45,883 nt of DNA, from contig NW_021834651.1 in the NCBI RefSeq assembly GCF_006345805.1, positions 1-45,883 of the forward strand, given 5' to 3'. This document shows, in pieces, positions 1 through 45,883 of the stretch (position 1 is the first letter of the stretch; every line of letters begins with the position of its first letter). Position numbers and translations under genes: made by a program. Under the pieces are notes generated by a model. It saw only the letters and a list, made by a program, of their open reading frames with translations. It was not told the origin of the DNA and did no database searches. Origin of the DNA: Octopus sinensis (lineage: Eukaryota).

Positions 1-253
1 GCCAACTGCGAAGTGACGGGGACGTAAACACACCAGCATCGGTTGTCAAGCAATGCTAGGGGGACAAACACACACACGCATACATATATACGACGGGTTT
101 CTTTCAGTTTCCATCTACCAAATCCACTCAGAAGGCTTTGATCAGCGTGAGGCTATAGTAGAAGACACATGCCCAAGTTGCCACGCAGTGGGACTGAACC
201 CGGAACCATGCGGTTGGTAGGCAAACTACTTACCACAGAGTCACTCCTGCGCC
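1..253 (-). mobile_element. tRNA-headed SINE family A (head GGCGCAGGAGTGGCTGTGTGGTAAG, internal TA/TG microsatellite)
   Basis: A/B-box tRNA-like head and many near-identical copies in the window. Truncated by the window edge. Confidence 0.85.
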
Positions 254-299
254 TATCCTCGTATTCCCTTAATTGTTCTTTGTTTCCTTTATTGTCCAG

Positions 300-470
300 G
301 GCCTGGCTGAAGCCAACAAAGTCTTCTCCATGCCAACCTTCCAGTTTTTCCGGAACAAGGTGAAGATCGATGAGTTAAAGGGTTGCAACCCGAAGCCCCT
401 TAGAGAGAAGATCATGAAATACAGCAGCGGTGAGGACAGCATTGAGACTGACCCCAATGTGAAGGGCTAT
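300..470 (+). CDS. TXNL1: Thioredoxin-like protein 1, internal exon (end of Trx domain plus linker)
   Basis: Pyrimidine tract + ccAG|G acceptor and |GTAAGT donor. 171 nt, phase 0/0. Encodes GLAEANKVFSMPTFQFFRNKVKIDELKG...KGY, matching the TXNL1 PTFxFFRNKV..KGY segment. Earlier exons, including the CxxC active site, are outside the window. Confidence 0.93.
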
Positions 471-610
471 GTAAGTAACAACTGGGGCAGGTGTGCATCT
501 TGTCCCCACTTTCTTTTTTGTGGAGGTCGGGGTTGACTTCTTTTCTTTTTTTTACCTATTTTACCTCTTGAATGTTTTATGCATCGGATGTTAATTGCTG
601 ATGAGCCATG

Positions 611-1399
611 GGATCGTTTCCTTTTGAACGGCAGATGTCAACACAATTTCTAGTTAACTAAACACTTTTAAACTTCGTATACTGGTAGAATGGTTTATAA
701 AACATCATTTTTTTCTTGGCTTTATTGAGAAAATTCTAGAGTTTGTAACATATTTCGACTTTAATTTCAAGCATTTCGGCAATTTTAACCAATCGCTGAC
801 CTCCATTTGGGGTGAAAACATTCCGTGCTGTATGAATATGTCCCTCATTTAAGAAGCAGATTGGGTTTATTTACATTTGAGAAGAAAAAAAGATACCCTT
901 CCCCTAACCCTAACCCTAAATCTAAAATAGATTGAAATGCAATAGATCGATACTAGGGTTATAATTGTGGGTGACAATTTCATACGACACTGCTACGGAA
1001 AATGGGATTTTTTTTCTAGCGGTGTCAAATGAAAATGTCACCCATAATTATGGGCCTAGTATCGATCTATTGCATTTCAATCTATTTTAGATTTAGGGTT
1101 AGAGGTGGGGGAAGGGTATCTTTTTTTCTTCACAAATGTAAATAAACCCAATCTGCTTCTTAAACGAGGGACATATTCATACAGCACGGAATGTTTTCAC
1201 CCCAAATGGAGGTCAGCGATTGGTTAAAATTGCCGAAATGCTTGAAATTAAAGTGGAAATATGTTACAAACTATAGAATTTTCTCAATAAAGCCAAGAAA
1301 AAAATGTTTTATAAACACATTCTACCAGTATACGAAGTTTAAAAGTGTTTAGTTAACTAGAAATTGTGTTGACATCTGCCGTTCAAACGGAAAAGATCT
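611..1399. mobile_element. Near-fully palindromic MITE (hAT-like by TSD length) with internal TTAGGG tracts
   Basis: TIR GGATC(T/G)TTTCCTTTTGAACGGCAG. Arms of ~370 bp. 8-bp TSD GAGCCATG at 603-610 and 1400-1407. CCCTAA tract at ~902-919. Confidence 0.85.
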
Positions 1400-1492
1400 G
1401 AGCCATGTTGCCTGTTGTGCTTGCTTTTCTGTATGGTTTGGTTTCCGTTTTTCCTTCTTACTGCTTATCTGATTTCTTGATGTTTATTCCAG

Positions 1493-1615
1493 ATGGATCT
1501 TTATTCATTAATCAATGAGACTTGCTCAGAATGCCTCAATGAGTCGGACACAAATCCGTTTCACAACTGTCTGTTGAAGAATGGAGGCTACCTAGAATCT
1601 GACTGTGATGAACAG
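1493..1615 (+). CDS. TXNL1: TXNL1 exon (start of PITH domain)
   Basis: ttccAG|ATG...CAG|GTAAG. 123 nt, phase 0/0. Encodes MDLYSLINETCSECLNESD...YLESDCDEQ, with the PITH hallmarks ECLNES and LESDCDEQ. Confidence 0.95.
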
Positions 1616-1631
1616 GTAAGGTCTTTCTTCA

Positions 1632-2414
1632 TCTCTCTATATATAAAGCTGAAGTTATCTGTGTGATGGTATCCTTCAACTAACACTATCTCCTCCGAGA
1701 CCCTGCGGCGCAAGTTGACCAAAATTGAGAGTATGATAGAAGGCGGCTTGCTTTTCATTCCGTAGAAAAAAAATTCAAATCGGACCATGTTAAGACCAAA
1801 GATTATTTACATCAAAAAGGTGCTTTTTTTCTATGAAAATCCCGATTTTTTACGATTTTTTTTTACTGCTGTGTCGACATTTTTCGGTGTATTTCTACCA
1901 GAAAAATGTTCACTTAAAGAGAATAACAAGCTACATAATGCAACATTTTTACTTTTCAAAAATTCCAATTCTAAAGGGTCGAAACAAACCCGAGCAACGC
2001 TGGGCGATACTGCTAGTCTCTCTCTATATAAAGCTGAAGTTGTCTGTGTATGGCAGGTTTGGTAGCCTTCAAGTAACACTATCTGCTCTGAGACCCTGCG
2101 GCACAATTTGACCAAAATTGAGAGTATGATAGAAGAAAGCTTGCTCTTCCTTCCGTAGAAGAAAAAATTCAAATTAGACCATGTTAACACCAAAAATTAT
2201 TTACATAAAAAGGGTGCTTTTTTTCTATGAAAATCCCCATTTTTTACGATTTTTTGACTGCTGTGTCACCATTTTTCTATGTATTTTAACCAGAAAAATG
2301 TTCGCTTAAAGAGAATAACAAGATACATAATGCAAAATTTTTACTTTTCAGAAATTCCAATTCTAAAGGGTCGAAAAGAAAACAAGCCCGAGCAACGCCA
2401 GGCGATACTGCTAG
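1632..2414 (+). mobile_element. Two head-to-tail non-autonomous Helitrons (1632-2016, 2017-2414)
   Basis: Each starts TCTCTCTATATATAAAGCTG and ends with the hairpin CCCGAGCAACGC(C/T)(G/A)GG followed by CTAG. Flanked by A and T; no TSD. Confidence 0.75.
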
Positions 2415-2545
2415 TTTCAGATGTATTCTAATGATAGTCTGTCCATAAAACTTACACCGTACTTGCAACGTCTAATGCCAGCTGCAAAGGCACTCAAAAC
2501 AACCAGCAAAAGTATGCAACATGGTACCCGTTCGTACTTTGTCAT

Positions 2546-3706
2546 TCTTTTATTTGTTTCAGTCATTTGACTGTGGCCGTGCTGGAGCACTGCCTGTAGT
2601 TGAACAAATCAACTTACTCTTTGTAAGCCCAGTACTTATTCTATCAGTATCCTTTGCCGAAATGCAAAGTTACAGGGACATAAACATACCAACATTGGTT
2701 GTCAAGCGATGGTTGATGGACACACACACACACATATATAATCGACGGGCTTCTATCAGTTTCCGCCAACCAAATCTACTCGCAAGGCTTTGGTCATCCT
2801 GAGGCTGCAGTAGAAGACACTTGCCCAAGGCGCCACGCACTGGGACTGAACCCAGAACCATGTGGTAGGTAAGCAAGCTACTTACCACACAGCCACTCCT
2901 GCGCTTGCTACATTTGTGAGGGATTGCATGATAATGTCTGTAAGTTCAAATTCTGTTGGGGTTAACTTTGCCTTTCATCCTTACAGGGTCGATTAAATAA
3001 GTACCAGTTATGCACTGGGGGTCGATCTAATCAACTTAATCCCCTCTCCCAAGCTGCCTTTGTGGCAAAAGTTTGAATTCATTATTCTTGTTGTTGTTGT
3101 TTCAGCTTATCCTATTTGTGAGTTTCAACCAGCCAGTCCGGATACATTCGTTCAAATTGATGGGACCATTAGGTAAGTAAGAGACTTGAAATACCCCACT
3201 CACCTGTGGGGTATTTACATATTCATTTTGTTTACTACCTCTGTCTCTCTTGCCCAGGTAACCATGTGGTTCCTCTATAGCAAGACACTTATTTCTGCCT
3301 CTCTGTTTCTCTGTCACCCTCTTTTACTCTTTTACTTGTTTCAGTCATTTGACTGTGGCCATGCTGGAGCACCGCCTTTAGTCGATCAAATCGACCCCGG
3401 GACTTATTCTTTGTAAGCCTAGTACTTATTCTATCGGTCTCTTTTGCCGAACCGCTGAGTGACGGGGACGTAAACACACCAGCATCGGTTGTCAAACAAT
3501 GCTAGGGAGACAAACACAGACACACACACATATATGTACATATATACGACGGGCTTCTTTCAGTTTCCGTCTACCAAATCCACTCACAAGGCATTGATCG
3601 GCCCGGGGCTATAGCAGAAGACACTTGCCCAAGATGTCACACAGTGGGACTGAACCCGGAACCATGTGGTTGGTTAGCAAGCTACTTACCACACAGCCAC
3701 TCTTGC
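2546..3706 (-). mobile_element. SINE family A, two copies (2546-2904, 3321-3706) flanking TXNL1 exon 3106-3172
   Basis: Same head and ACTGAAACAAGTAAAAGA tail as the other copies. Confidence 0.85.
3106..3172 (+). CDS. TXNL1: TXNL1 exon (PITH domain)
   Basis: tttcAG|CTT...TTAG|GTAAGT. 67 nt, phase 0/1. Encodes LILFVSFNQPVRIHSFKLMGPL. Confidence 0.93.
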
Positions 3707-4827
3707 ACCCTCTAACCTTTCATCATCTGTACTGGATCATCTCCTCAAATGACCTCCCTCTGTTGTGGAAAGAATCCTGTATCTGCCTCGCTGTCATATT
3801 CTAACCCTTCACCCTCTGACACAATGCCCCCTCGCCTCTCAAAATCCCTTATCTTGCAGATTACTTGGTGATCCTGCCAGTGCTGGTGGCACATAAAAAA
3901 GGCATTCAGTCGACACTGTTAGGTGGTTGGCATTTGGAAGGGCATCAAGCAGTAAAAACCATGCCAAAACATACTCAGTAGCTGACTGGCTCTTGTCAAA
4001 CCATCTAACCCATGCCAACATAGAAGGCAGATGTTAAACAACAACGATGATGATGGTGATGATAAAACTTGATGGGAACTCATGCTGAGACAGATGTTGT
4101 ATCTTGGGACGGTCATCATGCCAATAATAAACACTCACTGGTCATGTTTCACTTCTTTTATTATTATTATTATTGAGTGAGAGAGCTGTGCATGCCATCA
4201 AAGTGACACGGGTAAAATATACGAAGCCCAGTATACCCATCATGACAACCCGTCTGATAAAGGTACACCAGGCACATGCATCACAACCATATGTGCGCAA
4301 CATGGTGATCTCATATCAAGATAAACAGCACATGACCTTGCAGGTGGGGCCCAGTTAGAATCTTCTTCTGGTCGAGTAGCCCATCCTGCTCAAACGGTCC
4401 CTGAATAAGGGTTGTTTAAGGATGTTGAACGAAACACCCATGTTTCCAGAGGTGAATTATTCAAACCCCAAAGAATCCCTCTCAATACATGGCTATGATG
4501 CTCCCCCACTACTTCTGCTCGAGATCAGAGATACACATATCGTCAGCCACTTAGGGACATGCTCAACTGGTTACGGTCAAACAACTGACAAGCAAATCTG
4601 TGGTATTGAGCAGAATATTTGCTGTAGCCCATCTTTTATACCAAGACAGAACAATGTACATGATGACACTTCCAATCAGTTAAGATCAGAAGCCATGAGA
4701 GCCACTGCCTGGTACTGCATCAGGGCATTTATTATCATTATTATTATTATTATTATTATTATTAATATTATTCTTATTCTTCTTCTTATTATATTATCAT
4801 TATTATTATTATATTATTATTATTAAA

Positions 4828-5970
4828 CAAATCAAAATAGATGAACATCAATGGAATCTGTATCTTTGTGGTACCAGTGCCGGTGGCGCACACACTTTGT
4901 GGTACCAGTGCCGGTGGCACACAAGAGAACCATCCGAACGTGGCCGTAGCCAGTTCCGCATCGACCGGCCTCCGTGCTGTGGGCACGTAACAAACACCAT
5001 CCGATCATGGCCGTTCGCCAGCCTTATCTGGCACCTGTGTCGGTGGCACATAAAAACACCTTCCGAAGACCCAGCAAGACTAGTCAGTCCACCTGTGCAT
5101 ACCTTCCTTCTTGTGACACTTGTGAAGACCGTTTGAGGCAAGTGAAAATCAAATCAAATCAAAATAGACAAAATGATGAACATCAATGGAATTTGTATCT
5201 TGTGGTACCAGTGCCTGTGGCACACAAGAAATCCATCAGTGCCGTAGTCAGTGCGGTGGGCACATGACAAACACCATCCGATCGTGGCCGTTCGCCAGCC
5301 TCATCTAGCACCGTGTCGTGGCACATAAAAACCCATCCGAAGACCCGGCAAGACTAGTCAGGCCATAACCCATGACCCCCCCCCTACCTGGGACGTAGTC
5401 AGTCCACCTGTGCATACCTTCCTTCTTGTGACACTTGTGAAGACCTGTTGAGGCAAGTGAAAATCAAACAAAAATCAAAATAGATGAACATCAATGGAAT
5501 TTGTATCTTTGTGGTACCAGTGCCGGTGGCATGTGGCACATAAGAAAACCATCCGACGTGGCCGTAGCCAGTACCGCATCGACTGGCCTCCGTGCTGTGG
5601 GCATGTAACAGCACCATCCGATCGTGGCCGTTTGCCAGCCTCATCTGGCACCTGTGTCGGTGGTGGCACATAAAAAACACCATCCGAGCGTGGCCGTCTG
5701 CCGCCTCGTCTGGCACCTGTGTCGGTGGCACATAAAAAACACCATCCGAGCGTGGCCGTTTGCCAGCCTCGTCTGGCACCTGTGTCGGTAGCACATAAAA
5801 TCATCCACTACACTCTCGGAGTGGTTGGCGTTAGGAAGGGCATCCAGCTGTAGAAACACTGCCAGATCTGACTGGATGGTGCAGTTTTCGGGCTCCCCAG
5901 ACCCCAGTTGAACCGTCCAACCCATGCTAGCATGGAAGCGGACGTTAAATGATGATGATGATGATGATGA
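4828..5970 (+). repeat. Family B retroposon-like repeat: ~320-bp tandem units, ~55-60-bp subrepeats, (GAT)n tail
   Basis: AATCAAAATAGATGAACATCAATGG occurs 3 times (~4830, 5158, 5472). GTGCCGGTGGCAC subrepeats. Tail TTAGGAAGGGCATCC...(GAT)n. Confidence 0.75.
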
Positions 5971-6020
5971 TTATTATTATTATCATCATTATTATTATTA
6001 TTATATTATTATTATTATCA

Positions 6021-6051
<31 letters not shown>

Positions 6052-6519
6052 CATCATCATTATTATTATTATTATATTATTATTATTATTATTATTATTA
6101 TTACTACTATTATTATTATTATTATCATTATTATTATTATTATCATTATTATTATATTATTATTATTATTATTATTCTTATTATTCTTCTTATTATTATT
6201 ATATTATTATCATTATTATTATTATTATTCATTATATTATTATATTATTATTATTATTATTATTATATTATTATCATTATATTATTATTATCATTATTAT
6301 TATTATTATCTTATTATTATATTATTATTATATTATTATTATTATATTATTATTATTATCATTATTATTATTATTATCATCATCATATATTATTATTATT
6401 ATATTATTATTATTATCATTATTATTATATTATTATTATTATTATTATTCTTCTTATTATTATTATTATTATCATATTATATTATTATCATTATTATTAT
6501 TATTATCATATTATTATAT

Positions 6520-6552
<33 letters not shown>

Positions 6553-7279
6553 CATATTATTTTATTATATTATTATCATTATATTATTATTATCATTATT
6601 ATTATTATTATCATTATTATTATATTATTATTATTATTATTATTATTATATTATTATTATTATCATATTATTATATTATTATTATCATCATCATTCTTTA
6701 TTATATATTATTATTATTATATATTATTATTATCATTATTATTATATTATTATTATTATTCTTATTATTATTATTATTATTATATTATTATCATTATTAT
6801 TATTATTATCATTATTATTATTATTATCATTATTATTATATTATTATTCTTATTATTATTATTATTATTATATTATTATCATTATTATTATTATTATCAT
6901 TATTATTATTATTATCATTATTATTATATTATTATTATTATTATTATTCTTATATTATTATTATTATCATCATTATTATTATTATTATTATTATCATCAT
7001 TATTATTATTATTATATTATTATTATCATTATTATTATATTATTATTATTATTATTCTTATTCTTATTATTATTATTATATTATTATCATTATTATTATT
7101 ATTATCATTATTATTATTATTATCATTATTATTATATTATTATTATTATTATTATTCTTATTATTCTTATTATTATTATTATTATATTATTATCAGTATT
7201 ATTATTATTATCATTATTATTATTATTATCATTATTATTATATTATTATTATTATTATTCTTATTATTATTATTATTAA
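5950..7279. repeat. Degenerate (ATT)n microsatellite, ~1.33 kb
   Basis: ATT array interrupted by ATC/CTT variants, in the TXNL1 intron. Confidence 0.97.
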
Positions 7280-7519
7280 TTTAGCATGCCAGGCGAAATG
7301 CTTAGCAACATTTTGTCCATCTTGAATAAAATAGAAATCAAAAGGGTCTATCGATAAAAAAAAAAGGTAAGGAGCCACTGGTCTAGTGACTCTGGTAAAA
7401 AAAGTATTCTTGTTGGTCACTTGCCCCTCTCCTGAACGTGCTGGCCTTGTACCAAAATTTGAAAGCATTATCTAGGTTGTTGTTGTTGGTAATATTGTTA
7501 TTTTGTATATTATATTCAG

Positions 7520-7692
7520 AAAATGGGCCCAAAAATATAAAACTGTTTATAAACCAGCCACGGACCCTTGACTTTGACCAGGCTGAAAACATGGAACCTG
7601 TCCAGGCCCTGAGTATAGAAGCATCAGACTTAGAAAATTGTACGACCATTCCACTGCGCTATGTCAAGTTCCAGAATGTTCAGAACATCACA
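7520..7692 (+). CDS. TXNL1: TXNL1 exon (PITH domain)
   Basis: ttcAG|AA...ACA|GTAAGT. 173 nt, phase 1/0. Encodes (E)NGPKNIKLFINQPRTLDFDQAE...IPLRYVKFQNVQNIT. Confidence 0.96.
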
Positions 7693-7716
7693 GTAAGTAT
7701 ACAGATATATATATAT

Positions 7717-7756
<40 letters not shown>

Positions 7757-7758
7757 TA

Positions 7759-8337
7759 TTCTTTTACTTGTTTCAGTCATTTGACTGCGTCCATGCTGGA
7801 GCACCGCCTTTAGTCGAGCAAATCGACCCCAGGACTTATTCTTTGTAAGCCTAGTACTTATTCTATCGGTCTCTTTTGCCAAACCGCTAAGTAACGGGGA
7901 CATAAACACACCAGCATCGGTTGTCAAGCAATGCTAGTGGGACAAACACAGACACACAAACGCATATATATATATATATATACATATATACGATGGGCTT
8001 CTTTCAGTTTCCGTCTACCAAATCCACTCACAAGGCTTTAGTTGGCCCGAGGCTATAGTAGAAGACACTTGTCCAAGGTGCCACGCAGTGGGACTGAACC
8101 CGGAACCATGTGGTTCGTAAGCAAGCTACTTACCACACAGCCACTCCTGCGCCTATATATATATATATATATACGATGGGCTTCTTTCAGTTTCCGTCTA
8201 CCAAATCCACTCACAAGGCTTTGGTCGGCCTGAGGCTGTAGTAGAAGACACTTGCCCAAGGTGCCACGCAGTGGGACTGAACCCGGAACCATGTGGTTGG
8301 TAAACAAGCTACTTACCACACAGCCACTCCTGCACCT
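7759..8337 (-). mobile_element. SINE family A with duplicated head half
   Basis: Full copy at 7759-8153 plus a second head segment at 8170-8337. Confidence 0.85.
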
Positions 8338-8451
8338 ATATATACATATCACAAAAAAAATGCATCCAGTACACTGTAAAGTGGCTGGTGTTATACCAGC
8401 ACACACACACACACACATGAGAGGACGTGCTGAAAAAGTTCCTGGCTTTAA

Positions 8452-8672
8452 CCCTTTTGTTACTGTATTTATTTTGAGATGCTCTGTGTCTCTTCCATTT
8501 ATTTTAAATATAACAAAGAATTTAGTAAAATAACTTAGTTATCATTAAACAAGTGTTAGGAACATAAATTGCGACTAAGGTTTGGTGGTATATTTTAAGT
8601 CAAAACTTATCTAAACAAGACATTTGTACTACAGAGTCAGAGCCAGTTTCAGCCGGGTTGGTAACGAAAGGG
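8452..8672. mobile_element. piggyBac-like MITE
   Basis: TTAA|CCCTTT...AAAGGG|TTAA. Same family as the copies at 45373-45833, in the opposite orientation. Confidence 0.8.
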
Positions 8673-9321
8673 TTAAGGGTATCATGAAGGGCTTGGCTGA
8701 AGGCCCAATTTGCCAAGTTTTTTTTTTACAGTGTTTAGAAAAGCTGAAGGACTGCTACAGTTTTTCCTTTGTAGTTTTTAACAGTCATTGGACTGTGGCC
8801 ATACTGGGGCACTGCCTTAAAAAGTTTAGTTGAACACATCAACCCTAGTAAGCTTTCTTTGTTTGTTTGTTTTTGTTAAGCCTAGCACTTATTCTATTAG
8901 TGTCTTTTTCACTGCACCTCAAAAGTTACCGGGACGTAAACAAACCAACTCCGGTTGTCAAGCAGTGGTGTGGCAAACCAAAAGAGATACACACACACAA
9001 AACAGGCTTCTTTCAGTTTCCCTCACCAAAACCACTCGCAAAGCTTTGACCAGTCCAGGGCTGTTGTAGAAAACATTTGGGATCCCGGTACGGGATGATG
9101 TCTGTCTCTCTATATTTTTTCCCCTGACGAAGGAGTTATTATTGTGATGCACCCTAGTGCTTTAAATACAGTAATGTACCCCTGAAATGGCCATAGGGAA
9201 TGTAAATATGGTTTCTTCTTTTTTGCTTGGACACTGGCTTATAACAATAGGTTTCCCTTATCTGAAAAGTATTTAAAAAAATTTTCTAAACGATGAACTT
9301 TTACTTTACATTATATATTAT

Positions 9322-9711
9322 ACTAGCAATATCGCCCGGGTTTGTAAGGGAAATAACTATATAAGCATTTTTAGATAGTTATAGCCAAAAAATAGCAAAA
9401 AAATGCATTAAAAATGGGAAAAAAATGATGGTAAATTTTTTTTTAAATCGTTGACTCACCATAAACATTTTTAGAGAGTTACTTCCCTTATATAATATCG
9501 AGAAAATGCATTAGAATGGAAAAAAATGATGGTAAATTTGTTTAAAAATCGTAGACTCATCGTACACGCGCACTAATACCCAGAAGGGTTCGATATGAAT
9601 CATGACTATAAGATACCCGGTTTTGGTTAAACTGCACCGCAAAATGTGGGAGTAGTTAGGAATCTAAATCGTAGGAGACAGACACACAACTTCTCTTTTA
9701 TATATAAAGAT
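9322..9711 (-). mobile_element. Non-autonomous Helitron
   Basis: Reverse complement of the CTAG end at ~9322 (tactagc...atcgcccggg) and of the TCTTTATATATAAAAG start at ~9711. Confidence 0.65.
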
Positions 9712-9991
9712 ATTGCTTATTTATATGCTTCCTATATATACATATATATTTTTATATACATCGATTTTTGCACCTGCATGATGAATTTCGGATCAGAAAT
9801 AGCGCAGTTCAATTTTCATTCACCTAAACTTTAAGTGACCCATTTTTGGTGGTTCTACGATTTGCTGGCTAAGAGGAGATGTGCCGGGAAGTTAAACACA
9901 CAGACACACACACATGTTGAGTTTTATATATATAGATAACTTTTTGTGTTTTGCTTTTATTCTTTCTTTTTTTCTCCATCTCTCCCCACAG

Positions 9992-10096
9992 ATATTCATG
10001 AAAGACAATCAGCAAGGAATGGACACAACACAACTAGATTACTTGTGTTTTATAGGAACCCCCGTATCTTCAACAGATATGTCTGATTTCAAAAGG
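9992..10096 (+). CDS. TXNL1: TXNL1 exon (PITH domain end)
   Basis: ccccacAG|ATA...AGG|GTACGT. 105 nt, phase 0/0. Encodes IFMKDNQQGMDTTQLDYLCFIGTPVSSTDMSDFKR. Confidence 0.95.
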
Positions 10097-10281
10097 GTAC
10101 GTCAGTTTATTCTCCCCATTTTCTTCTTTCTCTCCTTTCCAGTCAGTTCTCTCTAACTGCTGGGTGGAAGCATTAAATCTCTGCAGATCGATCAATCAGT
10201 TAATGATCTGTTTACAAATGCTGGTCGTCAGTAAACTGTAACGACCATCATCATTAGTGTCCTACACTATCATTGTTACTA

Positions 10282-10858
10282 CCTATTTCTTTATTACCCC
10301 ACAAGGGGCTAAACACAGAGGGGACAAACAAGGACAGACATAGGTATTAAGTCGATTACATCGATCCCAGTGTGTAACTGGTACTTAATTTATCGACCCC
10401 GAAAGGATGAAAGGCAAAGTCGACCTCGGAGGAATTTGAACTCAGAACATAAAGACAGACGAAATAACCTATTTCTTTACTACCCACAAGGGGCTAAACA
10501 CAGAGGGGACAAACAAGGACAGACAAACGGATTAAGTCGATTATATCGACCCCAGTGCGTAACTGGTACTTAATTTATCGACCCCGAAAGGATGAAAAGC
10601 AAAGTCGACCTCGGAGGAATTTGAACTCACAACATAGCGGCAGATAAAATACCTATTTCTTTATTACCCACAAGGGGCTAAACATAGAGGGGACAAACAA
10701 GGACAGACATAGGTATTAATTCGATTACATCGATCCCAGTGTGTAACTGGTACTTAATTTATCGACCCCGAAAGGATGAAAGGCAAAGTCGACCTCGGAG
10801 GAATTTGAACTCAGAACGTAAGGGTAGACGAAATACGGCTACGCATTTCGCCCGGCGT
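10282..10858 (-). mobile_element. SINE family C concatemer (3 bodies + 1 head)
   Basis: ~180-bp unit repeated head-to-tail through a GAAATACCTATTTC junction. Single head remnant at ~10830-10858. Confidence 0.8.
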
Positions 10859-11394
10859 ACTAACGTTACTACCACCACCATAGTCATCATCATCATCACC
10901 ACCATCATCATTATCACCATGCTTTGCTTTCCCTGTCACGAGCCCTTGTCTATTTCCAAAGAAGTCTGTATTTTCCCTAATCCTTCAGTGGGAACATGAT
11001 GACCAGGCATGTTTTCACGGAAGATTGCAAACGAACAACACTGCTTACATGAAGGGGATGTTTCTTTACAACAAGTGCACAATGCCTGCAGCACAAGGAA
11101 ATACATACTACATAGTGATGATGATGATACACATACGGTACAAAAAAATGTACATACTCTTTACTCTTTTACTTGTTTCAGTCATTTGACTGCGGCCAGT
11201 AAAAGTAAAAGAGTAAAGAGAGTAAGAGTATATATATATGATGCATGATTAATTAAAACAATGTGAATGAAAAAGATTACATTTGACAGTAATTAATGAA
11301 TGCTAAAGGGTTAATGAATCTGTCAGGATTGTGACAGTCCTAAGACACACACACACACAGATGTGCATGCACATACGCACACATACAGATATGC

Positions 11395-11955
11395 ATGCGG
11401 TGGCACGTAAAAAGCACCATCCGACTGTGGCCGTTCGCCAGCCTCGCCTGGCCCCCATGCCGGTGGCACGTAAAAAGCACCACCCAATCGTGTCCATTTG
11501 CCAGCCTCGTCTGGCCCCCATGCCGGTGGCACGTAAAAAGCACCATCCGTCCATGGCCGTTTGCCAGCCTCGCCTGGCACCTGTGGCGGTGGCACGTAAA
11601 AAGCACCATCCGTCCGTGGATGTTTGCCAGCCTCGTCTGGCCCCCATGCCGGTGGCACGTAAAAAGCACCATCCGTCCGTGGATGTTTGCCAGCCTCGTC
11701 TGGCCCCCATGCCGGTGGCACGTAAAAAGCACCATCCGTCCGTGGCCATTTCCCAGCCCCGTCTGGCACCTGTGGCGGTGGCACATAAAAAGCACCCACT
11801 ACACTCATGGAGTGGTTGGCGTTAGGAAGGGCATCCAGCCGTAGAAACATTGCCAGATCAGACTGGGCCTGATGCAGCCTTCTGGATTCCCAGACCCTAG
11901 TTGCACCGTCCAACCCATGCCAGCATGGAAAGCGGACGCTAAATGATGATGATGA
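11395..11955 (+). repeat. Family B element with a 61-bp minisatellite (~6 units)
   Basis: GGTGGCACGTAAAAAGCACC recurs every 61 bp, with a (GAT)n tail. Related copies or tails at 13245-13446, 16826-17010, 23860-24012, 38527-38948, 40320-40680 and 41172-41328. Confidence 0.8.
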
Positions 11956-12082
11956 TACACACGGACATAGTCCCAGATATGTACACCTGCATGCACGCAC
12001 ACATGCACTCACAAACACTCAGACATTTGAAACACACACACACAGACACCTGTATTTAACCCTTTATTCTTCTTTGTTTCAG

Positions 12083-12112
12083 GTTGCTGGTAAGAAAGGT
12101 GAAAGCCATTAG
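12083..12112 (+). CDS. TXNL1: TXNL1 terminal coding exon VAGKKGESH-stop
   Basis: ctttgtttcAG|GTT GCT GGT AAG AAA GGT GAA AGC CAT TAG, matching the conserved TXNL1 C-terminus GKKGESH. Confidence 0.95.
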   Translation, partial: VAGKKGESH

Positions 12113-12601
12113 AAGAGGAAGGAAAAGAAAAGTAAAAAAAAAAACAAGCAATGCTCCAGCTGGTATACTGCAATGTTCCCCCCTCTCCCCCATAAAGAGA
12201 TTTCTTTTTCCTCTCCCTCTCTGAAATGCAATCGTCTGAACTGATTTCTACTGATATCCGGTCAAAAAATGAGTGTCAGCTGATGAAGGGGAACTGTTTT
12301 CATTTTTTTTTTTTCCTTTCTTGTTTCCTATTTGTTTATATTTCCTGACCCCACTCTCCCACTGTCTTAGTGTGTGCAGTGGTAAATTTACAGCCCCTCG
12401 TTCCTTGTCCCCCCTTTCTCTCTAAACCCACTCCTAACTCCTCTTTGTTTCTTGTCTTGGCTTCTTTCCCCCCCCCCGACCCCAACTCTCTCCCTCCCCT
12501 GTTTCCAGCCCTTTGCCACTTCTTTTTCTCCATTTCTTCCTCCTCTGAACACTTCCAACACTTCAATCTTTTTTTTTATTAATACAACAGAGAAAACATC
12601 A

Positions 12602-12607
12602 AATAAA
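12602..12607 (+). terminator. Candidate polyadenylation signal for TXNL1
   Basis: AATAAA about 490 nt after the stop, followed by a T-rich tract. Not verified. Confidence 0.4.
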
Positions 12608-13480
12608 AGGCTTTCTTTTTAGTATTTTAAAATATACACATGTATACACACATATATGCACACACACACTCTCATACATGCAAATATAGATATTTATATA
12701 TAAATGTACACACACACACACACACATATATATAAATTTTTTCAATGAAAAAAAGGTTGACAGTAACTTCAAAGTTTTAACGAGCTTGCCTTCATTAGAC
12801 TGATGAAGGCAAGTAAACTAAAACTTCATTGCAAAAATTAATATTTACTCAACTAAAAGGTATTTAGAACAACTTCAGTTTAAGACTAAATCGTTTCTAC
12901 ACAGAACACGAAAACAAACACACACAGACACACACACACACACACATATATGCATACATACACGTCTGTGTGTTTATAAATGTAATTACACATGCATGAG
13001 ACACACTTCAACCATTCTGTTTGTTGATATTTTATGATCATAAAAAAATAATAATAATAATAATAATAATAACAAGTTTAGAGATAATGAGGGAGACACC
13101 AAGTAAAACAATAACAAGGACTATTGATAATGTTGATAATGACTATAATTATAATCATCTTAATAATAATTTTGGTATGAGTTGGTTATTTTTCTTTTTG
13201 GTTTTTATATTTGTGATTTTTTCTTTGTCTGTGTGCCGATGCCAGCCCCGCCTGACTGGCCCCTGTGCCGGTGGCATGTAAAGAGCACCCACTACACTCT
13301 CGGAGTGGTTGGCGTTAGGAAGGGCATCCAGCTGTAGAAACTCAGCCAGATCAGATTAAAGCCTGGTGCAGCCATTTGGTTTGCCGGCTCTCAGTCAAAC
13401 TGTCCAACCCATGCCAGCATGGAAAGTGGATGTTAAACAATGATGATGTGTGTGAATTTATATGGGTGTGTGTTTGTGTA

Positions 13481-13518
<38 letters not shown>

Positions 13519-13565
13519 AGAGGGATATAAAAATAGGTGTCTTGTCATAGACAAGACACCAGAAT

Positions 13566-13885
13566 ACCTATTTCTTTACTACCCACAAGGGGCTAAACAT
13601 AGAGGGGACAAACGAGGACAGACAAAGGTATTAAGTCGATTTTATCGATCCCAGTGCGTAACTGGTACTTAATTTATCGACCCCGAAAGGATGAAAGGCA
13701 AAGTCGACCTCGGCAGAATTTGAACTCAGAATGTAACGGCAGACGAAATACCTATTTCTTTACTGCCTGCAAGGGGCTAAACATAGAGGGGACAAAGAGG
13801 GACAGACAAACGGATTAAGTCGATTTTATCGATCCCAGTGCGTAACTGGTACTTATTTAATCGACCCCGAAAGGATGAAAGGCAA
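13566..13885 (-). mobile_element. SINE family C dimer
   Basis: Same unit and junction. Confidence 0.75.
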
Positions 13886-14225
13886 ATACCAGAATACCAT
13901 TTGGGGTCTCCTGGTACGTCTTCTACATCAAGACCCTTCTTTCTCCCCCACTATTATTCTTCGTAACCTCTCAGCAGCAAATAATACAAAAACCACCTCC
14001 TTCTGTACCTCCTATTTATTAATAGATGTGGGTATCTCTGTATTTGTCCCCATAGTAGCTTGACGACCTGTGATGGTTTGTTTACGTCCTCATAACTTAG
14101 TGGTCTGGCAAAAGAGACCGATAGAATAAGTACCAGGCTTATCAATCAGCGTCTGACCCTTCGTTCAACTAAAAATTCTTCAAGGCTGTGCGCCAGCGAA
14201 GGGTAAAGGAAAGATGAAAACATGT

Positions 14226-15093
14226 ACTCTTTTACTTGTTTCAGTCATTTGACTGTGGCCATGCTGGAGCACCGCCTTTAGTCGAGCAAATCGACCCCGG
14301 GACTTATTCATTTGTAAGCCCAGTACTTATTCTATCGGTCTCTTCTGCCGAACCGCTAAGTAACGGGGACATAAACACACCAGCATCGGTTGTGAAACGA
14401 TGTTGGGGGGACAAACACAGACACACAAACATACACACGCATATATATATATACATATATACGACGGGCTTCTTTCAGTTTCCGTCTACCAAATCCACTG
14501 ACAAGGCTTTGGTCGGCCCGAGGCTATAGTAGAAGACACTTGCCCAAGGTGCCACACAGTGGGACTGAACCCGGAACCATGTGGTTGGTAAACAAGCTAC
14601 TTACCACACAGCCACTCCTGCGCCTATATTCTTTTTATTTTTACCTGTTTCAGTCATTTGACTGGCCATTCTGGAGCACTGCTTTTTAGTTGAACAATTT
14701 TACTCCTGGACTCAATCTTTATAAGGCTGGTGCTTATTCTATTGGATTTGAGTTACAGGGACATAAGCACACCAACATTGGTTGTCAAGCGATGATGGGG
14801 GTGGACAAACACAAACACCTAAATATATACACGTGTGTATATATTCAGTGATGGGGACGTAAACATACCAGCATCGGTTGTCAAGCAATGCTAGGGGGGC
14901 AAACACAGACACACAACACATACATATATACGACAGGCTTCTTTCAGTTTCCGTCTAACAAATCCACTCACAAGGCTTTGGCCGGCCCGGGGCTATAGCA
15001 GAAGATACTTGTCCAAGATGCCACGCAGTGGGACTGAACCTGGAACCATGTGGTTGGTAAGCAAGCTACTTACCACACAGCCACTCCTGTGCC
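14226..15093 (-). mobile_element. SINE family A cluster (14226-14624, 14850-15093 plus degenerate fragments)
   Basis: Similarity to the other copies. Confidence 0.8.
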
Positions 15094-15107
15094 TATGTAT
15101 GTACACA

Positions 15108-15497
15108 TGATTTACATTTGATGGATATTTGTCCTCATCTTGTTCATTGTTAACACATTTCGGCTCATATAACCCTCCAGCTTTCTTCAGGTGTCTTGAG
15201 GAAATTTCAAACCTGGGTTCTCATTACTAAGGTATTTTTCGATGTTGTTATTATTATTATTATTGTTCAGGTCACTGCTTGGAATCAAACTCGGAATCCA
15301 CGGGCATATGGCATAATGGTTAAGAGCGCAGGCTACTAACCCTGAGATTCTGAGTTCGATTTCAAGCCGTGACCTGAACAATAATAATAACAGTAATAAT
15401 AACAATGAAAAATACCTGAGGAATGAGAATCCAGGCTCGAAATTTCCCCAAGACACCTGAAGAAGGCTTGGAGTGTATATCGGCCAAAATGTTGTGT
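15108..15497. mobile_element. Head-to-head pair of tRNA-headed SINE family E with hammerhead-like 3' region
   Basis: Minus copy ~15108-15299 (head truncated) and plus copy 15301-15497. Head GGCATAATGGTTAAGAGCG...GAGTTCGATT, (AAT)n, then ACACCTGAAGAAGGC...GCC(G/A)AAA. Confidence 0.7.
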
Positions 15498-15499
15498 CA

Positions 15500-15875
15500 C
15501 TGCGCAGGAGTGGCTGTGTGGTAAGTAGCTTGTTTACCAACCACATGGTTCCGGGTTCAGTCCCACTGCATGGCACCTTGGGCAAGTGTCTTCTACTATA
15601 GCCTCGTGCCAACCAAAGCCTTGTGAGTGGATTTGGTAGACGGAAACTGAAAGAAGCCCGTTGTATATATATATATATGTGTGTGTGTTTGTCCCCCTAG
15701 CATTGCTTGACAACCGATGCTGGTGTGTTTATGTCGCCGTTACTTAGTGGTTTGGCAAAAGAGACCGATAGAATAAGTAGTGGGCTTACAAAAGAATAAG
15801 TCCCTGGGTCGAGTTGCTCAATTAAAGGCGGTGCTCCAGCATGGCCACAGTCAAATGACTGAAACAAGTAAAAGA
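15500..15875 (+). mobile_element. SINE family A
   Basis: Head at ~15500, tail AAACAAGTAAAAGA at ~15870. Confidence 0.85.
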
Positions 15876-17175
15876 GAGAGGAAGAGAATTCCTTATCTCT
15901 TAAATATAGAACTATGCATACACACATAGATATATGTGTGTGTGAAGGTGAAGGTGCATGGCTTAATGGTTAGGCAGTTAACACTCATGACTGCCTAGAT
16001 CTTGGGTTCAATTCCTAGACGAAGCGGCGAGTTGTGTTCTTGAGCAAAACACTTCATTTCACATTGCTCTGACCTCGCTTTGGATCCGCAGGGAATGTTC
16101 GTCTGCTCACCTAAACCAGCAGGGTGGTGTCATTGGATGGCTAAAACAATGCAAAGTGCATTGTGACCAGCGATGTGTAACAACATTTGATAGTCTGATT
16201 GGTCACATGATACATCATCATTTCGTGTCTACTTTCCATGCTGGTATGGGTTAGACAGTTTGGCTGAAATTGGTAAACCAGAGAGCTGCACCATGAGGCA
16301 GTCTGATTTGGCATCGGTTTCTTGGCTGGAGGTCCTTCCTAATGCCAACCACTCTGAGAATGTAATGGATGTTTTTTTACATGACACTGGCATCGACCAA
16401 AATTACGATCTCACTAGGCTTCCAAAAACAACCTTGCTCAGACTGGTGCCTCAGAGGGGAACTTTGTAGGTGAAATCCCATGGTCATTCTTGACTGAAAG
16501 GGGCCCTTAGACTTTTACCCTATGTACATATAATGGTGTGGACAGGAGAGACTGGTATGGGGCAGCTGATGGTCTTCCAAAAACTACGATCTCATTTGGC
16601 TTGACGAGTTTTCTTAAGCATGATGTATCGCTGAAGATCTCGGTCACTTGTCATTGCATCTGTGAGGCCCAACGTTTGAAGGGTGCCTTTTATGTGCCAC
16701 AAGCACGGGCGGGTGCAGGTTACGTGACACCAGCATTGACCATGTGACTACAATCTCTCTTAGCTTGAGGAGTCTTCTCCAGCATGGCATATTGCCAAAG
16801 ATCTCGGTCACTTGTCATCGGCTCTGTGCGGCCCAACTTCATCATCGCCACGTAGCGTCCGCTTTCCATGCTGGCATGGGTTGGACGGTTTGACTGAGAT
16901 GTGTCAAGCGAGAAGATTGCACCAGGTTTCAATCCACTCTGGCAAAGTTGGATGCCCTTCTTAATGCCAACCACTCCAAGAGTGTAGTGGGTGCTTTTTA
17001 CGGGCCACTAGCATGTGTGTGTGTGTGTGAGAGAGAGGTCTGATCAAAAAGTATATGTGTTTGAGAGAGAAAGTCTGTGACCTCCTGACCTAGGGTTAAA
17101 TAACAACCACCCCGCCTGTGCCGACATATATATATATATATATACATACAACAACAGAAAATAGCTAAAAGTATG

Positions 17176-17181
17176 TTTATT
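17176..17181 (-). terminator. Polyadenylation signal of the PKD1-like gene
   Basis: AATAAA on - about 35 nt after the stop codon. Confidence 0.55.
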
Positions 17182-17215
17182 AGTCTTTGTGGTTTCTCTG
17201 CTACGGTCCTTGGTT

Positions 17216-20200
17216 TTAAGCTGTTGCAAAGTTTTTTTCTGGTCCCAGTTCAGGGCCGTTATCTGTTTTCTTCTCCGTTGCCAGTAGAGGGAGATGTATG
17301 ACAAAGGAGTAGTTTCCTTCGTAGTGGCAAATGTCATGGATGCGCTTCATGAAGTTCTTGTCCTTGATGTCGACCATGGAGATATAGAAGACCTCTATAT
17401 TTGGTTTCTTCCTCACAAGCACAATGACCGCCGTCTTCAACAAGATCTCAAACGGTTGCTCCAGGAAGATTGACTGCACCAGGGAAGTGAAGAACGCCAG
17501 AGCCCAGGCAATGCTCATCTCGTAGCCATATGTGAGACCATACAGCATGATAAAGTAGGTAGAAATGAGACAGAAGGTCAAAGTTATAGTCCAGGATATA
17601 TACACAAACCACCAAGGCAGAAATCCATGTGACGCCAAGGGGTTGGAGAACTTCTTGGATTCCTTCTTTGTATTTGAATCCTCGGTATCCCCTTTGTCCT
17701 GATTCAGTGAAGCTGAAGACTGTTTCTCATCCGTCTTGTCTTTTTGACTGTCCTTTTCATGGTCACCAGAAGCATCTGTTTTTGGCAACGGGGCAACAGC
17801 ATTTGCTGACCGCTCCAAATAAACAGACCCCGTTTCCTGCTCCTTCTCCATGTCCTTCTTTAGTTCTGCTCTGCTGTCTTGCTGTTTGTCATCGGCCCCT
17901 GCAGTTGTGCCCTTTTTCGGTTTCACTTTGGCATTGGCACCAGACGGTCCTGACCTGCTACTTTCATCTCCAATAAGGCTTTGTAAAATGTTATAAACGT
18001 TTGGGCTGAGGCTTGGACGGACATGGAGCGAAAACGAATAGCTGCCGGACTTATTCTCCGTATTTCGCTTCCTCTTCTGGTCTGCGGCCATCATCTCTCT
18101 CTCCTCCTCTTCCTTAATCTCTGGTTTCAATTTCGTCTCTTTCTTGTGAACAATAAAGAAGTCGTGGAATCTCGGTTTCACTTGTATAAACAGCTGGGTT
18201 AGGACCAAACCCACGGGGATAATCACCAGTGAGGTCTGCAGACCGATGATAAGGGGTGTGACAGACATCTTCATAGAACCAATTGTCACCTCTTTTTCAG
18301 GGTCATCTGTAGGGACTCCATAAAACATGATGTTGCCTAGCATGAGTGCCAGCAACAGAGCAAAGGTGCAGGTGAGCCGTTGTGCACGAGTAAAGGAACT
18401 CGGTGGTGTGAAAATGTAGCTAAACCATTGGTGAGTTCTTTGAAAACAATTTAAAACTTCCAATCGGAAAATTTTCCATCTGTGAGAGTTTTGTTGAATT
18501 GTGTCCGAGGGTTTTAGGAAGGCATGTGTCAAGAAAAGGCCTCTCTTTGGTGACATCCAGTCTGAGAGTACAAAAAGCCACAAGTCTTTTGTCTGTAAAT
18601 CCTGTATCGTTACGTAATCAAGGTTCCAGTCTGGGCTTGAACCGGAATTATCATGCCAGATTAAGATCTGTTCTATATCACCAATACCATTCTCAGTTGT
18701 AAGCAGAAACCAATTTGCATCGCCCGACTGGAAGCACTGCTTGTGTGAGTCGCGGAGATATACTATAGAGCTGTGGCCCCTGGCCCCCATTAGGACTAGA
18801 TAAACCCTTGCTGTGGTACCGGAACCAAGCCACCACTTTGTCTTGACGCAGACAAGATAGATGTAACCAGTTAAGTCGTTGCTGAGAACGGTCAAGGAAG
18901 CGGACTCCCTGTCTCGCCAGTCCAGTCGCTTCGTCAGATGGAGGAGTCCAATGTAGATGACCCACGCCAAGAGCACAACCAACAACATTATCGGGTTTGT
19001 GAAAACCTCTGCAAACCGATACGCGTCATCAATCGGGTGCACAACGTTAGGTGGGACAAAAAACCTGGCCGACAGCACGTTGCTCTTTTCACAGGTGCAC
19101 TCAACCGCCTGGTTGAACTTGACAGAACTGTTACTCAGTTTACAGTTTTTCTCACTCCACACATTGTGATTGTCATTCCAGTTGAGACACAACTTGCTCA
19201 TAAATCCAAAATGCATTGGTATTTCTATGTTTTCCACGGGTCCTTTGAGTCCCCTATGACTTTTGTTGTTCATTTTGTTCATTGGAATCTGGACTTTTAT
19301 ATCAGCAATGGCGTAATACCTGAATGGTTTGACCATGACAAAATAGACTTTTTCCTTGACCGAACCGACAGGTACAAGCACTGTGTAGTTGACATGGTCC
19401 ACGTGGGAAACCCTGCTTTCCGACAGCCTCTGGAAATTCCCCAACACAAACTGCTTGTGCGACAGCTTCCGTGTGAGATGCACAACCACATCAAGCGGAA
19501 ACGGTCCTTCATCCAGGTTAATAAATATGTGATGGTTACTGGATTGGGAACTCTTTAATGTGATCATCGGGATGGAGAAATTCCGAGAGTAATGTGGATA
19601 AAGAAAGTTCCCTTCACGACGAAAATCAAATTTTAGAATGAATTTTTTCCATTGTAGGTCAACCCAAACCTTGGGGCCAGATGCACGGAAGTATTTCGGA
19701 CCAACATCAACAAGTTTAGGATTCTTTGTGTAGCCCCTGATTGAGAGTACTGGATAATTTGGCCTTATAGATTCTGCTAAAGCATAAGGATTTTCATAAA
19801 TTAAAAATGCGCTCAAAACTGCCGCCCCTCCCTTCGAAGTGCTGTTTTCAGGTTGGCATTTGAACACGACAGAGATGTCTGTGTTACCGGCGTACAGCGA
19901 GGACGAGTATGGACTGTCGCAGACGCCAGATTTCAACATGGAGGTCATTATTACATTTAGCACAGAATTTGGTGATCGAATTACTACTTGAGCCCTCGAT
20001 GGGTTCCCAAGCCAAATACCTGCACTGACGAGGTTGATGGCAGAAAGAAAATTATCTACTGATTTAATAGATACTCGTATACTCTTTTTCTTCTCTTCAG
20101 CGGTCATTTTAAACCTTGGTTCAACTTCATAGCTGCTCAGCATGTGACTTATACTGGACACAAGGTAGCGAGCGTCACGGTGCACCGCATCCCTTGGCAT

Positions 20201-21568
20201 TCCTGCTGCGGCCCCTTCCTTCAGCTGAATTGCAAAATTAGAATAAATTTCGCTGCAGATAAGTTTACTGGGGGAATTGAACTCTCGTTTCTTCTTTGTG
20301 ATTTCATCCATCAATGTGGACAGGTCTGACAATTTCTGTGCCTTGTCAACCTGCAGCCTGTAGACAGCCCGCAGAAGCTTCTGGCGGAGAGCAATAAAGT
20401 TCTTAAGCCCTTCTTCTTTCTCGTTTTCTGTATAGAAGGAATAGGCTTTGTTGAAATCCGTGCTGTGCTTGTTAACTTCACTGGTTAGATACAACAAAGA
20501 ATCTTTAGCTATCTTTACGTCCTCAATCAACATCGCTCTGTCAATCTGATCGCTTAGTTCTCTGAATGTAATTGGTGGTTTCACTGTGTACCTAAATGTC
20601 GACAGTATCTCCATACACGTCTTGCCATTGCTGACACTGTACACATACAGATGGACGTCCACTTGATAGTTTGGTTTGGCTGGCAACGTGAAACTGGCCT
20701 CTAACGATTCCCCAAGCTTTTCATCCTGTTTTATGTAAGGCACCAAACCCTTATACGACAAACTGTAGAAGAAATAAGCCTTTTGGCTGAAAAGAGAGAG
20801 GTCTTTACAATAAAGCCTGTACAAGGTGACCGTTTGGAAGCCTGACTGTGGCTTCATTTCACAGCGTTTCTCGAACAGGTAGGGGAGAATTTGTATCTGT
20901 ATGTTGTACCTGTACCGGTTCACATCATCTTTTTCCACTGGTTGACCGCTGTCTAAATTCATGGTCACTTCGAGGGAAATTAAGTTTGGATAGCCGTCCT
21001 TAACAAGCTGCGATGACAAGAACAGATATTGTGTGTCTGTGCCCGTAGCAACAATGATGCTAGCACCTTCCATATTACGAGCATCAAAGCAATGTATTTT
21101 TTTCTTTAGGTCAGCAAAATTACACTGAAACAAATCGTCAACGCCCAGGACTTCATACTGACCAGTGTTGCAGTTGAGTTGGTAATGAACGTTGCCTTTC
21201 TTGCCCTCTAAACTTAAGCAGCCCTTTGCACACTCTGTTGTGAGTTTTACAGACTCAGTTCCTGAAGCCACAATGGTTAAATACTTTGACTTTGGAACGA
21301 TGCAGTCTGTTCGGATGTAGTCATCTCCCATCAAATCAACGGATTTTGCTTCGAGCAAGCGCTCCATGAATTCTCCGTCCAGGCAACTCAATTTTACGTT
21401 CATTGTGCTTTTCGATGCTTTGCTTTCAATGGTGTTGGAAACTTTGAAGGTGTCGTAAGGAATAGGTTTTTGGGCAACGACACAGAGCAGTATTCGTTGA
21501 CCTGACAACGACAACAACAACAGCAAAATCATATTGAAAACAACACGACAACATTTGCAGATTTCCAT
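17216..21568 (-). CDS. Single-exon polycystin-1/PKD1-like (PKDREJ-like) receptor, about 1450 aa, only 5 TM
   Basis: Uninterrupted 4.5-kb ORF. ATG at 21568 (or 21532) precedes a hydrophobic signal peptide (MILLLLLSLSGQ). REJ-like segment (CEMKPQSG...YCKD...LPAKPNY, ~20600-21050). GPS-like CLNW..W...C...CTC (~19060-19189) followed by FFVPPN. TM1 (~18940-18995). PLAT (YLVCVKT...GSGTTARVYLVLMGARG...WHDNSGSSPDWNL). FTRAQRLTC TM2, TM3, and FLPWWFVYISW TM4/TM5. Confidence 0.9.
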   Translation of the reverse strand: MEICKCCRVVFNMILLLLLSLSGQRILLCVVAQKPIPYDTFKVSNTIESKASKSTMNVKLSCLDGEFMERLLEAKSVDLMGDDYIRTDCIVPKSKYLTIVASGTESVKLTTECAKGCLSLEGKKGNVHYQLNCNTGQYEVLGVDDLFQCNFADLKKKIHCFDARNMEGASIIVATGTDTQYLFLSSQLVKDGYPNLISLEVTMNLDSGQPVEKDDVNRYRYNIQIQILPYLFEKRCEMKPQSGFQTVTLYRLYCKDLSLFSQKAYFFYSLSYKGLVPYIKQDEKLGESLEASFTLPAKPNYQVDVHLYVYSVSNGKTCMEILSTFRYTVKPPITFRELSDQIDRAMLIEDVKIAKDSLLYLTSEVNKHSTDFNKAYSFYTENEKEEGLKNFIALRQKLLRAVYRLQVDKAQKLSDLSTLMDEITKKKREFNSPSKLICSEIYSNFAIQLKEGAAAGMPRDAVHRDARYLVSSISHMLSSYEVEPRFKMTAEEKKKSIRVSIKSVDNFLSAINLVSAGIWLGNPSRAQVVIRSPNSVLNVIMTSMLKSGVCDSPYSSSLYAGNTDISVVFKCQPENSTSKGGAAVLSAFLIYENPYALAESIRPNYPVLSIRGYTKNPKLVDVGPKYFRASGPKVWVDLQWKKFILKFDFRREGNFLYPHYSRNFSIPMITLKSSQSSNHHIFINLDEGPFPLDVVVHLTRKLSHKQFVLGNFQRLSESRVSHVDHVNYTVLVPVGSVKEKVYFVMVKPFRYYAIADIKVQIPMNKMNNKSHRGLKGPVENIEIPMHFGFMSKLCLNWNDNHNVWSEKNCKLSNSSVKFNQAVECTCEKSNVLSARFFVPPNVVHPIDDAYRFAEVFTNPIMLLVVLLAWVIYIGLLHLTKRLDWRDRESASLTVLSNDLTGYIYLVCVKTKWWLGSGTTARVYLVLMGARGHSSIVYLRDSHKQCFQSGDANWFLLTTENGIGDIEQILIWHDNSGSSPDWNLDYVTIQDLQTKDLWLFVLSDWMSPKRGLFLTHAFLKPSDTIQQNSHRWKIFRLEVLNCFQRTHQWFSYIFTPPSSFTRAQRLTCTFALLLALMLGNIMFYGVPTDDPEKEVTIGSMKMSVTPLIIGLQTSLVIIPVGLVLTQLFIQVKPRFHDFFIVHKKETKLKPEIKEEEEREMMAADQKRKRNTENKSGSYSFSLHVRPSLSPNVYNILQSLIGDESSRSGPSGANAKVKPKKGTTAGADDKQQDSRAELKKDMEKEQETGSVYLERSANAVAPLPKTDASGDHEKDSQKDKTDEKQSSASLNQDKGDTEDSNTKKESKKFSNPLASHGFLPWWFVYISWTITLTFCLISTYFIMLYGLTYGYEMSIAWALAFFTSLVQSIFLEQPFEILLKTAVIVLVRKKPNIEVFYISMVDIKDKNFMKRIHDICHYEGNYSFVIHLPLLATEKKTDNGPELGPEKNFATA

Positions 21569-21663
21569 ATTGTTGAAAAATAATTTATAACAAGAAAATA
21601 TCTCAACAACATGATGATGATGATGGTGGTGGTGTTGATGGTGAGGATGTAACAGAGCTGATA

Positions 21664-21685
21664 CTGCAAGTGAAAAACATTTTTT
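21664..21685 (-). promoter_or_regulatory. Splice acceptor upstream of the PKD1-like ATG (5' intron)
   Basis: Minus strand reads TGTTTTTCACTTGCAG|TAT, 95 nt upstream of the ATG at 21568. Confidence 0.5.
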
Positions 21686-22151
21686 AAAAAAAACACTAAG
21701 AAGACAGGTGAACAACACCCCAAAAAAAAAATGTTACATATACAGATCAATGAAAGAAAATTGCTTTTGAATAAAGAAAAAAAAGAGGCAGAAGAATTAG
21801 ATGGGAGAAAAATGGTTATTTTTGTTGTACAATGGCATGGAATGATCAAATTTTAATTATGATGTCACAGCTAATTGTTGAGAAAAAGTCTGACAATATT
21901 TTGGTTGGCCTTTAAGTTTGCTTTTGGAAAAACAGTTTAATACAAGTATATAAAAATTATGTGTGTGTATATGCATGTCTGTGTATGTACGTGTATATAT
22001 ATGATGATGATGATACATATATACATACATACATGTCTATATATGTGTGTGTGTGAAAATGAAAAATCACACATACATTTTCTTTTTTTTTCTAGTTTCA
22101 TCTCAGAGCTGCGGCCATGCTGATCCACCGCCGTTTTGTGCTACACGGTTA

Positions 22152-22527
22152 TTACGACGAACCTCGTCTAATATGTGGCACTTGGTGAAGAATGGAGTTT
22201 GATATAGCTACCCTCATTTGCACCTCTTGCCGTGAGGTAGGTTCATCTGGGACTCTTGACAGGAAGATGTCCAGCCTTGATTTAAAAACCGCTACATCTA
22301 CTTTGTGCAAGTTCCTCAGACTCTTTCGGAGAATATTAAAAAGCTGTGGGCCCTTGAAACCCAGGCTGTTGCAGAAGCTGGTCCTGAAGCGTGATGGCAT
22401 TGCTGGGATCTTTGGCACTATGCAGTGTCGTCCCGTTCTAGCATTGGTGTAGCTTACAATGCCAAAATTTTGCACAATTCCTTCCAGGATCTTCCAGACA
22501 TATATTACTGCATACCTCTCCCGTCTA
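22152..22527 (-). mobile_element. CR1/L2-group LINE 3' fragment (RT C-terminal region)
   Basis: RRERYAVIYVWKILEG...GRHCIVP...SLGFKGPQLFNILRKSLRN...FKSRLDIFLSRVPDEP, a typical C-terminus of CR1-group ORF2. Confidence 0.75.
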
Positions 22528-23204
22528 TGTACATATATATGTACATTATCATATATATATGTGTGTGTGTATATATATATATATATGCCATGATAGATCG
22601 TTAGCCACTACACACATTTTTTTCTCTCCTTGTTTTTTTCTGTGTCCCTTTCTGTAGAAGAGTGTAGACTAGAAACATTAAAGACTTTTGCTGTTCCTGA
22701 GCATTATACTAATATATCTGTTTGTTTTTTCGTAAACCCTCCCTATATATATATATATAATTTTTCTATCGTCATGGCTCAACAGCCCTCACCGTTTGTT
22801 TTTGCTGCCTTGTTCTCACAGTTCTGTTCTTCTTACCACTTTCACCCTCTGCAAAAAATCCCAAATTTCATGTAATTTGCTTTGAGGGAAGGACTGTTTC
22901 AATGAAGTCCTGTATTGTCCTTACCTTCAAAACGTGGAGTAGATGAAACAGGGGACAACTGAAGAAGGGGGATATTCTTCATGTTGCATGTCTCGTTTCT
23001 CTGTTTGTTTTCTTTTCGTAAATTGAAAAAAAAGTTCGTTTTCTATGTTTTGGTTTCTCATTGTGTTCAACATTTTTTTCATCACCTCTACACATATATG
23101 CATGTGTATATATACATATATATGTAGGTGTGTACATATTTATATTTACATATTATATATTATTTACATTATATAGATATTGATTTGCATATATACAATC
23201 GTTG

Positions 23205-23260
<56 letters not shown>

Positions 23261-23262
<2 letters not shown>

Positions 23263-23451
23263 CTCTTTTACTTGTTTCAGTCATTTGACTGTGGCCATGC
23301 TGGAGCACTGCCTTTAGTCGAGCAAATCGACCCTGGGACTTATTCTTTGTAAGCCCAGTACTTATTCTATCGGTCTCTTTTGCCGAATCACTAAGTGACG
23401 GGGACGTAAACACACCAGCATCGGTTGTCAAACAATGCTAGGGGGACAAAT

Positions 23452-23488
<37 letters not shown>

Positions 23489-23658
23489 CATATATACGAC
23501 AGGCTTCTTTCAGTTTCCGTCTACCAAATTCACTCACAAGGCATTGGTCGGCCCGGGGCTATAGCAGAAGACACTTGCCCAAGATGCCACGCTGTGGGAC
23601 TGAACCCGGAACCATGTGGTTGGTTAGCAAGCTACTTACCACACAGCCACTCCTGCGC
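23261..23658 (-). mobile_element. SINE family A
   Basis: Full-length copy. Confidence 0.85.
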
Positions 23659-24159
23659 ATATATATGCAGACACACATATATAAAAAGAAAGCTCAAGTT
23701 ACAAAAGATTCTATTGATATTTGCATTTTCTTATTAAATAAAATTTCATCAAACTATTTCTCCATCATCCATAACTTATATATATATATAATTATAATAA
23801 TATAAATAATATATGCATATATACATACATATATGTACATACCTACATATATATGTATGTGGTTGGCGTTAGGAAGGGCATCCAGCCGTAGAAACAATGC
23901 CAGATCAGACTGGGCCTGGTGCAGCCTTCTGGCTTCCCAGACCCCAGTAGAACTGTCCAACCCATGCTAGCATGGAAAGCGGACGCTAAACGATGATGAT
24001 GATGATGATGATACATATGAATATGTAGGTACAAAACCAGTTTCGGACAATGAAAGAAACAAACAGATAAAGGAGACAGGTAATATAAAGAACAATCCCT
24101 TCATCAGTTGACCCCTGTTTTATCTACTCTGTATTTCAAAGGTTGTGTGTGCATGTATG

Positions 24160-24674
24160 TATATCTATATATATAAAACTGTAGTTGTGTGAGTGTCTGT
24201 CCCCTTCAATTTAGATTCCTAACTACTCCCACATTTTGCGGTGCAGTTTAACCAAATTCGGGTATCTTATAGTCGTGATTCATATCGAGCCCGTCTGAGT
24301 ATTAGCGCGCGTCTACGATGAGTCTACGATTTTAAAAATAATTTAACATTTTTTATTCCATTTTAATGCATAATTTTTCGTGTGTCGATGGCGGCGGAGT
24401 TGGCGTTGATGGTCACACCTGCACCTGTTTGCTTCTCCCCCTTCTTCCCTCCCTCGTGAAGCTGTGGGGAAGGGAGTGTAAGGAAATCAACGTCGTAATG
24501 CGTTGTCAAGGAGACCAGCGTTCTTTTAGAACAACGACTTCATGGCTTGAAGACACCCAAACAGAAATGGATAAGAAAGCCCGAATTGGCATCTATAAGG
24601 GAAGTAACTCTCTAAAAATGCTTATATAGTTATTTCCCTTACAAACCCGAGCAACGCCGGGTGATACTGCTAGT
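24160..24674 (+). mobile_element. Non-autonomous Helitron with a distinct internal segment
   Basis: TCTATATATATAAAAC start and CCCGAGCAACGCCGGG...CTAG end. The 5' ~200 bp is shared with the 9322-9711 copy. Confidence 0.7.
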
Positions 24675-25785
24675 ATATATATATATATATATATAGTGTA
24701 ATAAATAAAATATATGCATACATACATACATATATGTACGTACCTACATCTACATGTATATATACATGCATATATAAGTATATATACGTGAGTACAGGAC
24801 ACCACAATTAGACGTAGAACACAACGAGAAACGAAAACGTAAAAACAAACATGGAAACGGACCTTAATTTTAACAATGAAAGAACAGAGTACAAGACAAA
24901 CAACACAAGGAAAAATCCCCTTCATCAGCTGTCCCTTGTATGACTCCATGCGTGTTTCGAAGGTGAGGACAGAACACGTCTCGTCGAACTAGTCCTTCCT
25001 GCGAAAGAATTAAATAAAATTCCTTCGCAGAGGGGTAAAAACAAGGAAAGAAAAAAATGCGACAAAAACAGGACGTAGAAATGATACAAATAAAAATAAT
25101 ACAAATAAAATACAAAATAAAAATACAATTACAAAACAAAAACAGTACAAGAATTAAAACAAACAATGAGGGCCTTTTTTGGCCAAGACGAGGAAAGATT
25201 CTTAAGAGCGCAGGAAGAAGCGTGTTCACTGTTAGGAGGCCGCAAGCGAAAGGAAGTAGTCGCCCGGCTGTGAGAGAGATAGAGGAAGACAAGCGGCTGA
25301 GAGAGAGGAAGGCAGGGTTATATATATATATATGTATATATATAATAATAATAATAATATTAGGGAGTAAATCCAAACTTAGAGGGAAAAATTAGATTTA
25401 GGATTAAATCTAAATTTATAGTATAAATATATATATTTTATTAAATTAGAGATAAAACCACTATTAGGCAAATCAAACAGTGAAAATCATAAACCAATAC
25501 ATAGAAATAAAATTAATTAATAAAAAATATATAAAATATATAATTCAAAATTTAAAATATTTAAATTAAAGTTAAAATTTAAAAAATTATTTAAATTAAT
25601 AATTTATACTTATAAATTTTTAAATATATATATATATATATAATTATTATTATTTAATTAATTCATTCATTTATTAATTAAAAAAATTTTTTTTTATATA
25701 GTAAATTATATTAGTTAGTTAATTTGGCTCAAAAGCAAATAGCAAGGCCATGTAGGGGGACATGGAGTTAAGTACAGGGTGGTGT

Positions 25786-26200
25786 TCATGTAAAGAGTTC
25801 AGGCCACTTGAGGTCCAGGGAGGCTTTGAACAAAGCGGTTGTCGGCATCTTCACCATCTCATCTGGCAGCTTGTTCCACGGATCCGCAACCCGGACGGAG
25901 AAAGCTCCTCTCCTATTACAAGTGTGTGTGTGTATCATTCCAATCATGGCAGTGTGGTTATGAAATCCATTTCCAAACCTCATGGTTTAGGGTTCAATCT
26001 AACGGTGAGGCACTTCAAATAAGTGTCTTCTTGTTGCTCTCCTGAAGGTGCCTGGCTGTGGTTTAGAGCATCCAGCTGACAATTGTGAGGTTGCATTCCG
26101 GAGTAAATTGAATGGCTGCTGCAGCCACTGCCTCCTGATTGTAAGCCTACCACTGAGCCATGCGCCTCTACAGAGAAGAATCAGTGGCATGGAAAGGGGA
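25786..26200 (-). mobile_element. CR1-like LINE 3' fragment
   Basis: RRGAFSVRVADPWNKLPDEMV...FKASLD, the typical FSxRVxxxWNxLP motif. Frameshifted upstream. Confidence 0.7.
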
Positions 26201-26324
26201 CACTAGAATGCATGGGGCAACGGATGGTCTTGTTCAGACTGGTGCCTCAGAGGGGAACTTTCTAGGTGAAATCCTATGGTCATTCTTGACTGAAAGGGGC
26301 CCTTAGCCTTTACCCTATGTACAT

Positions 26325-26717
26325 GTGGATGGATGGAAGCACTCCGTCGGTTCCGACGACGAGGGTTCCGGTTGATCCGATCAATGGGAACAGCCTGCTC
26401 GTGAAATTAACGTGTAAGTGGCTGAGCACTCCACAGACACGTGTACCCTTAACGTAGTTCTCGGGGATATTCAGCGTGACGCAGAGAGTGACAAGGCCGG
26501 CCCTTTGAAATACAGGTACAACAGAAACAGGAAGAAAGAGTGAGAGAAAGTTGTGGTGAAAGAGTACAGCAGGGATCACCACCATCCCCTGCCGGAGCCT
26601 CGTGGAGCTTTTAGGTGTTTTCGCTCAATAAACACTCACAACGCCCGATCTGGGAATCGAAACCGCGATCCTACGACCGCGAGTCTGCTGCCCTAACCAC
26701 TGGGCCATTGCGCCTCC
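26325..26717 (-). mobile_element. tRNA-headed SINE family D with TSD
   Basis: Head GGAGGCGCAATGGCCCAGTGGTTAGG...GGTTTCGATTCC. (TCCA)n tail. TSD (CC)TATGTACAT at 26314-26324 and 26716-26726. Confidence 0.85.
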
Positions 26718-27320
26718 TATGTACATATAATGGTGTGGAGAGGGGAGGCTGGTATGGGGCAATGGCTGGTCAACCTTGCTCAGACTGGTGCCTCAGAGGG
26801 GAACTTACTAGGTGAAATCCTATGGTCATTCTTGACTGAAAGGGGCCCTTAGCCTTTAGATCTTTGTACATATAACGGTGTGGAGAGGGGAGGCTGGTGT
26901 GCATGTGACACTGATGCTCTTCCATAAACAACCTTGCCTGGACTAATACTTTGGAATGGAACTTTCTAGGTGCAATCGTATGGTCACTCATGACTGAAGG
27001 GAGTCTTTATCCCAATATTTTTCAGGAGGGAACACTGGTCTGTTGCGGGGTTACTCATTTTTGCCAGCTGAGTGGACTGGAATAATGTGAAATGAAGTGA
27101 TTTGCTCAAGAACTCAATGCATCAGCCAATCCAGGAATTGAAACCTCAATCTTACAATCATGAGTCCAACACCCTAACCACAAGGCCATGATGTGTCTCT
27201 GAGTTAAAAAATTAGTTAGATATGGGTGAAACAAAAAAAAAATCATCATTACAGAGAAATACTGTGTGTGTGTGTGTGGCACAAGTATTAGTGTGCAGTT
27301 GAGAAATTTAATTACTTTAA

Positions 27321-27689
27321 CCCTTTAGTGTTCAGATTATTCTACCAAAATTAATCCTTTTTTATCCACATTGTTTTGAACTAATCATGCATTATCTTGT
27401 AGCTATGAGATTCTGATGAGGTAGCTGTTAATTTGGTTTGGCTGGCAACGTGAAACTGGCCTCTAACGATTCCCCAAGCTTTTCATCCTGTTTTATGTAA
27501 GGCACCAAACCTTTATACGACAAACTATAGAAGAAATAAGCCTTTTGGCTGAAAAGTGAGAGGTCTTTACAATAAAGCCTGTACAAGATGATATTGTAGG
27601 GTTGGTGTGAGAGACCAGATCTGGCCAGTTTGAACATAAAACAGGCAGAATACTTTTGGCCGGATATGGCCAGTTTAAATGCTAAAGGG
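27321..27689. mobile_element. piggyBac-like MITE carrying a captured PKD1-like gene fragment
   Basis: TTAA|CCCTTTAG...CTAAAGGG|TTAA. Internal 27432-27587 copies 20670-20825. Confidence 0.85.
27432..27587 (-). pseudogene. 156-bp duplicated fragment of the PKD1-like REJ region
   Basis: 153/156 identical to 20670-20825, same strand. Encodes LYRLYCKD...TLPAKPN. Confidence 0.92.
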
Positions 27690-27700
27690 TTAAGCTAATT

Positions 27701-28315
27701 GGATCTTTTCCTTTTGAACGGCAGACAATTTCTAGTTAACTAAACACTTTAAAACTTCGTATACTGGTAGAATGTGTCAAAATAAAACATTGTTTTCTCT
27801 TGGCTTTCTTGAGAAAATTGTAATTTGTTTGTTTAACGTAGTTTAATTTTTCGAATTTTAACCAATCCTATGCTCTCTTTTGAGCTAAAATCATTTGCTG
27901 CATCTAAAACTGAGACAACATCCTGTAACTAACCCTAAATTTTTTTTTCTTAATTGTTAAATTAATTTAATTGTTACGCATGTTAAAAAAACTAAAGCAA
28001 TGGAATTAAATTAATTTAACAATTAAGAAAAAAAATTTAGGGTTAGGGTTAGGGGTGAGGTTTAGGGTTAGTTACAGGATGTTGTCTCAGTTTTAGACGC
28101 AGCAAATGATTTTAGTTGAATGGAGGTAATCGATTGGTTAAAATTGCCGAAATGCTAGGATTTTCAGACGAAATATCTTACAAACTATAGAATTTTCTCA
28201 ATAAAACCAAGAGAAAATGATGTTTTATAAACACATTCTACCAGTATACGAAGTTTAAAATTTTTTAGTTACCTAGAAATTATGTTAAAAACTGCCGTTC
28301 AAAAGGAAAAGATCC
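27701..28315. mobile_element. Second palindromic MITE of the same TIR family
   Basis: Perfect TIR GGATCTTTTCCTTTTGAACGGCAG. 8-bp TSD AGCTAATT at 27693-27700 and 28316-28323. (TTAGGG)n at ~28037-28075. Confidence 0.88.
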
Positions 28316-28357
28316 AGCTAATTTAATTAATATATGTTAATTAATTAGCATAACAAA

Positions 28358-29187
28358 TTACGTGTTTTTCATTTGGAATACAAAACCATCTCCAGGAAGT
28401 TTTGATTCAATCCAGGGAAAGAAGAAAGCCAGGAACCAGTGAGGACCAAAAACGTTGGTCCAGTTGTGTTTGAAACCCATGTCGAAGCATGTGATTTTCT
28501 TTTTGTATTCATACTGTGTCTGTCCGTACAGGATCTGCCTGGCTTGGTTTCTCAGTGACCAGATGAAGAGAAGCAGAAGTAGGAATCCGATGGCACTCAT
28601 TGTAGTAACAAAAAACGTATATGCATCATAATAACCCAAAACCCATCCAACATGGGGCATCGTAAACGAAATGATGTTGAAGAAGCCGAGAGGCCCCTTT
28701 AGTCGGCACACAAACTCATAGTTGAAAAGGTTACAGTAAAGGGCCATGATGAACATATACAGCAGCATAACACAGAAATAGCGCTGGTTTCGGTAGCCGA
28801 TGCAGCAGCCGGCGAACCAGCAGTGGTGGTCATGTCGAAGGATGCAGACGTTGCAGTTGAGGCAGTGATGTGAACGAGCTGGAACGTGAGCGTTGCAGTC
28901 CTGGCAAAATCTCCAGGTTTGACTGACCAAGGGCAAGTGTGTGCGACACCTCACCGATGTGTCCGTCAGCACCAGAAAAATCAGGTTTGCATAGATGTGC
29001 GAAATGAGGACAACGAAGACAGTGATGTGCACGACGACGATAAAGGACACTTCGGAATAGTAAGTTGGCATAATGAGAAAACCTTCGTACCACGTCAGCA
29101 GAAGCCCTCCAAACAGGAAAACCAAAAGGAAAACTCGGTCAATGATTTTTAAGGGCCATGGATGCCTCTTGTAGGTTTGTGTCTGAT
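28358..29187 (-). CDS. DHHC palmitoyltransferase (ZDHHC24-like), main coding exon
   Basis: DHHC cysteine-rich domain FCQDC...RSHHCLNCNVCILRHDHHCWFAGCCIGYRNQRYF, four hydrophobic segments, GQTQYE (TTxE-like) and FDMGFKHNWTNVFG (PaCCT-like). Begins at acceptor tttaatttcAG (29189-29188). No in-frame ATG before TM1. The ZDHHC24 subfamily assignment is from recall. Confidence 0.9.
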
Positions 29188-29264
29188 CTGAAATTAAATA
29201 TATAAAAAAAAACATACAGTTAATTCCTCTGATACACAATATTTCGGTCATATTATGTGGAGAA

Positions 29265-29460
29265 AATCTCAAGAGAAGGACATCATGCTCGGAATGGTCA
29301 GTGGCAAGAGAGGAAGAGGCCAACCAAGAACCCGCTGGCTTGACACCATCAAGAGTGATACCGGAATGGACATAGCCAATCTGAAAGAAGCGGCCCAGGA
29401 TAGAATTGACTGAAGGACACTGATCCGAGTAACCGAGAGTCGACTTCAACTGAGCGGATT
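29265..29460 (+). mobile_element. RTE-like LINE 3' fragment
   Basis: GHIMWR...EKDIMLGMVSGKRGRGQPRTRWLDTIK...AAQDR, followed by a (GATA)n tail. Confidence 0.75.
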
Positions 29461-29634
29461 GATAGATAGATAGATAGACACAATTTTTCTCTCACCTCTT
29501 CATGACCTCTCATTCATACACTCCAACATTAAACATCCAGTGGAGCAGGCTTTCTTCATTTCTTCCCAGTCACCACACACCCACAACCATCATGGGCCAT
29601 GTTTTACTGTCATTCAACATCACACTATCTATAA

Positions 29635-30172
29635 GGCGCAGGAGTGGCTGTGTGGTAAGTAGCTTGTTTACCAACCACATGGTTCCAGGTTCAGTCCCAC
29701 TGCGTGGCACCTTGGGTAAGTGTCTTCTACTACAGCCTCGGGCCGACCAAAGCCTTGTGAGTGGATTTGGTAGACGGAAACTGAAAGAAGCCCATCGTAT
29801 ATATGTGTATATATATATATATATATATTGGCCTGTTCGCTTAGCCAGTGGGGTGGCGTCATTCGAAGGCTAAAACAATGCGAACGCATTGTGACCAGCG
29901 ATGTGTAAAACATCTGATGGTCTGGTCGGTCACGTGATATATATATATATATGCGTGTGTGTGTTTGTGTGTCTGTGTTTGTCCCCCTAGCATTGCTTGA
30001 CAACCAATGCTGGTGTGTTTATGTCCCCGTTACTTAGCGGTTCGGCAAAAGAGACCGATAGAATAACTACTGGGCTTACAAAAGAATAAGTCCCGGGGTC
30101 GAGTTGCTCAATTAAAGGCATGCTCCAGCATGGCTGCAGTCAAATGACTGAAAACAAGTAAAAGAGTAAAGA
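29635..30172 (+). mobile_element. SINE family A with an inserted fragment in its microsatellite
   Basis: Head at 29635. Foreign repeat piece at ~29830-29937. Tail (GAGTAAA)n. Confidence 0.8.
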
Positions 30173-30559
30173 GTATATAAAAGTTGTTTATTAATTAGCT
30201 TTGAGTGTGTAACATTTTAATAAAAGAAAGCAGTTATTAAAGTTCACATTACCTAGAAAATTCTTATAAATTCCAATTTTAATATGGAGAAGGAGTACAC
30301 TAAACAATGTACACCTACATACACTACATCTGAAAAAACCCAGTATGATCACAGATTGAACATCTTTGATTATAATTCTCTTGGGTCAGGACTGACCTAG
30401 GGTTAAACAAAAACCAATGTGGAGGACACATTACACGATATAGTCCAAGATCAGTGCTCTGCAACCAGTATGCTGCAGTGCACTGGTGTGCCACGTGACA
30501 ATGCTAGGTGTGCCACAGTGTAACCTGGATGTAATTATTTTCCTGTACTTTTAGTTGTT

Positions 30560-31345
30560 TTTAGTTCAGGTGTGCTACCTTAATTGGGAAGGGATTGTGG
30601 AGCACTGCCCTAGATACGTTATTTCTGAATAAAGGACAGGATGGTCACAGTTGGAACGACTTTAATCTTAGGTCGGCTGGATCAGAACTGACTTGAGGCT
30701 AAACAACGAGGAGGGACACATTAGATAATGTAGTCCTAGATACACTATGTCTGAATAACAGACATGACGGTCACGGCTGGAAAACTTTTGATCATTGGTC
30801 AGCTGGATTAAGACTGACCTAGGGTTAAACAACAATCACAAGGAAGGACACAACAGATAATGTAGTCCTAGATACACTATGTCTGAATAAAAGACAGGAT
30901 GGTCACAGCTGGAACATCTTTGATCATAGGTCTGCTGAATCAGGATGAAGAATACTTCTTAAGACAAGACAGAACACATTAGATAATGTAGTCCTAGATA
31001 CACTATGCCTGAATAAAAGACAGGATGGTCACAGCTGGAACATCTTGATACACTATGTCTGAATAAAAGACAGGATGGTCACAGCTGGAACGTCTTTGAT
31101 CATAGGTCTACAGGATCAGGATGAAGAATACTTCTTAAGACAAGACAGAACACATTAGATAATGTAGTCCTAGATACACTATGCCTGAATAACAGACGGG
31201 ATGGTCACGGCTGGAACATCTTTGATTACAGGTCTACTGGATCAACGCTGACCTGGGGCTAAACAACTACAAGGAAGGACACATTTGATGATGTAGTCCT
31301 AGATACACTATGTCTGAATAACAAACGGGATGGTCATGGATGGTA
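30560..31345 (+). repeat. Minisatellite with ~110-120-bp units
   Basis: GATAATGTAGTCCTAGATACACTATG(T/C)CTGAATAA...GGATGGTCACAGCTGGAAC recurs about 6-7 times. Confidence 0.85.
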
Positions 31346-31442
31346 CACTTTTGATGAACAAAAAAATTGTCATTACAAAGAACATGTGCGTGTGTGTGTG
31401 TGTGTGTATGCATAAAGATTTTTTTTTATTTTCCCCTCTTTT

Positions 31443-31822
31443 TAGCACTCCGTCGGTTACGACGATGAGGGTTCCGGTTGATCCGAATCAACGGAACAGC
31501 CTGCTCGTGAAATTAACGTGTAAGTGGCTGAGCACTCCACAGACACGTGCACCCTTAATGTAGTTCTCGGGGATATTCAGCGTGACACAGAGAGTGACAA
31601 GGCCGGCCCCTTGAAATACAGGTACAACAGAAACAGGAAGTAAGAGTGAGAAAGTTGTGGTGAAAGAGTACAGCAGGGATCACCACCATCCCCTGCCGGA
31701 GCCTCGTGGAGCTTTTAGGTGTTTTCGCTCAATAAACACTCACAACGCCCGGTCTGGGAATCGAAACCGCGATCCTACGACTGCGAGTCCGCTGCCCTAA
31801 CCACTGGGCCATTGCGCCTCCT
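31443..31822 (-). mobile_element. SINE family D, second copy
   Basis: Near-identical to 26325-26717. Confidence 0.85.
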
Positions 31823-32128
31823 CGCATAAAGATATGAGTGAATAGTAGAGAAATTCGTTTATTCATACCTACGCACACACACACACACATGGGCCAGTGA
31901 AGAAACCTCTGAATAACCACTAACTTTGCAAGAAATAGCAGCCACATCTATTTTAAATCTTAGTTCAGAATAATCAAGCTGAGAGCAAAGTTCGTGTTCA
32001 ATAGATACCAAAGACAATCCAGAAAGTCTGCTACACGTTCGTTGTACAATGTAATATTTTTACAAAAAACTTTTGCAGGTGTAATGTATTACCATTTTAT
32101 TTCTTGAAATGTTTAGCTAACATAAATA

Positions 32129-32672
32129 GGCACAGGAGTGGCTGCGTGGTAAGTAGCTTGTTTACCAACCACATGGTTCCGGGTTCAGTCCCACTGCGTG
32201 GCATCTTGGGCAAGTGTCTTCTGCTATAGCCCCGGGCCGACCAATGCCTTGTGAGTGGATTTGGTAGACAGAAACTGAAAGAAGCCCGCCGTATATATGT
32301 GTGTGTGTGTGTTGTGTGTGTGTGTGTATATATATACACACACACACACAGAGGAGTGGCTGTGTGGTAAGTAGCTTGCTTGCCAACCACATGGTTTCGG
32401 GTTCAGTCCCACTGCGTGGCATCTTGGGCAAGTGTCTTCTGCTATGTGTGTGTATATGTTTGTGTGTCTGTGTTTGTCCCCCTAGCATTGCTTGACAACC
32501 GATGCTGGTGTGTTTACGTCCCCGTCACTAAGCGGTTCGGCAAAAAGAGACCAATAGAATAAGTACTGGGCTTACAAAAGAATAAGTCCCGGGGTCGATT
32601 TGCTCGACTAAAGGCGGTGCTCCAGCATGGCCGCAGTCAAAAGACTGAAACAAGTAAAAGAGTAAAAGAGAG
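32129..32672 (+). mobile_element. SINE family A with partial head duplication
   Basis: Heads at ~32129 and ~32352. Confidence 0.8.
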
Positions 32673-32865
32673 AGAGAATATAAATAGTTTAATTCTTGTT
32701 CAACATCTTAAACAAATAGATGACTCTTCTACATAGTTTGATCTTAACATAGGGCCCCTCAACTGCAGAGGCCCTCTGCGACCGCAGGGGTTGCAGGGGC
32801 TTAACGACGGCTCTGGTTTCAAGGTTCCCGGCATGGGAACGTTTGTATTACAGGCGGTGAGCTGG

Positions 32866-33088
32866 CAGAAACGTTAGCACGTCGGGCGAAATGCTTTGCG
32901 GTATTTCGTCTGCCGTTACGTTCTGAGTTCAAATTCCGCCAAGGTCGACTTTGCCTTTCATCCTTTCGGGGTTGATAAATTAAGTACCAGTTACGCACTG
33001 GGGTCGATGTAATCGACTTAATACCTATGCCTGTCCTTGTTTGTCCCCTCAGTGTTTAGCCCCTTGTGGGTAATAAATAAATAGGTAT
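32866..33088 (+). mobile_element. SINE family C monomer
   Basis: Head GGCGGTGAGCTGGCAGAAACGTTAG, B box GAGTTCAAATTCC, ends AAATAGGTAT. A similar monomer is at 35683-35910. Confidence 0.8.
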
Positions 33089-33444
33089 CTTCTTTCAGTA
33101 CCCACCCCTCTCTCTCTCTCTCGCCCCTACCAGTCTTAAAGGATCCAGTAAAGGATCGCAGACACTTCGCTCTAGAATAGAAAACTGAATCAATAAATAA
33201 ATAAGAACAAAATACTTTTTATGTTGTTACTTTTTTTTTCTAGTCTGAAATAATTCATTCTACTCTAGTCCCACGGCCTGAAATTGTTGTCGAATTCTCC
33301 TTGTGAAGAAGCAGACAAAATCAAGTCCCAGTACCCTACTTGTACTTATTTCATCCACATGGAAAGGACGAAAGGCAAAATCGACTTCAGCGGAATTTGA
33401 ACTCAGAACGTAAAGACCGACCAAAAAAGTATTTCGTCCGACAT

Positions 33445-34185
33445 GCAACAGATTCTTATTTCTTTACTGCCCACAAGGGGCTGCATACAGAGGGGACAAA
33501 CAAGGACAGACAAATGGATTAAATCGATTATATCGACACCAGTGCGAAAGGATGAAAGGCAAAATCGACCTCGGCGGAATTTGAACTCAGAACGTAACAG
33601 CACACGAAATACCTATTTCTTTACTACCCACAAGGGGCTAAATACAGAGGGGACAAACAAGGACAGACATAGGTATTAAATCGATTATATCAACCCCAGT
33701 GCATAACTGGTACTTAATTTATCGACCCCGAAAGGACGAAAGGCAAAATCGACTTCAGCGGAATTTGAACTCTGAACGTAACGGCAGACGAAATACCCAT
33801 TTCTTTACTACCCAAAAGGGCTAAACACAGAGGGGACAAACAAGGACAGACAAATGGATTAAATCGATTACATCGACGCCTGTGCGTAACTGGTACTTAA
33901 TTTATCGACCCCGAAGGGATGAAAGGCAAAGTCGACCTCGGCGGAATTTGAACTCAGAACGTAACGGCAGATGAAATACCTATTTCTTTACTACCCACAA
34001 GGGGCTAAACACAGAGGGGACAAACAAGGACAGACAAAGGGATTAAGTCGATTATATCGATCCCAGTGCGTAACTGTTACTTATTTAATCGACCCCGAAA
34101 GGACGAAAAGCAAAATCGACTTCAGCGGAATTTGAACTCAGAACGTAAAGACCGACCAAATAAGTATTCCGTCCGACATGCTAAA
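33445..34185 (-). mobile_element. SINE family C concatemer (~4 bodies)
   Basis: Tandem ~180-bp units with a head remnant at ~34165-34185. Confidence 0.8.
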
Positions 34186-34199
34186 GACTCTGACAGCTT

Positions 34200-34620
34200 A
34201 CTGCTTTAAAAGTCAGAAATGAAGAAATGATTACAAACCTTCGCGCCAAACCATAATTCTCCTCTCGCTTTATAATTATTGCTGTGATGCTGATTGTTAC
34301 TATAGTGACCGGCTGTTGTTGGTACTTCAGGTAATTTACTTGTGGTAGAAGCAACAATAATAATGAGTATCGTTACTATTATGATTACAATGTATAAATG
34401 CGCCTGGCCCGGGACAGCAACTTGGATGGCCGGGTGTCGGATTTGAAAATTCGAAGACCGAGATTGCAAGTTCGAGATTCGAAGGTAAAGATTGACCGGG
34501 CGTTACCAAAGTACGTAAGGGGATTTCAGAATCCCGACACCGGCTTAGTAGTTTGTTGCTCTCATACAGTAGAGAGTTTGCGTTGCTATGAAATGTCATT
34601 ATTCTATAGAAAAGTCGTGT
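34200..34620. promoter_or_regulatory. CpG-enriched unique patch, possible promoter/first exon (possibly bidirectional)
   Basis: Locally CpG-rich, non-repeat sequence with donor-like sites CAG|GTAATT (34330, +), AAG|GTAAAG (+) and GCA|GTAAGC (~34200, -). Lies between ZDHHC (-) and the orphan exon (+). Confidence 0.3.
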
Positions 34621-34795
34621 GTGAGTGTGTGTGCGAGTGTGTGTGTGTGAGTGTGTGCGAGTGTGTGTGCGAGTGAGTGTGTGTGTGCGTGCGAGTGTGT
34701 GTGTGTGTGCGTGCGAGTGTGAGTGCGTGAGCGTTTGTGTGTGTATGTGTGTGCGTGCGTGCGTGTGTGTGTGAGTGAGTGTGTGTGTGTGTGTT
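34620..34795. repeat. (GT)n/(GAGT)n/(GC) compound microsatellite
   Basis: Seen directly. Confidence 0.9.
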
Positions 34796-34976
34796 CTCAT
34801 AATCGTATCTACAAAACTTCTTTTGGCGATCCTTCGGTATAGGTTCACACGTGACTTTGTTTACGTTTCTGAAGATAAGAGAAACCCTTTTCTCACACCC
34901 CTAACCCTAACCCCCCATATATATAAAAAAACAAACACTTTCTTGAAATGTATCCGGTACTTATACCTATTTCTTT

Positions 34977-35378
34977 ACTACCCACAAGGGGCTAAACACA
35001 GAGTGGACAACAAGGACAGACAAAGGGATTAAGTCGATTACATCGACCCCAGTGCGTAACTGGTACTTAATTTATCGACCCCGAAAGGATGAAAGGCAAA
35101 GTCGACCTCGGCGGAATTTGAACTCAGAACGTAACGGCAGACAAAATACCTATTTCTTTATTACCCACAAGGGGCTAAACATAGAGGGGACAAACAAGGA
35201 CAGACATAGGAATTAAGTCGATTACATCGACCCCAGTGCGTAACTGGTACTTTAATTTATCGACCCCGAAAGGATGAAAGGCAAAGTCGACCTCGGCAGA
35301 ATTTGAACTCAGAACGTAACGGCAGACGAAATACCGCTAAGCATTTCGCCCGGCGTGCAAACGATTCGGCCAGCTTGC
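34977..35378 (-). mobile_element. SINE family C dimer with head
   Basis: Two bodies plus an intact head at ~35335-35378. Confidence 0.8.
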
Positions 35379-36007
35379 CAAGTTACGCCCTTCTTTTAAA
35401 AGTATATAACTTTTAGAAAGATATGACGAGAGGGTGTCATTGGGGCAACAAACTGTAGTTATGCGACTGGTGTAACTTGTTTGACATGTGACTTTTCTTA
35501 ATCCTTAAGATCAAAACCGGAACACTAAAGAAGAACAATTAATTGTTAGGAAACAGATTAGTCATTTTGCTGTTCTAATTAAACACGACATATTAAAAAA
35601 ACTAAAACAAAAGAACTTTTGTTTCTTAATAGCTTCTCATGTCATTGACGGTATACATTTTCACCCTGGCCTTTCACTTGAGCTGGCAGAAACGTTAGCA
35701 CGCCGGGCGAAATGCTTAGCTGTATTTCGTCTGCCGCTACGTTCTGAGTTCAAATTTCGCCGAGGTCGACTTTGCCTTTCATCCTTTCGGGGTCAATAAA
35801 TTAAGTACCTGTTACGCACAGGGGTCGATATAATCGACTTAATCCATTTGTCTGTCCTTGCTTGTCCCCTCCGTGTTTAGCCCCTTGTGGGTAGTAAAGA
35901 AACAGGTATTTCACCTGTCTTCAAATTCTTCCGATGTTGACTTTCATCCTCTTGAGATCGATACCGAATGTTTAAACTTGAAATTTATTACGAACAACAA
36001 ACAAAAA

Positions 36008-36362
36008 GGCGTGGCTGTGTGGTAAGTAGCTTGCTAACCAACCACATGGTTCCGGGTTCAGTCTTCTGCTATAGCCTTGGACCGACCAGAGCCTTGTGAG
36101 TGGATTTGGTAGGCGGAAACTGAAAGAAGCCTGTCGTATATATGTATATATATATATATATGTGTGCATATGTTTGTGTGTCTGTGTCAGTCCCCCTAGC
36201 ATTGCTTGAAAACCGATGCTGGTGTGTTTACATCTCCGTCACTTAGCAGTTCGACAAAAGAGACCGATAGAATAAGTACTGGGCTTACAAAGAATAAGTC
36301 CCGGGGTCGATTTGCTCGACTAAAGGCGGTGCTCCAGCATGGCCGCAGTCAAATGACTGAAG
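36008..36362 (+). mobile_element. SINE family A
   Basis: Copy with an internal deletion in the head. Confidence 0.75.
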
Positions 36363-37198
36363 CATGTGAAGGCATATGGCACAGTGGTTAAAGTGTTGGG
36401 CTCACAATCATGAGGTAATTTCTGGACCAGGATATGTGTTGTGTTCTTGAGCAAGACCCTTTATTTCATGTTACTCCAATTCACTCAGCTGTAGAAATGT
36501 GTTAGGACGTTACTGGTGCCAAGTTGTATTGGCCTTTGTCATTCCCTTGGATAACATCTGTGGTGTGTCTGGTATCCATGGGCAACTGCTGGTTTTCCAT
36601 AAACAACCTTGCCAAGAATTATGTCTTGCAGGGACAACTTAATCCCTTTGTCTGTCCTTGTTTATCCCCTCTGTGTTTAGCCCTTTGTGGGTAGTAAAGA
36701 AATAGGTATTTATTTTATAGAACCCCAAAATAGTGAAAAGCTAAGTCGACCGTACCAGAATTAGGGCATACCTACACAAATGACCCCCCACTAGAGACAA
36801 TCTAGAGACAATCCCATGGTCATTCACATACCCTATATACAGATAGTATGCATAGGCGCCTGCTGGTTTTCCATAAACAACCTTGCCTAGATTTATGCTT
36901 CGAAGGGGAACCTTCTAGAGGCAATCCCATGGTCATTCACAAACAAAGGGAGTCTTTACCCTAATATTCTTTTCAGGATAGGACACTGGTCTGTCTCAGG
37001 ATTACTCATTTGTATCAGCTAAGTAGACTTGCGTACTTTTCGGTCATTCATGACTGAAAGCAGTCTTTAGTACCAAATGGTATCTCTACCATTTTGTACT
37101 ATTTTTACCATTTGTAGCTAAATTTTTTGGGCTGGATAAAATGAAATTAAACATCCCTGTCGTGCATTGCCTAATTATTTATTTCCTCACTTCTTTAG

Positions 37199-37360
37199 CT
37201 TATACCTACTGACTCAAAGGGATGTCACCTTCAGCTGTTTTTGAACAAGACAATCACAACTTTTACCACTGTTCGAACTGGAATTTTTTTTAGCGGCACT
37301 CAGAACCCATACCTAATTAGTTTGAGTCATCCTGATGAAAACTCCTCATATCCCATCTGT
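37199..37360 (+). CDS. Candidate orphan internal exon of an unidentified gene
   Basis: Strong acceptor tttatttcctcacttctttAG and donor TGT|GTGAGT. 162 nt, open only in phase 0 (LIPTDSKGCHLQLFLNKTITTF...DENSSYPIC). Non-repetitive sequence; no family recognised. Confidence 0.4.
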
Positions 37361-37390
37361 GTGAGTGTATATACATATACATATATATAT

Positions 37391-37599
37391 ACTCTTTACT
37401 CTTTTACTTGTTTCAGTCATTTGACTGCGGCCATGCTGGAGCACCGCCTTTAGTCGATCAAATCGACCCCGGAACTTATTCTTTGTAAGCCCAGTACTTA
37501 TTCTATCGGTCTCTTTTGCCGAACCGCTAAGTGGCGGGGACGTAGACACACCAGCATCGGTTGTCAAGCAATGCTAGGGGGACAAACACAGACACACAA

Positions 37600-37630
<31 letters not shown>

Positions 37631-37797
37631 CATATATACGACAGGCTTCTTTCAGTTTCCGTCTACCAAATCCACTCACAAGGCATTGGTCGGCCCGGGG
37701 CTATAGCAGAAGACACTTGCCCAAGATGCCACGCAGTGGGACTGAACCCGCAACCATGTGGTTGGTTAGCAAGCTACTTACCACACAGCCACTCCAG
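37391..37797 (-). mobile_element. SINE family A
   Basis: Full-length copy. Confidence 0.85.
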
Positions 37798-37910
37798 CAT
37801 ATATATATATATTATTATTATTTGAGGGAATAAAATCCAAACTTACAAGGAAAAAGAATTCAATTTAGAAATACTAAATCAAATTCCACACAATATAATA
37901 TATATATAAA

Positions 37911-38150
37911 ATATTAGAAAAAACCACCTTTTATCAATTCAAAATAAATATTTAAATTACACCATCTAGAAAATTACATATAATAGAAAACTTTAAATTG
38001 AAATAACAATTAAAAAGTAAAGATTAAGTAAATTACAAGAATAATGTAATGTATATAATAATTTTCTAGATGGTGTAATTTATTTATTCATTTTGAATTG
38101 ATAAAAGGTGGTTTTTTCTAATATTTTCTAATATTTGATATATATATATA
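37911..38150. repeat. AT-rich inverted repeat (MITE-like)
   Basis: AAAACCACCTTTTATCAATTCAAAAT...ACACCATCTAGAAAATTA is mirrored at ~38058-38125. Confidence 0.7.
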
Positions 38151-39074
38151 TATATATATATCATATTTTAACATTTTTTTGTCAAAAATTAGGTTTAAAA
38201 AATATAGTAGTTGTACATAGACAGTATTATAATCCCGTACAAAACCTTTTCTTCCAAATTTTAAGCCCCCAAAATTAGGGGATTCCTTACACATGTTAAA
38301 ATACGGTATATATATATATTCAAAATGTAACCACATGTGAATCGTTGGCGATTTTCTTCCTCCGTCTTCCTTTCTATTGGACTTTCCTCTGTTTCTGAAG
38401 AAGAGCACGGCTCAAAATGTTAAACCATCTTTTTTTCCTTCCCTGAGCGTCTGCTTTACATGTGCCACATCCTCGCGTTGTTGTGTTTTTTTTTTGTGTT
38501 TGTTCATCTTTTTTTAGATTTACTATCATCATCATCATCATCATTTAGCGTCCGTTCTCCATGCTAGCATGGGTTGGATGGTTCAACTGGGGTCTGGGAA
38601 GCTGGAAGGCTGCACCAGGCTCCAGTCTTATCTGGCAGTGTTTCTACGGCTGGATGCCCTTCCTAACGCCAACCACTCTGAGTGTAGTGGGTGCTTTTTA
38701 CGTGCCACTGGCACAGGTGCCAGACAGAGCTGGCAAACGGCCACGAACGGATGGTGCTTTTACGTGTCACCGGCATGGGGGCCAGGCGAGGCTGGCAAAC
38801 GGCCACGAACGGATGGTGCTTTTACGTGTCACCGGCATGGGGGCCAGGCGATGCTGGCAACGGACACGAACGGATGGTGCTTTTACGTGTCACCGGCATG
38901 GGGGCCAGGCAAGGCTGGCAATGGCCACGAACGGATGGTGCTTTTACATGGGTGAATGAATTATCCTATGTTTACCGTCATTTGTTAATTTCTCAATTAA
39001 TTGAAATAAAGGCAGTGAGTTTCAACCGAATTATAACAAAAACGTTTGTCAAACAACCTGGTATAATAATAATA

Positions 39075-39425
39075 ATAATGAAATTATTGTATACAGTGCT
39101 CAGGTGCACCACAACATGTCAGAAAGTGCGTATAAAGCATATGCAGTAATGTACAAATGTCTGGGAAGTGAACAATGTATGAGTCAGATACATGCTTGTG
39201 TGCGTATGGAGGGGAGAAAATCAAGTGTAGTGTTGGCGAATCTCAGGAAGCATTGAAGTTTTGAAGGATGCAGTGCTCCGACGACTAACAACTGATGCTG
39301 GCAGTTTGTTCCATGCTTCAGCAACTCTCAGCGTGAAAAAATGTTTGCTAAAGTCATGGGAGCTGTGCTGTTTTCTAACTTTGTAAATATGTCTACAGGT
39401 GTTAGACGGGTGGAGTTTGAAAAGG
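39075..39425 (-). mobile_element. CR1-like LINE 3' fragment
   Basis: Minus strand encodes HIYKVRKQHSSHDFSKHFFTLRVAEAWNKLPASVV...FKTSM. Confidence 0.7.
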
Positions 39426-40712
39426 TATGAATTGCAAATTGAGAATCAAAAAGCCAGAGTTTGAAAAGTCCATTTGTTTTTTATTATAACAATAATGATA
39501 ATAATATAAATAATATAAATACTACTACTAATAATAATAATAATACAAAATGTTAGGAAAATAATTACAAAAAAAAAAAAAATCATCAGAAGAGTATTGA
39601 GAACATTTTGAAAAATCTGAGAAAATTCCAGAAAACCAGGGAAACCTTTTGGACATAAATTGTAACAAGTAAAAAAACAAACAAAAAAGAAACAAAGAAA
39701 AACAAACAAAGCACACATGTCTGTGTGATAAAAAGTTTGATTCCCAACCATGTGGTTCCGGGTTCAGTCCCACTGTGCGGCACCTTGAGTAAAGTATGTT
39801 CTACTATAGTTTCAGGCTGACCAAAGCCTTGTGAGTGGATTTGCTAGATGGAAACTGGAAGAAGCCTGCTGTATATATATATATCTATATATGTGTGTGT
39901 GCCCCCTCCCAGCACTTCAATGTGTGTGTTGACATGGTTTCTGTGGCTGGATGCCCTTCTTAAACCCAAATATTTACAGGGTACACTGGGGGCTTTTTTC
40001 ATGGCACCAGCCCTAGAGAGGTTGCCAAGTAATTCACAAGACACCCTCAACTGTGTCAGCGGAGTGGCTATGCACCTGGTGAGAAGCTAATGTATAATCA
40101 CGGCACTGAATATTTCACCCCAATAATAATAATAATCCTTTCTACTAAAGGAACAAGGCCTGAAATTTGGTGGTGGGAGACTAGTCAATTACATCGACCC
40201 CAGTGCGTAACTGGTACTTAATTTATCGACCCCCGAAAGGATAAAGGCAAAGTGGACCTAGGTGGAATTTGAACTCAGTATTTTGTCCAGCATGCCTTCA
40301 TAATAATAATAATCATCATCATCATTGTTGTTGTTGTTTAACGTCTGCTTTCCATGCTGGCATGGGTTGGACGGTTTGACTGAGGACTGGCAAGCCAGAA
40401 GGCTGCACCAGGCTCCAATCTGACAAGGTAAAGTTTCTACAGCTGGATGCTCTTCCTAATGCCAACCACTCCGAGATTGTAGTGGGTGCTTTTTACATAC
40501 CACTGTCATGAGGGCCAGTTGGGCGGTACTGGCATCGACCACACTTGAACGGTACTTTTTATGTGCCACCGACATGGGAGCCAGTCAGGCGGCACTGGCA
40601 TCGACCACGCTCGAACGGTGCTTTTTACATGCCACAGGCACCAGAGTCAGTCAGGTGGCACTGGCAGCAATCACGCTTGGAAATGATAATAATGATTTTA
40701 AATTTTTGCCAC

Positions 40713-41088
40713 AAGGGCAGCTTAGGGGTGGGGGTTAAGTCAATTACATCGACCCCAGTGCATAACTGGTATTTACATCAAAGTTCAATGGAAACTGCTG
40801 TTGTGAAACCTGTGCCAGTGGCACGTAAAAAGCACCATCTGAACGTGGCCGATGCCAGCACCACCTTGACTGGCTTCCGTGCCGGTGGCACGTAAAAAGC
40901 ACCAATCCAATTGTGGCCATTGCCAGCCACACCTGGCACCTGTGCCGGTGGCACGTAAAAAGCACCCACTACACTCTCGTTCAGATGGTGTTTTTATGTG
41001 CCAATGGCACAGGTTTCACAGCAGCAGTTTCCATTAATCTTTGATGTTATGCACTGGGGTGACTTAAACCCTCCCCCAAGCTGCCCTT
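40713..41088. repeat. Inverted duplication with ~130-bp spacer
   Basis: 40713-40845 is the reverse complement of 40978-41088, apart from two small deletions. Confidence 0.8.
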
Positions 41089-41978
41089 ATAATTCTATGG
41101 CTTGGGAAGGACCTTTGTACCTTCTTGTTTTTACAATAACATTACATATTGTAACATTACAATAACATTAGTGGTTGGCGTTAGGAAGGGCATCCGGCTG
41201 TAGAAACACTGCCAGATCAGACTGGAGCCTGGTGCAGCCTTCTGGCTTCCCAGATCCCCGGTCGAACTGTCCAACCCATGCTAGCATGGAGAACAGACGT
41301 TAAGCAATGATGATGATGATGATGATGACCCTGAAAGGATAAAAGGCAAAGTGTTTGTTGGCGGAATTTGAACTCAGAATGTAGTGATGGGCAATATACT
41401 TTGAAACATTTCGTCCAGCGTGCTAATGATTCTATCAGATCTCCCCCTTATTAATTAATAATAATATTCTGATTTCAGCACAAGGCCAGCAGATTTAAGG
41501 GGAGGGGGTAAGTCGGTACAACTGGTCCTAGTGCTTTGTTTTAGCGAACCCAGAACGGATGAAAGACCCTGGTAAGAAGTGAACCTAGAATGTAAATTAA
41601 TGGAAGAAATATCCCAAGACATTTTGTTTGATGCTCCACCGATTCTGCCATGTTGCAGACTTCAACAATGGATTCTAATTCAGACACAAGGCAAGGAGTA
41701 AATTCGAGGCGGGGGGAGGGGCGATTGGTCAATGCAGTTCACTCTAGTACACGGACATCTCAAAAGTAGACACCCCGCATTACACCACTCCATCTGTACG
41801 GACCCTACTGGTCAGTATGATGCCCAAATGCAATTAAATCATTAAAACCTGCCCAAGGTATCCTCTTCTTCTCTTTTTCACGTTTCAGTCATTTGACTGC
41901 GGCCATGCTGGAGCACCACCTTGAAGGGTTTTCTGTCAAACAAATCGACCCCAAAACTTAGTTATTTTTTAAAGCCTC

Positions 41979-42204
41979 GTACTTATTCTATCAGTCTTTT
42001 TTGCTGAGCCACTAAGTTACAGGGACGTAAACACAACACCATTTGTCAAGCAATGATGGGGGCGGGGTATAGTTACATATATATATATATATATAATATA
42101 TATATGTAACTATACCCCCGCCCCCATCATTGCTTGACAAATGGTGTTGTGTTTACGTCCCTGTAACTTAGTGGCTCAGCAAAAGAAACTGATAGAATAA
42201 GTAC
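41979..42204. repeat. Near-perfect palindrome centred on (TA)n inside a SINE A copy
   Basis: Arms of ~110 bp with about 2 mismatches and 1 indel. Confidence 0.9.
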
Positions 42205-42716
42205 ACACACATATACATACATATATAGACATACACACACATACATACAATGGGCTTCTTTCAGCTTCTATCAACCAAATTCACTCATAAGGTTTTGGTT
42301 GGCCTGAGGCTATAGAAGAAGACACTCGGCCAAAGTGCCATGCAGTGGGACTGAACCCGGAACCATGTGGTTGGTAAGCAAGCTTCTTACCATGGAGCCA
42401 CACCTGCACCTAAGATTAACCCTTTAGCATTCAGATTACCATGTCATATGCAACGCTTACAGTAAATCCTTGAGACCTATGTTAAAAGTAGATGTGTCTG
42501 TGGAGTACTCAACCGCTTGCATGTTAATTTCACGAGCAGGCTGTTTCATTAATCAGATCAATTGGAACCCTCATCGTCGTAACTGACCAAGTACCAGTAA
42601 TAACACAACTTATTTTTTTGGGGGGGGGGGAATTTTCAGAAAATTTTTTTGGGGAATTTCTGTTCTACACATGGGAATTCAAACAAATATGGAAAAAAAA
42701 AATTTTTGTTTAATCT

Positions 42717-43076
42717 CTCTCTATATAAACGGCAGTTTGTCTGTGTGTCTGTCAGGTTGTACCCTCACCCTGACCACGGCTTTCAACCGATTCTGATGAA
42801 ACTTGACACACACATAGCCCAATGTCATAATTCAAAACTAACGCAGCGAAAATTTTGAAAAGTTCCCCCAGTTCTGAAAAAATTCCATAAATTCGACATG
42901 GGGTCGAGAATCAGAAACACAAACCACAGACTGTCTAGGGGACGCAACTCGACCTTTTTAACTAAAAAAAAAAAATTTACCATCATTTTTTCCCCATTTT
43001 TTGGCTATAACTCTCTAAAAATGCTTTATAGTTATTTCCCTTACAAACCCGAGCAACGCCGGGCGATACTGCTAGT
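42717..43076 (+). mobile_element. Non-autonomous Helitron
   Basis: TCTCTATATAAACGG start; CCCGAGCAACGCCGGGCGATACTGCTAG end. Confidence 0.7.
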
Positions 43077-43334
43077 TTTGCAAATAAAAAAAAACTTTTT
43101 TTATGGTTTTTTTTTTTGGGGAATTTTTTTTTTTTAAAGTCACAGTTTAAAATATGGACAGTTCAAATTTTTGGTTTAAATCCCAGTAACGGACCATTAG
43201 ATGTGTTTATGGGGAGGAAGATATTGAACAAGGAGGGTATCAAGTGGTTGTGAGATATGCTAAAGATAACAGCTAAATACCCCTTAAGTAACACACCACA
43301 AAATTCTTTTGTCGCGGTTTTTGCATAATTATAG

Positions 43335-43733
43335 GCGCAGGAGTGGCTGTGTGGTAAGTAGCTTGCTTACCAACCACTTGGTTCCGGGTTCAGTCCCACT
43401 GCGTGGCATCTTGGGCAAGTGTCTTCTGCTATAGCCCCGGGCTGACCAATGCCTTGTGAGTGGATTTAGTAGACGGAAACTGAAAGAAGCCTGTTGTATA
43501 TATGTATATATATATATGTGTGTGTGTGCATGTATGTTTGTGTGTCTGTGTTTGTCCCCCTAGCATTGCTTGACAACCGATGCTGGTGTGTTTATGTCCC
43601 CGTCACTTAGCGGTTCGGCAAAAGAGACCGATAGAATAAGTATTGGGCTTACAAAGAATAAGTCCCGGGGTCGATTTGCTCGACTAAAGGCGGTGCTCCA
43701 GCATGGCCACAGTCAAATGACTGAAACAAGTAA
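43335..43733 (+). mobile_element. SINE family A
   Basis: Full-length copy. Confidence 0.85.
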
Positions 43734-44329
43734 AAAAAAAAAAAAAAAAAAAATCATATGAATTCTTGTGGGTAGAATATAAATTCGCAAAACTTTTCTG
43801 AAAATTCCCAAAAATAAAAGAGTTATGAGGGGTTATGAGGGAGGTGGGGCTTAAAACAGAATTCCACCAAAGCATTTCATTTGACAAGGTAATCGGGAAG
43901 CTTATGGGTTAATGAAAATTTCAGGTGGAATCAGTGGGGGTAGGGTGTGCAAGAGACCAGGCTCTACCTTCGAAGTTACAGGTACAATCCACCTGACAGC
44001 TTTCTATATAATTTCTGTCTCTCCAATTTGTCTAACAAGGGATGGATTGACCCAAGACAACGGACAACGATTTTTGACCCAAGATTTTCCGCACAGCAGA
44101 ATTGAAACCGAGACTTCTGGCTTGAGAAGCAAAGATTTTTATACATTTGGCCATAACACACACCCACAAATATATACATACATATACAAATATTTAAATT
44201 CATGTAAATACATCACAGTTCTATCTTTTAGAGCATGCTTCCTTTTTGGATTTACAATCCACTGATGATATATATATGCTTCAACACACGAACTCATATA
44301 AAGAATCTTGCAAACCAAATCCAAAAATT

Positions 44330-44403
44330 ATATATATATATATATATATGCATATATACATATATATATATGCATATATACATACATATATGTACATGTA
44401 TAT

Positions 44404-44438
<35 letters not shown>

Positions 44439-44768
44439 GCATATATACATACATATATGTACATGCATATATATATATATATATGCATATACATACATAT
44501 ATGTACATGTATATATATATGCATATATACATACATATATGTACATGTATATATATATGCATATATACATATATGTACATGTATATATATATATATATAT
44601 ATGCTTATATACATACATATATGTACATGTATCTATATGATTTTTGATTTTGATTTTTCCAGTTTCAGCTAATGAGCTGTGGCCATGCTGGGGCACCGCC
44701 ATATATATATATATATATGCTTATATACATACATATATGTACATGTATATATATATATAATATATATA

Positions 44769-44800
<32 letters not shown>

Positions 44801-44810
44801 GTGTATATAT
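44330..44810. repeat. (AT)n/ATAC/ATGT compound microsatellite
   Basis: Seen directly; interrupted by a small SINE A fragment at ~44660-44700. Confidence 0.9.
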
Positions 44811-45372
44811 GGGTACAAGATGTCACAAAACGTAAACAACATGAAATACAAAAACGACATGGATTACGAAAACCTGAAATACAAAAGCAATCCTGGGTAT
44901 GCGAACGAAGTAAGAAACAAATGGGAAACAAGACAAGTAACATAAAGAACGACCCTTCATCAGTTGCGGGCTGCTTATCTGCCCCCATTTCGATCAATTC
45001 ACAATGCTCGAAATGGGGGTAGAATTCTGTGGTTTAGGTACCCTGTACAACTTTTTCTATTTTGGGAAATTTTCAGAAAATCTTTGTAAATTTGAGAGCT
45101 GCTCAAAGGAATTCCTGATTATGAAAAGAAAACTTTTTCTTTTAATTTTCTAATTCCCACCCCCGCTGCCCACAGATCCCCAAATTTCCACTCTTTTCCA
45201 AAAAATATAGACAGTCCAAATTTTTTGCTCAAATCCCAGCAATGGACCAGTAAATGTGTTTAAAGGGAGAAAAGTATTGAAAAACATCAACACATGTCAG
45301 AGTAACAAAGAAATAAGGAAGGTATCAGGTGGTCATGAGACGTGCTAAAAACAACAGCTAAATCGCCCTTAA

Positions 45373-45833
45373 CCCTTTCATTACCAACCCGGCTCTGGCT
45401 CTGAGTACAAGTGTCTTGTTTCCATAAGTTTTGAATTAAAATCTTCCACCAAACCTTAGTCACAATATATGCTCCTTACACTAGCTCAATGGTAACTAAG
45501 TTATTTTACTAAATTCTTTGTTATATTTAAAGTAATTGACAGAAACACAGAGCATCTCAGCAGAAATATGGTAACAAAAGGGTTAAAATATATAATAGAG
45601 AAACAATTCTTAACCCTTTTGATACCAACCCGGCGGAAACCGTCTCTGGCTCTGAGTACAAATGTCTTGTTTTCATAAGTTTTGAATTAAAATCTTCCAC
45701 CAAATCTTAGTCACAATATATGCTCCTAACACTAGCTCAATGATAACTAAGTTATTTTACTAAATTCTTTGTTATATTTAAAGTAATTGAAAGAAACACA
45801 GAGCATCTCAATATAAATACAATAACGAAAGGG
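45373..45833. mobile_element. Two adjacent piggyBac-like MITEs (45373-45582, 45614-45833)
   Basis: Each is bounded by TTAA|CCCTTT...AAAGGG|TTAA, with highly similar interiors. Confidence 0.8.
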
Positions 45834-45883
45834 TTAAATGACACTATTTATTTATATTTAATTTTTTTTGCATAATTGTATGA

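What the first reader, a model, noticed from the sequence alone, without database searches (positions are those of the whole stretch)
17216..17628. A 'half polycystin-1': receptor ectodomain plus TM1-5/PLAT, with no TOP or channel module
Seen: the ORF carries the PKD1-family TM4/TM5 signature (FLPWWFVYISW...FFTSLVQSIFLEQPFEILLK), runs ~65 more residues and stops at 17216. AATAAA follows 35 nt later. I see no TOP or pore exons between 17.2 kb and the convergent TXNL1 3' end. Known: polycystin-1 proteins have 11 TMs, and the S1-S6 module and C-terminal coiled coil assemble with PKD2. The break falls in the cytoplasmic loop between TM5 and S1, where mammalian PC1 is cut to release the 6-TM P100 fragment. 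Inference: this gene encodes only the N-terminal receptor half. It could be a channel-independent receptor, a decoy, or one partner of a split polycystin whose channel half is encoded elsewhere.
Basis: partly seen in the sequence, partly recalled or inferred. Interest (0 to 1): 0.8.

Follow-up and report, generated by a model that had tools for sequence, protein, structure and literature searches.

The report
Channel-less five-helix polycystin-1 relative in octopus
This octopus gene encodes a polycystin-1-type membrane receptor that really does stop after its fifth membrane helix, with no channel-like half, and the same truncated form is kept under selection in three Octopus species and a distant relative, so the front half of a polycystin can persist as a protein of its own.

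Summary
Window 17216-21501 (-) is the 4.3-kb last exon of a three-exon Octopus gene. It encodes a signal peptide, an ~840-aa ectodomain, a degenerate GPS, TM1, PLAT, TM2-TM5 and a 65-aa tail. The stop is TAA at 17218-17216 and AATAAA lies at 17181-17176.

No TOP or channel exon exists anywhere in the 45.9-kb window. This was tested with tblastn of 64 channel halves and with a purpose-built HMM that had a positive control. TXNL1 converges 5.1 kb downstream.

The stop is not a private lesion:
- O. vulgaris and O. bimaculoides end identically.
- A collinear orthologue from an unidentified distant species (about 30% identity, intronless, also next to a convergent TXNL1) ends at the same place with a conserved tail.
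- dN/dS is about 0.2 in both lineages.

These eight proteins form one clade nested among molluscan 11-TM PKD1L2-like proteins, so the channel half was lost.

Channel-less PKD1-family proteins already exist (sea-urchin REJ1/2/7-10), so this is a new variant rather than a new kind. I found no transcript evidence. The function is inferred: a receptor or adhesion protein, or an accessory subunit. Octopus has also lost the GPS cleavage triad.

The parts
17216..21501 (-). Exon 3 coding part: 97% of the CDS, from the Gly codon completed at the acceptor to the stop. It encodes the ectodomain, GPS, TM1, PLAT, TM2-5 and the tail.
   Evidence: ORF; tblastn of O. vulgaris P0001 aa 27-1469 at 97.5%; acceptor cag at 21504-21502
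29083..29187 (-). Exon 2 (105 nt): DQTQTYKRHPWPLKIIDRVFLLVFLFGGLLLTWYE(G), the signal peptide or anchor of the annotated isoform
   Evidence: spliced CDS of 4407 nt is open
34239..34254 (-). Coding end of exon 1 (ATG GTT TGG CGC GAA G | gt)
   Evidence: identical to the start of the O. vulgaris gene model
19046..19189 (-). GPS-like motif (C-x2-W-x6-W-x4-C ... C-T-C). The cleavage triad HL(S/T) is replaced by K-S-N.
   Evidence: Pfam GPS passes in orthologues P0011 and P0165 but not in octopus
18935..18991 (-). TM1
   Evidence: hydropathy; aligned to PC1 TM1
18545..18859 (-). PLAT/LH2 domain (cytosolic)
   Evidence: Pfam PF01477 E=3.6e-16
18197..18370 (-). TM2, short outer loop and TM3
   Evidence: hydropathy; PC1 alignment E=5e-34 covers TM1-PLAT-TM2-TM3
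17624..18196 (-). About 190-aa K/E/D/S-rich cytosolic loop between TM3 and TM4; fast-evolving and predicted to lack regular structure
   Evidence: composition; dN/dS 0.66 and 0.44; no regular structure in the low-confidence AF2 model
17414..17614 (-).
   Evidence: matched by hundreds of PKD1-family proteins
17219..17413 (-). 65-aa cytosolic tail with a conserved motif F-x-[LI]-S...D-x2-[FL]-[ML]-x-R-I-x3-C-H-[FY]-E-x2-[FY]-[ST]-F-V-I-x2-P. It is not similar to the TM5-S1 linker of 11-TM relatives.
17216..17218 (-). Stop codon TAA
   Evidence: same C-terminus ...FATA in P0001 and P0002
17176..17181 (-). AATAAA poly(A) signal candidate, with a GT-rich element downstream
   Evidence: identical in O. 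vulgaris
12083..12112 (+). Last coding exon of convergent TXNL1 (VAGKKGESH*)
10004..10102 (+). TXNL1 PITH-domain exon. Its counterpart lies convergent, 9 kb downstream of the orthologue in L002.

Best explanation
Shown: this is an intact, conserved gene for a channel-less member of the polycystin-1 (PKD1L2/REJ-like) family. The protein is about 1468 aa, with the N-terminus outside and the C-terminus inside the cell. In order it has:
- a signal peptide;
- an ~840-aa ectodomain, made of a divergent REJ-like region followed by a GPS motif;
- TM1;
- a cytosolic PLAT domain;
- TM2 and TM3;
- a ~190-aa charged, fast-evolving loop;
- TM4 and TM5;
- a conserved 65-aa cytosolic tail.

It has no S1-S6 channel-like module, no TOP domain and no C-terminal coiled coil.

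Inferred: it descends from an 11-TM molluscan PKD1L2-like ancestor by loss of the 3' half. Retroposition of a prematurely terminated transcript is one possible route, because the distant orthologue is intronless and 97% of the octopus CDS is one exon.

Inferred function: it cannot form part of a pore, and it cannot bind a PKD2-type subunit through a coiled coil. It most likely acts as a ligand-binding or adhesive surface receptor. Its output would run through the PLAT domain (membrane-lipid or Ca2+-dependent anchoring and trafficking), the loop and the conserved tail. Alternatively it could be an accessory subunit that docks its 5-TM bundle in trans onto a TRPP channel.

In Octopus the GPS triad is K-S-N instead of H-L-S/T. 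The protein is therefore probably not autoproteolytically cleaved and would act as one chain. The distant orthologue keeps H-L-S.
For: Family assignment: PC1 (6A70_B) matches at E=5e-34 over TM1-PLAT-TM2-TM3, with a weaker match over TM4-5. Pfam finds PLAT. Of 1510 family hits, the closest are molluscan PKD1L2-like proteins that carry REJ+GPS+PLAT+Polycystin_dom+PKD_channel.

Topology: five TMs and none after aa 1385.

No channel module: none in the protein and none in the DNA of the window, L001 or L002.

Conserved stop: O. vulgaris and O. bimaculoides have the same C-terminus. P0011 is collinear end to end and stops at the same place with a homologous tail. P0165 and P0167-9 do the same.

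Synteny: the convergent TXNL1 neighbour is conserved.

Selection: dN/dS is 0.21 (window vs O. vulgaris) and 0.19 (P0011 vs P0165). For the tail, there are 0 differences in the first pair and dN/dS is 0.36 in the second.

Phylogeny: the eight 'half' proteins form one NJ clade nested among 11-TM molluscan proteins.

Ectodomain: it is homologous to Haliotis P0015 residues 418-935, which overlap the Pfam REJ domain at 229-668 (hhalign probability 98.9%).

GPS triad: lost in three Octopus species, retained in P0011.

Poly(A) signal: 34 nt after the stop.
Against: - I could not examine any transcript, Iso-Seq or proteomic evidence, so the 3' end rests on a poly(A)-signal motif and on comparative data.
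- The organism behind P0011 and P0165 is unidentified, so the depth of conservation is inferred from ~30% identity plus synteny.
- The O. vulgaris product name says 'isoform X1', which hints at other isoforms I could not inspect.
- Structure models were too poor (pLDDT 31 and 39) to confirm a GAIN fold or a tail fold.
- The function is entirely inferred.
- The retroposition origin is speculative, because the exon structures of the 11-TM relatives were not available.
Confidence: 0.8

Rival explanations
1. Split polycystin. The 5-TM half is one obligatory partner, and a free-standing PKD1-type TOP+S1-S6 protein encoded elsewhere reassembles with it non-covalently. This would mimic the PC1 fragments left after the P100 cut.
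For: - The stop falls in the loop that is topologically equivalent to the P100 cleavage loop.
- Cephalopods do have channel-bearing TRPP genes elsewhere (PMC13402157).
- The conserved cytosolic tail could be a docking element.
Against: - No such free-standing channel half was looked for or found. The tools here could not search an octopus genome.
- The tail has no similarity to the TM5-S1 linker of 11-TM relatives.
- The family lost the half at least as long ago as the common ancestor of two very divergent lineages, and no linked partner lies nearby.
Confidence: 0.12
2. The annotated stop belongs to a short isoform only. A longer 11-TM isoform is made by splicing from within exon 3 to distant channel exons outside the window, beyond TXNL1.
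For: - The product name 'isoform X1' implies more than one model.
- A weak donor-like GTGAGG sits exactly at the TM5/tail boundary, at 17416.
- Many RefSeq PKD1L2-like models in other phyla also end just after TM5. This could reflect short isoforms of full genes.
Against: - The tail downstream of that site is conserved and under selection in both lineages.
- The GTGAGG is absent in P0011 and P0165.
- The P0011 gene is one uninterrupted ORF.
- A convergent TXNL1 lies immediately downstream in both lineages.
- No channel exon lies within 17 kb downstream in the window or 10 kb in L001 and L002.
Confidence: 0.06
3. A decaying or truncated pseudogene copy, or an assembly or annotation artefact.
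For: - The gene is truncated relative to its family.
- Pfam misses GPS and REJ in the octopus protein.
- A 166-nt fragment copy of the exon lies in the intron.
Against: - A 4.4-kb ORF is intact in three Octopus assemblies and in five sequences of a distant lineage.
- dN/dS is about 0.2 in both lineages, with TM regions at 0.06-0.17.
- The stop position is the same in independent assemblies.
Confidence: 0.02

Closest known systems
11-TM polycystin-1 family proteins (PKD1, PKD1L1-3, PKDREJ; molluscan PKD1L2-like proteins such as Haliotis rubra XP_046574496.1)
   Same: - The ectodomain is homologous to the REJ-containing region.
- The order GPS motif, TM1, cytosolic PLAT, TM2-TM5 is the same.
- PC1 aligns at E=5e-34.
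- The large single coding exon recalls intronless PKDREJ (PMC1934368).
   Different: - It lacks the TOP/Polycystin_dom, the S1-S6 PKD_channel module and the C-terminal coiled coil or G-protein-binding tail.
- It has its own conserved 52-65-aa tail instead.
- Octopus has lost the HL(S/T) GPS triad.
Sea-urchin REJ proteins with fewer than 11 TMs (SpREJ1, 8, 9: 1 TM; SpREJ2: 2 TM; SpREJ7: 6 TM; SpREJ10: none)
   Same: These are cDNA-verified PKD1-family members that lack the channel-like module. They show that the receptor part can exist alone (PMC1934368).
   Different: - None is described with exactly TM1-PLAT-TM2-5. Only five of the ten urchin proteins have PLAT, and the paper does not say which.
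- They are deuterostome lineage expansions, not orthologues.
- The cephalopod form is nested in molluscan 11-TM PKD1L2-like proteins.
The PC1 fragment left when P100 is removed (the C-terminal fragment minus the last six TMs)
   Same: Same topology and the same boundary: the third intracellular loop after TM5 (PMC2925899).
   Different: - In PC1 this is a proteolytic product of an 11-TM precursor whose exact cut site is unknown.
- Here the boundary is genomically encoded, with a dedicated conserved tail.
Adhesion GPCRs
   Same: A large adhesive ectodomain followed by a GPS motif immediately before the first TM helix.
   Different: It has five TMs rather than seven, no 7tm_2 domain, and a PLAT domain in the first cytosolic loop. 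In Octopus the cleavage triad is gone.

Membership tests
Polycystin-1 (PKD1) family | PLAT/LH2 domain in the first cytosolic loop, directly after TM1 | tested here: met
   Pfam PF01477 E=3.6e-16 at aa 904-1008 of window:17219-21568, 26 residues after TM1
Polycystin-1 (PKD1) family | TM1-TM5 N-terminal membrane domain homologous to PC1 | tested here: met
   phmmer vs PDB: PC1 6A70_B E=5e-34 over TM1-PLAT-TM2-TM3, with a weaker match to TM4-5; 1510 family hits with the post-PLAT query
Polycystin-1 (PKD1) family | GPS motif (end of a GAIN domain) just before TM1, with the HL(S/T) cleavage triad | tested here: inconclusive
   The Cys/Trp scaffold is present. Pfam GPS passes the gathering score in orthologues P0011 (27.9 bits) and P0165 (29.3 bits) but is not detected in octopus. 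The triad is K-S-N in three Octopus species and H-L-S in P0011. The GAIN fold was not confirmed because the AF2 model had pLDDT 39.
Polycystin-1 (PKD1) family | REJ domain in the ectodomain | tested here: inconclusive
   Pfam REJ is not detected in octopus, P0011 or P0165. hhalign of the cephalopod ectodomain against relatives gives probability 98.9%, aligned to Haliotis P0015 418-935, which overlaps its Pfam REJ at 229-668.
Polycystin-1 (PKD1) family, canonical 11-TM form | TOP/Polycystin_dom plus S1-S6 PKD_channel module (TM6-TM11) | tested here: not met
   No Pfam hit at E<=1. The purpose-built HMM scores E=0.98 on the protein. Nothing is found in the six-frame window. No hydrophobic segment follows aa 1385.
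Polycystin-1 (PKD1) family, canonical 11-TM form | C-terminal cytosolic tail with a coiled coil that binds PKD2 | tested here: not met
   The protein ends 65 aa after TM5, and the tail shows no similarity to channel-half sequences. No dedicated coiled-coil predictor was run.
TRPP / PKD2 channels | PKD_channel / Ion_trans six-TM pore domain | tested here: not met
Adhesion GPCR | GAIN/GPS followed by a seven-TM secretin-like domain | tested here: not met
   Five TMs, no 7tm_2 hit, PLAT after TM1
Channel-less PKD1-family proteins (sea-urchin REJ1/2/7-10 type) | PKD1-family ectodomain and GPS with fewer than 11 TMs, verified at transcript level | not testable with these tools
   The architecture fits, but no transcript data could be reached.

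The most novel reading that the evidence does not exclude
The 5-TM 'front half' of polycystin-1 (GPS-TM1-PLAT-TM2-5) is an autonomous functional module that evolution has released from the channel half more than once. The examples would be a cephalopod lineage with a dedicated conserved tail and, independently, a vertebrate (bichir, teleost, frog) PKD1L2-like clade whose models end in PDZ-ligand-like S/T-x-L, along with scallop, amphioxus and tick models. If so, it works either alone or in trans as an accessory subunit of TRPP channels. That would make it a natural system for separating PC1's receptor, PLAT and membrane-domain functions from its channel function.
Probability: 0.25. Interest if true: 0.7.

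Novelty: new variant of a known kind. Interest (0 to 1): 0.45.

Why it matters
What the first five membrane helices and the PLAT domain of polycystin-1 do, apart from carrying the channel-like half, is poorly understood. It is hard to study in the 11-TM protein.

This gene encodes exactly that part and has been kept under purifying selection in two very divergent lineages. That shows the module has a function independent of a covalently attached channel. It also supplies a compact, nearly intronless construct for testing that function: trafficking, lipid binding by PLAT, modulation of TRPP channels in trans, and ligand binding by the ectodomain.

The Octopus and P0011 pair also offers a natural comparison of a GPS with and without the cleavage triad.

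The finding is of moderate rather than high surprise, because sea-urchin REJ proteins already showed that PKD1-family members can lack the channel part.

Tried and rejected
Searches that added nothing:
- The profile search of the word-indexed protein database with alignment A1 gave no new hits and did not even recover P0011. The first search found only the two Octopus proteins plus LOXHD1 through PLAT.
- The look-up of encoding contigs had no record for P0002 or for the contiguous window ORF.
- Searching papers for the run and assembly accessions, to name the P0011/P0165 organism, found nothing.
- A literature search for a described 5-TM or 'short isoform' PKD1L2 found nothing relevant. The oyster polycystin paper concerns PKD2.

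Structure prediction:
- AlphaFold2 on five-sequence alignments gave pLDDT 31 (GPS to end) and 39 (ectodomain).
- Only the secondary structure is usable. Foldseek against the PDB gave no match at E<=0.001. I did not use the remaining fold searches.

Ideas tested and dropped:
- The Logan contigs carrying P0165 are not transcripts. They start in a (TA)n microsatellite, carry conserved upstream genomic sequence and have no poly(A).
- Exon 2 is not a duplicate of the exon-3 signal-peptide region. Only one 166-nt fragment is duplicated.
- The donor-like GTGAGG at the TM5/tail boundary is not a relic intron boundary. It matches 6 of 9 consensus positions and is absent in P0011 and P0165.
- The A-rich tract after the P0011 stop is not a convincing retro-copy poly(A) relic. 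It is not conserved in L003, and the genome is AT-rich.
- The scorpion protein P0033 as NJ sister of the clade is treated as tree noise.
- Hits with 94-175 residues after TM5 are not short forms. They are fragments that run into S1 and the TOP domain.
Full report
**What is at the coordinates**

The minus strand carries a 1500-codon ORF from 21718 to 17216. The window is Octopus DNA. It is collinear with O. vulgaris chromosome OX597841.1 at 94-98% nucleotide identity (locus L001). The ORF matches the O. vulgaris protein 'kidney disease 1-like 2 isoform X1' (P0001, 1469 aa) at 98% and O. bimaculoides A0A0L8GRK9 (P0002) at 82%.

Mapping P0001 onto the window gives three coding exons:
- the end of exon 1 at 34254-34239 (MVWRE);
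- exon 2 at 29187-29083;
- exon 3 at 21501-17216.

The spliced CDS is 4407 nt and open. The finding's interval, 17216-17628, covers TM4, TM5 and the tail. The quoted peptide strings are there. Sixty-five residues follow TM5. The stop is TAA at 17218-17216, and AATAAA lies at 17181-17176 followed by a GT-rich stretch. That whole stretch is identical in O. vulgaris.

**Domain anatomy**

- Pfam finds only PLAT (E=3.6e-16, aa 904-1008 of the 1450-aa ORF product).
- Against solved structures, the last 661 residues match human polycystin-1 (6A70_B, 8Z6F) at E=5e-34 across TM1-PLAT-TM2-TM3, with a weaker second match over TM4-TM5.
- A hydropathy scan gives a signal-like segment, five TM segments and nothing hydrophobic after residue 1385.
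- The TM3-TM4 loop is about 190 aa, rich in K/E/D/S and fast-evolving.
- The GPS scaffold (C-x2-W...W-x4-C...C-x-C) is visible. However, the cleavage triad H-L-(S/T) found in relatives reads K-S-N or Q-S-N in all three Octopus species.
- Pfam does not call REJ. A profile-profile comparison aligns the cephalopod ectodomain (aa ~96-624) to Haliotis rubra PKD1L2-like P0015 residues 418-935 at 98.9% probability. That region overlaps P0015's Pfam REJ domain at 229-668.
- AlphaFold2 models built on five sequences were poor (pLDDT 31 and 39). They are used only for secondary structure: a helical block followed by a beta-rich block before the GPS, a beta-sandwich at PLAT, and one helix in the tail. 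Foldseek was uninformative.

**Is the channel half hidden nearby?**

No. I cut the 64 family members that have at least 500 residues after TM5 at that point and ran their C-terminal parts against the window by tblastn. The only hits fell inside the ORF itself and came from two proteins that contain a second GPS-PLAT-TM unit.

I then built a 581-position HMM of the TOP+S1-S6 module from 48 members and searched all six-frame segments. The best E-values were 0.35 in the window, 1 in O. vulgaris L001 and 0.07 in L002. Held-out members cut into 40-aa pieces, to mimic exons, were recovered in 82 of 101 cases at E<0.01.

The downstream neighbour is TXNL1 on the opposite strand (Thioredoxin+PITH). Its last coding exon is at 12083-12112, which leaves 5.1 kb between the two stop codons.

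**Is the stop real and old?**

O. vulgaris and O. bimaculoides both end in ...FATA.

An exhaustive HMMER search of 1.84 billion representative proteins with the post-PLAT segment found 1510 relatives. The best non-Octopus hit, P0011 (1333 aa), comes from an ENA metagenome-assembly contig of an unidentified eukaryote.
- It is collinear with the octopus protein from ectodomain to tail at 29-32% identity.
- It ends two residues after the position aligned to octopus ...EKKTD, which is 14 residues before the octopus stop.
- Its tail is homologous: F-x-[LI]-S...D-x2-[FL]-[ML]-x-R-I-x3-C-H-[FY]-E-x2-[FY]-[ST]-F-V-I-x2-P.
- Its gene is one uninterrupted ORF including the signal peptide.
- Nine kilobases downstream, convergent, lies an exon 82% identical to the window's TXNL1 exon, so the locus is syntenic.

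A second species carries P0165 (76% identical to P0011; variants P0167-9), with the same end.

dN/dS is 0.21 between the window and O. vulgaris, and 0.19 between P0011 and P0165. TM segments score 0.06-0.17. The tail shows 0 differences in the first pair and 0.36 in the second.

In an NJ tree of the TM2-3 and TM4-5 cores, the eight proteins form one clade. That clade is nested among 11-TM PKD1L2-like proteins of Mya, Mytilus, Haliotis, Pecten and unionids. The truncated form is therefore derived, monophyletic and maintained.

**What could not be shown**

- I had no access to octopus transcripts. The Logan contigs that carry P0165 look genomic rather than transcript-derived.
- The identity of the P0011 and P0165 species is unknown. 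The ~30% identity, set against 82% between two Octopus species, together with conserved synteny, suggests a distant cephalopod such as a decapodiform. That is inference only.
- A search for a free-standing PKD1-type channel half in an octopus genome was not possible with these tools.

**Mechanism**

Shown: this is an N-out/C-in five-TM membrane protein with a large ectodomain, a cytosolic PLAT domain, a charged fast-evolving loop and a conserved tail. It has no pore module and no coiled coil.

Inferred: it cannot contribute a pore subunit, and it cannot use the canonical coiled-coil route to PKD2. The most likely role is a surface receptor or adhesion protein that signals or traffics through PLAT, the loop and the tail. 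The alternative is an accessory subunit that docks in trans onto a TRPP channel. Cephalopods have channel-bearing TRPP genes (PMC13402157).

In Octopus the loss of the H-L-S/T triad predicts an uncleaved, single-chain protein. The P0011 lineage keeps H-L-S.

The origin may have been retroposition of a prematurely terminated transcript, given the intronless orthologue and the single 4.3-kb coding exon in Octopus. I found no relic that proves this.

**Comparison with what is known**

The parallel with the PC1 P100 cut is correct at the level of topology. P100 is predicted to arise in the third intracellular loop and to contain the last six TMs (PMC2925899).

The premise that PKD1-family proteins always have 11 TMs is not correct. 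Of the ten cDNA-verified sea-urchin REJ proteins, three have one TM, one has two, one has six and one has none (PMC1934368). What is new here is the exact cut (TM1-PLAT-TM2-5 plus a dedicated tail), the lineage, and the evidence of long-term conservation.

A recent cephalopod TRP survey covers only channel-bearing TRPP genes. I found no paper describing this gene.

**Side observation**

Among the top 150 relatives, residues after TM5 fall into two groups: about 540-680 in 11-TM proteins and about 12-80 in short ones. Hits with 94-175 residues are fragments that run into S1 and the TOP domain.

Many of the short ones are probably fragments too. Several, however, are long RefSeq models without a channel module:
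- Pecten maximus, 1179 aa;
- Branchiostoma lanceolatum, 1715 aa;
- Pleuronectes platessa, 1084 aa;
- Erpetoichthys (956 aa) and Polypterus (962 aa);
- three frog genera;
- a tick isoform.

The vertebrate ones cluster together, and several end in S/T-x-L. Their tails are unrelated to the cephalopod tail. Whether they are real genes, short isoforms or split gene models is open.

**Verdict**

This is a new variant of a known kind, of moderate interest. Transcript mapping and a partner search are the decisive missing pieces.

Noticed in passing
window 27426-27591 (-), in intron 2: A 166-nt copy (96.4% identical) of exon-3 segment 20664-20829 (aa 264-321 of the protein) sits in the intron. It is also present in O. 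vulgaris (L001 16567-16740). It is a small intragenic fragment duplication or a gene-conversion tract, and there is no evidence that it is an exon.
   Followed up: partly
window 19046-19189 (-); L002 ~12290-12420: The GPS cleavage triad H-L-(S/T) reads K-S-N (Q-S-N in O. bimaculoides) in Octopus. It is intact (C-E-C-L-H-L-S) in the distant orthologue P0011 and in 11-TM relatives. This predicts lineage-specific loss of autoproteolysis.
   Followed up: partly
window 21502-21568 (-): Upstream of the exon-3 acceptor the frame stays open back to an ATG, giving MEICKCCRVVFNMILLLLLSLSG, which looks like a signal peptide. The distant orthologue is intronless with its own signal peptide. Octopus may therefore have added 5' exons to an originally single-exon gene, or may use two starts.
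   Followed up: no
proteins P0092/P0163, P0066, P0103, P0126, P0190, P0051, P0069, P0098 (not in the window): Vertebrate PKD1L2-like models from bichir, reedfish, plaice and frogs end 17-78 residues after TM5 and have no channel module. They form one NJ clade, and several end in S/T-x-L, which looks like a PDZ ligand. The same clade also contains channel-bearing models (P0064, P0018), so short isoforms or split gene models are possible.
   Followed up: partly
proteins P0016 (Pecten maximus), P0083 (Branchiostoma lanceolatum), P0139 (Ornithodoros turicata): Further long RefSeq models with GPS and PLAT (plus REJ in P0016 and P0083) but no PKD_channel. Their tails are unrelated to the cephalopod tail. 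This suggests either recurrent loss of the channel half or recurrent short isoforms.
   Followed up: partly
window 5970-7278; 5612-5800; 10281-10835; 11394-11796; 33545-34162; 34963-35335; 38690-38947: A 1.3-kb (ATT)n microsatellite (GC about 17%) creates a spurious 458-aa ORF. Families of 62-63-nt and ~184-nt tandem repeats are scattered through the TXNL1 introns and the region around exon 1 of the polycystin-like gene. These repeats account for most of the other long ORFs in the window.
   Followed up: partly
L002 ~14135-14170: An A-rich tract (A13 G A10...) lies about 60 nt after an AATAAA downstream of the intronless orthologue's stop. It could be a retro-copy poly(A) relic, but it is not conserved in the related species (L003) and the genome is AT-rich.
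   Followed up: partly
window 17416 (-): A donor-like GTGAGG sits exactly at the TM5/tail boundary and matches 6 of 9 consensus positions. It is identical in O. vulgaris but absent at the equivalent codons of P0011 and P0165.
   Followed up: yes
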